From contig CBDBCY010000004.1 of NCBI GenBank assembly GCA_965203555.1, forward strand, positions 864,001-928,000: 64,000 bases of DNA, in the 5' to 3' direction. Shown piece after piece: positions 1 through 64,000 of this stretch. This DNA is from Acidimicrobiia bacterium. Lineage in GTDB: Bacteria; Actinomycetota; Acidimicrobiia; Spongiisociales; ZC4RG35. Made by a program: the position numbers and the translations under genes. Position 1 is the first letter of the stretch; every line of letters begins with the position of its first letter. The notes under the pieces are model-generated. The model ran no database searches and was not told the DNA's origin. It saw only the letters and a program-made list of their open reading frames with translations.

Positions 1-46
1 ACGGGGATTTTGCGATGCGGGAACCGATAGCCAATTCGAAAGTCAC
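1..46 (-). CDS. 5' end of a gene running off the window, possibly aminomethyltransferase (GcvT/DmdA-like) family
   Basis: GTG at 46 preceded by AGGGG reads VTFELAIGSRIAKSP..., reminiscent of the 'R(I)RKSP' N-terminus of GcvT/DmdA-like proteins; only 15 codons visible. Confidence 0.3.
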   Translation of the reverse strand, partial: MTFELAIGSRIAKSP

Positions 47-200
47 ATCGCCCCTATCTCAAAAGAGAACCGGTGCATCGCGTACCTCCGAGCCGCGCCC
101 CGTCATGGCTGCTATAGATTACCGTTTGTCGGAGAAAAACTTCCTCTCGCCACCAGTCGACCGTGCCTGACATCGCCATTGTCATTCGGGTGGGCGGGAC

Positions 201-1670
201 TCAAATCAAAGTCGGGTCGATAGGGTAGAGAGGCCGGGGGGCGTGCACGAATCGCAGATACTCCAAGCGGGGAGTGCTGGCGCCGGGCAGGTCGAGGGTG
301 ATGGCTTCCGGCGCCGCAGTGGGGAAGTTGGCCCGGTAGTCGCTGCAGGATCGCACCACCAGCACATCTGTGCGATCAGGATCCAGACCGGCGTGTCGCC
401 AGGTAGCCGGGTCGGCGGTGATGGCAGGCCGGGAAGAGATCAGAAGATGGTGACGTCCCGTGGTCAGGACAGCCCACTCACCCATCGAAACCTCCCTGCC
501 GGTAAAGGAGCATCCTGTTAATCGATAACTCCCCGCCCCGGCGCTGGTAACCACCCCCTCCACGGTCACCTGCCGGGCGGCGGGATTGAAACCTCCGCCC
601 ACGTCGACCTTCGTTCTGCTCCCCACCGCCCGACCACAATGTCGCGCCGCGGCGGGGTCCAGCACCGAGTGCAGCACCGTCAGGTCAGCCCCGTGCCGGG
701 CCGCCTCGGTCACCAGTATCGGATCATCCCCGGAAGCGCCGGCCGTGGGGCAATCGGCAGTGTGCGCCATGACGAACGGCCGGGTAGAGGAAAGCCGGGC
801 CGTGGCAAAAGCGGCAGAAGTCGTAAGGATCCGGGGGGTGACCATCCTTCCCCGTCGTCGCCAAACCTCATAGGCCAACCCCTCGGCCATCAAAGACGCC
901 CCTTCGGCATCGTCGTCGGTGACCACCAACACCCCCAAACCGAGTTCCGGCACATCCAGCCAGGGCTGGACGGGAAAGACGGACACGTCCAAAACCTGAT
1001 CTCTGATCAGACCATTGGCTATTGTCCTCACTTCCGACATCGGGCCCACATCGGTGCGCATTCCCTCGGCAGGGATCAGAAGTGACCGCTTGGCCAGCCC
1101 CATGGCGGGCCTGATCTCGTTTCGCGCCGAGGCGGCCACCAGCCGGGCGATTCGCTCTCCTGTCGAAGCCATGTCGATATGCGGCTCGGTGTGATATCCC
1201 ACCATCACATCCGCCAACTCCACCATCCGGACGGTCAGGTTGGCGTGTAGATCCAGGCACACCCCCACCGGCGCCCCGTCCATGCGCCTGCGGGCGACTT
1301 CTATGAGCGTCGAATCAGCGTCGAAGTGATCCTCCGACACCATTGCCCCGTGCAAGGACAGCACCAGCCCGTCAAGCTTGCCGGCCTGCTTGATACCGGC
1401 GTCAAGCAACTCGGACAGCCGGTGGAAGGTCCCCTCCGTGACCGGCCCCGACGGGAGTGCCCAGGCAGCAACCAGAGGCACGTGATCTACGCCCCGCTGG
1501 CGCAATTCGGAAACCGCTCCTGCAAATTCGGTGTTGGTTCCCTCCAAAGCGACTTCCGCCTCAGCGCCGACAAGAACGGTGAAGTCTTCCCATTCGGTCG
1601 GCTTCGGGCTGAAAGTATTGGTCTCCTGAACCAGGGAGGCAACCCCAATCCTCGGACCAGCCCCGACCAT
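201..1670 (-). CDS. M81 family metallopeptidase (MlrC-like), copy 1
   Basis: 489 aa; QETNTF, DGLVLSLHGAM, LDLHAN and YHTEPHID motifs typical of MlrC/DUF1485. Confidence 0.9.
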   Translation of the reverse strand: MVGAGPRIGVASLVQETNTFSPKPTEWEDFTVLVGAEAEVALEGTNTEFAGAVSELRQRGVDHVPLVAAWALPSGPVTEGTFHRLSELLDAGIKQAGKLDGLVLSLHGAMVSEDHFDADSTLIEVARRRMDGAPVGVCLDLHANLTVRMVELADVMVGYHTEPHIDMASTGERIARLVAASARNEIRPAMGLAKRSLLIPAEGMRTDVGPMSEVRTIANGLIRDQVLDVSVFPVQPWLDVPELGLGVLVVTDDDAEGASLMAEGLAYEVWRRRGRMVTPRILTTSAAFATARLSSTRPFVMAHTADCPTAGASGDDPILVTEAARHGADLTVLHSVLDPAAARHCGRAVGSRTKVDVGGGFNPAARQVTVEGVVTSAGAGSYRLTGCSFTGREVSMGEWAVLTTGRHHLLISSRPAITADPATWRHAGLDPDRTDVLVVRSCSDYRANFPTAAPEAITLDLPGASTPRLEYLRFVHAPRPLYPIDPTLI

Positions 1671-1920
1671 CAGGTCCTCGGGACCCCGAGTTGCACCAAA
1701 CGCGGGTACAACTGGCCTACCGATCGCTCCCCACTCCGGTTGGAGACACGGGACGAAAAGTTACCGATTCGTATCGGGATCATGACCTCTAAGTTAACCG
1801 AACTGCAAATGCCGATCTTAACCTGGACTGGATTCTATCTTTCCTACCCCGCCGGCTCACAGCACACCGGGAACGCGACAGTACATGGCGAAACCGTCCG
1901 GGCCCCAGCTCACCCCGTTG

Positions 1921-3390
1921 TCAGACCAACACCGAATCGAGAGGATAGAGAGGGCGGGGGGCGTGTTGGAAATGGAGGCTCTCCAGTTTGGGGGTGCTGG
2001 CCCCGGGTAGGTCGAGGTTGATCGCTTCGGGGGCGGCGGAGGGGAAATTGGCCCGGTAGTCACTGCAGGAACGTACCACCAGGACATCCGCCTGATCAGG
2101 ATCCAGTCCGGCATGACGCCAGGTGGCCGGATCGGCGGTGATGGCGGGAAGGGAGGTGACCAACAGATGGTGAAGACCGGAAGTGATGACCCCCCACTCG
2201 CCCATCGAAACCTCTCTTCCCGTGTGGGACAGGCCCGTCATCCGGTAGCTCCCCGCCCCGGCCGCGGTAACCACCCCCTCCACGGTGACCCGTCGCGCCG
2301 CGGGATTGAAAACCGCCCCCACCTCCATCCGCACCCGGCTTCCCACCGACCCCGCACAACGGCGGGCGGCCGCGGGGTCCAGCACCGTATGCATCACCAC
2401 CAAATCGGCCCCGTGCATTGCGGTCTCGTTCACCATTATCGGATCGTCCCCCGTAGCCCCGGCGGTGGGGCAGTCGGCGGTGTGCGCCATCACAAACGGC
2501 CGGGTCCCCGATCGCCGCGCAGTAGCAAAAGCCGCCGCGGGAGTCATGACTCGGGGGGTGGTCATCCGGGACCGTCTTCGCCAGACCTCATCCGCGAATT
2601 GCTCCGCCAGGCGGATGGCGCCGTCGGGGTCATTGTCGGTAACCACCAAAACCCCCAAACCGAGTTCCGGCACATCCAACCAGGGCTGCACCGGGGAGAT
2701 CGAGATGTCCAGCACCGGGCCTTCGGTCTTCCGGTCAGCGAGTTGGCGGACCTCGGACATCGGGCCCACGTCGGTACGCATGCCTTCGGCAGGGATCAGC
2801 AGCGGCCGTTTGGCCAAAGCCATAACGGGAGAGATGCTGCCCCGCACCGTGGCGGCGACCAGACGGGCGATTCTCTCCCCGGTCGACCCCATATCAATGT
2901 GCGGTTCGGTGTGGTATGTCACCATAACGTCCGCCGATTCCACCATCCGGCCGGTCAGGTTGGCATGCAGATCCAGGCAAACCCCCACCGGCGCACCGCC
3001 CATGCGCCTGCGGGCGACCTCTATGAGCATCGAATCAGCGTCGAAGTGGGTCTCCGACACCATCGCCCCGTGCAAGGACAGCACCAACCCGTCAAGCTTG
3101 CCGGCCTGCCTGATACCGGCGTCAAGCAACTCGGACAGCCGGTCGAACGTCTCCTCCGTAACCGGTCCCGACGGGAGGGCGTCCGCCGACAGCAACGGGA
3201 CCGGTTCCCCTCCCAGTCGCACCAGTTCGGCGGCCGCCCCGGAGAATTCCGAGTAGGTGCCGCCCAGGACATCCAATGCCTCCCGCCCCACCAGGACCGT
3301 GAAATCCTCCCACCCGGTGGGCCTGGGGCTGAATGTATTGGTCTCCTGAAAGACGGAGGCGACCCCTATCCTCGGGCTGGATCCGACCAT
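1921..3390 (-). CDS. M81 family metallopeptidase (MlrC-like), copy 2
   Basis: 489 aa, colinear and highly similar to 201..1670, same motifs. Confidence 0.9.
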   Translation of the reverse strand: MVGSSPRIGVASVFQETNTFSPRPTGWEDFTVLVGREALDVLGGTYSEFSGAAAELVRLGGEPVPLLSADALPSGPVTEETFDRLSELLDAGIRQAGKLDGLVLSLHGAMVSETHFDADSMLIEVARRRMGGAPVGVCLDLHANLTGRMVESADVMVTYHTEPHIDMGSTGERIARLVAATVRGSISPVMALAKRPLLIPAEGMRTDVGPMSEVRQLADRKTEGPVLDISISPVQPWLDVPELGLGVLVVTDNDPDGAIRLAEQFADEVWRRRSRMTTPRVMTPAAAFATARRSGTRPFVMAHTADCPTAGATGDDPIMVNETAMHGADLVVMHTVLDPAAARRCAGSVGSRVRMEVGAVFNPAARRVTVEGVVTAAGAGSYRMTGLSHTGREVSMGEWGVITSGLHHLLVTSLPAITADPATWRHAGLDPDQADVLVVRSCSDYRANFPSAAPEAINLDLPGASTPKLESLHFQHAPRPLYPLDSVLV

Positions 3391-3529
3391 CAGCCGATCA
3401 CGGTCACCAGGCTTACCGAACCCCGGTGGCGGTGGTTCCCGGCGCAGTCTCTGCGAAAAACCGGATGCACCGAGTTTGCAGGTTCGTTTCGGATCATTGC
3501 CCCTAAGTTAACCGGTTGGTGGGTGGCAT

Positions 3530-4438
3530 GTGATCGTTAGCTGCGGTGAGGCCCTGGTGGATCTGGTTCCGGATCCGGCGCCGGGCGGAGGCCCCATGAA
3601 TGTCGCCGTCGCCTGTGCCCGTCTGGGGGTTCCGACTGCCTTTGTGGGTCGTGTCTCCACAGATGCCTACGGGGAGGCGATCTGGGCATTCCTGAGAGAC
3701 AACCAGGTGGATGTTCGAGCCTGTCAAAGAGGCCCCGAACCCACCGCCCGGGCCATCGTTGAACACACCCCCCGGCTGCGTTTCCGTTTCGAGGGGAAGG
3801 CAACCGCCGATACGATGCTCTCGTCGGTCGACACGAAGAGTCTCGGGGAGGGGCCGCACATCGTCCATGGCGGGACGCTCGGGATGTTCCGGGGCCGGAC
3901 CGCAGAAGTCCTGGCCCGTCTGGCGGAGAACCACCGGGGCATCGTCTCGGTGGATCCCAACGTCCGCCCCCAGATCATCGACGACCGCGCCCGCTGGGAC
4001 CACTATCACAACCGATGGGTGGTCAGGGCAGACATCTATCGGGCATCCGATGAGGACCTCGAATGGATATGGCCCGGTCGGAGTGGAGAGTCGTGCGCCG
4101 AGGAACTGCTGTCGACAGGGGCTTCCACCGTGTTCATCACCCACGGCGGATCGGGCGCCACGGTGTACACCGCCAAAGGTGACCTGTCGATGGAGGGAAA
4201 GCCCGTGGAGGTGGCCGATGAGGTCGGAGCGGGAGACACGTTCGTTGCCTCCATCCTGGCTTCGGTGTGGAATCTGGGTCTGGCGGGTGATCGGCAACGC
4301 CTCGGCAACCTGGGTTTGACCGCTTGGAGCGAAGTGATGGAACTCGCCACGGCCGCCGCGTCCATCACCTGCTCCCGGCCGGGCGCCGACCCTCCATGCC
4401 TGGCGGAACTACCTCCCGGGACGGCGTTTTGGAATTGA
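3530..4438 (+). CDS. PfkB family carbohydrate kinase (fructokinase-like)
   Basis: GEALVD, PGGGPMNVA, DPNVRP and VGAGDTF PfkB signatures. Confidence 0.9.
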   Translation: MIVSCGEALVDLVPDPAPGGGPMNVAVACARLGVPTAFVGRVSTDAYGEAIWAFLRDNQVDVRACQRGPEPTARAIVEHTPRLRFRFEGKATADTMLSSVDTKSLGEGPHIVHGGTLGMFRGRTAEVLARLAENHRGIVSVDPNVRPQIIDDRARWDHYHNRWVVRADIYRASDEDLEWIWPGRSGESCAEELLSTGASTVFITHGGSGATVYTAKGDLSMEGKPVEVADEVGAGDTFVASILASVWNLGLAGDRQRLGNLGLTAWSEVMELATAAASITCSRPGADPPCLAELPPGTAFWN

Positions 4439-4458
4439 TTTCAGGGGATTTGGTTCGA

Positions 4459-5475
4459 TCAGCAGGGAGGAGGAGGAGTCAGCTCCACGGGAGCATGGCA
4501 GGCCGCGGAACGCTTGGCCGCGTCCACCATCGCCTGGGCATGTCGAGCCATCTCGAGAGTGACCTCGGGCGCCACACCACCCCTTACCGAGCGTATGAAG
4601 TGGTCCAGAGATGCTGCCAGGTCTCCCCCGACCCTGTCCAGTATCACCGGCCAGTGGGTGAGATCGGGCTTCGAATATGCCTCGGCGTCCATAATCGACA
4701 GCCCATGATTCGAACTGTCGACAAAGACGGCTCCTCCGGTCCCAACCACCTCCAGGCAGGCATCCAACCCGGCCGGGAGACGATTGGGCATCACCCAACT
4801 GGTCTCCAAGACCCCGATCGCGCCGCTGTCGAACCGCACCATCACCATGGCCGCGTCGTCATGTCCGTAGTCGGCCAAGCGCCGAGAGATGGTTTCGGCA
4901 TACACCCGGGTGACCGGCGAGTCAGCCAGCCACGCCATGGCGTCCAGATCGTGGATGCCGGTGGATATCAGCAGGTCGGTCCAGACCCCGTAGATCTCTG
5001 CCCCCAGATACGATCCCCGTCGGCGGGTGAACATGGTATGGATATCCCCCAGCCTGCCACTGGCAGCCGCCGCTTTGGCTTCCGAATAACGAGGATCGAA
5101 TCGCAGGATGAAGTTCACCATGGTGAGGACGCCCGTCTCTTGCAGGTCGGCTATCAGGCGATCCGCCTCAGCCAGACTGGGCGCCAGGGGTTTTTCGAGC
5201 AGCAGATGTTTACCGGCCCTTGCCAGGGGCATAGCGGTCTCGTAGCGATAGTGCTCCGGAACGGAAACTGAGGCAGCCTCGAATTCGCAACTCAACAACA
5301 GATCCGACACCTCGGTGAACCAGGGGACGCCCAAAGGTTCAGCTACCGCCTCCGCCGTCTCGGGATTGGCGTCGACGATGCCTGCCAACTCGGCCATTGG
5401 GTGCTCGGCATAGATGCGGGCGTGGAGAGACCCGATCGCTCCGGTGCCCACCACCGCGGTTCGCAAAGCGTTCAT
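4459..5475 (-). CDS. Gfo/Idh/MocA family NAD(P)-dependent oxidoreductase
   Basis: VVGTGAIG Rossmann motif, EKPLA, IHDLD; start placed at MNALRT. Confidence 0.9.
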   Translation of the reverse strand: MNALRTAVVGTGAIGSLHARIYAEHPMAELAGIVDANPETAEAVAEPLGVPWFTEVSDLLLSCEFEAASVSVPEHYRYETAMPLARAGKHLLLEKPLAPSLAEADRLIADLQETGVLTMVNFILRFDPRYSEAKAAAASGRLGDIHTMFTRRRGSYLGAEIYGVWTDLLISTGIHDLDAMAWLADSPVTRVYAETISRRLADYGHDDAAMVMVRFDSGAIGVLETSWVMPNRLPAGLDACLEVVGTGGAVFVDSSNHGLSIMDAEAYSKPDLTHWPVILDRVGGDLAASLDHFIRSVRGGVAPEVTLEMARHAQAMVDAAKRSAACHAPVELTPPPPC

Positions 5476-5476
5476 C

Positions 5477-6238
5477 TCAACTCCCCCGGGGAGCGAAGGC
5501 CCGGTCATGGCCCGGCATAACCGTATTCGGCCGGAGGGCCTGTAGCCGATCCAGGCTGGAGTGCAGCTCCCGCAGCTGACCGCTGGTGTACCAGTGGGAG
5601 AACGTCCGATCCGAATACTCCCGACGGGTCATTACCGTGTCTCCCGCCACTACCACCCTCTCTCCCTCTTCATTCTCGGCCACCACGCTGATGTGGCCGG
5701 GGGTGTGTCCGGGCGTCGAAATGGCCACTACCCCGGGCATCAGTTCCAGCTCCTCTCCCCTTCCCACCTCGATCAGGCGACCCATCACCGAAAGTCGGGC
5801 TTCCGTCTCGGCGGCGCCGTACAACTCCTCGCAGAAGTCGGCTTCGCCCTCACCCAGCACGATGTCGGCGCCGGGAATACGGAAGGCGCTGCCCATGTGG
5901 TCGTGATGACAGTGCGTGCACACAACCGTGTCTATGTCTCCCGGCGTTAACCCGAATCGCTGCAGGCCAATGGCCAATTGTCCGTAGAACCCGGTGTGAT
6001 GATTGCCGGGATCGACCACAACGTTCTTCTCCCCCCTGATCAATACGGTCGTGGAGACCGGCATGAATCCGAGATTGGAGTCGAACAACATGTCCGTCTC
6101 CGGGTTTATTCCCATCATCAGTTCCATCCGATCCAAGACAGCCTCGGTATCCGCGGCGAAGAAATAGACCACCTCGTCATCCAAGAGGGTGAATCTCAGC
6201 ACCACCGGCTGGATGACTACATCTATCTGGTTGTCCAC
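5477..6238 (-). CDS. MBL-fold metallo-hydrolase (lactonase-like)
   Basis: THCHHDHMG, TPGHTPGH, AGD and PGHD motifs. Confidence 0.88.
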   Translation of the reverse strand: MDNQIDVVIQPVVLRFTLLDDEVVYFFAADTEAVLDRMELMMGINPETDMLFDSNLGFMPVSTTVLIRGEKNVVVDPGNHHTGFYGQLAIGLQRFGLTPGDIDTVVCTHCHHDHMGSAFRIPGADIVLGEGEADFCEELYGAAETEARLSVMGRLIEVGRGEELELMPGVVAISTPGHTPGHISVVAENEEGERVVVAGDTVMTRREYSDRTFSHWYTSGQLRELHSSLDRLQALRPNTVMPGHDRAFAPRGS

Positions 6239-6301
6239 AAATCAACTCCTCTCAAGTCCAAGCCGTAGAACTCCCAAACCATGTTTCGAAGGCCGTGCCC
6301 G

Positions 6302-7153
6302 TCATCTCTCCACCCCGGCGGTCACGACCTCGGAGATGTTGCGCTGGAAGATGGCGGTGATGAGGATCACCGGCAGGGCGGTTATCACCGTGGCCGCCGC
6401 CAACTGCCCGATGGCGATGTCCGTCGTTGAGCGGAACAACCCCAGCGTCACGGTGAGAATGGAAAGGTCGCTGGTGAAGAGCAACGGGGTCAGGAACTCC
6501 ACCCAAGCAAGAATGAAGCCCAACAGCAACCCGGCGAAGATCCCGGGCCGGAGCAACGGGATGATGATACGAAACATCAGCTGGCGAAGCCCGGCGCCGT
6601 CGATCCGGGCCATCTCCTCCACTTCCACCGGTATCGCCCGGACGAACGATCCCATGATCCACACCATGAAGGGCAGGGTAAAGGCCACGTAGGGAAGCAC
6701 CAACCCTATGTAGGTGTCGTAGAGGCCCAATTGCACCACCGCGATGAACAGGGGAAGAACGAACAACAGGGTGGGAAGAATGTAGATGGCGGCGAACCCG
6801 CCCAGAATGATCCTCCTCCCCGGGACCGTCATCCGGTGCAGGGCGTAGGCGGCGGGCACCGCGATCGCCACGGTCAGAAAGGCCGTGGCCAGCGCCACCA
6901 CCAGACTGTTCACCATCGATTCCGCCACCGGGATGCCCGAGGCCTCCTCAAAGATCCTCTGATAATGCTCGGTCTCGATGTAGGTGGGGACGAACGCCAC
7001 GTCCCGGGAGCGAATGTCGGGTTCGGTCTGGATGCTGGTCAGGATGATCCCGTAGAGGGGAAAGGCCGTCACGACCAGGACCAGCACTGCGGCGCCGTAT
7101 ATCATCGCCCGTTTGAGCCGGCGTCCCGCGGACATGCGGTTCGAGGCCACCAT
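6302..7153 (-). CDS. Carbohydrate ABC transporter permease (MalG-like)
   Basis: C-terminal part of ORF 6302..7984 from MVASNR; EEMARIDGA EAA loop and multiple TM segments. Confidence 0.9.
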   Translation of the reverse strand: MVASNRMSAGRRLKRAMIYGAAVLVLVVTAFPLYGIILTSIQTEPDIRSRDVAFVPTYIETEHYQRIFEEASGIPVAESMVNSLVVALATAFLTVAIAVPAAYALHRMTVPGRRIILGGFAAIYILPTLLFVLPLFIAVVQLGLYDTYIGLVLPYVAFTLPFMVWIMGSFVRAIPVEVEEMARIDGAGLRQLMFRIIIPLLRPGIFAGLLLGFILAWVEFLTPLLFTSDLSILTVTLGLFRSTTDIAIGQLAAATVITALPVILITAIFQRNISEVVTAGVER

Positions 7154-7155
7154 CG

Positions 7156-8085
7156 CTACATCCCCGCCAGTCGCCGGGATCGGGCCAGCATCCACCCCAA
7201 ACCGGCAATTGCCAGCACCGTCAGGGCAGATAGAAGGTATGCGGTAGCCGCCGCGTTGCCGAAATCGAACTGCTCGAATCCCTGGCGATAGGTCAGGAAA
7301 TTGAGGGTGGTAGTGCCCCGGATGGGTCCCCCTCGGGTCAGAACGAAGATGGTGTCGAACACCTTCATTGCCCACACGAACAGAAAGATCACCACCGGGA
7401 CCACCACCGGCAGCATCAGCGGGAGGGTCACATGGCGGAAACCCCGCCACGGACCGGCGCCGTCGATGGCGGCCGCCTCCCGGACGGACCTGGGCACGAT
7501 CTGCAGGCCGGCCAGGATGAACAGGGTGGCGAAAGGAATCCATCTCCAAACCTCGGTGATCAGCACCGAGTGAAGGGCGATGGTCGAACCGCCCAACCAG
7601 ATTATTCCCCCTTCTCCGCCGAATGCCCTGATCAGTCCGTTGAGAAATCCGAATTCGGCATGGAACATCTGCACCCACAGCACCCCGGAGGCGACGGGCG
7701 GCACCGCCCAGGGGAGCAGGACGGTCACCCTGAGCAGACCCCGGCCGAAGAAGGTCCTGTTCAGGAGGAGGGCTATCAAAAAGGACAGCACCACCGTCAG
7801 CACACAGAGCATCAACCCGAAGTAGACGGTTATCCGGGTCGCCTGCCAGAAGTGGGGATCGGTCAACTGGTTGATGAAGTTCTTGAACCAGACGAAACCC
7901 TCGATCCGGAATCGGGGAGACAGGTCTATCTTGGAGAAGCTGTAGGCCAGGGTCGAGAGAGCCGGATAGGCGTACACGCCGCACACCACCAGCACCGCCG
8001 GGGCCACCATCGCCGCCGCGACCAAACGACCGCGGCGGCGAGTCCGGCCGGCCCGAGCCTCGACCGCCTGCTCCTGGGAAGTCAT
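7156..8085 (-). CDS. Carbohydrate ABC transporter permease (MalF-like)
   Basis: EAAAIDGA motif, LTRGGP, multiple TM segments. Confidence 0.92.
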   Translation of the reverse strand: MTSQEQAVEARAGRTRRRGRLVAAAMVAPAVLVVCGVYAYPALSTLAYSFSKIDLSPRFRIEGFVWFKNFINQLTDPHFWQATRITVYFGLMLCVLTVVLSFLIALLLNRTFFGRGLLRVTVLLPWAVPPVASGVLWVQMFHAEFGFLNGLIRAFGGEGGIIWLGGSTIALHSVLITEVWRWIPFATLFILAGLQIVPRSVREAAAIDGAGPWRGFRHVTLPLMLPVVVPVVIFLFVWAMKVFDTIFVLTRGGPIRGTTTLNFLTYRQGFEQFDFGNAAATAYLLSALTVLAIAGLGWMLARSRRLAGM

Positions 8086-8101
8086 GGAGTCGGGCGCGGT
8101 T

Positions 8102-9472
8102 TTACGCTTCGTCCTGCCTGCGAGCTTCCAGGGTGGCTGCTGCTGCGTCGTCCAGGGCCTGCTGCGGAGTCTTCCGTTGCGCCAGAACCTCGTGGATCTC
8201 GTCGGAGAGGAACTGCGTCCAGCGAGGACGGTCCTCGGACCACCCTCCTTCCACGGGATACTCGTACGCCTTGGCCAGGGCCGGATAGAACGGGAAGGCT
8301 TCCACGATGTCGGGCTCGTTCAGGACCCCGCTGTAGATGGATCCCCATCCGCCCAGCGCCACCACTCTCTGGCCCTCGCGGGAAGAGATCAGATCCAGCA
8401 GGCGCCAGGCCTCGTCCTTGTTCTCGGCATAGACCGGGACTCCGAAGAACTCCGACCCGTCCACCGATCCGCTGGTCACCACGGCCGGGTTGGGAGCGAA
8501 GGCGCTGTGACCGGCGATTCCGGGCGCCGCGTCGGGAAGGGCCGCCACTCCCGCCACGAACGGCCAGGAGATGAACATGCCTCTCGTTCCGTCGAAGAAG
8601 CCGGGGGTGGCGTCGAACACCCAGGTGTAGGTGGGGACGGCGGGATCTATGCACTTGTGAACGTGAAGCAGGTCATGCAGCTTCTGCAGCGCTTCTACCC
8701 CTGCCTCGCTGTTGAAGGCAGGCTGCTGCTCCTCGTCGAGGAAAGTCCCGCCGTGCATGTGAAGCATGCCGCCCCAGGTGAACAGAACGTGCTGGTCGGC
8801 CCAGGCGTCGGTGAGTCCGTAGTACTGGACACCGTCCCGCTCTCCCGTCATCGCTATGGCGTATTCAACAAAGGTGTCATAGGAGTTGGGAGTGGAATGC
8901 CAGTCGAGCGGAAGGTCGGGATCGAGCCCCGCCTGTTCCATGAGCTTCTTGTTCCAGTGCAACAACTGACTGCCCATGGTCCACGGCACGGCCCAGGTTT
9001 CCCCGCCAAACTCCACTGCGCCCATGCCCCGGGTCAATAGGTCGGGTTCACTGCGAACCCGCTCGTCCATGAAGGGACCGGCGTTGGTGAGCCATTCGCC
9101 GTTGGTGAGCTCGGCCCCCAACGTGGCGGTGACGAACACCGCGTCCCAAGGCGAACTCTGCGCCAGGAAGGAAGTGGTCAGCTTGGTGCGCAGGTCGGGA
9201 CTGGTGACCTCTTCGACATTGGGAGCGAACCCCACGTTGGCCTCGTGCTGTTCCAGGAGTTGCTTGATGGGATCCATGTGCGTCCCGATCAGCACCCCCA
9301 GTTCTCCGGTGAAGTCCTCACCCGGCTCCGCCCCCTCATCGGTGGGGTCCCCTCCGCCGCAGGACGCCAACAGGCTTGAAAATCCTCCCATGGCGGCAAA
9401 GGCCAGCAGCGCGGAACTTCCTCCCAGGAATTGGCGACGGGTAATTCCAGAATCAAATCGTTTGGGGGTCAA
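8102..9472 (-). CDS. Sugar ABC transporter substrate-binding lipoprotein (CUT1), Tat-exported
   Basis: TRRQFLG twin-arginine signal, LASC lipobox, SBP_bac_1-like body; heads the permease operon. Confidence 0.88.
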   Translation of the reverse strand: MTPKRFDSGITRRQFLGGSSALLAFAAMGGFSSLLASCGGGDPTDEGAEPGEDFTGELGVLIGTHMDPIKQLLEQHEANVGFAPNVEEVTSPDLRTKLTTSFLAQSSPWDAVFVTATLGAELTNGEWLTNAGPFMDERVRSEPDLLTRGMGAVEFGGETWAVPWTMGSQLLHWNKKLMEQAGLDPDLPLDWHSTPNSYDTFVEYAIAMTGERDGVQYYGLTDAWADQHVLFTWGGMLHMHGGTFLDEEQQPAFNSEAGVEALQKLHDLLHVHKCIDPAVPTYTWVFDATPGFFDGTRGMFISWPFVAGVAALPDAAPGIAGHSAFAPNPAVVTSGSVDGSEFFGVPVYAENKDEAWRLLDLISSREGQRVVALGGWGSIYSGVLNEPDIVEAFPFYPALAKAYEYPVEGGWSEDRPRWTQFLSDEIHEVLAQRKTPQQALDDAAAATLEARRQDEA

Positions 9473-9726
9473 AGTGTTCCTCCTCGATTAGGGGATAGTT
9501 TGCTTTGCCATCTTAAGCTAGCCGGTTGTTCATCGACGGGTAACCAAAGCGGGGAGTTTTGCCGAGCAACCCGCAAGGAGCCCTCTTCATCAAGCCGATA
9601 GATCGGGAAGCTACCGGCATCCTGTTATCAGGCCTACTCATAAGAAGGGCTCAGAAGACGTCCTGTTTGCACAAGACAGCCCATCAGGACCTTATTTGGA
9701 CAGATTTGCTTAGCATAGCTCTTATC

Positions 9727-9776
9727 CGCACTAAAACGTATATATAACCCATTATCGCACAAAAATGCATGTATAA
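9727..9776 (+). repeat. Two 21-bp imperfect direct repeats (29-bp period) in the AT-rich region upstream of the Fic gene
   Basis: cgcactaaaacgtatatataa (9727) vs cgcacaaaaatgcatgtataa (9756), 17/21 identical. Confidence 0.55.
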
Positions 9777-9805
9777 GAAAGAGAACCGTTGATATCATTC
9801 CATGC

Positions 9806-11329
9806 ATGGCCCGAACGACCTACCCCCCCTGGCCCACCGAGATGCGGTCCGTTTTCTTCGACAACGAAGACATAGCTTCGACCGCCACCCTGAGAAGGGC
9901 CGTGGCCGAGGAACGGATACGCCGCTTGGCGCCTCGACTCTATACGGCGGATCTGAAAAGTGATGCTGCTGAAATAGTGGTGGAGAACCGCTGGTTCATC
10001 CTGGGCCGCCTGCTGCCGGGTGCGCTCATAGTGGACCGTTCGGCGGCCGAAGGGGGTCGAGTGGTGAACGGCTTTCTGTTCGTAGCCTCTGAGGAAAGGC
10101 GTACGCCTATCCGGTTACCCGGTCTGGTCGTACACGTTCGTAACGGGAGACCGGTCGATGAACCGACAGAAGACCCGATGTGGGCAGAGGGTCTGAGGAT
10201 GTCCAGTCCGGCTCGAACTCTGGTGGACAACATGGCAGTGTCACGTCGTCGGGGAAAGCGACCTGCTCGAACCTTGTCGCCGAGCGAACTGGAAGATTGG
10301 CTGGCTCGGAAAGCCCTGGTCTGGGGACCGAAGCGTATATCGCGCCTTCGCGGCAACGCAGTGGCGATGGCTGAAGTTCTGGATGCACCGGATCGCGTTG
10401 AGAACATCAAACGCATCTTCGAGCAATTGGCTGGTCAGAGACCACCCAGCCCTGCCGCCGGTAGGTATTTCAGAGCGGTAGTCAAAGGTCGAGCCTGGGA
10501 CGAGCGGCGGATGGGGATGTTTCAACGATTAGTAGAAGGGCTCAATAAATACGACGATCCCGACCTGCCGGATTGGTTGCCTGCGGAGCCCTCTCCCGGG
10601 GAATTGCCTTTCTTCGAAAGCTACTTCTCGAACTACATCGAAGGAACAATCTTCACAGTGAACGAGGCCCGGCATATCGTGGAGAGCCAAGAGCCTCCAG
10701 CAACCCGCGCCGCCGATGGACACGACATACTGGGGACCCATCGCTGTGTCGTAGATCCTGTTGGCCGCAAGGCCGTCTCCGAAAAACCAGAGGAGATCGT
10801 CAGCCACCTCTGCAAACGTCACGAAACGATCATGGCCGTCGGACGACCGGAGTTGCTGCCCGGTCTATGGAAACACGAAAACAACCAGGCGGGAGGGTAT
10901 GTGTTCGTGGCTCCCAACCTGGTGGAGGGTACTCTCATGAAGGGTCTTGAACTCGTCTCCTCGGTTCCCGCCGGATTCCGGCGAGCCCTGTACGTGATGA
11001 TGGTGACCCTTGAAGTTCATCCCTTCATCGACGGAAACGGGCGGGTGGCCCGCGTGATGATGAACGCCGAACTTTCGGCAGCCAACCTGGCGCGGATCGT
11101 CATACCCAGCGTTTATCGCCGCGAATACCTCGGTGGGATACGGAGAGCCTCACTGTCGGACGGAGAGCACATCGGCAGCCTGGTCAAGGTAATGAGCTTT
11201 GCCTGGCGGTGGACCGCTGCCATGCCCTGGGAGGATCGGGCGGCTACCGAAGGGCAGTTGAAGGCCACCAACGCATTGCTGGACCCGGATGAAACCCCGA
11301 TGGGTGGCATCCGCTTGGAATTGCCCTGA
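9806..11329 (+). CDS. Fic family protein with an N-terminal AbiEi-like (wHTH) region
   Basis: Canonical HPFIDGNGRVAR and SNYIEG; N-terminal 'RRAVAEERIRRLAPRLYT' and 'SSPARTLVD' resemble AbiEi antitoxin motifs. Confidence 0.85.
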   Translation: MARTTYPPWPTEMRSVFFDNEDIASTATLRRAVAEERIRRLAPRLYTADLKSDAAEIVVENRWFILGRLLPGALIVDRSAAEGGRVVNGFLFVASEERRTPIRLPGLVVHVRNGRPVDEPTEDPMWAEGLRMSSPARTLVDNMAVSRRRGKRPARTLSPSELEDWLARKALVWGPKRISRLRGNAVAMAEVLDAPDRVENIKRIFEQLAGQRPPSPAAGRYFRAVVKGRAWDERRMGMFQRLVEGLNKYDDPDLPDWLPAEPSPGELPFFESYFSNYIEGTIFTVNEARHIVESQEPPATRAADGHDILGTHRCVVDPVGRKAVSEKPEEIVSHLCKRHETIMAVGRPELLPGLWKHENNQAGGYVFVAPNLVEGTLMKGLELVSSVPAGFRRALYVMMVTLEVHPFIDGNGRVARVMMNAELSAANLARIVIPSVYRREYLGGIRRASLSDGEHIGSLVKVMSFAWRWTAAMPWEDRAATEGQLKATNALLDPDETPMGGIRLELP

Positions 11330-11527
11330 AGAACCGGGCGCCATTTCTGGTCCGATGGGAGGTTCGTTGCCCCGGCTCGACTCCTCGACACTGCGGCCTC
11401 CTCCGACCGGACAAGCCATCCGAGTAGCAGGGAATGGCCTGCGGACAGTCGGATCGTCCTGGAGCAGACGGGACTCTCGGCGGCGCCTCGTCCGCATCGT
11501 TCCGGTGGACGACGAACACGGCTCGGA

Positions 11528-12904
11528 TCAACCGGCGGGCAGGATCCATGCGGATGGCGCCAGGTTGCGAGGTTGGGACAGGAGGTCCACTGAGGGGTCG
11601 ACAATCCGTCGAGCGGGGCGTCCGTTCATCGACACCCAGGCATCGGCTCGCACCTCGAGATCTTCAAACCCCTGTCGTTGATAGTGATCGGCTATGAGAC
11701 GAGCCGTGGCGTGGATCAGATCAGGCCGCACGTTGGCCTGCCCGGTCTGCCAATCGGTCAAGACAAGCTCGGGTCCGGTCAGCCAGGTATGTCCTCCGGA
11801 AGTATCGGTAACTCGATACTCGACGTACCCCGTCTTCTCGGTGAGCATGACCCGCCATGACCAGTAGTAACCCTCCTCGGTCCATCTCACGTTCCCGGTG
11901 TAGGCGTAGTGTCGCAGCGGCAGCAGCACCTGGAACAAAGCCAAGGCGACCAAAAGCACCACAGCCGGTCGGGTGATCCTTGCCGTTGCACCAGGCGCCG
12001 CTGCTCTCGCCTTGGACCCTGGTCGGATTGCTCGCCACGCCTTTACGGGCCAGTCGGGGCCGAAAAACACCAGACCACTCACGATCATCACCCACGGAAA
12101 CACCCCTATCCGGAACATCACTCCGGTGGCTAGATGAAACCCGACCAGCGCCATGTACGCCCACGGACGGCTGCGACGCCACAGCAGCCAGGCCACGATG
12201 GTGCAGTCGAAAAAGGCGCCCCCCCAACTGGCCAGGTAGGCGACCACCGGCTCATCGAGAAGGGGCCCGATGATCGGAAGATGGGTGCGGTCGGCCAGCC
12301 ACAGCCGCAGCGGTTGGGCTCTCAGCAGCCAATCTCCGTTGAGTTTGGCCAACCCGGCGAAGGCATAGAGCAGACCCAACTGCCCCCGGAGCACCCAGAC
12401 CACCGCCGCCGACACGGTCGCTCTCGCCTCCACCCGACCTGCCCGGGCGTCGAGCGACCAGCGATGGTGCACGGGGAGGAGCACCAACAGCACTGCGGCC
12501 AGCGTGACGAACCAGTAGTGGTTCAGATACAGGACCGCGTCGATCAATTCCGTGTAGGTGAATCCCACCGCATACAACGCCGCGGCCAGCCGATGCCGGT
12601 ACCCCAAGGCCACACAGATCCCCAGAAGAGCCAGCACCACCATGAGAAGGTGCATCCACGGAGCGGGAAGCGGGTGAACCCAGTCGAAGCCCGGATAACT
12701 CAGATGATTGGTAGGCGCGAGATAGAGGCTGTCCACCCAGCCGCGGGCCAGAAAACGGACTGAACCGAAGGTCGCCACCACCCCGAAGCCGATACGAAAG
12801 ACTGCCACCGAGTCGGCAGCCACCGGCCGCCGGGCCGCAGCGCCGAGTCGCGCCAGAAAATCCGACAGGGGTCGGGCTTCAACCGGAACTGTCGCCGTCG
12901 GCAT
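11528..12904 (-). CDS. HTTM domain / vitamin K-dependent gamma-carboxylase-like protein
   Basis: FRIGFG, YLNHYW, YAFAGLAKLNGDW, FHL..MFRIGVFPW and WTEEGYYWSWRVML motifs; start overlaps the upstream imelysin stop. Confidence 0.9.
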   Translation of the reverse strand: MPTATVPVEARPLSDFLARLGAAARRPVAADSVAVFRIGFGVVATFGSVRFLARGWVDSLYLAPTNHLSYPGFDWVHPLPAPWMHLLMVVLALLGICVALGYRHRLAAALYAVGFTYTELIDAVLYLNHYWFVTLAAVLLVLLPVHHRWSLDARAGRVEARATVSAAVVWVLRGQLGLLYAFAGLAKLNGDWLLRAQPLRLWLADRTHLPIIGPLLDEPVVAYLASWGGAFFDCTIVAWLLWRRSRPWAYMALVGFHLATGVMFRIGVFPWVMIVSGLVFFGPDWPVKAWRAIRPGSKARAAAPGATARITRPAVVLLVALALFQVLLPLRHYAYTGNVRWTEEGYYWSWRVMLTEKTGYVEYRVTDTSGGHTWLTGPELVLTDWQTGQANVRPDLIHATARLIADHYQRQGFEDLEVRADAWVSMNGRPARRIVDPSVDLLSQPRNLAPSAWILPAG

Positions 12905-13928
12905 CGCTGAACCCGAGGGCCACTCCCAATTGGGCGATCACCTCGGTGGCCACGCTGATCTGCACGGCTTTCACGGCATCCCGGGCGGCTGCGACCACGG
13001 CGGGAGTGTCGACCACGGCCTGCCGCAGGGGTGGTCGGATAGCCTCCACGGCGTCAAGGGCGGCAATCATCTGCGTTGAGAGCCGTTCCGCCAGGTCTTC
13101 GGTCAACAGGGCGTCCAGCCCGGAATCGAGGTCCTGCCCGATCAATACCGATTGCAAGCCGAGCAAACGTTCCAGAAGGTCAGTCACCCCACCGCCCGCC
13201 TCACCTTCCTGGATGGCTTCCAGTTTGGGTGAACGGCCCATCACTCCCAGGGCAGAACCCAATTCCAGGTCGGTGACGGATTCGAGAAGGAAGAAGGCGT
13301 CGTTTACCAACGAGTCCAACCCGTCGCCGTCGGCAACGCTGAACGTTTCCCGGTAGGGAGCGCCTCCCTCCCGGCCGGTGGTCCAGTCGGAGAGAAGCAG
13401 GTCGGCCTGGTCGGCAATGATCTCCGAGACGGTTTGCAGGTATTCGCACCTGCGGGGATCCTGCAGCGCAGCCAGTGGGTCGTCTCCGGCGTGGAGAACG
13501 TACTCCAACCCATCCAGGCCCCGCTGATCGGATCCGATGCGGGTGGCCAGGCGCTCGAAGTCCAACCCGACAGAAGTGTCGGAAATCATATCCTCGATCT
13601 GGTCGGGGTCCACCGGCCACCGGACCACCGACCAGGACCGCCGTTCCATCACCGGACCCACCCACATCGCCTGGGCGCCCACCCAAGCCTGGCGTGCGGA
13701 ATCCACCGCGGTCCGCGAAGCGGCCAGCCCCGCACTGTCCGGGGCTTCACAGAATCCACCGATGGTGGAGTACATGTGGGAAGCAGCGGCTTGGAACCGC
13801 TCGTAAGCGGGGATGATCGCCTCGCCAGCCAAATCGTCCAGGATCTCCGGACGGCTCGGGGCTCCCGCGCAGGAAGCCGCCAAAACCGCGAACGCAACCA
13901 GTGTCCCGACCGGGCGTCGGAGGTTCAC
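12879..13928 (-). CDS. Imelysin family lipoprotein (His-less variant)
   Basis: LAASC lipobox, ARQAW, RGLDGLEYVL, C-terminal LGFSDADGD typical of the second imelysin of IrpA-DHOR clusters. Confidence 0.85.
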   Translation of the reverse strand: MNLRRPVGTLVAFAVLAASCAGAPSRPEILDDLAGEAIIPAYERFQAAASHMYSTIGGFCEAPDSAGLAASRTAVDSARQAWVGAQAMWVGPVMERRSWSVVRWPVDPDQIEDMISDTSVGLDFERLATRIGSDQRGLDGLEYVLHAGDDPLAALQDPRRCEYLQTVSEIIADQADLLLSDWTTGREGGAPYRETFSVADGDGLDSLVNDAFFLLESVTDLELGSALGVMGRSPKLEAIQEGEAGGGVTDLLERLLGLQSVLIGQDLDSGLDALLTEDLAERLSTQMIAALDAVEAIRPPLRQAVVDTPAVVAAARDAVKAVQISVATEVIAQLGVALGFSDADGDSSG

Positions 13929-15310
13929 AATGCCTCCAAAAAAGCCACCAAATCAGCCCGGTCCTCGGCATCGGCCATCCTGAACGCCTCGCGGGAAGCT
14001 TCAGCCTCTCCGCCGTGCCACAGTATGGCTTCCTCCAAGGTCCTGGCCCGGCCGTCATGCAGAAGGAACCGATACCCCTGGACATCGTCAACAAGTCCGA
14101 GACCCCACAGCGGCGGGGTGCGCCACTCGCTACCGCTGGCCGCGAAATCTTCCCTGTTATCAGCCAGACCCGGTCCCATGTCGTGCAGCAACAGATCAGT
14201 GTAGGGATGAATGGTCTGGTTGGAGAGGGTCAAAAGGTCCACTGTTCCGGTCTGGTGGGTGGGAGTGTGACAGGCCGCACACCCAAAGTCCGCAAACAAC
14301 TGCGCGCCGGCCCGCACCGGGGCAGTCTCATGTCCCCGCATGGCGGGAACCGCCAGGGTGCGGATGTACAGGACCACAAACGCCAGGCGGGAGTCGGTTA
14401 TCTCAGGCGTGCCTCCGTGAGGAGCGGCGGAGCAATCTCGTTGGACGGGCCTGCAGTTCTCTTCGGGGTGCAGAACCGAAGTTATCCCGATGTCGCCGTG
14501 AAACGCTCCGGCGGCCTGCTGCTCGGCGGTGGCGACATTGGCCTTCCATCCAAACCGGCCCAGGGTATGGGTTCCCGCCCTGGCATCCCAAACCACATTG
14601 GCCCGGCCGGAGATGCCGTCGCCGTCGGCGTCATCGGGGTCGGCGGCGGCCAATATCGATTCGGCGGGAATAGCTTCCAGCAACCCTATTCCCACCACCT
14701 GCTGTGCCAAACGGGAACTGGTACGCACATTTTCCGCCAGGGGACCGAAGGCGAGATCGACGATCTCGTATGTCGGCGCCCGCAGCTCGAATTCGCTGCC
14801 GTCGCCGTAGGCGCCGACGATGTACTCGTAGGTCACGTTCAATGTCCCTTCGGCAGGCACCCCCAGAACGGACCGATCCTGCAACTGGCCACCGTACACC
14901 GGATCCGGCAGCGGCGCACCGGTGACGGGGTCTGCACCGGGAACCGAGAGCCTGACGAGCAGACCCAGACGCGTCTGCGCTCCGGTGGGATCGGGAGGAA
15001 GTCCTCGTCCGTCCAGCAGGTGACAGGACGCACAAGCTTGAGCATTGAAGACTGGACCCAGCCCGTCCCTGGCCTCGGTGGAAGCCGGAGCGGAAACCCA
15101 GTTCTGGGTAAAGAAACTGTCCCCTACCTCGAACAGCCGGCGTTCTTCGTTGGACAGTTGGGGCGCCGGCAGGCTAAACGAGTTCCTGGAGACATCGCTG
15201 CGCGTGGTATCACCGCCCAGTTTGGGGTCCAGAACCAAATCATCGGCGCTGCAGGCACCGGCCAGCAGGACAAAGCCCACCACGATCAACGGAGTAACCC
15301 GATGGGCCAC
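13925..15310 (-). CDS. Di-heme oxidoreductase (DHOR) family lipoprotein
   Basis: Two CxxCH motifs (CASCH, CAACH), DGLGPVFN, GRFGWKA, DLLLHDMG, WRTPPLWG, LHDGRA. Confidence 0.92.
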   Translation of the reverse strand: MAHRVTPLIVVGFVLLAGACSADDLVLDPKLGGDTTRSDVSRNSFSLPAPQLSNEERRLFEVGDSFFTQNWVSAPASTEARDGLGPVFNAQACASCHLLDGRGLPPDPTGAQTRLGLLVRLSVPGADPVTGAPLPDPVYGGQLQDRSVLGVPAEGTLNVTYEYIVGAYGDGSEFELRAPTYEIVDLAFGPLAENVRTSSRLAQQVVGIGLLEAIPAESILAAADPDDADGDGISGRANVVWDARAGTHTLGRFGWKANVATAEQQAAGAFHGDIGITSVLHPEENCRPVQRDCSAAPHGGTPEITDSRLAFVVLYIRTLAVPAMRGHETAPVRAGAQLFADFGCAACHTPTHQTGTVDLLTLSNQTIHPYTDLLLHDMGPGLADNREDFAASGSEWRTPPLWGLGLVDDVQGYRFLLHDGRARTLEEAILWHGGEAEASREAFRMADAEDRADLVAFLEAL

Positions 15311-15373
15311 CTCTAGCCGATCCGGCCGATACCTGGCAACTCCTTCACCTTTTCGAAAAAGCCAAGTCTCGTA

Positions 15374-16555
15374 TCAGCTGACCTCTATGGCAATGCCGAG
15401 GGCATCCGCGGCAGCCACGATGGTGTCGGTCTGGGTTTCCAGGGCCTCGATGGTAGAGAGCACCTGCTGGCGACCGGGATCGTTGTCCGACACCCCGTCC
15501 CGGAGGTGCTGATCAAACGGCGCCGGAATGGCCCGGGCGGCATTGATGCTGACCGCTACCTCTCCTCTGAGCTGCTGGGCCAGTTCACTGTCGGCCGCAG
15601 CAATGACATCGAGCAGGCCGGTGCCGGAGACACCGCCCGGGTAGCTGCCCAGCAGCACCATCTCCACGCCACGGGCGTTGCCAATAATGTCAACCGTGGT
15701 GTTGTCCGAGAAGCAGGAATGTTCATCCTCCTGGGAACGCTCCAGATACGCAACGCTCATACGCTCGCCGGCCAATTCGCCACGAGACATCTCGCCGATA
15801 CCGGTGAAGGCCAGCCTGAGTGCGTCGGAGGAGTCCATTGCCTCGAAACCGGCCCGGTAGTTGTTCTGCCCCGGCGCCCAGGCAACCACCAGTTCTTCGA
15901 GATGGGCCACCAATTGATCTGTCACCGCAGCCAGATAGGCTGCTCGGCGATCAGCGTTGGCGGCGGTGGTGTAGTCCTCCACCGGACGATCGCCGGGACC
16001 GTTCTCATTCATGTCCTGACCCCATAGCAGGAATTCGATGGCATGCCAGCCCGTCGACACGTTGGCCTCGCCACCCTGCTCGTTCAACTCCACCAGGAGG
16101 TCGGCGGTGATTTCCGGATAGGCGCCCGGATCGTTGATGATCCCGGTTCCCGAGTCTCCTTCGACATAGTCGATGTAACCCTCGTCCAAGGGCCAGGCGT
16201 TTATGAGACCTTCGGTACCGGTCTCCTCGTTGTCGATGGGACCCCCATAGAAACGGAACACTTCTGTTGGACCGTAGTCCACCCTGGCCACCAACCAGGC
16301 CTGGCGCGCTGCGTCCAGGGTGGCCTGGGAGGGGGAGTCCAGGAAGGCGTCGATAGCTGAGTCCATGGCCCTCGCCGAGAAGAGACTGGCCTGATAAGCC
16401 GAGTGCACGCCGGCGGCATAGGTTGCCGCGGCGTCATCAAGCACAGCCTCGTCGACCGACGAATCATCGGCGCAGGCGGACAGCGTCAGGGCAATGGCTG
16501 CAACCAGGGACAAGAGGCGGACAAGACTTAGCGAGTTTGTGTTAGTACGTAGCAT
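15374..16555 (-). CDS. Imelysin family iron-regulated lipoprotein (IrpA/LruB-like)
   Basis: LSAC lipobox, INAWPLDE, TGWHAIEFLLWGQD (GxHxxE), EDEHSCFSDNT. Confidence 0.92.
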   Translation of the reverse strand: MLRTNTNSLSLVRLLSLVAAIALTLSACADDSSVDEAVLDDAAATYAAGVHSAYQASLFSARAMDSAIDAFLDSPSQATLDAARQAWLVARVDYGPTEVFRFYGGPIDNEETGTEGLINAWPLDEGYIDYVEGDSGTGIINDPGAYPEITADLLVELNEQGGEANVSTGWHAIEFLLWGQDMNENGPGDRPVEDYTTAANADRRAAYLAAVTDQLVAHLEELVVAWAPGQNNYRAGFEAMDSSDALRLAFTGIGEMSRGELAGERMSVAYLERSQEDEHSCFSDNTTVDIIGNARGVEMVLLGSYPGGVSGTGLLDVIAAADSELAQQLRGEVAVSINAARAIPAPFDQHLRDGVSDNDPGRQQVLSTIEALETQTDTIVAAADALGIAIEVS

Positions 16556-16610
16556 ATTTTGCATAATAAACATTTTATAAAACATTTGCCAAATACCAAT
16601 AGTGTCAAAC
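16551..16610 (-). promoter_or_regulatory. AT-rich promoter/operator of the imelysin operon
   Basis: Very AT-rich patch in GC-rich DNA; minus strand contains TTGACA, TAAAAT, AAATGTTT twice (12-bp period) and the palindrome TTTTATAAAA. Confidence 0.5.
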
Positions 16611-16875
16611 CGCGACCCCATGAGGCAGGCTGGACTACAAACCCGGCCAGGAGCCTTTACGCCCGGTATTTCTGCCGGGAACAACGAAGAGCACTGACGT
16701 CAACTGTCTCTTCATTTTGGCCGAGAAGTTCTCGACACCAGGTTCGCGGTTCTCCGGGAAGGCCTGAGAAAGGCAAGAACTCTTCGATGAGTCCGGACCC
16801 CGCTGCCGTCGGGCGGCGCCGGAGGTCCCGTTCGCGCAGAACCCGGAGCCAGGACGGGGCGAACTCCGCCGGACG

Positions 16876-18147
16876 TCAGTCGCGGAGCCCGGGCAGGTCG
16901 GGGCCGAAACCCTGGCGGAAGTCGAACTCCTCAGTCTCCACCGTGGCGGCCCCCAGTTGCCGGCTGGCTTTCTCGGCGGCGATGATCATGCTCTTGGGGC
17001 CGCACAGCGCGACATGGCCGCCCCTGAGGCCGTCGGGTCCGAAGTGCTCAGCCAGAGTCGACTTCCCGAATCGTCGCCCCTCCGCGGAGGCGATGACCTG
17101 CAGACTGATTCTGCCCTCGGCGTGGGCCTTGCCGAGCAGGTCCATCCCCATCGCGTCAGCCCGGTTTCGCACGCAATAGAACAGCACGGGAGGATTGTCG
17201 GAGTCGGCAGGCATCATCGTCGAGTTGGACAAAAACGGTGTGATGCCCACGCCGCCGGCCACCCAGACGGTCGGGGCGTCGTTTTTGGATGTCTCGAACG
17301 TTCCGTACGGTCCTTCCACCAACACCTCGAGTCCGACCAGATCGGTGTCGTGGAGCTTCGCCGTCCAGTCGCCCAGCCGACGGATGAAAAAGCGCAGATG
17401 GCCCGAGCCGGGCGGCGCGGCGACAGTGAACACATGCGGCTCGGACAGTCCCCGCTTCTGGAACTTCAGGACTGCGAACTGCCCTGCGTGGTAGTCGAGA
17501 TGCCTGCCCACCGGCTCGAGGACGATATCCAGGGCCGTCCCCACCTTCGCCGCGGACACGACCCGGTATCGCAGGCCCCGAAAGATCATGTCGCGCACGA
17601 TCAGACGGTGGAGGCACGCGGCCATCCCGACGGCCATGATGGCGTTCAGGAGTATTCCCGCCCCCGACCAATTCTGAAAGGGCTTCTCGGCGGTGTACAC
17701 GTGCCACACGGCGAACGCGTACGGTACGCCGAACAACTTGTGGGTGAGGCGCCACCATCGGTACGGCATCCATCTGAGAATGCTGAACACGAACAGGACG
17801 AGGCTGATGATGACTGCCGCCGACGCCAACCCGAGCGCGGTGTCGGCAGTCGATTGAGCGACCTCCAGATAGCCGCCGCGGATGCCGGCCGAGCCAGCGT
17901 GGAACAGCATCGTGGGAATAGCCAGCGCGCCGGTCCAGCGATGCACCCGGTAAGCGCGGTCGAGACCGCCGAAAACAGGCTCCAACCACGGGATGCGAAC
18001 GGCCAACACGAAGCTCCAGGACATGAGCACCAGCGACATCGCGCCGATGGTCAGTCCCGACGCGCGGGCGTTGCCGCCGGGTCCCGAACCGCTCGACACC
18101 GCGATCGCCGACGCGAAGACCGACACCACCACGATCGACGGGCCCAC
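16876..18147 (-). CDS. Ferric reductase-like transmembrane / FAD-NAD(P)H oxidoreductase (NOX/FRE-like)
   Basis: C-terminal part of ORF 16876..19005; heme His pairs (VHRW..FH, THK..WH), HVFT FAD motif, LGDWT, EGPYG, AGGVGITPF, LCGP, EEF; start uncertain. Confidence 0.85.
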   Translation of the reverse strand: MGPSIVVVSVFASAIAVSSGSGPGGNARASGLTIGAMSLVLMSWSFVLAVRIPWLEPVFGGLDRAYRVHRWTGALAIPTMLFHAGSAGIRGGYLEVAQSTADTALGLASAAVIISLVLFVFSILRWMPYRWWRLTHKLFGVPYAFAVWHVYTAEKPFQNWSGAGILLNAIMAVGMAACLHRLIVRDMIFRGLRYRVVSAAKVGTALDIVLEPVGRHLDYHAGQFAVLKFQKRGLSEPHVFTVAAPPGSGHLRFFIRRLGDWTAKLHDTDLVGLEVLVEGPYGTFETSKNDAPTVWVAGGVGITPFLSNSTMMPADSDNPPVLFYCVRNRADAMGMDLLGKAHAEGRISLQVIASAEGRRFGKSTLAEHFGPDGLRGGHVALCGPKSMIIAAEKASRQLGAATVETEEFDFRQGFGPDLPGLRD

Positions 18148-18302
18148 CCACCCCAGATGCGGCCGCAGGATGCGGATGCTGGGAGCCTTCAGGCGCCAGT
18201 CCTGGCGACGCCCGAACAACCGCCGCAGTGGCGAGGGCCGCGAGCGGGCACGCGGCAGGGAGCGGGGATACCGGGCGGCATCGGCGACCATCCGACGTCG
18301 TT

Positions 18303-19100
18303 CTACTCTCGGCGAATGGTCCTGCGCCACGGGGACCAGCGGGTAGCAGCATAGGCCATGGCCTCGTCGGTGAGCAGCAACCGCGTCGAATTGCCGATGC
18401 GCACGTAGAAATCGGCGGCGCGGCGCCCGCCCGGAGGGTTGGCGAACACGGCCCGAGGATGCGGGTCGACGTCGATGCGGACCACGTTGTGCAATCCGCA
18501 CGGCGGGAACGAGACCCTGATCGAGGCCATCGCGGCACTGCCCAATGTGGATTGGAGCATGTCGGCCAGCCAGAGATGGTAGCGATCGAAGTCGGGCTGC
18601 TTCATGTGCTGCAGGTCGTCGTCGAGTCCTACCGGATGGCCGGCGTCGTCGACCCCGACCAGCAGTGTTCCGCCGCGGCTGTTCAGGAAGCCGGCCACGG
18701 TCTTGGCCACCGCCATCTCGATCCGGGCGTCCCGCCGGCCGGTGCGGACGTTGTGTCGTGCGGTCTGCTTGAACTCGACTTCTTCCGATTCCCCGGCGCC
18801 CAGGATCTCGCTTACGGACTTCGCCGAGCGCTTGGCAACCGCCGACGCCACCGCGGCGTAGACAGCGAGCACACCGACGGACCCGGCGACCGCCGACGCC
18901 ACCGACAGCACCGTCGGCTCGAATGCCGCGCTGCCGCTGAAAAGCGACAACAAGGTCGTTCCGACGCCTGCGCCGACCATGCCCACCAGGATGGTCTCGG
19001 CCCACGACAGCGACACCCGTCGCCTCAGCATCAGGCGAGCGACAGTGCCCAGCACCAGTCCGGCGAGAAGGAACCCGATCCAGGAGAACCCGCTCAGCAC
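18303..19100 (-). CDS. GlsB/YeaQ/YmgE-type membrane domain fused to a Schlafen (AlbA_2) domain
   Basis: N-terminal WIGFLLAGLVLGTVARLML...TILVGMVGAGVG (transglycosylase-associated pattern); C-terminal GESEEVEFK, FLNSRGGTLLVGVDD, FYVRIGNST. Confidence 0.85.
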   Translation of the reverse strand: MLSGFSWIGFLLAGLVLGTVARLMLRRRVSLSWAETILVGMVGAGVGTTLLSLFSGSAAFEPTVLSVASAVAGSVGVLAVYAAVASAVAKRSAKSVSEILGAGESEEVEFKQTARHNVRTGRRDARIEMAVAKTVAGFLNSRGGTLLVGVDDAGHPVGLDDDLQHMKQPDFDRYHLWLADMLQSTLGSAAMASIRVSFPPCGLHNVVRIDVDPHPRAVFANPPGGRRAADFYVRIGNSTRLLLTDEAMAYAATRWSPWRRTIRRE

Positions 19101-19432
19101 GGTCGACCCCCGGACGCGCCGACGACGGTACGGGCCGTCACGTCAGTGTCGTCGTCTCTTGGTTCTGTGCGCATCGCTAAGGACCTCATAGTGGTCCGGG
19201 CGTACTGTACCGCCAAACTCTTGTGAGAGGCTCGGGCTGTGAGGGGGGCTAGCAGCCTCACGAACAGCCACTGCCCTCCGGCGCAATCAAGTGGGAGCGC
19301 CGGCGCGCCGGTCACCGGTCGCGGTGAGGGCATCACTGCGATCGGCAACTCCGTCGGCGTCATAGTCCCTCACCCCCGAGTAACAACCAAGAGCGCCCAA
19401 GCAAACAGAGTCCTTCGCCTCGCCGGGAGAGG

Positions 19433-20323
19433 TCAGTTCTCGGAAGGAGTTTCGCAGGCATCGTCAAACAGTTCTTCGATCCGCTGGAAGAAACCCTCGA
19501 AGTCCTGTCCATCCTCGTTTTCCGAGCCTTCCAGATCTTCGATGTCTTCGACAATGTCCGACAGACTCTGAAAGTCGAGTTCGCAGTCTTCGAGAAAGGC
19601 CAGGTCGGGCAGAATATCTCCGAAGGCGAATCCGAACAATCCCTCAAAAGGCATTTCCCCAAAAGGCATTTCCCCGTCCTCGCTCCATGAGTTCTCTTCC
19701 CAGAACCTCTTCTCTCTGTCCTCCCCGTTGTCGAACCGGTCGGGACTGCCGAACCCGTCGGGCCACCCCATGCCCGGACGGAACCGACCTTCATCCCAAC
19801 GCCTCTCGATGAGACTCCCGATCTCTTCGACGGCCTCTTCGATAAGTTCCTCCAACACCTCATAGGGGATATAGATACCCCTGCGGTCTCCGAACTCCCC
19901 ACCGAGCGGCCCCCTCTCCGGGAACCAACCCCTGCGGTCCCCTTTCCAATCGAATTCTCCATCGAGGCCCGGGAAGGGGCGGAACCGCCTTCCGTCCCGC
20001 CACCGTTTTCCTTCATCGGACCACTCCTCGAGAGGTTTCACCTCGGATGCGGAAAAGCCCTGCTCGTGACGGTCGTCCAACTCCACCCCCCCATCCCCGT
20101 CTTCGTACCAGAGTCCGATCAGCACTCCCGCGCCCAGGAGCAGCACCCCCACTCCCAGCCGCCACCAAAAAGCCCACTTGCCCAAATAGCCGAAAATTCT
20201 GCCCAGGCGTCTTCTTCTGCGGGCCGGGGTCTCGCTCTCCTCCATCGGGGTCTCGCTCTCCTCCATCTCCGAGTCGGGGGATGGTGACGATTCCTCCGGA
20301 TTCCGGTCATGCTGTTCTTCCAT
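19433..20323 (-). CDS. Hypothetical single-TM protein with an acidic low-complexity region
   Basis: GAGGAG RBS; one TM (WRLGVGVLLLGAGVLIGLW); E/D/G/F/R-rich; internal repeats MEESETP x2 and GEMPF x2. Confidence 0.7.
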   Translation of the reverse strand: MEEQHDRNPEESSPSPDSEMEESETPMEESETPARRRRRLGRIFGYLGKWAFWWRLGVGVLLLGAGVLIGLWYEDGDGGVELDDRHEQGFSASEVKPLEEWSDEGKRWRDGRRFRPFPGLDGEFDWKGDRRGWFPERGPLGGEFGDRRGIYIPYEVLEELIEEAVEEIGSLIERRWDEGRFRPGMGWPDGFGSPDRFDNGEDREKRFWEENSWSEDGEMPFGEMPFEGLFGFAFGDILPDLAFLEDCELDFQSLSDIVEDIEDLEGSENEDGQDFEGFFQRIEELFDDACETPSEN

Positions 20324-20495
20324 GTTGCTCCTCGCTAACCGCGTCTTCTGTTCCGTTGTGTCCCATTACCCATAAAAACACCATAAACACCATGCGGACC
20401 GGCGTCCAGACCCACCGCACGGGGGCGCTGTCCCGACCGGTTCGACTCATGGCGAAGTCGTCACTCTCAACAGATTTGTAGCATTCGGGACATAG

Positions 20496-20804
20496 ATGAA
20501 AGAGCGAGACCGGAACATGAAAGGGCCGCAGGCGCAGTCGGATTCGACGTCGTCCCCGGCAAAATCCCCCCTGAAGAAACCCGCCCTCCCCTGGAGGGTG
20601 GCAGGCGGCGGGCTGATCGCCCTGCTTTTGATCTGGTTCGTCATCCAGAATTCCCACCCGGTGGAAGTCCGCCTGTTCTGGTGGGCCGGCGCTTTCCCCA
20701 TGATCATGGTCCTGGCGGCTGTGGTGGTGGCCACCATCCTGATCCGGGAGACACTGGGGTCGATCAGGCGACGACGACGCAGACGAAGGCCCAAAGGTGG
20801 CTGA
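20496..20804 (+). CDS. LapA / DUF1049 family membrane protein
   Basis: LLIWFVIQNSHPVEVRLFWW motif, two TMs, basic tail. Confidence 0.8.
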   Translation: MKERDRNMKGPQAQSDSTSSPAKSPLKKPALPWRVAGGGLIALLLIWFVIQNSHPVEVRLFWWAGAFPMIMVLAAVVVATILIRETLGSIRRRRRRRRPKGG

Positions 20805-22143
20805 ACGACTGGTGGTCATCGGAGGAGACGCGGCCGGGATGTCCGCGGCCAGCCAGGCGCGAAGGCGCCGGTCAGCCGAAGACCTGAGCATTGTCGCCCT
20901 GGAACGTTCCTCCCATGTCTCCTATTCGGCTTGCGGAGAGCCTTACCATGTAGCCGGCTACGTCGATCCGCTGGAACGGCTCGTGGCCCGTTCGCCCCGG
21001 CAGTTTGAAGACCGTGACATCGAGGTCCGGATCCGCCATGAGGCGGTGGAGATCGACTTGGACATACGTGAAGTCACGGTTCGGGACATCCGGCAGGGCA
21101 ACACCTACCGGCTCGGCTTCGATCAACTGATGGTGGCAACCGGGGCCACCGCGTTGCGGCCGCCGATCAGCGGCATCGACCTGCCCGGGGTCTCGGAACT
21201 GCGGACCCTGGACGACGCGGCCTGGCTGCGACAACGCGCTGACGGCCGCAAGGTTCCGGTAGTGGTGATCGGAGGGGGATACATCGGTTTGGAAACGGCC
21301 GAGGCATTCCACCACCGTGGATTTCCGGTGGTGGTGCTCACTTCCGGCCAGGCCGTCCTGGACCGCACCCTTGATCCCGACCTCGGACTCAAAGTGGTCA
21401 AAGCCCTCGAGGACATGGGGATCAGAGTGGTGACCGAAACCCGGGTCAAGTGCATCAACGGCGCCAAACGGGTGGAGAGCGTGGGATGTGAAGACGAGAC
21501 CCACCCCGCCAATCTGGTGGTGCTGGGTCTTGGTTCGCGTCCCGAGACTGAACTGGCCACCGAAGCCGGGATACCGGTCGGCGACACCGGCGCTATTGCC
21601 GTGGACAGAAGGCAGCGGACCGAGATCGATGGAGTATGGTCGGCCGGAGATTGTTCGCAAGCCATACACCGCGTTACGGGCCGACCAGTCAACTACCACC
21701 TGGGAACTATCGCCAACAAGACCGGACGGGTGGCAGGCATCAACATCGGGGGAGGCAGGGCCGAGTTCCCCGGGGTATTGGGAACGGCTATCACCAAGGT
21801 CTGCGATCTTGAGATCGCCTCGACCGGGCTGACCAGCGGTGCCGCCCGGCAGGCAGGGTTCCAGATCGTGATCGGAGACGCTGCGGGAACTACGACAGCC
21901 GGATACTGGCCGGCCGCCTCGCCCATGACCATCCGGGTTATAGCCGAAGAGTCCAGCAACCGGATCCTGGGCGCCCAGATCGTGGGCGGCCCCGGCGCCG
22001 GTAAGAGAATCGATGTGTTCGCCACGGCCATCTGGAATGACATGACCGCCCGCCAACTGGCCTGGACCGACCTCGCCTACGCTCCCCCATTCTCAGGGGT
22101 GTGGGATTTGATCCATATCGCTGCTCGGCGCACAACCTATTAA
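20797..22143 (+). CDS. FAD-dependent pyridine nucleotide-disulfide oxidoreductase (CoA-disulfide reductase/NADH oxidase family)
   Basis: IGGDAAGMSAA, SYSACG, GGGYIGLE, DLAYAPPFS. Confidence 0.92.
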   Translation: MAERLVVIGGDAAGMSAASQARRRRSAEDLSIVALERSSHVSYSACGEPYHVAGYVDPLERLVARSPRQFEDRDIEVRIRHEAVEIDLDIREVTVRDIRQGNTYRLGFDQLMVATGATALRPPISGIDLPGVSELRTLDDAAWLRQRADGRKVPVVVIGGGYIGLETAEAFHHRGFPVVVLTSGQAVLDRTLDPDLGLKVVKALEDMGIRVVTETRVKCINGAKRVESVGCEDETHPANLVVLGLGSRPETELATEAGIPVGDTGAIAVDRRQRTEIDGVWSAGDCSQAIHRVTGRPVNYHLGTIANKTGRVAGINIGGGRAEFPGVLGTAITKVCDLEIASTGLTSGAARQAGFQIVIGDAAGTTTAGYWPAASPMTIRVIAEESSNRILGAQIVGGPGAGKRIDVFATAIWNDMTARQLAWTDLAYAPPFSGVWDLIHIAARRTTY

Positions 22144-22153
22144 CCTCCCCGCT

Positions 22154-23338
22154 ATGAATCGCATCTCACATCGGATCGGCAGCATCGCTCCCTCGGCTAC
22201 CATGGCCGTCTCCGCCAAAGCGAAACAGATGGCCGCGGCAGGAGCAGACGTAGTCAGTTTCGGGCCGGGCGAACCCGACTTTCCTACCCCTCAACATGTG
22301 GTGGAGGAGGCGGCGGCCGCCTGCCGGGACGTGCAGAATCACCGCTACAGCGCCACGCCCGGGCACCAAGACTTGAGGGAGGCGGTGGCTGCCGCAACTT
22401 CCGCCAATTCCAAAGTTGATGTATCTGCGTCCCAGGTGCTGGTCACCAACGGAGGAAAATACGCGGTTTTTGCAGCCTGCGCGGCCCTCCTTGACCCTGG
22501 AGACGAAGTGATAGTTCCTGCTCCGTACTGGGTCTCCTATCCGTGGACAATTCATCTGGCCGGCGGTGTAGCCGTACCGGTTCTGGCCGATCAAAGTACG
22601 GGATTCCAGATAACTATCGACCAACTGGAACAGGCCGTGACCGACCGTACCAAGGCCCTGATCTTTGTCTCTCCCTCCAATCCCACCGGCGCTGTTTACA
22701 GCCCTGCCAAAGTTCGAGAGTTGGCCGAGTGGGCGTCGCAGCGGGGAATCTGGGTGATCGCGGACGAGATCTATGAACATTTCGTCTATGACGGCGCCGA
22801 GTTCTCTTCCATCGCTGCCTTTATGGACGACCGCTGGGTGATCGTCAACGGCGTGGCGAAGGCGTACGCCATGCCGGGCTGGCGGGTAGGGTGGATGGTC
22901 GGGCCGTCCGATGTGATCAAGGCTGCCGTCGGACTGCAGTCCCACTCCACCTCCAACGTGTGCAACGTTGCTCAGAAGGCGGCCTTGGCGGCGCTCACCG
23001 GACCACAGCAGCCGGTGGCGGACATGAGAGACGCCTTTGATCGCCGCCGCCGGACCATGTACGATGCCCTGTCGGCCATGGAGGGGATCGAATGTCTGGT
23101 ACCCCAAGGCGCCTTCTACGCTTTCCCCGACTGCTCCGGCCTCATGGGGCGCAGTCTGGGCGGCAGGAAAGTGCTCAACACCATCCAGTTGGCGGACACC
23201 TTCCTCGAAGAGATCAAAGTAGCGGTTGTACCCGGGGAGGCGTTCGGAGCGCCGGGCTTCGTACGGTTTTCCTATGCCCTTTCGGACCAGGATCTCGCCA
23301 AGGGAATGCAACGTCTCTCCAACTTTCTAGCCAGGTGA
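22154..23338 (+). CDS. PLP-dependent class I/II aminotransferase (aspartate aminotransferase-like)
   Basis: GEPDF, SPSNPTG, DEIYE, AKAYAMPGWRVG. Confidence 0.92.
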   Translation: MNRISHRIGSIAPSATMAVSAKAKQMAAAGADVVSFGPGEPDFPTPQHVVEEAAAACRDVQNHRYSATPGHQDLREAVAAATSANSKVDVSASQVLVTNGGKYAVFAACAALLDPGDEVIVPAPYWVSYPWTIHLAGGVAVPVLADQSTGFQITIDQLEQAVTDRTKALIFVSPSNPTGAVYSPAKVRELAEWASQRGIWVIADEIYEHFVYDGAEFSSIAAFMDDRWVIVNGVAKAYAMPGWRVGWMVGPSDVIKAAVGLQSHSTSNVCNVAQKAALAALTGPQQPVADMRDAFDRRRRTMYDALSAMEGIECLVPQGAFYAFPDCSGLMGRSLGGRKVLNTIQLADTFLEEIKVAVVPGEAFGAPGFVRFSYALSDQDLAKGMQRLSNFLAR

Positions 23339-23379
23339 GGCCCCGGCGCCAAAGGGAAGAGCGGGCGTGACACCCAGCC

Positions 23380-23410
23380 GCCTGATCGATACATGTAGCA
23401 TCGATTAGGC
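23380..23410. terminator. Intergenic inverted repeat (hairpin or operator)
   Basis: gcctgatcgat-N9-atcgattaggc, 11-bp stem with one G-U pair, downstream of the aminotransferase; no U-tract. Confidence 0.4.
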
Positions 23411-23482
23411 ACCCCTTGGTGGGGATTTCAGCCGACACCCCCGCAAATGTACGCTCTGTCCTCAACAGCCAGAGGGACAGCC

Positions 23483-24562
23483 ATGAGCGGAATCGGCGTA
23501 AAGGCCCAAATATTGGTCGAGCCGCACACCCTGCGACCCCGGACTCTGCCGCGGCGTTCCATTCAGGAGGGGGCATGGTTGGCAGTGGAGGCGACCAGCC
23601 TATCGGGAATAGACGCTCAGGCATGGGCCGGCGAGATCTCCCAGCTGACTTATCCCGTCATCCTGGGGCGGCAGGTGGTGGGCAGGATCGCCGACTCGAT
23701 CAATGGAGATCTGCCGTATCCGATCGGATCCCGAGTCTTGGTGGAGCCGGTCATCCGGTGCCGCCGGTGCTCCTCCTGTCTGGCGGGACTTTCCTTATGC
23801 CGACACCGGCATCCGGTCAACTCTTACGGCCTGATCCCCTCCACCGAGCACCCCGGGCTATGGGGGGGGATGGCCGAGACCCTCTACATCGACCCCAACG
23901 CCCGTCTTCATCAGATCAGTGACGACATCCCGGCCGTGACCGCCACAATCGCTCATGCTCTGGCCGACGGGTGGACATGGGCGGTCCAGAGTCCGCGTCT
24001 GCACCCCGGAGAGAACATTTTGATCCTGGGGCCGGGACCTCGAGGGTTGGCCTGCCTGCTGGCCGCCAAGAGCGCCGGCGCCGGGTGGGTGGGTATCAGT
24101 GGCCTGGATGTGGACTCCGACCGTTTGGAGATGGCCCGAAAACTCGGAGTTGATCTGACCGTCAACGTCACCGGGCAGGACTTGCAAACGGCGGTGGCAA
24201 ACAGCCTCGGTTGCCGCCCTGACGTGGTGGTGGACGTGACATCCAACGATCCCGAAGCTATTTATACGGCTCTTGAGATCGTACGGCCGGGAGGCCAAGT
24301 GATACTGGCCTCAACCAAGGGAGGCAGACCTCTCTACTCGCTGTACTCCGATGTCATCGTCACCAAGCAACTGCAAGTGATGGGAGTACTGGGCCCGTCA
24401 GCGGAAGGGTTCGAGTGGGGAGTAAGGCAGTTGGCGATCGACCCGCGGCTCGACTCCCTGATCAGTCACCAGTTTCCGTTGGACGAGTCTCACCTGGCGG
24501 TGGCAGCCACTTCCGGGAAGTTGGGCCACGAAGAATTGATCTCGGTGGCAATCAGCTTTTGA
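23483..24562 (+). CDS. Zinc-binding MDR alcohol dehydrogenase-like protein with a degenerate catalytic Zn site
   Basis: Structural Zn CRRCSSC..C and GPGPRG retained; C-G-x-D and GHE positions read SGID and GRQ. Confidence 0.8.
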   Translation: MSGIGVKAQILVEPHTLRPRTLPRRSIQEGAWLAVEATSLSGIDAQAWAGEISQLTYPVILGRQVVGRIADSINGDLPYPIGSRVLVEPVIRCRRCSSCLAGLSLCRHRHPVNSYGLIPSTEHPGLWGGMAETLYIDPNARLHQISDDIPAVTATIAHALADGWTWAVQSPRLHPGENILILGPGPRGLACLLAAKSAGAGWVGISGLDVDSDRLEMARKLGVDLTVNVTGQDLQTAVANSLGCRPDVVVDVTSNDPEAIYTALEIVRPGGQVILASTKGGRPLYSLYSDVIVTKQLQVMGVLGPSAEGFEWGVRQLAIDPRLDSLISHQFPLDESHLAVAATSGKLGHEELISVAISF

Positions 24563-24584
24563 CGCCGATTACCAAAGCCGGACG

Positions 24585-25898
24585 GTGACCGGATTGACCC
24601 CCGCACCGGACTGGCAGCCGTCTCGTTCCTCGGTCTGGGCCTGGGTCGGTTATGACTTGGCCAATACCATTTTCTCGCTGGGAGTGATCGGGCTCTATCT
24701 TCCCCAGTGGATCTTGGAGGAGGGACTTGCCGATTCGGCGTTGTCGTTGGCCACCGCCGGGGCCGGAATGGCCGTGGCTTTCCTGGCGCCCTGGGTGGGG
24801 GCCAGGACCGACTACCAGGAAAACAGAATCGGCGCCTTGGCGATCACGACCGGCATGGCCGTGGCGGGGACCTCCTTGTTGGCGATAGGACCAACCCTGC
24901 TTACCATGGTCATCTTTGCCGTTTCCCTCATTGGATTCCATGTGGGATCAGCTGTCTACGACTCTTTACTTCTGGATGTAAGCACCCCCCAGACCCGCAG
25001 TCGCGTGTCAGGACTGGGAGTGGCGATCGGATACGTGGGGTCCTTCATCGGATTGGGGATCGGTTCTGTGGTTCTGGGTATGGGAGGGGAGTACTCAACA
25101 GTCTTCCGTTCCCTGGCGGTCGGCTTCGCGGTCTTTTCCCTGCCCGCTTTCTTCCTGATACGCCCCGCTCCCCGACCGGCGCCGGTGGGTGATCCTCCAC
25201 CCCTTTGGAGAATCCTCGGGGAACTGTTCAGATCATGGAAGGCCACCAGGCAATACCCGAACCTGACGCGATTCCTGGTGGGCCGGTTTTGCTATACGGA
25301 GACAGTTAATACCCTCATCGGCGGGTTCCTGGCCATCTACGCAACGGAAGAGGCGGGATTAACCACCTCGGAGGTCACCGTGCTGCTGGGCGCCGCCATA
25401 GCCGCTTCCATGGCCGGCGGGTTCTTCGGTGGTTGGCTGGCTGCCCGCTTCGGACCCGGGCCGGCAGTGCGCCTGATCCTGAAATTGTGGATAGTGACCA
25501 TCGCCTTGGGGGTAACCGCCGGCATAACCGGCGTCACCGTCTTGATCTGGATAGCGGGCCTGTCCGGCGGTGTGGCGTTGGGTGCACTGTGGGCCACAGA
25601 CCGGGTGCTGATGACCGGTCTCTCCCCACCCCACCGTCTCGGGGAATTCTATGGCCTGTACGCCACTGTGGGAAGGTTCGCCGCAGTTCTCGGACCGTTG
25701 CTTTGGGGTTTCATAGTGGATGTTCTGAAATGGCGCCGGCATGCGGCCATGATCAGTTTGATGGTCGTGGCGGGGATCGCTCTCTATATCCTCAGGGAGG
25801 TCAATCCCCCGGTCGCCTACGAACCTTCCCCTTCCGACCCCGGCCCTGATGGATACACTACAGAAACCGATCCACCCAAAGATCCGTTGGGAACGTAG
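24585..25898 (+). CDS. MFS transporter (UMF1/Atg22-like)
   Basis: WAWVGYDLANT, YDSLL, GEFYGLY; about 12 TMs. Confidence 0.88.
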   Translation: MTGLTPAPDWQPSRSSVWAWVGYDLANTIFSLGVIGLYLPQWILEEGLADSALSLATAGAGMAVAFLAPWVGARTDYQENRIGALAITTGMAVAGTSLLAIGPTLLTMVIFAVSLIGFHVGSAVYDSLLLDVSTPQTRSRVSGLGVAIGYVGSFIGLGIGSVVLGMGGEYSTVFRSLAVGFAVFSLPAFFLIRPAPRPAPVGDPPPLWRILGELFRSWKATRQYPNLTRFLVGRFCYTETVNTLIGGFLAIYATEEAGLTTSEVTVLLGAAIAASMAGGFFGGWLAARFGPGPAVRLILKLWIVTIALGVTAGITGVTVLIWIAGLSGGVALGALWATDRVLMTGLSPPHRLGEFYGLYATVGRFAAVLGPLLWGFIVDVLKWRRHAAMISLMVVAGIALYILREVNPPVAYEPSPSDPGPDGYTTETDPPKDPLGT

Positions 25899-26364
25899 TA
25901 GGTCATACCTTCCTCGTCACGGAGGATGGTCACCCGGGGACGGATGTCCACCACCTCCCCAACCGCAGAGCCGCTCTTGACCTTGTCCCCGATCCGGTAC
26001 TGGTCCTCAGCCAGGATGAAGAAGCCGGCAATCACATCCTGGACCAAACCCCTGGCCCCCAAGCCGATTGCCACACCTGCCGCCGACGCAACCGCCAGGA
26101 ATGGCGCAAGCGGCAATCCCCACACCGCGATGATCATAATCCTCACGTTACCAGGAAAGCGATCAGGATGACCCTGCGCACCAATGACCACAAAGAAGCG
26201 GCTCGCGTCCCGTGGTCATCGCCCCGCTCGGCCATCTCTCCGACCACGCGTCTCCCTGTCCTCTTCACGACCAAATGAAGGATCCAAAGACCCAGCGCGG
26301 TGATAATCGTCCCCAGCATCTCATCTGCAAATTGCCACTCTGTGACGGATGACCACATGATCAA
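25817..26364 (-). pseudogene. mscS: Small-conductance mechanosensitive channel (MscS family), frameshifted
   Basis: Two overlapping frames: TM1-TM2 ending ..FLVT* (26143) and ..GVAIGLGARGLVQDVIAGFFILAEDQYRIGD..GEVVDIRPRVT..YYVPNG; frame change at GTA ACG TG AGG ATT. Confidence 0.75.
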
Positions 26365-26457
26365 AAGCTCCCATTCCGGTCGGGTAATAGGGACAAGTAG
26401 AAGCAGCGTTCGCTACCTACACTTTAACCGGGTTATCTCATCCTTTTTCCCTTCGCC

Positions 26458-28647
26458 ATGTCTCGAGCGGCCCGTTCCCTCCTGATAGTTGTAACGGCGG
26501 CGGCCGCGGTGATCATTGTCTCGGTGGTCAGCTTCGTACTGTGGAGCAGAGCCAATAGTCAGACCATCATCGGATCGGTAACCGTGGCAGGGTCGGACCT
26601 GAGCGGTTTGGAAAGAGCGGAGGCTGAGGCGGTTCTGGCCGAATTGGAAGCTGAGCAGGCGCAGGCAACCATCCGGATCCTCGTCAACGACCAGCCCATG
26701 ACGGTCAACGCGGCAGAGTTCGGATACCGCATCAATACCCAGGAGTTAATCGATCTGGCCCTGTGGCAGGAAAGGGACGGGGGCTTTCTCGCCCGGTGGC
26801 GACGCTGGCTGAGAGGCTTCTTCGACGACCCGGGCACCGTAGAGTTACAGCCCCAATCCTCCGTTGATCGGACCTTGGTGGAGAATCTTCTCAGCCAATT
26901 GGATCGACAATTCGGAATGCTCCCCGTGGAGGGGAAGGTGGAGTTCCTGGATGGACAGCCGGTAGCCACCTACCCCTCTCCAGGGTGGCTTCTGGACAGT
27001 TCGAACGCCGCCGAACAGATAACCGCCGCGGCGGTGAGCGGCGGGGGCACCGTGCAATTGAATACGGTGTTGGTAGAGCCTCGGACCAGTATCGGTCAGA
27101 TAGCCGATGCGGTGGCTCTGGCGCAAAAATGGATATCCGGACCGGTGGTCCTCCACGACCCGGAAGGAAATGCAGACCTGGTCTTCTCCGCCCAGGAGAT
27201 CGCCGACGCCACCATTTTTGAATTCGACGCCGCCTCCACTCCCCAGGTCACTCTGAACATCGACCGAAGGCTGGTGACCCGTAAGGTAGCCGGTATAGGG
27301 GACCTGATTGGCGACCCTCCCGTGGACGCATACTACGAGATCGACGAGAACGACCAGGTAACCATCCATCCATCCGCGGTCGGCACCGTCCTGGACGTGA
27401 CAGCCATCGGCGACATGCTGGTACAACTGGCGGCCGGTGAGGTGCGGGAGGGAACTTTACCCTTGGCGGAGGGAGTGCAGCCCCAGGTGACCACCGGAGA
27501 CATCGAGAACCTGGGGATCCGCCACTTGGTGTCCCAATACACCACCTACCACCCCTGCTGCGCTGCCCGGGTAACCAACATCCATCTCTTTGCCGACGCC
27601 GTCACCGATGCGCTGGTCCCGCCAGGTGAGGAGTTCAGTCTCAACGGGTATGTCGGCGAGCGAACCACCGAGGACGGGTTCGTAGAGGCGGGAACCCTGG
27701 TGAGGGGCGAACTGATCGACACGATCGGAGGAGGGGTAAGCCAATTCGCCACCACTTTTTACAACGCGGTGTTCTGGGGTGGATTCAAGGATGTGACCCA
27801 CAAGACCCATAGTTTCTATTTTCCTCGCTACCCCGAGGGCATTGAAGCCACCATCAACTGGCCCGAGGTGGATCTTGTTTTCCTCAACGACTCAGAGAGT
27901 CACGTGTTGATCCGCACCGAATACACCCGTACCTCCATCACCGTGAAGTTCTTCGGCGACAACGACGGGCGGGTCATAGTAGGAAGCTGGAAGGACGGAA
28001 GGGGCCGTCTGGAGGTCGTCTCAGAAGGAGGACCCGCCGCCCGGGTTGTGTCAGCCACGGTGTCGGAACGTTTCAATGGAATAGAACCGCCCGAGACCCT
28101 GTATCGGGCCAATCCAGAATTGGCGCCCAACGAGGTGGACCAGATTCAAACGGCTGAAAACGGCTGGACGGTGACCGTAATCCGCACTATCCAGCGGGGA
28201 GAACAGGACATCCAGCACATCCGCAACGTTCGATACATACCCCGCCAGGAAATAATCGAAGTCCATCCCTGCGTGATGTCGCTGCTGACCGAGTCCGGGG
28301 CGGTTGCGCAGGTGGAGGAATCAGAAGCGGGCGAGCAAGGCCCCGCCAACGGCGAGCCCATCGTGTGCCCGGGACCCGAGGATGAGGAACCCACCGTGCT
28401 TCCCGAAGATCTGAATGAACGATTCCCGGAATTGGCGCCCGAGGAAGGGGAGCAAACGCCGATAACAGACGAAGAAGGCGAACAGGGCCCCATAGAGGAA
28501 GAAGGCGAACAGGGCCCCATAGAGGAGGAAGAAGGGGAGCAGGTCCCTATAGGGGACGGGGAAGAGGAGAAGCAAGCACCCGTGGGAAACAGCGAGGAGA
28601 CCCCTCCGGACCCCGAACAGGATTCAAGCTCCGACGACGGTCAGTAG
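26458..28647 (+). CDS. VanW family protein with PG-binding repeats and an acidic tail
   Basis: N-terminal TM; RVTNI, FSLNGYVGERTTEDGF, GGGVSQFATTFYNA, RYPEGIEATI, DLVFLND. Confidence 0.88.
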   Translation: MSRAARSLLIVVTAAAAVIIVSVVSFVLWSRANSQTIIGSVTVAGSDLSGLERAEAEAVLAELEAEQAQATIRILVNDQPMTVNAAEFGYRINTQELIDLALWQERDGGFLARWRRWLRGFFDDPGTVELQPQSSVDRTLVENLLSQLDRQFGMLPVEGKVEFLDGQPVATYPSPGWLLDSSNAAEQITAAAVSGGGTVQLNTVLVEPRTSIGQIADAVALAQKWISGPVVLHDPEGNADLVFSAQEIADATIFEFDAASTPQVTLNIDRRLVTRKVAGIGDLIGDPPVDAYYEIDENDQVTIHPSAVGTVLDVTAIGDMLVQLAAGEVREGTLPLAEGVQPQVTTGDIENLGIRHLVSQYTTYHPCCAARVTNIHLFADAVTDALVPPGEEFSLNGYVGERTTEDGFVEAGTLVRGELIDTIGGGVSQFATTFYNAVFWGGFKDVTHKTHSFYFPRYPEGIEATINWPEVDLVFLNDSESHVLIRTEYTRTSITVKFFGDNDGRVIVGSWKDGRGRLEVVSEGGPAARVVSATVSERFNGIEPPETLYRANPELAPNEVDQIQTAENGWTVTVIRTIQRGEQDIQHIRNVRYIPRQEIIEVHPCVMSLLTESGAVAQVEESEAGEQGPANGEPIVCPGPEDEEPTVLPEDLNERFPELAPEEGEQTPITDEEGEQGPIEEEGEQGPIEEEEGEQVPIGDGEEEKQAPVGNSEETPPDPEQDSSSDDGQ
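28471..28524 (+). repeat. 27-bp tandem repeat encoding EEGEQGPIE in the VanW tail
   Basis: gaagaaggcgaacagggccccatagag x2 exact, with degenerate flanking copies. Confidence 0.85.
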
Positions 28648-28802
28648 CGCCCCCAACACCCCCCTCCGACAGCGAGGACGTGCGGTCGGGCAGAGGCGGG
28701 CAAGGAACATACATCTTGACGCTTTCGTTCAGCATCGCAACAACCCGGAGAGCCGAGCGTTGGCCGCACTTTCGGGGAAGAGCCTTCCCGTCCTGGCGCA
28801 CT

Positions 28803-29384
28803 CTATATCGGACTTCGGTTCTGAGAGGCGGCTTCCGCCGTTTTGGCGATACGCCGAGCTCGGGTGTCGGAACGACGAGCAGTGGCAATCCACCACAGGA
28901 CGCTCTTCCTGGCGGAGACGGTCAGTCCCTCGAAATTCTCTCTGGCCGACCTCCGTCCGGCCAGAGCGACAGCCAAGTCTTCGGGAACCACCAGGTCCTC
29001 GATGGGATCGTAAGCGGCCCATGCGCCGTTGCGCCTGGCTTCCTCTATGCAGGCCATCCCCGCCTCGGCCATCATTCCGCTCGCCACCAACCTTCTCACC
29101 CTTTCCTTGTTGGTACGGGACCATGGACTTCGGGGGTTTCGAGGGGTGAACATCAGGGCATACCGCCGGTCATCCAAGCGTCTTTTGCGACTGTCGACCC
29201 ACCCGAAGCAGATCGCTTCCTCCACAGACTCCTCGTATTTCATGGTCTGCTTCCCGGCGCCCTTCTTATAGAAGACCACCCATATCCCCGGCCCGAGGGC
29301 GTGGTTATTCTCCAGCCACTCCCGCCAGGCGCCCCGGTCGGAAAAGTATATCCGCTGGTGGTCACCGGGCGTCGGGGGACCCAT
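28803..29384 (-). CDS. YdeI/OmpD-associated family protein
   Basis: WREWLENNH, EEAICFGWVDS, FTPRNPRSPWS, VPEDL, TRARRI. Confidence 0.9.
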   Translation of the reverse strand: MGPPTPGDHQRIYFSDRGAWREWLENNHALGPGIWVVFYKKGAGKQTMKYEESVEEAICFGWVDSRKRRLDDRRYALMFTPRNPRSPWSRTNKERVRRLVASGMMAEAGMACIEEARRNGAWAAYDPIEDLVVPEDLAVALAGRRSARENFEGLTVSARKSVLWWIATARRSDTRARRIAKTAEAASQNRSPI

Positions 29385-29392
29385 CAGGGTAT

Positions 29393-29695
29393 CTACCCCC
29401 CGGCGTAGAAAAGAAAAAACTCCGACACAGTTTCGGACACCCGCTCCACTTCGTCCGGCACCCATCCTCCCTTCCGCCGCACGGTCAAAGTGTTGGAAAG
29501 GGTGAAAACGCGGTTGATGCGGGGATCGAGGTCCATGAGACGAGCCGAGAGTTGAGCCGGGAAGGTATTCGCTGACCGGGCGATGTCCCGGTCCTCATAA
29601 CCTTCTCCGTCCTGTCCCCCCAGACTGCGATTGGTGTCGATCAACAGCACATCCCCCACCATTTGGGTGGAGAGAACCTCTATCAACTGTCCCAA
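29393..29695 (-). CDS. Small protein resembling the Nfu/NifU N-terminal domain
   Basis: ..LSARLMDLDPRINRVFTLSNTLTVRRKGGW.. matches the Nfu_N-like pattern; TTG start after GAAAGGG. Confidence 0.55.
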   Translation of the reverse strand: MGQLIEVLSTQMVGDVLLIDTNRSLGGQDGEGYEDRDIARSANTFPAQLSARLMDLDPRINRVFTLSNTLTVRRKGGWVPDEVERVSETVSEFFLFYAGG

Positions 29696-29816
29696 ATCAA
29701 CCCTTTCTTCGCCGCCCCGCATTCTAACGGCGCAGGCAGGACGGACAGACCTCGCAAACCGGGCCCTGAACTCGGATGAGCGGGGCTTCGGGAGCTGTCA
29801 ACCACAGCCCTGCCCC

Positions 29817-31289
29817 TTATCTTCTTCTGCGTGCCGCCGCTGCTTTTCGGTCCCGTCGGAAAGAGTTGCTGTAACGTTCTCCGATTGATTGGACCTTGAT
29901 CAGGTTGGTGGAGGCCGCCCGGTTGGGAGGGGTGCCCGCCACCATCACCACCAGTTCATCTCTTTGGCAGAACCCCTTTCTCTCCAACAACTTCTCCGCG
30001 GCGGCAAACATGAGGTCGGTGTGATCCCGGCGCACGAACGGGAAGGGAGTTACTCCCCAATAGAGTGCAGCCTGTCGCAAAGCGCGGAGCACCGGCGTGA
30101 GGGCAATAATGCGAGCCCGGGGACGGTACTTGGAGAGCAGCCGCGCCGTGGCGCCCGACTCTGTGAACGCCACCAGGGTATCAACACCCAGGTTGTGGGC
30201 GGCATCGACTGCCGAACGGGCCACCGCGGAAGCGGTGCCTCCTCCGGCAGTTATGTAGGGGACCGCCGGATCCCCTTCCGCTTTGAGGAGCTCCTTTTCT
30301 ATCTCCATGCAGATTTCCGACATCACCTCCGTCGCCCTGATCGGATATGCACCCACCGCCGTCTCAGCCGACAACATCACTGCATCGGTCCCGGCTGCCA
30401 CCGCGGTGGCGACATCGGTTACTTCCGCTCGGGTCGGCCGAGCAGAACGGGTCATCGACTCCAGCATCTCGGTGGCTGTGATAGCGATCAGACCGGCCCG
30501 ATTGGTCCGTCGCAGAATGTCCGCCTGCACTATGGGGAGTCGAGCCATCGGGAGTTGGACCCCCAGATCACCTCGAGCCACCATCACCCCCGCCGCCTCA
30601 GCCAAGATTTCGTCGAGGTTCTGGTAAGCGGTCGCCAACTCCACCTTGGCAATCACCGGCGCTCCGCCCGCCAAACCCTTGATCGTGCGAACGTCCTGGC
30701 CGGTGCGAACGAAAGAGGCGGCCACGTAGTCCACCCCCAATTCGATTCCGAATTCCAGGTCGCGGCGATCCTTGTCGGTGACCGCAGGCAATTGCAGGGT
30801 GCTCTCGGGGAAAGCCACCCCCTTCCCGCTCCAGAGTTCTCCACCCCAGGTCACTTCGCCGACCAGCCGATCCGGGTGATGTTCGACCACCGTCATCCTT
30901 ATCATTCCGTCCGACATCACCACCCTGTCTCCGTCATTGACGTCATCCAGCAGCCTGGAGTAATCAATCGGGATGGTTCGAGATTCCCTGGGCATCAGAC
31001 GTCCCGGGACCAGGTTGACCCGGTCCCCGTGTCGCAGTGCGATCCTCCCCTCTGCGATCTGCCCCACCCGCAGTTTGTGCCCCGAAATGTCCTGGAGAAC
31101 GGCCACCGTCTTCTCTTCGTCCTCACCGGCCTGTCTCACCCACTCCACAAATCGGCCATGAAGCTCATGATCCCCATAGGAGAAGTTCAGTCTGGCGACA
31201 TCCATCCCGGCGGCCACCAGTTCCCTGATCTTGTTGGGGGACGCCACTCCCGGCCCCAGGGTGGCCACGATCTTGGTGAATCTCTCCAT
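29817..31289 (-). CDS. pyk: Pyruvate kinase
   Basis: TKIVATLGP, GMDVARLNFS, MVARGDLG, MLESM, PTRAEVTDV, DAVMLSAETA. Confidence 0.96.
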   Translation of the reverse strand: MERFTKIVATLGPGVASPNKIRELVAAGMDVARLNFSYGDHELHGRFVEWVRQAGEDEEKTVAVLQDISGHKLRVGQIAEGRIALRHGDRVNLVPGRLMPRESRTIPIDYSRLLDDVNDGDRVVMSDGMIRMTVVEHHPDRLVGEVTWGGELWSGKGVAFPESTLQLPAVTDKDRRDLEFGIELGVDYVAASFVRTGQDVRTIKGLAGGAPVIAKVELATAYQNLDEILAEAAGVMVARGDLGVQLPMARLPIVQADILRRTNRAGLIAITATEMLESMTRSARPTRAEVTDVATAVAAGTDAVMLSAETAVGAYPIRATEVMSEICMEIEKELLKAEGDPAVPYITAGGGTASAVARSAVDAAHNLGVDTLVAFTESGATARLLSKYRPRARIIALTPVLRALRQAALYWGVTPFPFVRRDHTDLMFAAAEKLLERKGFCQRDELVVMVAGTPPNRAASTNLIKVQSIGERYSNSFRRDRKAAAARRRR

Positions 31290-31348
31290 GCCAGGTTCAA
31301 CGCTAACGAGCCGATGTGAACACCGCGATATCAATATCCGCAATCAAG

Positions 31349-32155
31349 TCAGCGTCGGAGCTCAAACACCTCGAAGCCATACAACCGCAGATTGGCTCTT
31401 CTCACCGACTCCCGACCGTCAGGGGATTGCAGCCACCGGACGAAAGCCTCCGCCGCCTCTGCCACCGGTGAATCCTTGACCGCCATGGCCCGGTAGGGGT
31501 TGTCCAACCCGGTCGGATCCACCATGGCGTCCACCAGACCAGCTGCTTTCTTTGCCGCCAGGAAGACACTCAACTCCACCAGGACGAAAGCTTTCCTCTG
31601 GGAGGCGACCTGCAGAGTGAGCCCCATGCCCTGGCGCGTTTGGATGTACCAGTCCCGACCGGTGGGGTCCAGACCTGCTTGGCGCCATATCAGGCGCTCT
31701 CTTTGAAACGTGCCGGACCCATCGGCCCGGCTGACGAACAGATGGCCCGCTTCGGCTATCTGCTGGAAAGCCCGGGCGGGGCTCAGTCCCTCAAGGGCCT
31801 GGGCCGCAGATGGGGGACCGGCCAGGACGAACCGGCTTGAAAACACCTCAACTGCCAGTTCAGTCCCCCCTTCGGCAATGAACCTCTCCTCTTCTTCAGG
31901 ATCGTGGGTGATCGTGATATCCACCGACCCGCTTCTCGCCAAGGCAAGCGCCCGGGCTGTGGGGGCGCCAACCACGCTGACTTTCACACCCCGACGCTGT
32001 GCTTCGTAATCGGAGACCACCCGCTCCAGCATCCTGCCATCCACCAAGGTAGTGCCCGCCGCCAACACCACCCGATTCTCCGTAGAAGAGCATCCCGCCC
32101 ATCCCACCGCCGCCAACACCAGGAATGCTGATATTCGCCACAGCAGGTTTTTCAC
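31349..32155 (-). CDS. tupA: Tungstate/molybdate ABC transporter substrate-binding lipoprotein
   Basis: Lipobox AGC; THDP, FVSRADGSGT, QGMG, NPY motifs; TTTS motif altered. Confidence 0.8.
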   Translation of the reverse strand: MKNLLWRISAFLVLAAVGWAGCSSTENRVVLAAGTTLVDGRMLERVVSDYEAQRRGVKVSVVGAPTARALALARSGSVDITITHDPEEEERFIAEGGTELAVEVFSSRFVLAGPPSAAQALEGLSPARAFQQIAEAGHLFVSRADGSGTFQRERLIWRQAGLDPTGRDWYIQTRQGMGLTLQVASQRKAFVLVELSVFLAAKKAAGLVDAMVDPTGLDNPYRAMAVKDSPVAEAAEAFVRWLQSPDGRESVRRANLRLYGFEVFELRR

Positions 32156-32156
32156 A

Positions 32157-33143
32157 TCAACCAGCGGTGAGCAATCGGACAGCAGATGCCTTCACCGCGG
32201 CTACTACCTCGGCGCCGACCTCCAACTCCATTTCGTCCATGGCTCCCGGAGTGATCACGGCCGTTACCTCCGCACTGCCCACCACCACCGTCAATTCCAC
32301 CCAGCGACCTCCCCGCCGTATCTCGCCGATCCTTCCCACCCACCGGTTGCGCAACGATCCCGCCGATCCACCGGTCCCCAGTATTGCCACCGACTCACCC
32401 CTAAACAACGCCCGGCAGGGGATGCCGGAAGCCACCGCCCCCACACCCCATATCCGGACGGAACCGACCTGCACGCTGGCAAAACCCGCCGATCGGGCAA
32501 GACCTACTCCTTCCCACAGATTGGAGACACCCACCACCGACGCCACCCTCGCATCATTGGGGCGGGACAACACTTCCCCAAGGCGGCCCTGCTGGCGAAG
32601 GCGTCCCTCAACCAGCACCGCAATGTGGGAGCCCAGCGCCGCCGCCGTCTCGAGATCGTGAGTGACGATCACCGCTCCCCTGTCCCCCACTGCTTCGGCT
32701 ATCACCCTGGACACCTCCGCCCGATCTTCGGCGTCGATCGGCGCCAGCGGTTCGTCCAACAGCACCCACCTTCCCGGGCCAGCCAGCACTCGGGCCAATG
32801 CGATTCTCTGCCGCTCCCCGCCGCTCAGGCGGCTTACCGGCTCGGCAAACCGGTCTCCCATACCCAGTCGACCAGCCAGTGCGGCCGCGTAAACAGCTTC
32901 CTCGGTTTCCAATCCGAGCCCCAGATTCCACCCGATTCCCCCTCGAAACAGATGCGGCGTTTGGGGAAGGTAAGAGACATCCCATTGCGGTCCTCCGTCA
33001 ATGGTTCCCGCCAACAGGCGAAGCAGAGTGGTCTTTCCCGATCCGTTGGGCCCGAACACCACTGTCCGGCGACCTTCAACCAGTTCCAATCCATCCAACT
33101 CCAAGAAGGGTTTGATGGCGGGATACCTGAGAGAGACCTTCAT
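32157..33143 (-). CDS. tupC: Tungstate/molybdate ABC ATP-binding protein with TOBE domain
   Basis: GPNGSGKTT, LSGGE, LLDEP, C-terminal TOBE (AVKASAV). Confidence 0.82.
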   Translation of the reverse strand: MKVSLRYPAIKPFLELDGLELVEGRRTVVFGPNGSGKTTLLRLLAGTIDGGPQWDVSYLPQTPHLFRGGIGWNLGLGLETEEAVYAAALAGRLGMGDRFAEPVSRLSGGERQRIALARVLAGPGRWVLLDEPLAPIDAEDRAEVSRVIAEAVGDRGAVIVTHDLETAAALGSHIAVLVEGRLRQQGRLGEVLSRPNDARVASVVGVSNLWEGVGLARSAGFASVQVGSVRIWGVGAVASGIPCRALFRGESVAILGTGGSAGSLRNRWVGRIGEIRRGGRWVELTVVVGSAEVTAVITPGAMDEMELEVGAEVVAAVKASAVRLLTAG

Positions 33144-33832
33144 CTGTCCCGTCCCCCCAACCGGTCCACAACAAAATTCACCACCATCGAGATCACCAGA
33201 AGGATCAATCCAGCCGCCATCGCTGCCCCGAACCTGGCCTGGCGGGACTCCTCAACTATCAAAGTGGTGAGGACCCGGGTCTCCCCCACGATGTTCCCAC
33301 CCACCACCAAGACGGCGCCTACCTCGGCCACCACCCGTCCGAAACAGGCTGCCACAGCCGCCGCGACGCCGGCTCTGGCTTCCCGAACCGCCACCACCCC
33401 CCGGGCGATCCGACCAAGAGGCAGGGCCGCCAACTGCTCCCTCGCAGCCGCCCCCAAGCCCCTGATCGACCCCGCTGTCACTCCCGCCGCAATCGGGGTA
33501 GCCAACACCACCTGTGCGATCACCATGGCGGTGGGGGTAAAGATCAGGCCCAGACTTCCCAGCGGACCTGACCTCCAGAACACCAGCAGCAAGAGCAGTC
33601 CGGCCAGAACCGGGGGAAAACCCATTCCCACACTCACCGCCACACGAAGCGCTCCTTTTCCTCGAAACCGTCCCAGCGCCAGAACCGTGCCAAGTGGCAC
33701 CCCTAACACGACCCCGATCAGGGTGGACAATACCGAGACGATCAAGGTGAGGGCCACCACAGTCCACAGTTGAGGATCTACCTCTGCCAGATTTCGGACT
33801 GCCTCGACCAGCACTTCCCAAAGAAACTTCAT
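33140..33832 (-). CDS. tupB: Tungstate ABC transporter permease
   Basis: RSGPLG.LGLIFTP.AMVIAQ, FGRVVAEVGA, GGNI.GETRVLTT. Confidence 0.88.
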   Translation of the reverse strand: MKFLWEVLVEAVRNLAEVDPQLWTVVALTLIVSVLSTLIGVVLGVPLGTVLALGRFRGKGALRVAVSVGMGFPPVLAGLLLLLVFWRSGPLGSLGLIFTPTAMVIAQVVLATPIAAGVTAGSIRGLGAAAREQLAALPLGRIARGVVAVREARAGVAAAVAACFGRVVAEVGAVLVVGGNIVGETRVLTTLIVEESRQARFGAAMAAGLILLVISMVVNFVVDRLGGRDR

Positions 33833-33847
33833 CTTGACTCCCGGAGG

Positions 33848-33967
33848 TCAATGCTGGTCGGCAGCACGACCTGGGCCGGTGCGGACCGAATGCGCCAACC
33901 AGACAAATGTCCCGGTGGTGATGACCGCAAGTCCACAGATCAGGAACAGATAGATCCCGGTGCGCAT
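33848..33967 (-). CDS. 39-aa single-TM small protein upstream of tupB (not in the ORF track)
   Basis: MRTGIYLFLICGLAVITTGTFVWLAHSVRTGPGRAADQH*; TAGCAT -10-like box 8 nt before the ATG; stop 15 nt before tupB. Confidence 0.5.
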   Translation of the reverse strand: MRTGIYLFLICGLAVITTGTFVWLAHSVRTGPGRAADQH

Positions 33968-34127
33968 GGCGCCGAATGCTACCTATCAGGAAGGATGTTC
34001 AGAACCGGGTGGGACCATCTCACCTCAGTAGCCTGCCAGATCCCCAGGGCGAGACGGTTGAGCAAAGCAACAGTCAGGATGATCCTCTAAAGTTAACGTT
34101 TAGTCAAGCAGGAATATTGGAGCCCGA

Positions 34128-35408
34128 TTGTCCAAAGAGGCCAAAACCAAACGCAATCCGAAGCGGATAGCAGGAATCCTGTTGTTCATTGTGGCGTTGG
34201 GCGCCCTGACCGTGCGGGAACTGATCTCAAGACCGCCTCCTTCGCCTTGGGACGACGGGCGCCTAACCGTGGGAACTCTTCTTCCGCTCACCGGCGACCT
34301 GGCTTCTTTTGGCCCGACACTGACCGCCGCGGCCCGGTTGGCAATAGGAGACATCAATGCGGCGGGTGGGATTCTGGGTGCCGAAGTCCTCCTACACGAG
34401 GCGGATTCAGGCGATCTGAGCCAGGACATCGCCAACCCCGAAGTGGACAGGTTGCTGGGTTTAGGGGTGGATGTGATAGTGGGCGCCGCAAGTTCTGCAG
34501 TCTCCAAACTGGTCATCGACAAGATCACCGGCGCCGGGGTGATCCAGTTCGCCCCATCCAATACTTCTCCTGATTTCACCTCCTACCCCGATAGCGGTCT
34601 CTACTTCCGGACCGCGCCACCCGATCTGCTGCTCTCTGCGATGATGGCGCAATTAATGGCCTCGGAAGGTGCCGAGACGGTTGGGGTGATCTACCGGCAG
34701 GAATCCTATGGAACCGGCCTGGCTGTTGCCTTCCGAGACAGTTTCGAGGATTTGGGGGGCACAATCGATCCGTTTGTCGCATACGCCCCCGGCACGGACA
34801 GTTTCGATGCCGAAGTGGATCTGCTCGTCTCTTCAGATCCTGACGCTGTCTTCATCATCGCCTTTGAGGAGGCAGGCGCGATCGTAACGACCATGCACGA
34901 GAGAGGAATCGGGCCTACCTCCGACACCAATGTCTACGGAACCGCTGGTCACATCTCCAGCATCGGCCAAGCCGTCTCTGATCCTTCCATCCTCAGCGGA
35001 ATGCGCGGCGCGGAGAATTCGGTGGATCTGCGAAAGATCCGGATCTTCACCGACCGGCTCGAAGGCGCTTGGGACGGTGGATTGGACGGGTTCTACACCT
35101 ATGGGGCGGAGACCTACGACGCGGTCATCATAGTCGCCCTGGCCGCCGAGATGGCCCGCTCCACCGCGCCCGCGGTAATCGCCAAGAAAATCAACGACGT
35201 GACCCGGAACGGCCAAAAGTGCTTCAGCTTCAGCGAATGCCTGGAGGTGATCTTCTCCGGCGGCGATCCCGACTATGACGGGTTCGGCGGGCAGTACGAG
35301 TTCGTGGACGTCGGCGAACCCTCGGTTGCGAATGTCCGGATCATGACCTACGACGGAGGGGATCGCCCGAACCCTACCCTCGACGAATACACCACCTACG
35401 GAGGCTAG
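34128..35408 (+). CDS. Branched-chain amino acid-type ABC substrate-binding protein (orphan)
   Basis: GTLLPLTGDLA, INAAGG, IVGAASS, YFRTAPPD, ETYDAV; N-terminal TM. Confidence 0.88.
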   Translation: MSKEAKTKRNPKRIAGILLFIVALGALTVRELISRPPPSPWDDGRLTVGTLLPLTGDLASFGPTLTAAARLAIGDINAAGGILGAEVLLHEADSGDLSQDIANPEVDRLLGLGVDVIVGAASSAVSKLVIDKITGAGVIQFAPSNTSPDFTSYPDSGLYFRTAPPDLLLSAMMAQLMASEGAETVGVIYRQESYGTGLAVAFRDSFEDLGGTIDPFVAYAPGTDSFDAEVDLLVSSDPDAVFIIAFEEAGAIVTTMHERGIGPTSDTNVYGTAGHISSIGQAVSDPSILSGMRGAENSVDLRKIRIFTDRLEGAWDGGLDGFYTYGAETYDAVIIVALAAEMARSTAPAVIAKKINDVTRNGQKCFSFSECLEVIFSGGDPDYDGFGGQYEFVDVGEPSVANVRIMTYDGGDRPNPTLDEYTTYGG

Positions 35409-35437
35409 GCCGATCCCTTCGCATCTGGGATCGAACC

Positions 35438-35584
35438 TCAAAGGCGGGCAGACAGAGTCTTGTTGACCGCCCTCGGGTCCGCCCTGCAAGAAGTCGCCCT
35501 CATCACTTGGCCGACCAGGAAACCTTGAACTTTCTTCTCCCCGGATCGGTAACGCTGCACCGCCTCCGGGTGGGCGGCCATCAC
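35438..35584 (-). repeat. Displaced duplicate of the gatB 3' end (att-like)
   Basis: 35499-35584 matches 37810-37895 at 84/86 nt; the remainder encodes RATSCRADPRAVNKTLSARL* vs gatB RATSGRADPRAVNKILSIQLQ*. Confidence 0.9.
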
Positions 35585-35667
35585 TTCCTCCACCGCCACG
35601 CCCTTCGCCACTCAACCACAAACTCCAAGAGGCTGGAGGGTGGTATCTTTGGGCCGTAGGAACAGCA

Positions 35668-36924
35668 ATGCTATTACGATTCGAGGTCGCGAACCACCGC
35701 TCAATTCTTGACCGAACAGGGCTATCCCTGATTGCCTCAAATGAAAACCGGACAGGAGTACGAAACTTCGAACACCTGTCCGAGTCTGTTCTGACGGTGG
35801 CAGGAATATATGGCGCCAACGCTTCCGGTAAGTCAAACACCCTTGAGGCTCTGGCGTGGCTCTCCACCGCCGTCTGGGGATCTCTTTTGGGATGGGATGA
35901 TCATGTGCCGCGGGATCCTCACCGTTTCGGAAGTGGTCCCAGTACGCCTTCCAGGTTTGATATCGACATCGCAATAGACGGTATTCAACACTGGTACCAG
36001 CTTGAGGTGGACGACACCAGTATTCTGCGTGAAAGTCTTTGGCGACTCCATGCCGGCGAGGAACAAGTAATCTTCGACCGCAACCGCGATTCATTTACCT
36101 CCCACGAAGGATTATCCAGAACAACAGGTATCAAAGAATTGCTTACTCCTACCACACTTGCCCTCTCGGCCGGTACGAGGCTCAGGGATCCCGCCCTACA
36201 CAAATTGGGTCGAATTCTTGGGAACTTCCACACACTCGGAATCAGGTACCGGCCCGGCATCTGGCGGTTCAACCGCCCACCCAGATCCTCGCTATATCTC
36301 TTTCAAAGAGAAGAGCAACGACGCCTACCCTACGGCTCACTCTCGTCAAATAGCAAAGCAACTGCTATTGAACTGCTCCGTTTTGCTGATCCAGGAATCC
36401 AAGCAGTCGAGGTGATCGGGCCGAATGGTGAAGGACGAAGACACCCTAGACGTCGACCAGTATTCCATCACTCCCAGGGAACGAACGTTGTCACATTCGA
36501 GAAACAAGAAGAGTCCCGTGGCACCCAAACATGGTTTGATCTTCTCGGACCGGTCCTCTCTGCGCTTATTGAAGGCCAAGTCTTGTTGTTTGACGAAATT
36601 GACGCCAGCCTTCACCCACGACTGTCAGCCCGACTGATTGACCTCTTCCGGGATCCGGAAACTAATCCCCACGGAGCTCAAATGCTATTTACCAGCCACG
36701 ACACTTCCCTACTGAACGTTCTGCACGATGACGAAGTCTGGTTGACCGACAAAGAGGTCAATGGTACAACTGACATCGTAGCGCTGGCAGACTACCGTCT
36801 TGACAGGGAACAGGTTTCCACCAATATCGAAGCAGCCTATTTGCAGGGGCGGTTCGGCGCCGTTCCCAGGGTTGATGATTATGATGTACAGAGGGCTCTG
36901 GAACTGCTGTTTCCGGAGGCGTAA
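35668..36924 (+). CDS. RloA/AbiLi-like ABC-type (AAA_21) ATPase
   Basis: MLLRFEVANHRSI, IYGANASGKSN, ESRGT, LLFDEIDASLHP, AQMLFTSHD, YLQGRFGAVP. Confidence 0.9.
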   Translation: MLLRFEVANHRSILDRTGLSLIASNENRTGVRNFEHLSESVLTVAGIYGANASGKSNTLEALAWLSTAVWGSLLGWDDHVPRDPHRFGSGPSTPSRFDIDIAIDGIQHWYQLEVDDTSILRESLWRLHAGEEQVIFDRNRDSFTSHEGLSRTTGIKELLTPTTLALSAGTRLRDPALHKLGRILGNFHTLGIRYRPGIWRFNRPPRSSLYLFQREEQRRLPYGSLSSNSKATAIELLRFADPGIQAVEVIGPNGEGRRHPRRRPVFHHSQGTNVVTFEKQEESRGTQTWFDLLGPVLSALIEGQVLLFDEIDASLHPRLSARLIDLFRDPETNPHGAQMLFTSHDTSLLNVLHDDEVWLTDKEVNGTTDIVALADYRLDREQVSTNIEAAYLQGRFGAVPRVDDYDVQRALELLFPEA

Positions 36925-36944
36925 TGGCAGGATCTTCCTAGGAC

Positions 36945-37541
36945 ATGGCTCGGAATAGGTCACTCAGACGTCCCCCTAAACATCGTCTCCCCAAGCGACT
37001 TTTCCTAATCTTCTGCGAAGGGAAAAGAACCGAGCCTCAATATATAAAAGGTTTGGGTCAAGTTCCGGAAATTCGAACCATCGCTTCTCTCGAAAGGGGA
37101 AAGTCAAATTCGGATCCTGCAAGCTTGGTGCGGCAGGCCATCAAAGCTCGCAACAGCCCGTACTATAACACCCACGAGATATGGTGTTTGTTCGATGTTG
37201 AATGGCCCGCAAGACCCAATCTACTAGAAACGGTTCGCTTTGCCCGCAGTAAAGGCATCCAATGCGCCGTATCAAATCCTTGTTTTGAACTATGGCTCAT
37301 TTTACACTTCAAAGACTTGCACAAGAGCCTTACAGTGGATCGTGCCGTTGAATTGCGCCAGGAGCACGACAAGAGCGTGGACAAGAGCGTGGATCCGGAG
37401 TTGTATATGGACCGACGTGACCAGGCCGCTACTCGCGCCCGTCGACTGGATGCCAAACATACGGAGGAGGAGAGGAGCTTCCCAAAAGACAACCCCTCAT
37501 CGGGGATGTACAAGCTACTGGACGCGTTCACCCACCCTTAG
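36945..37541 (+). CDS. RloB family protein (AbiLii-like, TOPRIM-type)
   Basis: IFCEGKRTEPQY, WCLFDVE, SNPCFELWLILHF, NPSS. Confidence 0.9.
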   Translation: MARNRSLRRPPKHRLPKRLFLIFCEGKRTEPQYIKGLGQVPEIRTIASLERGKSNSDPASLVRQAIKARNSPYYNTHEIWCLFDVEWPARPNLLETVRFARSKGIQCAVSNPCFELWLILHFKDLHKSLTVDRAVELRQEHDKSVDKSVDPELYMDRRDQAATRARRLDAKHTEEERSFPKDNPSSGMYKLLDAFTHP

Positions 37542-37745
37542 CAGTCGAACGGGAGACACTCCGGACGTTGACGCTCGTGCAAAGTGTTCCGAATAGGAAT
37601 AGCGGAGAGTCTTCGGGGTGGAACGAACCACAGCCTCCCGCAAGTAGCGGGTTTCCGCAAGAAGGAGAGCTCCCTGGCAAAGAAGACTCGTCATGATGTC
37701 AGCGTCTGGCCCGGCATGGGTCGATGCGGAGACCCGGTTATTCGG

Positions 37746-39191
37746 TTATTGCAGTTGGATGGAGAGTATCTTGTTCACAGCCCTGGGATCGGCCCGACCG
37801 GACGTGGCTCTCATCACTTGGCCGACCAGGAAACCTTGAACTTTCTTCTCCCCGGATCGGTAACGCTCCACCGCCTCAGGGTGGGCGGCCATCACCGCAG
37901 CGACAACGCTTTCCAGGGCCCCCTGATCGGAAATCTGTTCCAGGTTGCGGGCCCGGGCCACCTGCTCAGGTGTTCCCTCCCCGTCCATCACTCCCTCCAA
38001 CACCTCCCGGGCCGCGCTGGAGGACACCCGCCCTTCGCTCAACATGCGGGTCAGGGCTGCCAGGTATTCACCCCGCAGCGGAACTTCATCCACCGAGACC
38101 TCGCGACGACGCAGAGACGCGGTTATTTCGCCCGTCACCCAGTTGGCGGCCGCAACCGGCGCCGCCCCCGACGCCAGAGCGTCCTCGAATAGTCCTCGCA
38201 GATCCGGATCCGATGCAGCCAGAACCCGGGCCGAGGAGGGGTTCAGTCCCAGGTCCCGGTACCGTTTCCGCCGCTGAGCGGGAAGTTCGGGAATCTCGGA
38301 TCGGACCGCTTTCACCCATGACTCGTCGAAGACCATGGGCGCCAGGTCCGGCTCGGTGAAGTAGCGGTAATCAGAGCTTTCCTCCTTGGTGCGCATCCCA
38401 TGGGTGATACCCGCCGATTCATCCCAATGCCGGGTCTCCATCACCACCCTTTCCCCCGCATCACGCAACGCCACCTGCCGATCCACCTCCGCCCGTATCG
38501 CCTTTTCCAGGGAGCGAAAAGAGTTCATGTTCTTGATCTCGACTTTCACTCCCAGCTTTTCGCTGCGCTCGGGTCGGATCGAGACATTGGCGTCAAAGCG
38601 AACCGAGCCCCGCTCCAGGCGGGCGTCGGACACCCCCGTCTCCGCCACCACCGCTCGCAGTTCCTGGGCGTAGGACCGGGCGTCGGCTGCGCTTTTCAGG
38701 TCGGGACGAGACACAATCTCAACCAGGGGCGTCCCGGCCCGGTTGAAGTCCACCAGTGTCTCGGCCGCGGTGTGGATTCTCCCTCCCTCCCCCACGTGGA
38801 CGGACTTGCCGGTGTCCTCCTCCATGTGAACCCGCTCGATTCCCACCCGCAAAGACCCCTGATCGGACTCCACATCCAGCCATCCGTCCACGCACACCGG
38901 TATATCGAATTGGCTGATCTGATAGTTCTTGGGCAGGTCGGCGTAGTAGTAGTTCTTGCGGTGAAAGACCGAACTGGGATTTATCCGGCAGTTGAGAGCC
39001 AGTCCCAACCGGACGATCCGATCGATAGCCTCCCGGTTGGGCACGGGAAGGGATCCCGGCAGCGCAAGGCACACCGGGCAGACGTTGGTGTTGGGGGGAT
39101 CGCCGAACGAGACCCGGCACCCGCAAAACATCTTGGAAGCGGTGTCCAACTCCACATGCACCTCGATGCCGATCACCGGCGTCCACTTCAT
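37746..39191 (-). CDS. gatB: Asp-tRNA(Asn)/Glu-tRNA(Gln) amidotransferase subunit B
   Basis: IGIEVHVEL, RKNYYYADLPKNYQISQ, HMEEDTGK, EIKNMNS, YRYFTEPDL. Confidence 0.98.
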   Translation of the reverse strand: MKWTPVIGIEVHVELDTASKMFCGCRVSFGDPPNTNVCPVCLALPGSLPVPNREAIDRIVRLGLALNCRINPSSVFHRKNYYYADLPKNYQISQFDIPVCVDGWLDVESDQGSLRVGIERVHMEEDTGKSVHVGEGGRIHTAAETLVDFNRAGTPLVEIVSRPDLKSAADARSYAQELRAVVAETGVSDARLERGSVRFDANVSIRPERSEKLGVKVEIKNMNSFRSLEKAIRAEVDRQVALRDAGERVVMETRHWDESAGITHGMRTKEESSDYRYFTEPDLAPMVFDESWVKAVRSEIPELPAQRRKRYRDLGLNPSSARVLAASDPDLRGLFEDALASGAAPVAAANWVTGEITASLRRREVSVDEVPLRGEYLAALTRMLSEGRVSSSAAREVLEGVMDGEGTPEQVARARNLEQISDQGALESVVAAVMAAHPEAVERYRSGEKKVQGFLVGQVMRATSGRADPRAVNKILSIQLQ

Positions 39192-40672
39192 AGGGGCACC
39201 CCCGTCGGCGGCGCCAAGGCCGGAGGGGGAAGGGCGTCGAAACCTGCGATCCGTTCCACCTCCGCGGCCACGCCGAACATGACCTGCTCACCCAGGGCAG
39301 GCGCCATGACCTGGAGTCCGATCGGTAGGCCCCGTGAGTCAAGACCGATCGGGACCGATATGGCGGGGTGCCCCGAAAGGTTGGACGGAATAGTGCAAAT
39401 GTCGCTCAGATACATTGCCAAGGGGTCCTGGGTCCTCTCCCCCAATCGGAAAGCGGTGGTGGGACTGGTCGGAGACACCAGGACATCCACCTGCCGGTAT
39501 GCGTCATCGAACTCGTCTTGAAGGAGGGAACGGACCTTCTGCGCCTGCCCGTAGAAGGCATCGAAATAGCCGGCCGACAGTGCATAGGTACCCAGCAGTA
39601 TTCGTCGGATCACTTCCGATCCGAAGCCCTCGGCGCGGGTTGCGGCCATGGTGGCCGCCGCCGTGACTCTTTTGATCGAAAGTCCGTACCGCATACCGTC
39701 GAAACGGGCCAGATTGGCCGAGCACTCGGCGGGAGCTATCAGGTAGTAAGCGGACAACGCCACTTCGAACATGGGAAGGGAGACCTCCATCACCTCCGCG
39801 CCCCGTGCGGCCAGGCGGTTCAGCATCTGCTCGGTGGCCTCCGACACTTCGGCCTGATAGCCCTCCCCTGCCAGTTCCTTGACGACACCTACCTTCAGTC
39901 CCTCCACACCTGCATGCAAACCCGCCACGAAGTCGGGCAGTGGACCCGAGTAGGAGGTGGCGTCGGCCGGATCATGCCCCGCTACTGCGGACAGCAGCAC
40001 CGCCGCGTCAGTGACGGTGCGGGTGAGTGGTCCGATCTGATCAAGCGACGAGGCGAAGGCAACCAACCCGTACCTGCTCACCAACCCGTAGGTGGGTTTC
40101 ATCCCCACTATTCCACAGAGGGCGGCCGGTTGCCGGATCGAACCGCCCGTGTCCGAGCCCAAGGCAGCCAGAGCCGAACCCGCCGCCACCGCCGCGGCCG
40201 ATCCGCCCGAGGATCCCCCGGGTACCCGTTCCGTGTCCCATGGGTTGCGTGTCGGCCCATAGGCGGAGTTCTCAGTGGAACTCCCCATCGCGAATTCGTC
40301 AAGGTTGGTCTTACCCACTATGACCGCTCCCGCCTCACGCAAACGAGTAACCGCGGTGGCGTCATAGGGAGGGTGGTAACCGGCTAGGATTTGGGATGAA
40401 CAGGTGGTCTCCAGTCCCCGGGTGCACATGTTGTCCTTCACAGCCACGGGGATACCGTGGAGCGCTCCCCTGTCCACTCCCTTCTCCAACTCTTCATCGG
40501 CTTGAGCCGCCGCCTGCAGGGCGCCCTGCCGATCCAGGTTGAGATAGCAGTGCAGCTCGGATTCGGTCATCTCCGCCCGGGACAGAACGGAGGCCAGCAA
40601 CTCCACGGCCGTGGACTCTCCTGAACGCAGGGCGGCGCCTGCGCCGACGATGGTGCGGGGACCGGAGGACAT
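39188..40672 (-). CDS. gatA: Amidotransferase subunit A
   Basis: [37 protein letters not shown]. Confidence 0.98.
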
Positions 40673-40679
40673 CGCCCGG

Positions 40680-40964
40680 TCAGTCGAGCGCCGGGGGCGT
40701 TACAAAGAAGCCATCGCGGTTCTCCGGGGCCATCTCCAAAACTTCCTCCCGATCAAGCGACGCCCCAACTTCGTCGGGCCTGAAAACGTTGCTGGAACCC
40801 AAAGGATGCGAAAGGGGCATTATCCCGCCGGTATCTACCTCCTGCACCCGCGAAGCATGCTCCAGGATGACCCCCAGTTCCTGCCGGTACCGGTCGAGCT
40901 GTTCAGTCGACAGAGCCAGCCGGGCCAGGTTGGCGACATGGGCGACATCCACATCTATGGGCAT
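40680..40964 (-). CDS. gatC: Amidotransferase subunit C
   Basis: VAHVANLARL, FRPDE; position upstream of gatA. Confidence 0.95.
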   Translation of the reverse strand: MPIDVDVAHVANLARLALSTEQLDRYRQELGVILEHASRVQEVDTGGIMPLSHPLGSSNVFRPDEVGASLDREEVLEMAPENRDGFFVTPPALD

Positions 40965-41017
40965 AACGGAAGGAGTTTAGAAGAAAACCGAACACGCGAG
41001 TCGCTAGCTTGTTGGAC

Positions 41018-41347
41018 ATGAATAGCAACGCCACCGCATCCCGCGACTACCAACGCCTTCTGCTGGGGGTGGGCGTGCTCGGTCTGGCCGTAGCCGCTGC
41101 CGTTACCTGGTGGCAGGGCCAGCCGGAAACCGGGTCGGTGCTGTTGCGATCCTGCATCCTGCTGGCCGCGGTCTGGCTCGCCTATCCGGCTCTACGGTCC
41201 ACAAGATGGGGAGTGGTTCTGGCGGTGGCGGGCGGAGCGGTGCTGCTCTTGACCAGGTGGCGGTTGGTTGCCGGCATCATTCTGGCCACGCTGGGAGTGG
41301 CTCTTCTATGGGGACGAATCACGAGGAGGGGTAGACCCTCAAACTGA
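41018..41347 (+). CDS. Hypothetical small membrane protein
   Basis: 109 aa with several hydrophobic helices. Confidence 0.65.
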   Translation: MNSNATASRDYQRLLLGVGVLGLAVAAAVTWWQGQPETGSVLLRSCILLAAVWLAYPALRSTRWGVVLAVAGGAVLLLTRWRLVAGIILATLGVALLWGRITRRGRPSN

Positions 41348-41473
41348 GGGAACCCGTAAGTTCGAATGCATACGGGGAGTCGTTTCGGGTGCTGCCGTTC
41401 CTCTCCCCTCGAGATCACCCCACGCTTCCAACGACGTCACGGCAGTGGGCCATCTTCCTAGTCTTCCCCATTG

Positions 41474-42490
41474 ATGAGTAATCCCCCGGTGGACCGGCAG
41501 CCTCCCTTTCCGGTTTGGTTCGAGCGCGCCTACTGGCCGGGGATGGACGAAGTGCGAGGGATGGGAATAGAGGTGCTCAGTCCCGGAGATGCCCGGGACC
41601 CGTATCACGGCGTGGAAGAGGCTGTCGCCATCGTGGCCGGGGTTCTCCGGTACGACCGGCAGGTGATGGACAGGGCGCCGAAACTGACGGTGATTGCCCG
41701 CACCGGAATCGGCTACGACGGAGTGAACCTGGTGGACGCCACCCGGCGAAATATCTATGTCTGCAATACCCCCGATGGCCCGACCATCCCCACCGCCGAG
41801 CATGCCATCGCCTTGATTCTGGCTGCGGCCAAGCGACTTGCGGCCATACAGCATCACCTGCGGCAGGGAGATCGGACCAGCATAAAGGCCCATTCCTCGG
41901 TGGAACTTTTCGGCAAGGTGTTGGGGTTGGTGGGGTTCGGTCGGATCGCCCGTCGGGTAGCGGCCGCCGCCCAAGCCCTGGGAATGAACGTCATCTCCTA
42001 TGACCCGTACCTGACGGACCAACAGTTCGCAAATGTGACCCGGTCGACAGGGCTGGAAGAGATGTTGGCCTCAGCCGATGTGGTCTCCATTCATATCCCC
42101 CTCACCGAACAGTCGCGACGCATGTTCGACCTACAGACCCTCTCGGGTATGAAGCGGGGCGCCATCCTCGTCAACACCGCCCGGGGTGGGCTGGTCGACA
42201 CCGAAGCCCTGTTGCAAGCGATCACCTCCGGACAACTAGGGGCCGCGGCGCTGGATGTTACCGACCCCGAACCTCTCCCGGTCGATCATCCCCTGTTGCA
42301 CCTCGACAACGTTCTGATCACCCCTCATGTTGCTTCCTGGACACAGGAAGCCAAACGTCGCATGCTGATGGGAGCCGTCGATCGGGTCCTGGAAGTGCTG
42401 ACCGGGCGCCAACCTGTCAATGTGGTCAACCCTGAAGTGCTCGGTCGATTGAACCTCAAACCGCAAGGAGCATTTGAAGTCTCGTCATGA
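41474..42490 (+). CDS. D-isomer-specific 2-hydroxyacid dehydrogenase
   Basis: GIGYD, TAEHA, GFGRIA, VNTARGG, LDVTDPEP, TPHVA. Confidence 0.92.
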   Translation: MSNPPVDRQPPFPVWFERAYWPGMDEVRGMGIEVLSPGDARDPYHGVEEAVAIVAGVLRYDRQVMDRAPKLTVIARTGIGYDGVNLVDATRRNIYVCNTPDGPTIPTAEHAIALILAAAKRLAAIQHHLRQGDRTSIKAHSSVELFGKVLGLVGFGRIARRVAAAAQALGMNVISYDPYLTDQQFANVTRSTGLEEMLASADVVSIHIPLTEQSRRMFDLQTLSGMKRGAILVNTARGGLVDTEALLQAITSGQLGAAALDVTDPEPLPVDHPLLHLDNVLITPHVASWTQEAKRRMLMGAVDRVLEVLTGRQPVNVVNPEVLGRLNLKPQGAFEVSS

Positions 42491-43668
42491 CGCACTTTCA
42501 CATCGACCCCAAGCGTCCGGGCATCGGTCTGATTGGCTTCGGCTGGATGGGGCAATCTCACAGCCGCGCCTATCGGAACATCGAGGTTTACTTCCCCGAC
42601 AGCGACATCCAACCGAGATTGGTGGCCATGGCCGACCCCGTCCCCGAGCGGGTAGAGACAGCAGTGGGACATTTCGGATACGAGCGGGGGTACCCGGACT
42701 GGGAAGAAGTGCTCAACCACCCTGAAGTGGACGTAGTGGACATCACCGCCCCCAATTCCATGCACCGGGTAATCGCTGAGGCAGCGGCCCGGGCCGGGAA
42801 GGCCGTCTTCTGTGAAAAGCCGGTGGGGGAACACCCAGAGGACACCGGCGCCATAGCCCGGGCAATCCGCGCCGCAGGGGTCTTTTCGGGGTGCGGTTAC
42901 AACTATCGGTGGGCGCCCTTGGTGCAACATGTGCACACCCTGATCGAAGAGGGTCGGTTCGGCAGACTGACTCACTATCGGGGACGCTTCTTCTCCATGT
43001 ACGGTCGCGATCCCCTTTCCCTTCTGACTTGGCGATTCACCGACAGATCGCGTTACGGGACATTGACCGACATAATGTCCCACGCCATAGACATGGCGCT
43101 TTTTTTGTGCGGACCCATCCAGAGGGTGGTGGCAACCCGGGAGACCTTCATCACCCACAGGCCGATACCGGTCCCCGGCAGTGGCACCCACTACGACCTG
43201 GGCTCTCCGGAGGACCCCAAGGGACCGGTGACCAACGAGGACTACGTCGGGGCCTTGGTGGAATTCCAGAACGGCGCCCGGGGGACCCTTGAGGCCGACC
43301 GCACCATTTTCGGTCCACAGAGCGACATGGCGTTCGAACTGAACGGGACCAAGGGGGCCGCCTCCTGGACACACGAGAAACTCAACGCCCTGGAGCTCTA
43401 TCTACCCGAAGAACAGCCGGTGGACGGGTTCATCCAGGTCCTGGCAGGAGATTGGCTTCCCCACCAGGGACACATCGTGCCCGGAAACGGGAACTCGATC
43501 GGCTACGAAGCTATGAAGCTCATCGAGTTGTACGAGTTCCTCCGGGCGATCGCCTCTCATTCCCCCTTCTCACCGGATTTCGAAGAGGCGGCCGACGTGG
43601 CCAGGGTCCAGTCGGCTATGGCCCGCTCCTGGGAGTCGGGCGCCTGGGAGAAGATAGGGGAGATCTAA
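42487..43668 (+). CDS. Gfo/Idh/MocA oxidoreductase (inositol dehydrogenase-like)
   Basis: IGFGWMGQSH, CEKP, DIMSHAID; adjacent to the iol cluster. Confidence 0.88.
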   Translation: MTHFHIDPKRPGIGLIGFGWMGQSHSRAYRNIEVYFPDSDIQPRLVAMADPVPERVETAVGHFGYERGYPDWEEVLNHPEVDVVDITAPNSMHRVIAEAAARAGKAVFCEKPVGEHPEDTGAIARAIRAAGVFSGCGYNYRWAPLVQHVHTLIEEGRFGRLTHYRGRFFSMYGRDPLSLLTWRFTDRSRYGTLTDIMSHAIDMALFLCGPIQRVVATRETFITHRPIPVPGSGTHYDLGSPEDPKGPVTNEDYVGALVEFQNGARGTLEADRTIFGPQSDMAFELNGTKGAASWTHEKLNALELYLPEEQPVDGFIQVLAGDWLPHQGHIVPGNGNSIGYEAMKLIELYEFLRAIASHSPFSPDFEEAADVARVQSAMARSWESGAWEKIGEI

Positions 43669-43681
43669 ACCGCCGAGTTGT

Positions 43682-44959
43682 TCAAAGGACCGGGGCAGCG
43701 AACAGAACGCCTCCGAACAGAAGCCAAGCCACCAGGAGGGTCCACAGGATATTGACGCCTTGGGCAACCAGGAACCCGGCCGCGGGTCGGCCTCCCTCCA
43801 TCGACACCAGGTCCCGGAACCGCGTCTCCAAGCCGATACACAGGAAAGCGAGGGAAAACCACCACGTACGCAGGCCCCTCAGCAAATCCTCCGTGGAGTC
43901 GACCACTTCCGCACTCAGCAGAAAAGAAAACACCACAGAGGCAACCATGAAGCCCAGCACGAATTTGGGAAACCGGTCCCAGATCACCTTTGCCGTGGGT
44001 CTTTGGTCGCTGCGGCCATCGCCCCGGAAGGCCCACCACAGGGATATCGCAAAAGCGGCCAGACCGAGAAGAGCGTTTTGGGAGAATTTGACAATGACCG
44101 CCGCGTTTAGAGCGGAGTCGCCAAGGATCTCACCTGAAGCCACCACTGCGCCGGAGGTGTCGATGGTCCCTCCCAGCCAGGCGCCGGCCACCACCCGGGA
44201 CAAACCCAGGGACTCGGCCAGCGGCGGCATGAAGATCGCCATCGGGGCAGCGACGATCAACACCAGCGAGGTGACGTAGGACAGTTTCTTCCGGTCACCT
44301 GCCACTGCTCCGCATGCCGCGATAGCTGCAGAAACCCCACAGATCGAGACGGCAGTGGCCAACATGACCGAAAACTCCTTGTCAACCCGAATCCGGCGCG
44401 AGAACCAGTAACAAAAGCGCCAGACAACCACTATGACCAGCAAGGCTTGGCCGAGGCCGAACAGACCTGCTCGCAGTATGTCACCAAAGATGATTCCGGC
44501 GCCGAGAATCACCAGCCCGGTCTTTATGTAGTACTCCGTTCGGACTGCATCTCTCATCCACGACGGGACCGAGCCCAGGTTCGAGATGAGCAGGCCCACC
44601 ACCAGAGAAACGATCACGTAGCTGATCCCCCATTCCTTGAGAAGCGGGGCGCCGGCAACCACCTGGCAGACCCATGCGAGGAGAAATACCGCCGGAAAGC
44701 CGACGAGATGGTAACGAAGGGGCTCTCCCATGGCCTTGATTCCCGCCGCCGAAATGGTGAGCAGCAGGAGACCTACCACCAGCACGGCTCCGAGATTGGC
44801 CGGAGAGAGGGTTTGCGCCAAAGAACCATCCCTCCAAGAGAACGAAGGCATGACAGGCCGCACCCCCACCAAGATCAACACGATCAATGCGCCGCCCACC
44901 CACACGGACACCCAGTCCTCTGACCGGACCAAGGGTTTATTGCGGGAAGATTCGCTCAT
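43682..44959 (-). CDS. YeiH family putative sulfate exporter
   Basis: EYYIKTGLVILG, VSICGVSAAIA, GGTID, PKFVLGF; start uncertain (44959 or 45004). Confidence 0.85.
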   Translation of the reverse strand: MSESSRNKPLVRSEDWVSVWVGGALIVLILVGVRPVMPSFSWRDGSLAQTLSPANLGAVLVVGLLLLTISAAGIKAMGEPLRYHLVGFPAVFLLAWVCQVVAGAPLLKEWGISYVIVSLVVGLLISNLGSVPSWMRDAVRTEYYIKTGLVILGAGIIFGDILRAGLFGLGQALLVIVVVWRFCYWFSRRIRVDKEFSVMLATAVSICGVSAAIAACGAVAGDRKKLSYVTSLVLIVAAPMAIFMPPLAESLGLSRVVAGAWLGGTIDTSGAVVASGEILGDSALNAAVIVKFSQNALLGLAAFAISLWWAFRGDGRSDQRPTAKVIWDRFPKFVLGFMVASVVFSFLLSAEVVDSTEDLLRGLRTWWFSLAFLCIGLETRFRDLVSMEGGRPAAGFLVAQGVNILWTLLVAWLLFGGVLFAAPVL

Positions 44960-45352
44960 CGAAATACGCAGCCCTTCTTTGTTGTCAGGGCCTTCCGACA
45001 CCATGTTATCCGGTATTGCTGTTACCCGTATTGCCCGTGTGGGCGCCAAGAGTCATGGCATCCACCACAGCAGTCACCGTCGGGCGACAACCGTCCGATA
45101 TCATCACGCAAAACCGAAAGAACGGAGGGGCTTGCAGCCTGGGAAAGCAGTTCAACGATCAGCAACCCGCCCACCCCCTTCCATTGAAAAGGACCCCGGT
45201 TTTGGAGGATGACCAGTGGTGAATAATGTAGAATTCGCCGAGACCCGATCCGTGGGATCGGGAACTCTGGAAGCGGTTGGCTGGTTTACTCCCGAGGAGG
45301 ACAGCGCAACCGGGGAGACGCCCAGGGGATACAACCGAGGAGACGACTGAGC

Positions 45353-47194
45353 ATGGAGACGATCCGGCTGACTATGGCGCAAGCCGTGGTTAAGTGGCTT
45401 ATTGCCCAAAACACCGTGATCGACGGAGAGACAGTACCGATGTTTCCCGGTGTCTTCGCCATCTTCGGACACGGCAACGTCAGTTGCCTGGGCGAGGCCC
45501 TTCAACCGGTCTCCGACCAACTCCCCACCTGGCGGGGACAGAACGAGCAAGGTATGGCCCTGGCTGCCATGGCTTTCGCCAAGGCTCGTCGCCGCCGCCA
45601 GATCATGGTGGCGGCGGCCTCGATAGGTCCGGGATGCACCAACATGATCACCGCCGCGGCCGCAGCCCACGCCAACCGGCTTCCCGTCCTGTTGTTCAGC
45701 GGCGACACCTTCACCCATCGGATTGTCGATCCGGTCTTGCAGCAGGTGGAAAACTTCGATGATCCCACCGTCACCGTGTGCGACGCCTTCCGCCCCGTCT
45801 CCCGGTACTGGGATCGCATCACCCGACCGGAGCAGATCGTCCAATCCCTGCCACAGGCGCTGGGCGTCATGCTGGATCCGGCCGACTGCGGCCCGGCTTT
45901 CATCGCCCTTCCCCAGGACGTTCAGTCCGAGGCTTACAACTATCCGGCCGCTTTCTTCGCCGAGCGCGTTCACTACATCCGCCGCCCGGCCCCCGATCCC
46001 AGGGATACCGCGGCCGCCGCCGCCCTGATCGCGGAGGCTCAACAGCCGCTGATCATCGCCGGAGGGGGCGTCCACTACTCCGATGCCTGCCGGGAACTCG
46101 CCGACTTCGCAATACGAAGGGGCATACCGGTGGTGGAGACGGTGGCCGGAAAGTCAGTGATGGAGCACAGCCATCCCAACTACGCGGGGACGATCGGCGT
46201 CATCGGGGGCGCCTCGGCCAATTACCTGGCTGCCCAGGCCGATCTGGTGATTGCCGTGGGCACCCGGCTGCAGGACTTCACCACCGGCTCGTGGACCGCC
46301 TTCCAACGCCCCGAGGTGCGGTTCGTGTCCATCAACGCCGCCCGCTGGGACGCGCTCAAGCAGCACTCCCAAGCAGTCATAGGCGACGCTCGGGTGGGCT
46401 TGGCGGCGATCGACAGCCGGCTGGGGAGCTACCGGGCGCCCGCGGAGTGGCTGGAGACCAGCCGGACCCGCACGGACAGGTGGAACTCCTACCTGGACGG
46501 TTGGCTGGCCCGGTCCGACTCTCCTCCGGCGTACCAATCGGTGATCCAAACCATATTGGAGGTCAGCGACCCCGACGACTACTGCCTCTCGGCGGCAGGC
46601 GGTCTTCCCGGAGAACTCAACATGGGTTGGCGATCGAAGGCGGTCGGAACCTTCGACTGCGAGTTCGGTTATTCCACGATGGGATATGAAATCTCCGGCG
46701 CCTGGGGGGCCAAGATGGCGCTCCCGGACCGGGACGTGCTGACCTGGGTGGGCGACGGAGGCTATCTGATGATGAACTCCGACCTCTATTCCAGCGTATT
46801 CAGCGGTCACAAAATAATCATGATCGTGTGCGACAACGGCGGATTCGCCGTCATCAACCGGCTGCAGATCAACGCCGGAGGAGAGGAGTTCAACAACCTC
46901 TTTTCCTCCTCGCGGCATGAGAGGATGACTCGAGTTGACTTCGTGGAACATGCCCGCTCGATGGGCGCCCTGGCGGAACGGGTGGAACGACTGGACCAGT
47001 TGTCCGGCGCATACCGGCGGGCCAAGGAAGCGGATCGCACCTACGTGATAGTGATCGAGACACATCCTTACCAGTGGGGGGAGGGCGGCGCCTGGTGGGA
47101 GGTGGGCATACCCGAGGTGAGCGAACGGGAACTGGTGAGAGTAGCCCGCGGCCAATCCGAGGCGGAACGGAAACATCAGCGAGTAGGTATATAG
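45353..47194 (+). CDS. iolD: 3D-(3,5/4)-trihydroxycyclohexane-1,2-dione acylhydrolase
   Basis: RLTMAQA, IFGHGNV, NEQGMA, GTRLQDFTTGS, GYSTMGYE, VGDG ThDP motif. Confidence 0.96.
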   Translation: METIRLTMAQAVVKWLIAQNTVIDGETVPMFPGVFAIFGHGNVSCLGEALQPVSDQLPTWRGQNEQGMALAAMAFAKARRRRQIMVAAASIGPGCTNMITAAAAAHANRLPVLLFSGDTFTHRIVDPVLQQVENFDDPTVTVCDAFRPVSRYWDRITRPEQIVQSLPQALGVMLDPADCGPAFIALPQDVQSEAYNYPAAFFAERVHYIRRPAPDPRDTAAAAALIAEAQQPLIIAGGGVHYSDACRELADFAIRRGIPVVETVAGKSVMEHSHPNYAGTIGVIGGASANYLAAQADLVIAVGTRLQDFTTGSWTAFQRPEVRFVSINAARWDALKQHSQAVIGDARVGLAAIDSRLGSYRAPAEWLETSRTRTDRWNSYLDGWLARSDSPPAYQSVIQTILEVSDPDDYCLSAAGGLPGELNMGWRSKAVGTFDCEFGYSTMGYEISGAWGAKMALPDRDVLTWVGDGGYLMMNSDLYSSVFSGHKIIMIVCDNGGFAVINRLQINAGGEEFNNLFSSSRHERMTRVDFVEHARSMGALAERVERLDQLSGAYRRAKEADRTYVIVIETHPYQWGEGGAWWEVGIPEVSERELVRVARGQSEAERKHQRVGI

Positions 47195-47213
47195 ACCTCC
47201 CTTTTCTGAAATC

Positions 47214-48026
47214 ATGCGGCCTTTCGACAAGAAGATTGCAGTAATAACCGGAAGCACCTCCGGCATGGGAGAGGCAACTGCCCGTCTGATGGCCGAGCGG
47301 GGAGCAGAAGGCATCCTGGTGTCCGGGCGTGATCGCCTCCGTGGAGAAAAGGTGGTCCGGTCCCTGCTTTGCCACGGGACCAGGGCTGCATTCGTAGCCG
47401 CCGACCTGTCGGAACCCGACGCCTACCTCGAGGTAATCCGGTCTGCCGACCGGTGCTTCGGGCGGATTGACATTCTGGTCAACAGCGCAGGGAGCACAGC
47501 GCGAGGGTCCATCGAATCAACGACGATGGATCAATGGGACGAGATGATGGCGATTAACCTGCGGTCTCCCTTCTTCCTCATGCAGGAAACGGTTCGCATC
47601 ATGCGGCGGGAAGGAAACGGCGGCACCATCGTCAACGTCGGGTCTATCGCCGCACACGGCGGACAACCCCACATCGCCCCTTATTCCGCCTCCAAGGCGG
47701 CTCTCGCCGCGTTGACCCGCAACATCGCGTACGCGGTGATGCCCCACCGGATCAGGGTCAATTGTCTTCAGCCCGGCTGGTCGGACACTCCCGCCGAGGA
47801 CAAAGTGCAAAGAAGAGGCGGCGCCGATGAGGACTGGCTGGCCAAAGCCGAGGCACGCTCACCGTTCGGCAGACTTCTGAAAGTCGGAGAAATAGCCGAA
47901 GCCATAGGGTTCCTGGCTTCCGACGCCTCGGGGCTGATGACCGGGGCGGTCATCGACTACGACCAGACGGTGCGCGGCGCGGGAAGACCGCCCCAACCCC
48001 CTCCTCGAACCGGAGCGGCCCGATGA
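47214..48026 (+). CDS. Short-chain dehydrogenase/reductase
   Basis: TGSTSGMG, NSAG, YSASK. Confidence 0.92.
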   Translation: MRPFDKKIAVITGSTSGMGEATARLMAERGAEGILVSGRDRLRGEKVVRSLLCHGTRAAFVAADLSEPDAYLEVIRSADRCFGRIDILVNSAGSTARGSIESTTMDQWDEMMAINLRSPFFLMQETVRIMRREGNGGTIVNVGSIAAHGGQPHIAPYSASKAALAALTRNIAYAVMPHRIRVNCLQPGWSDTPAEDKVQRRGGADEDWLAKAEARSPFGRLLKVGEIAEAIGFLASDASGLMTGAVIDYDQTVRGAGRPPQPPPRTGAAR

Positions 48027-48922
48027 TTCCCCTGGCGGACCGAATCGCGGGAGCGCCCATCACCTGGGGTGTCGACGGGTCTCCCGGATGGGGTTTTCTT
48101 CTTCCAAGAAGCCGGGTCCTGGAGGAAATGGCTTCCATCGGACTTTCCGCCACCGAATTGGGACCGGACGGTTTTCTGGGTAAGACCCCCGAGGAAGCCC
48201 GGGAGAACGCTTCATCGGCGGGGCTATCGGTGGTCGGGGGGTTCGTGCCCCTGCTGCTCCATCTCCCCGCCCACGTCAAAGAACAGTCGGCCTATGCCGA
48301 CCGTGCGATCAAGACTCTCTCAGCGTGCGGATCGCAGATCATGGTGCTCGGTCCGGAGCTTCCCCAGTACGGCTATGACCTCTCACAGGACCTGAGCCCC
48401 GCCCATTGGACGACCTTCGACAGGAACCTGAAGAGATTGATAGGACAAGCGGGGGAAGAGGGACTGGAAGTGGCCCTGCATCAGCATTGGGGAATGGCGG
48501 TGGAGAAACTTCAACATCTGGAGCGGGTTCTATCCAGCACCGAGGTGTCTTTGTGCCTGGACACCGGTCACATGTTCCTGGCGGGAATCGACCCGCTGGA
48601 GATAGCCAGTGCGGCGCCCGATCGGGTCGCCCATGTCCATCTCAAGGACGTGGACGAAGCCTCCGCCGCCCGGGTCCGGGCGAGAGAAATCACTTTCCGA
48701 CAGGGCGTGAAGACCGGATTGTTTCGACCTTTGGGTTTAGGGGACGTGGATATCGGTGGGGTGATAACCACCCTGGAGAAGGCCGGATATCAAGGCTGGT
48801 ACGTTCTCGAGCAGGACAAGATCCTCGGAGAGGCGCCCCAGTCCCGCCGAGGCCCCATTGAGGACGCCGAGACAAGTACCCGGTATCTGTTGGAACTGGC
48901 AAAGCTGATCGAGAGACCATGA
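48023..48922 (+). CDS. iolE: Myo-inosose-2 dehydratase-like TIM barrel
   Basis: AGAPITWGV, TELGP, CLDTGH, HVHLKD, VLEQD; iol context. Confidence 0.8.
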   Translation: MIPLADRIAGAPITWGVDGSPGWGFLLPRSRVLEEMASIGLSATELGPDGFLGKTPEEARENASSAGLSVVGGFVPLLLHLPAHVKEQSAYADRAIKTLSACGSQIMVLGPELPQYGYDLSQDLSPAHWTTFDRNLKRLIGQAGEEGLEVALHQHWGMAVEKLQHLERVLSSTEVSLCLDTGHMFLAGIDPLEIASAAPDRVAHVHLKDVDEASAARVRAREITFRQGVKTGLFRPLGLGDVDIGGVITTLEKAGYQGWYVLEQDKILGEAPQSRRGPIEDAETSTRYLLELAKLIERP

Positions 48923-48945
48923 AAGAAAAAGAGTTGCGGAGCATA

Positions 48946-49018
48946 TTGAGTGTTCCGCCTCGCCTATATACTGACAACAGTTGTTGCCTCTGTGGTAAGC
49001 AAACCCCTATTTGCTTAC
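48946..49018 (+). promoter_or_regulatory. Putative promoter with two inverted repeats upstream of the inositol SBP
   Basis: TATACT at 48967; CAACA-gt-TGTTG; perfect GTAAGCAAA-N6-TTTGCTTAC (48995-49018). Confidence 0.5.
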
Positions 49019-49064
49019 GACGGATGGACTATGCGCAACCGTTCACGAAAGGAGACGAGTCCTT

Positions 49065-50111
49065 ATGAGAAGCAAATATCTGGTGACCGTTCTCGCGGCA
49101 ATGGCCCTGATAATGGCCGCCTGCGGCGGAGACGACGCGGCGGAGACCACCGCCGCGCCCGACACCACCGCGGCCGCCACCCAGGAAACCTCCGCCCCGG
49201 AACCCACCACCGCCCCCGCTGATGCAGTCGCCCAGCGCGACCTCAGCTTCGTAGTGGTTTCCCACGGCCAGTCCTCCGACCCCTTCTGGTCGGTGGCCGC
49301 CAACGGTGTGAAAGCTGCCGAGGAGGACATGGGCGTGTCGGTGGTGTACCAGGCCCCCGGTACCTTCGACATGGCCGAGATGGCACAGATCATCGACGCG
49401 GCGGTGGCCTCACAGCCCGACGGTTTGGTGGTGACCATTCCTGACGCCGACGCATTGGGCCCAAGCATCCGCGCCGCAGTGGACGCCGGCATCCCGGTGA
49501 TCTCCATGAACTCCGGTTCTGATGTCTTCGCCGATCTCGGCGTGCTGGTTCATGTGGGTCAGACCGAGTACGAAGCCGGTCTTATCGCCGGACAGGAAAT
49601 GGGAGCGATGGGAGTGGGCAACGCACTCTGCATCAACCAGGAAGTCGGGAACGCCGCGCTCGACGCCCGCTGTCAGGGCTTCAGCGACGGACTGGGCGGC
49701 GACGTGGAAGTCATCCCCGTCGACTTGGCCGACCCCACCGGCGCGCAGGCCGCCATAGAGGGCGCCCTGTCGTCCCGTAGTCCCGACGGCGTTTTGGCCC
49801 TCGGTCCGACCGGCGCCATCCCGGCCTTGAACGCCATGGAGAACCTGGGCATGCTGGGCCAAGTGGAACTGGCGACTTTCGACCTAGGTCCCGAAGTGCT
49901 GGAAGCCATCGGCGCCGGCGATATGGCGTTCGCCATCGACCAGTACCAGTACGCGCAGGGTTACCTGCCGATCGTGCTCCTGACCATGTTCCACGAGACC
50001 GGCGGACTCCCGCTCGGTTCCGTCGACAGGGTCGTGCTGACCGGACCGCAGTTGGTGACCTCCGAAAATGCCGCTGACGTGATCTCCTACTCAGAAGAGG
50101 GATTGCGTTAG
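49065..50111 (+). CDS. Sugar (inositol) ABC transporter substrate-binding lipoprotein (CUT2)
   Basis: MAAC lipobox, Thr/Ala linker, [29 protein letters not shown]. Confidence 0.9.
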
Positions 50112-50133
50112 GGACGCAAACAATTCAAACCTA

Positions 50134-50166
50134 AAAGGGAGGCCGTTTACCGGCCTCCCTTTGTTA
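50134..50166 (+). terminator. Stem-loop after the SBP gene
   Basis: aaagggaggccg-tttac-cggcctcccttt followed by gtt. Confidence 0.8.
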
Positions 50167-50224
50167 TTGCCTGCTAGCTTTACGGAACGGAGACCAAGGA
50201 GACGAGACCAAAGGAGGTTGTTCC

Positions 50225-51259
50225 ATGACGGACGAACGGGTAAGGCAAATGGGCCTGGCCAATCGGCTCCTGACAAGACCGGAGTTCGGGGCGTTCCTGG
50301 CTCTGGTGGTGGTGTGGATCTTTTTCGCCATTGTGGCATTCGACAACAACTTCGTGTCGTGGACCACCACCGCATCCATTCTCAACCGGGCCGCCCCGCT
50401 CGGCATCCTGGCGGTGGCGGTGGCGCTATTGATGATCGCCGGCGAGTTCGACCTATCGATCGGATCGATAGTGGGATTCGCCGGAATGGCGGTCATGTTG
50501 CTGGTCACCCCAGCCGACGCAGGCGGCTTCGGGCTTCCTGTCTGGATCGCGGTGCTGATCGCTCTGATAATCACCCTGCTCACCGGATTCTTCAACGGGG
50601 TGCTGGTGATGGCCACCAGGCTGCCGTCTTTCATCATCACCTTGGGGTCATTGTTCATCTTCCGAGGCTTGGCGGTGGCCATCCCGCGACTGATGACCAA
50701 CCGCACCCAGCTGGGTGGATTCGAGGACTATGACTCCGGAGGCTGGGCGGCGACCTTCGCCACGAAGATAGAGTTGGGCGGCGCCAGGTTTGACATCGCC
50801 ATCGTCTGGTGGATCGTCATTGCGGCGATCGCCACGATGCTGCTGCTCAAAACCCATATCGGCAACTGGATCTTCGGAGCGGGAGGCGACGCCAACGCTG
50901 CTCGTAACATCGGCGTCCCGGTGGCCAGGCTCAAGATAGCGCTGTTCATGATAACCGCGCTGGCCGCTTTCATCGTGGCGCTGATCCAGGCAACCCAACT
51001 CAACAGCGCCGATTCACTGCGTGGCACGCTCAAGGAATTCGAAGCCATCATCGCCGTGGTGGTGGGCGGGACCCTGCTCACCGGCGGTTACGGATCGGTG
51101 CTGGGGCCGGTGTTCGGCGCTCTGATCTTCGCCATGGTGCAGCAGGGCATCATCATTACCGGGGTTGACGGGGACTGGTTCCGCGTATTCGTAGGAGGCA
51201 TCCTGGTTCTGGCAGTGATCTTCAATAACTTCATCCGACAGAGAGCGAGCAGACGATGA
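50225..51259 (+). CDS. Sugar ABC transporter permease (RbsC-like)
   Basis: [27 protein letters not shown]. Confidence 0.92.
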
Positions 51260-52035
51260 GCGACAAGATTCTCGAAATCCAGAACGTATCCAAATTCTTC
51301 GGAAGCGTCATAGCTCTTCAGAACGTCTCGATGTTCGTCCGGCCCGGACAGGTCACCTGCCTCCTGGGCGACAACGGAGCGGGCAAGTCCACCCTGATCA
51401 AGACCTTGGCCGGGGTTCACAAGCCCAGCGAAGGACGGTACTTCTTCGAAGGCAAGGAGACACTGTTCGAATCGCCGCGAGAGGCCCTGAACGCCGGAAT
51501 CGCCACCGTCTACCAGGACTTGGCGATGATCCCCCTGATGTCGATCTGGCGGAATTTCTTCCTGGGCTCGGAGCCCTTGAAGGCCGGACCGTTTTTTGAC
51601 ATCGAGAACGCCAAGCGGATCACACGCGAAGAGATGGCCAAAATGGGGATCGACATCCGAGATCCCGATCAGCCGGTAGGAACCCTTTCAGGAGGCGAGC
51701 GCCAGTCGGTGGCCATAGCCCGAGCGGTCTACTTCGGGGCCAAGGTTTTGATCCTGGACGAGCCCACGGCCGCTTTGGGAGTCAAGCAGGCAGGTGTGGT
51801 GCTTCGGTACATCGTCGAAGCCCGCAATCGGGGCATAGGAGTGATCTTCATCACTCACAATCCCCACCACGCCTATCCGGTGGGGGACCACTTCGTGATC
51901 CTCAAGCGGGGGCAGATCCTCGGCGACTACGCCAAGGACGAAGTGGCGATCGACCATCTGATCCAGATGATGGCCGGCGGCGCCGACCTGGAGCAACTCC
52001 AACACGAACTGGCGGAAGCAACCGGAAGAAGTTAG
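51256..52035 (+). CDS. Sugar ABC transporter ATP-binding protein
   Basis: [21 protein letters not shown]. Confidence 0.94.
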
Positions 52036-52063
52036 CAGAGACTCTCTACGGGGTGCGGGTCGC

Positions 52064-52645
52064 TCAGCGGCCCCCACCCCACTTACGTACCGTTTCTATC
52101 GCTTCGGAAGTCAAAGAGATCCGGTAGTTCATCACCGGCCGCGACAGTATCAGCCTCACCACCGCCTCGGCATATTGCTCTGACGGAGTTCCCTCCCACG
52201 TCGGTCCCTCGAACCATGCAGTGCCGGGCGGTAGTTTCTGCGCCTCCAGAAAGGCCTCCCGCAATTCGGCATGGTCGGCGCACACATGTTCAACATGATG
52301 AGCCAGTTCATGTATCAGGGAATGACGAAGGTGCGGAGCGGTAGCCGGGATATCCAGGACCACCCTGGCATCTTCGGGAATGTAATAGGCCTTCGATCCC
52401 TCCAGGGTCCAATCCCCTTCCAGGGTTACTTCGCCGATGCACCCTGCTTGGTTTGGGAACGCCCCCAGGAACTCATCCCAGACCTCCCGGCCCAGAACCC
52501 GCAGGTCGGAGGGGGTGTCGCGGGCAAATAACAGGGCAGGAGAGGAGCTTCCGCACGCTGCCATGAACGCCCCTGCCAGCCAGCAGAGGACAACCAGCCG
52601 GAAAGGGCCGGCATTCTTCCTGGTTAATCTCTGGTGGGTGGACAT
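52064..52645 (-). CDS. Hypothetical lipoprotein with a zincin-like HExxH motif
   Basis: MAAC lipobox; LIHELAHH followed by SEQYAE. Confidence 0.65.
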   Translation of the reverse strand: MSTHQRLTRKNAGPFRLVVLCWLAGAFMAACGSSSPALLFARDTPSDLRVLGREVWDEFLGAFPNQAGCIGEVTLEGDWTLEGSKAYYIPEDARVVLDIPATAPHLRHSLIHELAHHVEHVCADHAELREAFLEAQKLPPGTAWFEGPTWEGTPSEQYAEAVVRLILSRPVMNYRISLTSEAIETVRKWGGGR

Positions 52646-52679
52646 TCCACATCGACTCTATAGAGGATGGGCCCATCCA

Positions 52680-53630
52680 ATGATCAACGACAGTCTCTAC
52701 CAACGTTTGATCGATATCCGGGCCCATGCACCCGAGAGGGTGCTGGAGCTCGCCCGCCGGCGTCGGCGTCGCCCCCTGCTGGTCCCCTACGAGCAGTTGT
52801 GCGAAGGGACGGTGGGCGGTGACCGGCTATTCTTGGTGGCCGTCGACCACCCGGCCCGCGGCGCGATCGGCGTGGGTGGGGATCCGCTGCGAATGGCCGA
52901 CCGGCGGGACCTTCTCTCCCGGCTGAGCATCGCTTTGTCCCATCCGGGAGTGGACGGGCTGCTGGCCACTCCCGACATCGTCGAAGATCTGCTTATCCTG
53001 GGATCTCTTACCTCGGGCCCGTCGCTTCTGGATGACAAGGTGGTGTTCGGCTCTATGAACCGGGGCGGTCTGGCCGGGTCCGCCTGGGAGTTGGACGATC
53101 CCATCACCGCCTACCACGCGGCCGCCATTTTCCGGATGAATCTTGACGGTGGAAAGCTCCTGCTGCGCATCGACCGCAACGACCCGGCCAGTCTGAAAAC
53201 CCTCTATCAATGCGCCCGGGCCATCCGCATTCTCACCGCCCAGAAGGTGCCGGTGGCGGCGATGGTGGAACCTCTCCCCGCCTTTCGTGACGAACACGGA
53301 ACGCTTCGGATCGACACCAGTCCCGAGGCCCTGATCGGGGTGATCGCCATCGCCTCGGGGCTGGGTCCCACCAGCGCCCAAACCTGGCTGAAGCTGCCCC
53401 CACCCAGCTCTGATCCCCTGAGGGTTTTCGCAGCCTCCACGCTGCCGGTGCTGCTCCTGGGAGGAGACCCGGGTGATCGAGGCGACGAGCTCTTGGCCTC
53501 CTGGGAGGAAGCCATGGAGGCGCCGACGGTCAGAGGTCTGGTAGCCGGGCGCAGTCTCATCTACCCCGCCGACGACGATGTTGCGGGATGGGTTGATCGA
53601 GCGGCCCGAATAGTCCACCCCCATCTTTGA
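52680..53630 (+). CDS. Class I aldolase-like protein of actinobacterial iol clusters (probable IolJ substitute)
   Basis: VAVDHPARG, GSMNRGGLAG, DGGKLL, MVEP, WLKLP, LLLGGD, GRSLIYP. Confidence 0.8.
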   Translation: MINDSLYQRLIDIRAHAPERVLELARRRRRRPLLVPYEQLCEGTVGGDRLFLVAVDHPARGAIGVGGDPLRMADRRDLLSRLSIALSHPGVDGLLATPDIVEDLLILGSLTSGPSLLDDKVVFGSMNRGGLAGSAWELDDPITAYHAAAIFRMNLDGGKLLLRIDRNDPASLKTLYQCARAIRILTAQKVPVAAMVEPLPAFRDEHGTLRIDTSPEALIGVIAIASGLGPTSAQTWLKLPPPSSDPLRVFAASTLPVLLLGGDPGDRGDELLASWEEAMEAPTVRGLVAGRSLIYPADDDVAGWVDRAARIVHPHL

Positions 53631-53642
53631 CCCGGCCCTGTT

Positions 53643-54500
53643 GTGACCGTCATCGAAGCGCCCCTTTTCCGACCGACCGGCTCTCTGGCCGGCGGAGGCG
53701 ATCCTATCAGGTTGACTCCCGAGCAGGCGGGTTGGACCTGGTGCGGAATGATGGTGGTGGAACTCCAGGCGGGTGAGACCAGGGCGATCGGATTGGGCGA
53801 AGCCGAAGCAGCCGTGGTGCCCCTCCAAGGTTCCTGCCGGGTGGCGAACTCCGATATCGCCTTTGAATTGGAGGGCCGAGCCAGTGTGTTCTCCGGGCTG
53901 ACGGACCTGTGCTTCATTCCAAAGGGATCCGAGGTCTCCATCTTCTCGATGGAGGGTGGCCGTTTCTTTGTCGCCACGTCCATGGCAACACGAACCACCG
54001 AACCCCGCTACTACCCGGCTTCCGATGTAAGAGTGGACCTGCGCGGCGCCGGGCAGGCCACCCGACAGATCAACAATCTGCTAACCGCCGACGTGCCGGG
54101 GCCCGACAAACTGCTGGTGGTGGAAGTGCTGACGCCGGCCGGGAACTGGTCCTCATACCCGCCTCACAAGCACGACGAACTCTCCGAACATGAGACCCCG
54201 CTGGAGGAGATCTACTACTTCGAGATCGACGGACCCGGGGGATTCGGGTTCCACCGCACGTACACCTTGGACGGTGAGATCGACGAGACGGCGACGGTCC
54301 GAAGCGGTGACGTCTTCCTGGTGCCGAGGGGCTACCACGGCCCGTGCGTGGCGGCGCCCGGCTACCACATGTACTACCTGAACGTCATGGCCGGCCCCCA
54401 GCCGGGCCGTGAGTGGCTGATCTGCACCGATCCTGCCTACCGATGGTTATGGGACGCCTGGACCGACGAACCCCCCGACCCCCGCCTCCCGCTCTACTGA
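53643..54500 (+). CDS. iolB: 5-deoxy-glucuronate isomerase
   Basis: GNWSSYPPHKHD, LEEIYYF, GYHGP, YYLNVMAGP. Confidence 0.96.
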   Translation: MTVIEAPLFRPTGSLAGGGDPIRLTPEQAGWTWCGMMVVELQAGETRAIGLGEAEAAVVPLQGSCRVANSDIAFELEGRASVFSGLTDLCFIPKGSEVSIFSMEGGRFFVATSMATRTTEPRYYPASDVRVDLRGAGQATRQINNLLTADVPGPDKLLVVEVLTPAGNWSSYPPHKHDELSEHETPLEEIYYFEIDGPGGFGFHRTYTLDGEIDETATVRSGDVFLVPRGYHGPCVAAPGYHMYYLNVMAGPQPGREWLICTDPAYRWLWDAWTDEPPDPRLPLY

Positions 54501-55540
54501 AAGTGATCGGTTAGGCGAGACCCTTCGCGGAACTCCACCACCTCTGCCAGAGTGGGAAAGGCTGTCGAGCAGCCGGGGCGGCTCACTGTGATGGCCCCAC
54601 AGGCATTGGCGAAGCTCACCGCCTCCGCCCAGTCCTGTCCGGACAGCCGACTGTAGATGAGGCCCGAGGCGAAGGAGTCTCCCGCTCCGACCGTGTTCAC
54701 GATCTCGGCCCGGTAGCCGGGGACCTCTTGGCGCGTACCGTCGGAATGGAACAGCCAGGTTGGATCCGCTCCTCTCTTCAACAACATGGTAGAGGGACCG
54801 CCTGCGGCGGCGGCCAGGTCGGCGACCGTGGCTTCGACCCACCGGCGCTGTGGACCGGTCAACGGGCCGTGAGTAAGGCTCGGCCCGGGATCAGGCGCCA
54901 GGGCGCCCCATAGTTCTTCGTAAGTCCCGATCACCACCTCCACCAGTGGGATGGCTGATCGCATAGCTCTCCCGTAGTCGAGATGGTCGGCCCACTCGGC
55001 GGGACGCATGTCCAGATCCAGAAACGAGGCCATCCCAAGCCGGTGCGCTTCTTCCACCAACCACTGAGCCGTATGGGCACAATCGCCGCGGCTGAAGGCA
55101 TTACCAGAGTGCTGGATGGCCCGTATATCGGCCAGCGGCACGGAGGCGGCGTCTTCCACCGTGAGGTGGATGTCGGCCGGGTCGGAACGGTAGAACATCA
55201 ACGGAAAGTGATCGGGAGGCTCCACCCCGAGCAGGGCCAGTGACGACAGAAACCCCGGCTTGCGAAGGACGAACCTCGTGTCCACCCCGTCGGCCGCCAA
55301 CCGATGAAGGATCAGGTCCCCCACCTGGTCTTCCCCCACCGCCGTGAAGGCCGCCGACCGCAATCCCAGCCTGGCGGTCCCGATGGCGATGTTGGTGGGG
55401 CTTCCGCCCACCATGGCCTCGAAACCGGTCACCTCCCGGAACGGCGCTCCGATCTGTTGCGAGTAGAGATCGAGGTTAACCCTTCCCACCGTGATCAGAT
55501 CAAGGGTGCTCACATCCGAAAGGTCATTGGGGAAACGCAC
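54494..55540 (-). CDS. iolC: 5-dehydro-2-deoxygluconokinase
   Basis: GRVNLDLYSQQIG, GGSPTNIA, PPDHFPLMFYR, GAGDSF. Confidence 0.92.
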   Translation of the reverse strand: MRFPNDLSDVSTLDLITVGRVNLDLYSQQIGAPFREVTGFEAMVGGSPTNIAIGTARLGLRSAAFTAVGEDQVGDLILHRLAADGVDTRFVLRKPGFLSSLALLGVEPPDHFPLMFYRSDPADIHLTVEDAASVPLADIRAIQHSGNAFSRGDCAHTAQWLVEEAHRLGMASFLDLDMRPAEWADHLDYGRAMRSAIPLVEVVIGTYEELWGALAPDPGPSLTHGPLTGPQRRWVEATVADLAAAAGGPSTMLLKRGADPTWLFHSDGTRQEVPGYRAEIVNTVGAGDSFASGLIYSRLSGQDWAEAVSFANACGAITVSRPGCSTAFPTLAEVVEFREGSRLTDHFQ

Positions 55541-55546
55541 GCTGGG

Positions 55547-56602
55547 TCACGACGACCCGGAGAATACCTTGCGCATGCTGTTGTAGACGAGGGGCAGATG
55601 CCAAAGAGGCATGCTTTCGTTGGCGGTATGGGCCTCCGACGTATCGCCCGGGCCGAAGTTGACGGAAGGAATTCCCCGGGCCCCGAGCCGGGCGACATCC
55701 GTCCAGCCCTGCTTGGAACCGATTCCCACCCCGGCCGCTCCGGCCAGTTCCGTCACCAGAGGATGATCGGTTACCACCCGACCGGAGGGGGCCGCGTCCA
55801 CGATCTCCACCTCGTCTGCATCCCGGCACGCTTTCCGCACCTCTTCCTCAGCCTCCGCGACGGTGCGGTGCGGGCCGAACCGGTAGTTGAGATTCAACTC
55901 GAACCGCGGAGGGATGATGTTGGCCGCCAGTCCACCCCGGGCGAGGGTTACCGACATCACCTCCTTGAAAACCAGCCCGCCGATATCCACCGGCCCCGGC
56001 CGGCGACCATGCATCTTCGCAAGCCAGGCGCCCGCCTTGGAGATGGCGTTCTCCCCCCACCAGGGCCTAGCCGAGTGCGACGACTTGCCGGAAAAGATGA
56101 CCCTGGCGTTCATCACCCCATTGCACCCCGCCTGAATCTCGCCATCGGACGGCTCCAGCAGCACTCCGAAGGAGGCCGAAGACAACCATTCGCACTCGTT
56201 CAGCACCGGCTCCAGCCCGTTGTTGGCGAACTTTCCCTCCTCAGCCTCGTAAAAAACGGCCGCCAGCCGATAGGGCCAGGTGGCCTCGGCCTCCTCCATC
56301 AGATGAAGCATCACCGCCACTCCCCCCTTCATGTCGGAAGCCCCCAACCCGCACATACGATCTTTCTTCACATGGGCGGCAGGCTGGCCCTGCGACGGCA
56401 CCGTGTCCAGATGACCGGCCAGCAAAACCAGCGGGCCGTCTCCTGCGGTTGCCGCCACCAGCGAGTTATTCACCCGTCTCTGGGAAAGGTGCGGGGCGTT
56501 AACGGCCAAACGTTGGGAAACATAGTCGCAAATCCGGGCTTCGTCGCCGGTGACCGAAGGGATGTCGATCAGCTCGGCCAGCGTCTCCGAAAGGGTTGTC
56601 AA
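55547..56602 (-). CDS. dapE: Succinyl-diaminopimelate desuccinylase
   Basis: LAGHLDTVP, GASDMKGG, EAEE, HSARPW, GWTDVAR, AHT.NE. Confidence 0.93.
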   Translation of the reverse strand: MTTLSETLAELIDIPSVTGDEARICDYVSQRLAVNAPHLSQRRVNNSLVAATAGDGPLVLLAGHLDTVPSQGQPAAHVKKDRMCGLGASDMKGGVAVMLHLMEEAEATWPYRLAAVFYEAEEGKFANNGLEPVLNECEWLSSASFGVLLEPSDGEIQAGCNGVMNARVIFSGKSSHSARPWWGENAISKAGAWLAKMHGRRPGPVDIGGLVFKEVMSVTLARGGLAANIIPPRFELNLNYRFGPHRTVAEAEEEVRKACRDADEVEIVDAAPSGRVVTDHPLVTELAGAAGVGIGSKQGWTDVARLGARGIPSVNFGPGDTSEAHTANESMPLWHLPLVYNSMRKVFSGSS

Positions 56603-57405
56603 ACCTGAACTCCGAAGGTGCGCAGCGCTTCATTGAGAGAAGTCTTCCGGTCGGTGGAGGCGGTCCTCTCTCCGATAATCAAGGCGCAGGGCAGCCCGTA
56701 CTCTCCCGCAGGGAAGGAGCGGGGGCGCACTCCGGGAATCACCACCGAGTTGGCCGGCACGACCCCCCGGAACTCCACCGGCGCCTCTCCCCGCACGTCG
56801 ATGATGCGAGTTGAGGAGGTGATAGTGGTATTGGCGCCCAGCACCGCTCCCTCCCGAATCACCACCCCCTCGACCACAATGCACCGACTTCCTATAAAGG
56901 CGCCGTCTTCGATGATCACCGGGCGGGCGCCGGGCGGCTCCAGGACCCCTCCGATCCCCACCCCTCCCGAAAGGTGGACGCCCCGTCCCACCTGGGCGCA
57001 AGATCCAACCGTGGCCCAGGTGTCCACCATCGACCCGGATCCCACCCAGGCGCCGATGTTGACGTATCCCGGCATCACGATCACCCCCGGCTCGCAGAAG
57101 GCGCCATACCGAACCACTCCGGGAGGCACCACCCGGACCTGTGCCTCCGCCAGGTTCCGTTTGGTGGGGATCTTGTCATGCCACATCACCGGCCCCCCAT
57201 CCATTTCTTCCATGCCGGTGACCTGGAAATAGAGCAGGATGGCCTCTTTCACCCACTCGTTCACCACCCACTCCCCGGCCACCTTCTCCGCCACCCGGAT
57301 CGCACCCCGGTCGAGCAGATCGATGGTTGACAAAACCGAATCCCGCGCCTCGGCCAACTCCGCCTCTCCGGCGAAGACGGCCCTGATCACATCTTGGTCA
57401 GACAT
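56599..57405 (-). CDS. dapD: Tetrahydrodipicolinate N-succinyltransferase
   Basis: WVVNEWVKEAILLYF, DKIP, MVDTWATVGSCAQ, GGVLEP; start MSDQD. Confidence 0.96.
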   Translation of the reverse strand: MSDQDVIRAVFAGEAELAEARDSVLSTIDLLDRGAIRVAEKVAGEWVVNEWVKEAILLYFQVTGMEEMDGGPVMWHDKIPTKRNLAEAQVRVVPPGVVRYGAFCEPGVIVMPGYVNIGAWVGSGSMVDTWATVGSCAQVGRGVHLSGGVGIGGVLEPPGARPVIIEDGAFIGSRCIVVEGVVIREGAVLGANTTITSSTRIIDVRGEAPVEFRGVVPANSVVIPGVRPRSFPAGEYGLPCALIIGERTASTDRKTSLNEALRTFGVQV

Positions 57406-58541
57406 TCTTCCAACACCTCCACGGCTTGTTTGCACTCCTCGGGGCTGGGTACCAGCGCCAACCTTATATGACCTTCCCCGCCGGCGCCGAACGCCCGCCC
57501 CGGAGAGACCACCACCCCGCGCTCCAGCAACCGCAGGGTGGTCTCCAGATCGTCGCCCACTTCCACCCACAGATACAACCCGGCGTCGGATGCCGCGATC
57601 CGGTATCCCGTCCTCGCGAAGACTTCCCGGAGGATCGCCCGCTTTTCCGAGAATATCCGTCGTCGTTCTCCCACATGGGCGTCGTCCGACCAAGCCGCAA
57701 CCGCGGCCATCTGGGTGAACTCAGGGGGGGCTGTGCCGGTGGAGGTGCGCAGCGAGGTCAGCGCCCTGATCGCCCGGGAGTCTCCCACCATCGCCGCCGA
57801 GCGATAACCGGTCATCCCCGAACGCTTGGAGAGGCTCAGGTAGCTGATAACTCCGGTAAGGTCGGCGTCGGCCACCTCCAGCGCCGAAGCGGGCGGTTCG
57901 GCCTCGTAGAGATCCACGTAGCAGTCGTCGGCGCACAGGAGAACCTCGTATTCGTTGCACTTGACGTAGAACTCTTCGATGTCGGAGCGGCTCATGACCG
58001 AACCCGCCGGGTTGTGCGGCGAGTTGGTCCACACCATCCTGGCGCGAAACCACACGTCTTCGGGCACATCGGATGCTCGGAACACAAAGTCCCCCCCGAG
58101 AGGGACGGGATGTCCGATCGCTCCCGCCAAAAGGGCTCCCCGGCCGTATACGGGGTAGCCGGGGGTGGGCCAGATCACCACATCCCCCCGGCGGGAATCC
58201 ACAAAGGCGAAGGGCGTGGAAAAGATCGCCTCCTTGGAACCTGTTGTAGGGAGCACCTGGGTGTCGGGATCGACCTCCCGACCGAACCGGCGGCGCACAT
58301 AGCCGGCGATCGCCTCCCTCAGTTCTCGAAGCCCGCGGGTGGTCGGATACTGCGACACCTCGGGAACGGCCCGGCGCAGAGCATCCGGGATGAAGGACGG
58401 GGTCGGCTCCCGGGGATCACCGATCGAAAAGTCGATGAGCCTCTCCCCCGCTTCCCTCATGCTCCGCGCCCGGTTCTGGATGGCCGCGATCGGATAGGCG
58501 CCCATCTTCTGCAACACCGGGTTGATCCGCATTCCCATCAC
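57387..58541 (-). CDS. dapC: Succinyldiaminopimelate aminotransferase
   Basis: DFSIGDP, GSKEAIF, NSPHNP, SLSKRSGMTGYRS; operon with dapD and dapE. Confidence 0.88.
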   Translation of the reverse strand: MMGMRINPVLQKMGAYPIAAIQNRARSMREAGERLIDFSIGDPREPTPSFIPDALRRAVPEVSQYPTTRGLRELREAIAGYVRRRFGREVDPDTQVLPTTGSKEAIFSTPFAFVDSRRGDVVIWPTPGYPVYGRGALLAGAIGHPVPLGGDFVFRASDVPEDVWFRARMVWTNSPHNPAGSVMSRSDIEEFYVKCNEYEVLLCADDCYVDLYEAEPPASALEVADADLTGVISYLSLSKRSGMTGYRSAAMVGDSRAIRALTSLRTSTGTAPPEFTQMAAVAAWSDDAHVGERRRIFSEKRAILREVFARTGYRIAASDAGLYLWVEVGDDLETTLRLLERGVVVSPGRAFGAGGEGHIRLALVPSPEECKQAVEVLEECLTKM

Positions 58542-58602
58542 GCTAGCCGTTTGGTTGCCTCAGAAATATCACATTCGAACATTCCCCATCGACGAAACGG
58601 CG

Positions 58603-58626
58603 TATAATGTAGCAACGTATACTCAT
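58603..58626 (+). promoter_or_regulatory. vapBC promoter -10 with an overlapping imperfect palindrome
   Basis: TATAAT at 58603 overlapping atgtagcaacgtatactcat, followed by a GGGAGG RBS. Confidence 0.5.
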
Positions 58627-58639
58627 AGGGAGGTCGTTG

Positions 58640-58903
58640 ATGACAAGGCCGGCACGAACTATTAGCAGTCGGGAGTTCAACCAGAGCACCGGCGCCGCCA
58701 AGAGAGCCGCCCGAAATGGTCCGGTTTACATAACCGACCGCGGTCGGCCGTCCCATGTCCTGTTGAGCTACGAGCATTACCGGGAAATCGCCGATGACCA
58801 GCCCAGCATCGTCGACATTCTCGGGGAACCGCCAGGCATTGGTGATATTGACTTCGAGATTCCCAGGCGGGATGATGTAGCCCGTGCCGCGGTTTTTGAC
58901 TGA
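58640..58903 (+). CDS. Phd/YefM family antitoxin
   Basis: TISSREFNQ..AKRAARNGPVYITDRGRPSHVLLS. Confidence 0.92.
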   Translation: MTRPARTISSREFNQSTGAAKRAARNGPVYITDRGRPSHVLLSYEHYREIADDQPSIVDILGEPPGIGDIDFEIPRRDDVARAAVFD

Positions 58904-59328
58904 TGTTTCTGCTCGACACAAATGTGGTGTCGGAGTTACGTAAAGTGAAGGGCGGCAGAGCCGATCCCAACGTTGGCGCTTGGGTCAACTCAGTGGAGTC
59001 GCAATCCCTGTATGTCTCGGCGATCACCATTCAGGAACTTGAAGTCGGAGTGCTCCTGATTGAGCGACGTGACCCCATTACAGGCGCGCTTCTCAGAGCC
59101 TGGCTCGACAACCAGGTACATAGTGTGTTCAAACACCGCATCCTGCCGGTTGATGCCCAGATAGCGACCCGGGCTGCAGCTCTACACGTTCCGGACCCTG
59201 CTCCGGTAGAGGATGCTCTCATCGCGGCTACCGCTCTGACCCACAGCATGAGAATGGTCACCCGCGACACTCGCCATTTCAACCGCTTCGGGGATCTTGA
59301 GATTCTCAACCCATGGACACCGACCTGA
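58903..59328 (+). CDS. vapC: VapC PIN-domain toxin
   Basis: LLDTNVVSE, EL..G, DALIAATA, VTRD..F; TGATG overlap with the antitoxin. Confidence 0.93.
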   Translation: MFLLDTNVVSELRKVKGGRADPNVGAWVNSVESQSLYVSAITIQELEVGVLLIERRDPITGALLRAWLDNQVHSVFKHRILPVDAQIATRAAALHVPDPAPVEDALIAATALTHSMRMVTRDTRHFNRFGDLEILNPWTPT

Positions 59329-59371
59329 ATCGATACCGTACCGAAAGCCTTCAGGAGTACGAGGGCAATTT

Positions 59372-60661
59372 CTAGGGACCCAGAGAGGTGATGGGCACTA
59401 CCTGGACTCCGTCGGACCGGCGATAGGCGGCGCCGGTGGAAGTCACCACCATCAGCGCAGCCAGTTCGTCAATGCGCCCTTTGGTCACCTTGTTGCGTAA
59501 CCGGAGCAAAGACTTGGCTGCCCGGTCCACCGAGTCCGGGGCAGGACTCAGTTTCACTTCAACCGCTATCCAGGCGCCGTTCTCCCTTTCGACAACCGCG
59601 TCGACCTCCAGTCCCGTTTCGTCGCGGTAGTGAAACAACTCCCCACGATCGGGCTGGCTGTATATGCGGAGATCTCGTACAACGAGTGACTCGAAGAGGA
59701 ACCCGAGCGTCCTGGGATCGGCCAGGAGTCTCTTGGGTGACGCTCCAAGCATCGAGGCCGCAAGTGACGGGTCCACAAAGTGCCGCTTCGGCGCCTTACG
59801 CAGGGTTGCCCTCGAACGAAGGCTCACCGACCACGCCGGAAGATCTTCCACCACAAAGATCCGATCCAAGGCGTCGAGGTAGGCACGGACGGTATGGCGG
59901 CTCAGAGGTCCGTTGTCGGATGCATCTGAGGCCAGCCTCGTCATCTTCGCTTCGGTGGCCACATTTCGGGCCAGAGAGCGCAGCAGTCTCCTTACAGCGC
60001 CGGGATGGTGTTGGATCCCGCTGACCAGGGGTATGTCCAGTCGAACGATCTCGTTCAAGTAGTCGCCCACCGCCAGGCGGGCCTGCTCCTCCCCCAGGTG
60101 GAGACTTCCGGGCCATCCACCCACACAAATGAAGGAAGCGATGTCCCCCAACCCAACATCAGATCTGGGAAGTGCCGAGCCGACGTCGCCACGGAACAAA
60201 TGCCGCAGCGAGACAGAGCCTGTGGAGTGACCCATTTCCTGGAGAGACATCGGTCGCATCAACACCCTGCTGATTCGACCCACCCCGGTATGCCTGGTTC
60301 GGTCATCCGGCGGAAGGGCCGAACCGGTAAGTATGAACTGTCCCGATCGAGCACGGTCGTCGCATTCTCGACGTACCTTGTTCCACAGCCCGGAGACATT
60401 CTGCCATTCGTCCAAGAGTCGAGGTACAGGGCTGTCCAACACCAAGGCGGGATCAGCTTCTGCCAGTAACAGCATCGCCGGTTCGTCGAGGCGCGCCTCG
60501 CTTCGTGCAAAGTGTCGCCCCGTCCAGGTCTTACCACAACCTCTGGCGCCCTCTATCAGGACTGCTCCTCGTCGTTGGAGTGCCCCTCTGATGTCTTCCT
60601 CGGCGATGCGCTGGAGATAGCCTGGCATGGTGAGCGTGGCGGGTAAGTTGGGCGTCCTCAT
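59372..60661 (-). CDS. AAA_14 ATPase with C-terminal DUF4143 (restriction endonuclease-like) domain
   Basis: EGARGCGKT, LLDEWQ, ILTGS, GGWP, PKRHFVDPS, LFESLV, EVDAVVE...AVEVK. Confidence 0.9.
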   Translation of the reverse strand: MRTPNLPATLTMPGYLQRIAEEDIRGALQRRGAVLIEGARGCGKTWTGRHFARSEARLDEPAMLLLAEADPALVLDSPVPRLLDEWQNVSGLWNKVRRECDDRARSGQFILTGSALPPDDRTRHTGVGRISRVLMRPMSLQEMGHSTGSVSLRHLFRGDVGSALPRSDVGLGDIASFICVGGWPGSLHLGEEQARLAVGDYLNEIVRLDIPLVSGIQHHPGAVRRLLRSLARNVATEAKMTRLASDASDNGPLSRHTVRAYLDALDRIFVVEDLPAWSVSLRSRATLRKAPKRHFVDPSLAASMLGASPKRLLADPRTLGFLFESLVVRDLRIYSQPDRGELFHYRDETGLEVDAVVERENGAWIAVEVKLSPAPDSVDRAAKSLLRLRNKVTKGRIDELAALMVVTSTGAAYRRSDGVQVVPITSLGP

Positions 60662-60677
60662 GCGGCGAGACCTTTCA

Positions 60678-60762
60678 TTGTGCATTTTGGGAACCGATTA
60701 TTATACATTATAAGAATAGTTTGTTATACATTTTAGGAAGATACCGTTATACACTTTGGGAA
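60678..60762. repeat. Four 16-bp direct repeats at an exact 23-bp period
   Basis: ttgtgcattttgggaa (60678), ttatacattataagaa (60701), ttatacattttaggaa (60724), ttatacactttgggaa (60747). Confidence 0.85.
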
Positions 60763-60834
60763 TAACTGAGGACCTTTCCCCTCCTACCAGATCCTCGCAA
60801 TACTGTCTTTCGAAGGTGCGTACAATTCCCCGGC

Positions 60835-61230
60835 GTGCGTTACCGGCTGATTTACGTGGGACTGGGGCTTCTCACGGTGGCAACCCTGTCGCTCTGCTAT
60901 GTCTTCGGACGGGGTGGCGATCCTCTGACCCTGCCTCCTCCCCTGGAAGATGTTTCTCCCAAGCCTTACGACGCGGTTCCGATGCAGAGCAGCCTGGAGG
61001 TCGACCTGGAGGTCGGGTATGCGGCGCGTATCTATGTCAACGGGTATCCGATACCCGATTCTGAACTGTCCTTTGCCGAGGGGGTGGGCATTTACCGGTG
61101 GAGACCCGACTCGCGGAGCCTGCTCATGAACCGTTGGGAGGTGGGAGAGCACACCATCCGCGTGGAATGGGAAAAGACCTACGGACTGCCCGATGTCGGG
61201 GAATTCACCTGGACCTTCAGGGTGCAGTAG
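60835..61230 (+). CDS. Hypothetical membrane-anchored beta-rich (Ig/CopC-like) protein
   Basis: N-terminal TM; VSPKP...GEHTIRVEW...FTWTFRV pattern. Confidence 0.6.
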   Translation: MRYRLIYVGLGLLTVATLSLCYVFGRGGDPLTLPPPLEDVSPKPYDAVPMQSSLEVDLEVGYAARIYVNGYPIPDSELSFAEGVGIYRWRPDSRSLLMNRWEVGEHTIRVEWEKTYGLPDVGEFTWTFRVQ

Positions 61231-63385
61231 CCGCTTTGAACCGGCGCAACCGCAACGAGTTGGTGACCACCGACACGCTGGAGAACGCCATTGCCGCCGC
61301 GGCGATCATCGGATTCAATACGCCTGCCGCGGCCAGGGGAATGGCAGCGACGTTGTAGATGAACGCCCACACCAGGTTCCCGACGATCACCCGGTAGGTT
61401 CCCCGGGCCAGGGCGAGGGAGGTGGGGACCCCTAGCGGATCGCCGCTCATCAGCACGACGTCGCCCGTCTCCACCGCCACGTCGGTTCCCGTCCCGATGG
61501 CGATCCCCAGATCCGCCGCCGCCAACGCCACTGCATCGTTGATCCCATCCCCGACGAACCCCACCACCTGACCCTGTTCCTTCATGCGGGCCAACTCCTG
61601 CGCCTTTTCGCCCGGAAGAACGCCGGCCTTCACCTTGTCGATCCCCAACCGTCCGGCCACCACCGATGCGGACCGGGCGTTGTCACCGGTGAGCATCCCA
61701 ACCGAGACCTTCATCGACCGGAGCCGGGAAACAGTCTCCTCGGAAGTGGGACGCAGGGAATCGGAGACCGCCAGCACGCCGCGGACCTCGTCCTCCCATC
61801 CCGCCACAAACACCGTCTTGGCCTGGTCTTCGAGTGTCCCTATCACCTCCCGTTGCCCGTCGGTGGTCTCAAGCCCCGCGTCGGCCAGGAAGTCCGTCTT
61901 CCCCACCCATACCCGCACCCCTTCCACTACTCCCACCACTCCCCGACCGGCCACCGTCTCCACCTCCTCGGGCGTCACGATCTGCACTCCTCGCTCTCGG
62001 GCGCCGTCCGCCACTGCTCGGCCGATGGGATGCGAACTGGCTCCCTCCACCGATCCGACCAGCCTCAGGAAGCTCGCCGGATCCTCGGCGGAGACATCGG
62101 TCAATGTCATCTCTCCTTCGGTGAGGGTTCCCGTCTTGTCGAAGACCACGGTGTCGACCGACCGGATACGTTCAAACACCTCTGCATTCTTGAACAGAAC
62201 GCCCAGTTCCGCTCCGCGGCCGCTCCCAGCCATGATGGCGGTGGGAGTGGCCAGACCCAACGCGCACGGACAGGCGATGATCAGCACCGCCACCCCGTTC
62301 CGCACCGCCAGCCACAGATCTCCGCCGAATACCAGCCATGCCACAAAGGTCCCTATCCCTATCAGGATCGAGATCGGCACGAACACGGAAGAAACCCGGT
62401 CCGCCAGCCTCTGGATGGGCGGCTTGGATGCCTGTACCTCCTCCACCATCGCCACGATCCGGGAAAGGGCGGTGTCGGCGCCCACCTCAGTCACCCTGAA
62501 CACCACCCTCCCCGTTTGGTTAATGGTGCCGCAGTACACCGCGTCACCAACCATCCGGTCCACCGGTACGGACTCTCCGGTGAGCATCGACTCGTCCACC
62601 GTGGAGTGGCCGCCTGTGATCACGCCGTCGGCGGGGAATTTCTCACCTGCCAAAACGACCGCGGCTTCGCCAACTTTCAAGTCCGCCTGCGAAACCTCCA
62701 CCTCCACACCTTCACGGATCACCCGTACCGAGGAACTGAACCCCAGTTCCACCAACTTGGCGACCGCCTGCGAAGCCCGGTCCTTGGCGCGGGTTTCCAG
62801 AAAACGACCCATGAGAATCAGGGTCACGATCATTCCCGCCGTCTCGAAGTAGACCGGACGACCGTCGATCGCGGCCCAGCTCGAATAGAAAAAGGCGGCC
62901 AATGTGCCGACCGACACCAGCGTGTCCATATTGGCTTGGAAAACTCGCGCCCTCTGGTAGGCGATCCGATGAAACTGCCGTCCCCAAACAAAAACCAAAA
63001 AAGCCGACAGCACCCATTGCAGCGCCAACCAGAACGGTTCATGGGGCGCCCCCATGGAGATGACCATCAGCGGGGCGACGAACAGCGCCGCAGCCACGAA
63101 GGTTTTCAGTTGCCGGCGCGTGTCCTCCTCGTAGATTCCGTCCGTCGCCGATCCTGCGACTTCATCCGGGAGCGGCGCCATCTCATAGCCGATTTCATGG
63201 ATCTCTTCGAACAGCGAGGAGACATCCGTGTCGGGGGCATAGGTAACTCGAACCTTGGCGCCCATCAGGTTTACCGAGGCCTCTGTCACGTCCTCCCTCT
63301 GCAACAGAGCCTGCTCCACCCGCCCCGCGCACGAAGCACACGTCATACCCTTGACCGAGAAGACGTCCGTGTGGAGAGTATTCAA
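61217..63385 (-). CDS. copA: Cu(+)-translocating P1B-type ATPase
   Basis: GMTCASC, TGES, CPCALG, DKTGT, HP, GDGIND, YN and MAFSS. Confidence 0.95.
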   Translation of the reverse strand: MNTLHTDVFSVKGMTCASCAGRVEQALLQREDVTEASVNLMGAKVRVTYAPDTDVSSLFEEIHEIGYEMAPLPDEVAGSATDGIYEEDTRRQLKTFVAAALFVAPLMVISMGAPHEPFWLALQWVLSAFLVFVWGRQFHRIAYQRARVFQANMDTLVSVGTLAAFFYSSWAAIDGRPVYFETAGMIVTLILMGRFLETRAKDRASQAVAKLVELGFSSSVRVIREGVEVEVSQADLKVGEAAVVLAGEKFPADGVITGGHSTVDESMLTGESVPVDRMVGDAVYCGTINQTGRVVFRVTEVGADTALSRIVAMVEEVQASKPPIQRLADRVSSVFVPISILIGIGTFVAWLVFGGDLWLAVRNGVAVLIIACPCALGLATPTAIMAGSGRGAELGVLFKNAEVFERIRSVDTVVFDKTGTLTEGEMTLTDVSAEDPASFLRLVGSVEGASSHPIGRAVADGARERGVQIVTPEEVETVAGRGVVGVVEGVRVWVGKTDFLADAGLETTDGQREVIGTLEDQAKTVFVAGWEDEVRGVLAVSDSLRPTSEETVSRLRSMKVSVGMLTGDNARSASVVAGRLGIDKVKAGVLPGEKAQELARMKEQGQVVGFVGDGINDAVALAAADLGIAIGTGTDVAVETGDVVLMSGDPLGVPTSLALARGTYRVIVGNLVWAFIYNVAAIPLAAAGVLNPMIAAAAMAFSSVSVVTNSLRLRRFKAATAP

Positions 63386-63400
63386 GAGGGGGTCCCCGTT

Positions 63401-63640
63401 CTAGGTGCCTCTCGAAGTCAGGGGTCCCATCTCGTATCCGGCGTTCCGTACCTCATCGAACAGGGAGGTCACATCGGTCCCGCGGGCAAAAGTGACTTTC
63501 ACCTTGGCCGCCTTCAGGTTGACCTTGGCTCTCTTCACGTCCTCCCGTTGAAGAAGGGCACTCTCCACGTTCCCCGCGCACGAGCCGCATGTCATACCGC
63601 TCACTGAGAACACTTTCGTCTTCGTCCGGTAGGAAGCCAT
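63401..63640 (-). CDS. copZ: Heavy-metal-associated domain chaperone (CopZ-like)
   Basis: MASYRT..GMTCGSC; TAGAAT and GAGG upstream. Confidence 0.85.
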   Translation of the reverse strand: MASYRTKTKVFSVSGMTCGSCAGNVESALLQREDVKRAKVNLKAAKVKVTFARGTDVTSLFDEVRNAGYEMGPLTSRGT

Positions 63641-64000
63641 ATCAACCTCTATTCTAGTTTGCCCCGCCGAGGCTCCGTCGGCCTTTTGCGGCGCCGGGCA
63701 TCTCTCTGCGTTTTCGTGTGCCGCTGACCCGGACATGATTCTGTCAAGAGTCGGCAATGTCGGGCTGGCGATGTCTGAAAGGTGTTGAGAAACCCGATTG
63801 GAATGCGGGCGGAGATCATTTTCTTTGCTTGATGAGAGGTTTGCGGGTGCGTCTACTACGGTATCGGTTGGTTTGGCGGGAGGGCCGCCAGCCGGTGGTT
63901 GGCGGTCGGCGGAGAAAGTACTTTCCCGCAAAGGACTTGCGCACTGTCCAGTCCTGGTCATGTACCTTGTGGTGGCATCGGCTGCACAACAGGCACAGGT

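Follow-up and report, generated by a model that had tools for sequence, protein, structure and literature searches.

Anatomy of the gatB end and the adjoining cassette

The window is a 64,000-nt stretch of Acidimicrobiia bacterium GCA_965203555.1 (contig CBDBCY010000004.1, 864,001–928,000), and all positions are window positions. At the 3′ end of gatB lies an insert of ~2.3 kb bounded by two copies of a gatB-end repeat, between which the only open reading frames with family matches are those for an ATPase and RloB (Table 1). The two genes are co-directional, with RloB downstream after a gap of 20 nt, and the cassette is single-copy in the genome. Its GC content is 0.524, compared with 0.631 for gatB and 0.617 for the far flank. 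An earlier note on this DNA had described just such an RloA-like ATPase and RloB in lower-GC DNA, and the family matches and GC values bear it out. A promoter and terminator scan of 35350–37950 returned 0 and 3 sites, respectively, not above shuffles.

Table 1. Features at the gatB spot of the window, in order of position.
Feature	Position	Strand	Remarks
Periplasmic binding protein gene	34128..35408	+	Convergent with gatB; other border of the spot; Peripla_BP_6 7.4e-35
Displaced gatB 3′ fragment, 57-aa frame	35438..35611	-	GatB_Yqey 97-148 of 148, E 1.2e-16; native-type end ...TLSARL*
Repeat copy within displaced fragment	35451..35584	-	86-nt core 35499-35584
Segment absent from the related strain of run X1	35643..37689		23 other letters substitute; both gatB-end copies retained in X1 strain
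RloA / AbiLi-like ABC-type ATPase, 418 aa	35668..36924	+	AAA_21 1.1e-30; PADLOC AbiLi 5.8e-82
RloB / AbiLii-like, 198 aa	36945..37541	+	PF13707 5.9e-36; PADLOC AbiLii 2.2e-26
Spacer, 204 nt, RloB stop to gatB stop	37542..37745		No family; no promoter/terminator signal above shuffles
gatB, 481 aa	37746..39191	-	Last gene of gatCAB; intact; GatB_N 2.9e-112, GatB_Yqey 8.6e-45 (profile 2-145 of 148)
gatB 3′ tract of different ancestry (~gatB nt 1090-1446)	37746..38102	-	G011-like, not G008-like; sliding windows, informative sites, trees
Repeat copy within working gatB	37762..37895	-	86-nt core 37810-37895; diverged tail 37762-37809

By gene content the pair would be assigned to AbiL/RloAB, as an AbiLi-type ATPase with an adjacent RloB/AbiLii; the relation to AbiL stated in the earlier note agrees with PADLOC matches to both partners. 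Alignment A2 shows no variation at five ATPase residues (G49, G54, K55, D309, and E310), which we read as the P-loop and acidic box. RloB keeps 31 of the 34 positions that are conserved at ≥85% among 77 sequences and is presumed to be a Toprim-type nuclease partner. A defence function is suggested by these likenesses. The pair resembles AbiLi/AbiLii of Lactococcus and RloA/RloB of Campylobacter in being two adjacent co-directional genes with AAA_21/AbiLi and RloB/AbiLii matches; it differs in the very long ATPase branch (1.38 versus a median of 0.24 in the tree) and in the departure of RloB at 3 of the 34 conserved positions. In the accessible part of a review, AbiL is grouped with PARIS, Campylobacter RloAB is treated as a further ATPase plus TOPRIM/OLD system, and the mechanism of AbiL itself is said still to be without experimental test (PMC13064643).

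A repeat search found a single long direct repeat (134 nt, 87% identity, spacing 2311). Its 86-nt core is identical at 84 positions with two mismatches (blastn-short, E 4e-41), including an exact stretch of 58 nt, as the earlier note had it; the contigs of sequencing run X2 show this 58-nt stretch independently. The tail, at 33 of 51 identical positions, scored lowest among all tail pairs compared. Also upheld was the remark that the two ends encode nearly the same peptide: of 45 codons common to both copies 16 differ, 13 of them synonymously and three non-synonymously, and the 18 base differences fall at codon positions 1, 2, and 3 in the proportion 3/1/14. Within the tail the codon differences are 12 synonymous and two non-synonymous and, because they are mostly synonymous, the two gatB ends diverged as working genes. 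The main homology does end upstream of VMAAHP, as had been claimed, but weak gatB likeness extends ~20 nt further upstream in the displaced copy (AVEE, where congeners have VVEE).

The C terminus of the working gatB is unusual, ending ...ILSIQLQ* where congeners end ...ARL*. The displaced copy has the ...ARL* ending and, as at empty sites, is separated by 29 nt from the stop of the binding-protein gene; it is the native-type gatB end in its native context.

The contigs of three sequencing runs were compared with this arrangement. In run X2 all junction words are found among the contigs, and cassette depth matches that of the flanks: a 58-nt contig (37810–37867) has a depth of 14, a 2313-nt contig (35527–37839) a depth of 7.6, and the flanks depths of 6–7, as a k=31 graph should give where single-copy DNA is enclosed by an exact 58-nt repeat. 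With 18 sites at which they differ, the two repeat copies are not one collapsed sequence. Run X1, from another study and a related strain, yielded a 393-nt contig (depth 10.5) without 35643–37689, with 44 and 274 letters flanking the joint; on this one contig, both gatB ends are present and RloAB is absent. In run X3 no contig covers 35446–35727 and 37702–37842, a gap from which we conclude nothing, and a contig of depth 33 departs from the window sequence after 37610.

Occupancy of the spot and the mosaic gatB

Among 16 congeners the spot is empty in 13, holds RloAB in two (G008 and G009), and holds other cargo in one (G005), a Peptidase_M78 plus DUF4411 pair that replaces the binding-protein gene; that gene is syntenic in 15 of the 16. 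At the empty sites, which the earlier note had asked about, gatB ends like the ...ARL* copy and its stop lies ~25–40 nt from the binding-protein stop. A further empty site occurs on metagenome contig L151, and the G008-type arrangement on three metagenome contigs (L149, L150, and L168), one of which is perhaps G008's own. The spot between the convergent gatB and binding-protein ends is thus a hotspot, and one seen only in this genus. That gatB is a hotspot, as had been proposed, therefore holds for the congeners but not as a general target: across the class, 401 genomes searched with the tail (373 matched) gave no further displaced gatB tail. Only two genomes gave a pair of tail matches, the window's and G582; in G582 the pair is spread over two contigs, each match within a long frame. 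Outside the window's own locus, gatB stands beside 0 of 19 RloB loci in the order, and among the best 80 RloA loci in species genomes it adjoins only that of G008. Our literature search on insertion at gatB, in the partial texts it returned, found nothing concerning integration.

The three RloAB alleles are 51–58% (A) and 42–49% (B) identical, compared with 77–92% for their flanks, and all three cassettes have low GC (0.52–0.55 versus 0.62–0.64). Repeat length varies over the three occupied genomes, from 134 nt in the window to ~78 nt and, in G009, 16 nt, the last being exact and lying across the gatB stop. The ATPase tree makes G008 the sister of the window (SH-aLRT 96) and places G009 inside the same seven-row group (84), which also includes four loci not adjoining gatB. 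No close ATPase relative was found on plasmids or phages, the best being 43% and 37% identical.

The gatB gene itself is mosaic. Over columns 1–1050 the window groups with G008 (100/100), and over columns 1100–1431, the last ~330 nt, with G011 (99/97). Informative sites of G008 and G011 type number 130 and 48 to the left of column 1089, a breakpoint picked after viewing the data, and 23 and 48 to its right; columns 1090–1296 alone contain 17 and 35. The ancestry switch lies ~200 nt upstream of the repeat. The working gatB end therefore seems not to be the short recoded replacement end envisaged by the earlier note; it probably belongs to a foreign tract of ~355 nt resembling another congener's gatB. 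G011 is only 83% identical within the tract, so it does not identify the donor. No third of the binding-protein gene gave a supported sister for the window, so the gene does not locate the right-hand crossover. Of the comparison genomes, G008 is itself cassette-bearing and may be recombinant.

The same architecture at other loci

A gene-end repeat of the same kind occurs at a BKACE gene, both in the window's genome and in G008, with two different cargos. The second cassette of the window's genome is bounded by a 19-nt exact repeat, and the G008 unit by a 108-nt repeat (94%) around a different, non-RloAB cargo; the idea that this cargo is a toxin–antitoxin pair was dropped, as it has no Pfam match. 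Elsewhere, in Actinomycetota and Acidobacteriota, flanking repeats of 70–295 nt were found at 7 of 64 RloAB loci, whereas none of 56 offset controls had repeats as strong. The repeat-bounded units hold RloAB alone, with no recombinase in any, and in each of two complete chromosomes that carry repeat-flanked cassettes, at least 50 kb separates a cassette from the nearest recombinase match. Seven of the ten frames beside repeats at other loci have no Pfam family, and most target genes are unnamed. No tRNA gene that might be the source of the repeats was found, either at the second cassette or at other RloAB loci. In Acidobacteriota, near-identical cassettes (93–94% over ~2 kb) sit in unrelated flanks, the common unit starting 72 nt upstream of RloA and ending at the RloB stop; four of the six loci of this clade that were sensitively aligned (L070, L071, L085, and L087) have no flanking repeat above shuffles.

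No integrase was found within or near the window's cassette, in agreement with the earlier note. The genome has three tyrosine recombinase matches (PF00589), none of them nearby; the closest one on this contig is ~190 kb from the window. Serine recombinases (PF00239) gave no match. Neither an excised or circle joint nor a restored empty junction occurs in the contigs of the three runs, which include the probable source run, although contigs drop rare forms. Nothing here indicates that gatB offers an attachment site to a trans-acting recombinase, as had been suggested.

Probable acquisition by homologous recombination and its alternatives

The explanation we favour, and to which we give a little better than an even chance, is that the unit is a defence islet without an integrase, lodged in a hotspot specific to this genus and last moved by homologous recombination, the repeat being the scar of an older insertion that brought a foreign gatB end. 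A swap by homologous recombination was among the options listed in the earlier note, and the mosaic gatB, with its tract starting ~200 nt before the repeat, gives it direct support. The present cassette copy would have been acquired from a related bacterium, with the left crossover inside gatB, ~355 nt before the stop, such that foreign sequence now forms the end of the working gatB and the old gatB end, left on the far side of the cassette, is decaying. An earlier insertion that carried its own copy of the gatB end would have left the repeat as its scar, and with that copy the essential gene would have stayed whole. The near-identical 86-nt core may represent a crossover or gene-conversion tract between the two copies, and the repeat could, in addition, act as a homology arm through which the cassette is gained or lost. 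The direction and order of these events, as well as the origin of the first duplication, we infer.

Against this reading stand the points made above on the choice of breakpoint, on G011 and G008, and on the right-hand crossover. The exact repeats of G009 and of the second cassette, at 16 and 19 nt, are short and resemble recombinase cores or microhomology more than long homology arms. In addition, the low GC of all three cassettes suggests an origin outside the genus, which recombination among congeners does not explain.

Elements that integrate in gene 3′ ends and supply a replacement end include e14 and phage 21 in icd, as well as ICESt1 in fda with its integrase-less CIME derivatives. Like them, the gatB unit has a gene-end repeat and a gene whose end incoming sequence completes, its native end is displaced, the two ends differ mostly at synonymous sites, and relatives have empty sites. 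It may accordingly be asked whether it is a site-specific integrative element now without an integrase, either the eroded remnant of a larger island or a cassette mobilisable in cis and moved by a tyrosine recombinase in trans, with the repeats as attL and attR and the working gatB end as the replacement end. We consider this rather unlikely, although much fits it: the classical architecture, in which an intact gene is accompanied by a displaced native end and by empty sites; the short exact junction repeats of G009 and the BKACE cassette; the recurrence of this architecture, around other cargo, at the BKACE gene of G008; and the repeats at RloAB loci that offset controls lack. The cargo-less form of run X1 would fit a final stage of erosion, and erosion to small islets of toxin–antitoxin genes only is proposed in the accessible part of PMC13617665. 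Against it, the repeat-bounded units contain RloAB and never a recombinase, the three PF00589 matches of the genome are all distant, as are the nearest matches in the two complete chromosomes, the contigs of the three runs show neither an excision nor a circle joint, and the ATPase lacks a close plasmid or phage relative. The gatB unit also departs from e14, phage 21, and ICESt1 in its varying repeat length. Finally, the foreign tract begins ~200 nt before the repeat and not at a crossover inside it, and thus crossover within an attachment core cannot explain the tract.

We regard as quite improbable a single ancient insertion in the ancestor of the genus, followed by vertical descent, fast evolution of the defence genes, and precise loss between the repeats in most species. 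The sister relation of the window and G008 ATPases, with G009 in the same group, agrees with it, as does the grouping of these two genomes by gatB columns 1–1050, and the repeats would permit clean loss. However, the cassettes are far less alike (42–58%) than their flanks (77–92%), each of the three cassettes still has a GC ~10 points under that of the genome, changes in the displaced tails are almost purely synonymous, unlike the decay of an old pseudogene, gatB is mosaic beside the cassette, and four loci of the ATPase group are not next to gatB.

A self-moving RloAB, whose nuclease would cut empty sites so that repair copies the cassette in, is in our view very improbable. The Acidobacteriota cassettes in unrelated flanks would suit such homing, and the gatB flank pattern resembles co-conversion of flanks, which is a signature of homing. 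On the other hand, the BKACE unit of G008 encloses non-RloAB cargo in the same repeat architecture, the gatB spot of G005 carries other cargo, four of six Acidobacteriota loci lack a flanking repeat above shuffles, and homing does not duplicate its target. We give scarcely any credence to an assembly artefact in which the repeat or the cassette was mis-joined, because, although this is a metagenome-type assembly of four contigs and k-mer-graph contigs alone cannot order a repeat, the X2 contigs carry all junction words and reach twice the flank depth over the 58-nt repeat but only flank depth over the cassette, and the parallel G008 arrangement stands on three metagenome contigs.

The favoured reading, a defence islet moved by homologous recombination, has parallels. 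Small islets without mobile-element genes are described as spreading by recombination at flanking core genes in the available portions of PMC13617665 and PMC10250203. The cDHS of Pseudomonas aeruginosa (PMC10250203) and the toxin–antitoxin islets (PMC13617665), as presented there, share with the gatB spot fixed core flanks, variable cargo, lower GC, and the lack of a recombinase; the flank recombination that both sources propose is backed at the gatB spot by a mosaic flank. The gatB spot differs in being tiny (0 to 2.3 kb) and seen only in one genus, and its insert extends into the end of an essential gene and brings a second copy of that end, a feature not mentioned in the available portions of PMC10250203 and PMC13617665.

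Clustering of defence genes in hotspots is known, but how the smallest defence islets enter and leave without mobility genes is poorly understood. The gatB islet combines a readable scar, a mosaic flank, a cargo-less intermediate in a related strain, and a second locus of the same build. More speculatively, and with rather low confidence, small selfish or defence modules of two genes, such as RloAB and other pairs, may travel without a recombinase as "gene-end-carrying" cassettes between two 3′-end copies of a conserved gene. Such a cassette would loop out by recombination between the copies, be taken up by a relative, and re-enter by a single crossover in the same gene, the carried end keeping the gene whole. 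If true, this model would explain gatB in three genomes, BKACE in two genomes with two cargos, and the repeats at 7 of 64 RloAB loci. If the pattern is general, duplicated gene ends would be a simple search signature for integrase-free cargo, and the gatB spot a natural test bed for defence-gene gain and loss in an uncultured Acidimicrobiia lineage.

A minor observation concerns the displaced fragment, whose Gly-to-Cys change lies inside a conserved Gly-x-Ala-x-Pro stretch. In our own by-eye alignment with the part of the S. aureus GatB description available in PMC2811023, that Gly may correspond to the pocket residue G457.

The gatB-end repeat and its cassette

The window contains one long direct repeat (134 nt, 87% identity, spacing 2311 nt) with an 86-nt core carrying 2 mismatches (E 4e-41), and its copies bracket an ATPase gene and an RloB gene in DNA of GC 0.52, compared with 0.62–0.63 in the surroundings. 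Of the 45 codons shared by the repeat copies, 16 differ (13 synonymous and 3 non-synonymous changes), and third codon positions hold 14 of the 18 base differences. These repeat, family, and GC data bear out the earlier note, which had described a gatB-end repeat around an RloAB pair in low-GC DNA. The cassette is present once in the genome. The displaced gatB end, on the left, terminates in ...TLSARL*, the genus type, and lies 29 nt from the stop of the neighboring binding-protein gene, as at empty sites in relatives; the working gatB terminates in ...ILSIQLQ*, an ending present in none of the congeners. The displaced copy has Gly-to-Cys and Ile-to-Thr changes. The changed glycine is part of a conserved Gly-x-Ala-x-Pro stretch and, in an alignment made by eye, may correspond to G457, a pocket residue of S. 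aureus GatB (PMC2811023).

Features of the gatB-end cassette, and gene-end repeats at RloAB loci elsewhere
Feature	Position	Strand	Description
Left repeat copy	35451–35584		
Displaced gatB fragment	35438–35611 (contains the left repeat copy)		57-aa frame; GatB_Yqey positions 97–148 of 148
ATPase gene	35668–36924		Between repeat copies; AAA_21 1.1e-30; PADLOC AbiLi 5.8e-82
RloB gene	36945–37541		Between repeat copies; Pfam RloB 5.9e-36; PADLOC AbiLii 2.2e-26
gatB	37746–39191	minus	GatB_N 2.9e-112; GatB_Yqey 8.6e-45; 3' end is the right repeat copy
Right repeat copy	37762–37895		
L079, L117, L103 (Vicinamibacterales)			Repeat consists of a single gene's 3' end
L108			Repeat consists of an epimerase-like gene's 5' end (our own reading of the translation)
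L146			Repeat is two convergent gene ends

The earlier note had allowed that the repeat could be an assembly artefact. In run X2, whose sample is probably the source or a sister, a 58-nt contig stands at 37810–37867 at depth 14, and a 2313-nt contig covers 35527–37839 at depth 7.6 with flanks at depth 6–7, which is the graph expected from a real repeat. The feature is real and well delimited. The RloAB function is predicted purely from family matches. In PMC13064643, AbiL is classed with PARIS among systems of an ABC ATPase plus TOPRIM/OLD, its mechanism is called untested, and Campylobacter RloAB is named as a further ATPase and TOPRIM/OLD system.

Occupancy of the gatB spot and mosaicism of gatB

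We found gatB in 41 of 41 related genomes searched (a tally that counts the unpublished G027 and G038). For each of the 16 congeners, the gene and ~8 kb of downstream sequence were compared with the proteins of the window. The site is empty in 13 of the 16, with the gatB end ...ARL* (two variants) followed within ~25–40 nt by the stop codon of a Peripla_BP_6 gene that runs convergently; metagenome contig L151 is one further empty site. In congeners G008 and G009, Pfam identifies an RloA-RloB pair at this spot, and the G008 arrangement recurs in metagenome contigs L149, L150, and L168, of which L150 is as long as the contig of G008 itself. The spot in congener G005 (L037:6359–7905) holds a Peptidase_M78 protein (IrrE-like, 388 aa) and a DUF4411 protein (126 aa), the binding-protein gene is absent, and no gatB-end repeat was found there. 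The earlier note had proposed looking in relatives for empty sites with an ...LSARL*-like end and for different cargo between the same repeats; relatives do supply the empty sites, and G005 supplies different cargo at the spot.

Compared pairwise, the RloAB alleles of the window, G008, and G009 are 51–58% (A) and 42–49% (B) identical, while neighboring proteins are 77–92% identical, and all three cassettes have a GC of 0.52–0.55 versus 0.62–0.64. At every RloAB-occupied site a piece of the gatB end is duplicated on the binding-protein side, extending past the stop codon into a spacer that resembles the native one, with a length of 134 nt in the window, ~78 nt in G008 (32 nt at 91%), and 16 nt (exact) in G009. 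Separately, the gatB of G009 (L048) has a 1-nt gap near nt 1105 that splits the frame, and the match contains one TGA. Either this essential gene is truly frameshifted or the assembly is wrong at that point.

In a scan by 150-nt windows, the nearest relative of the window's gatB changes from G008, until about column 1050, to G011, beginning at about column 1125. Identity is 87% to G008 and 79% to G011 over columns 1–1050, and 83% to G011 and 76% to G008 over columns 1100–1431. Informative sites number 130 of G008 type and 48 of G011 type before column 1089, and 23 and 48, respectively, beyond it; columns 1090–1296 alone, which lie upstream of the repeat, give 17 and 35 (Fisher 2e-7, with the breakpoint picked post hoc). 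Maximum-likelihood trees pair the window with G008 for columns 1–1050 (100/100) and with G011 for columns 1100–1431 (99/97). By identity, G009 goes with G006 in either region (83% and 83%). Within the repeat, the window's two copies are identical at 84 of 86 core positions (the runner-up match reaches 73 of 86) and at 33 of 51 tail positions, the lowest of all tail pairs. Therefore, the last ~355 nt of the working gatB are a single foreign, G011-like tract, and the displaced copy is chimeric, combining a homogenized core with an unrelated tail. The working end, which the earlier note called a recoded replacement, is not a short recoded piece but part of this ~355-nt tract. On the other side, no third of the binding-protein gene gives the window a supported sister by which the second crossover could be placed.

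Origin of the arrangement

That the cassette lacks an integrase, as the earlier note had it, holds up: no recombinase-like frame appeared among the families found at 31–42 kb of the window, PF00239 has no match in the genome, and PF00589 has three (C4:709388, C4:2524639, and C1:80014), with the window itself at C4:864001–928000. The 2311-bp circular or excised junction that the note had also suggested seeking did not appear in the contigs of runs X1, X2, and X3, in which rare forms would be dropped. Run X1, from another study and labeled coral metagenome, contains a relative 95–97% alike. One of its contigs (393 nt, depth 10.5) joins 37963–37690 via 23 other letters to 35642–35599 and, after 5 more letters, continues into sequence resembling gatB near 37995. 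Therefore, this relative keeps both gatB ends without 35643–37689; its second gatB copy appears longer.

A further RloAB pair of this genome, at L200:5700–8782 on contig C1, has an in-frame TAA in its RloB. The pair immediately follows a BKACE gene (PF05853 9.7e-46) and lies between the copies of an exact 19-nt repeat with a spacing of 2129 nt (38 bits, exceeding 56 of 56 controls). One copy sits 54–72 nt ahead of the BKACE stop, and the other is followed by a diverged BKACE end. In the sister genome G008 (L202:436–1604), a duplicate of the same BKACE end (108 nt at 94%, with a spacing of 1059) encloses two small frames, one of which extends into the displaced end; this end is their sole Pfam match, with no cargo family. 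Gene-end repeats of this build are therefore not confined to RloAB cargo. Neither of these two features occurs within 1.5 kb in the other BKACE-bearing congeners.

Homologous recombination with a congener whose spot would already have been filled is the best explanation of the present arrangement. It would explain why the foreign tract starts upstream of the repeat, why recombinases are lacking, why depth is single-copy, and how alleles came to be exchanged at one site. The repeat must be older than the present arrangement and would thus predate that recombination. Since the tails diverged under purifying selection, the first event would have united two working gatB ends of different lineages. 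One possible route is an island that came with a recombinase and was later reduced to a hard-to-lose module; erosion of such a classical element is consistent with the exact short repeats of G009 and of the BKACE locus and with the cargo-less X1 form. Comparable systems are e14 and phage 21 in icd, and ICESt1 in fda with its integrase-less CIME derivatives. Another possible route is a circle bearing a piece of gatB that entered by one crossover, with which the lack of any integrase-bearing relative among those found is consistent. Duplication in place is ruled out by the tail divergence under purifying selection.

The feature, best explained in its present form by recombination with a congener, is a predicted defence islet in a core-flanked hotspot combined with a gene-end insertion scar. 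PMC10250203 and PMC13617665 describe core-flanked hotspots and tiny islets spreading through flank recombination, and none of the papers found in a search on insertion at gatB deals with integration.

RloAB pairs elsewhere

RloB was found in 16 of 301 genomes of the order, where none of the 19 loci besides the window's has gatB within 1.5 kb, and among the best 80 RloA loci in species genomes (42–55% identical) gatB adjoins only that of G008. In the ATPase tree the window, on a very long branch, and G008 are sisters (SH-aLRT 96), and G009 falls within the same seven-row Acidimicrobiales group (84) together with four non-gatB loci. RloB was adjacent at 75 of these best 80 loci, and 64 had enough flank for a repeat test. 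Flanking direct repeats of at least 28 bits occur at 8 of the 64, including G008 (offset controls, 2 of 56), and repeats of 70–295 nt at 85–94% identity at 7 of the 64 (no control of 56 was as strong). Several coincide with gene ends (see table); that at L136 may be a generic GC-rich repeat. On the complete chromosomes L079 and L103, the closest PF00589 match is at least 50 kb off. If a gene-end-carrying build is general, it would offer small modules a recombinase-free route to move.

RloAB cassettes of three Acidobacteriota (L070, L071, and L085) are 93–94% identical over ~2 kb in unrelated flanks, the common unit starting 72 nt ahead of RloA and ending at the RloB stop; no flanking repeat rose above shuffles at four such loci. 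One contig of run X3 (719 nt, depth 33) matches 36927–37610 exactly and then departs from the window, with flanks and neighbors at depth 4–8; in this sample the RloB region may differ in context or in copy number. Loci L119 and L120, whose record titles name MAGs of Acidobacteria and of Gammaproteobacteria from isolates named alike, have identical RloA proteins and DNA identities of 99% (cassettes) and 97–99% (flanks); they are either one contig binned twice or a very recent transfer.
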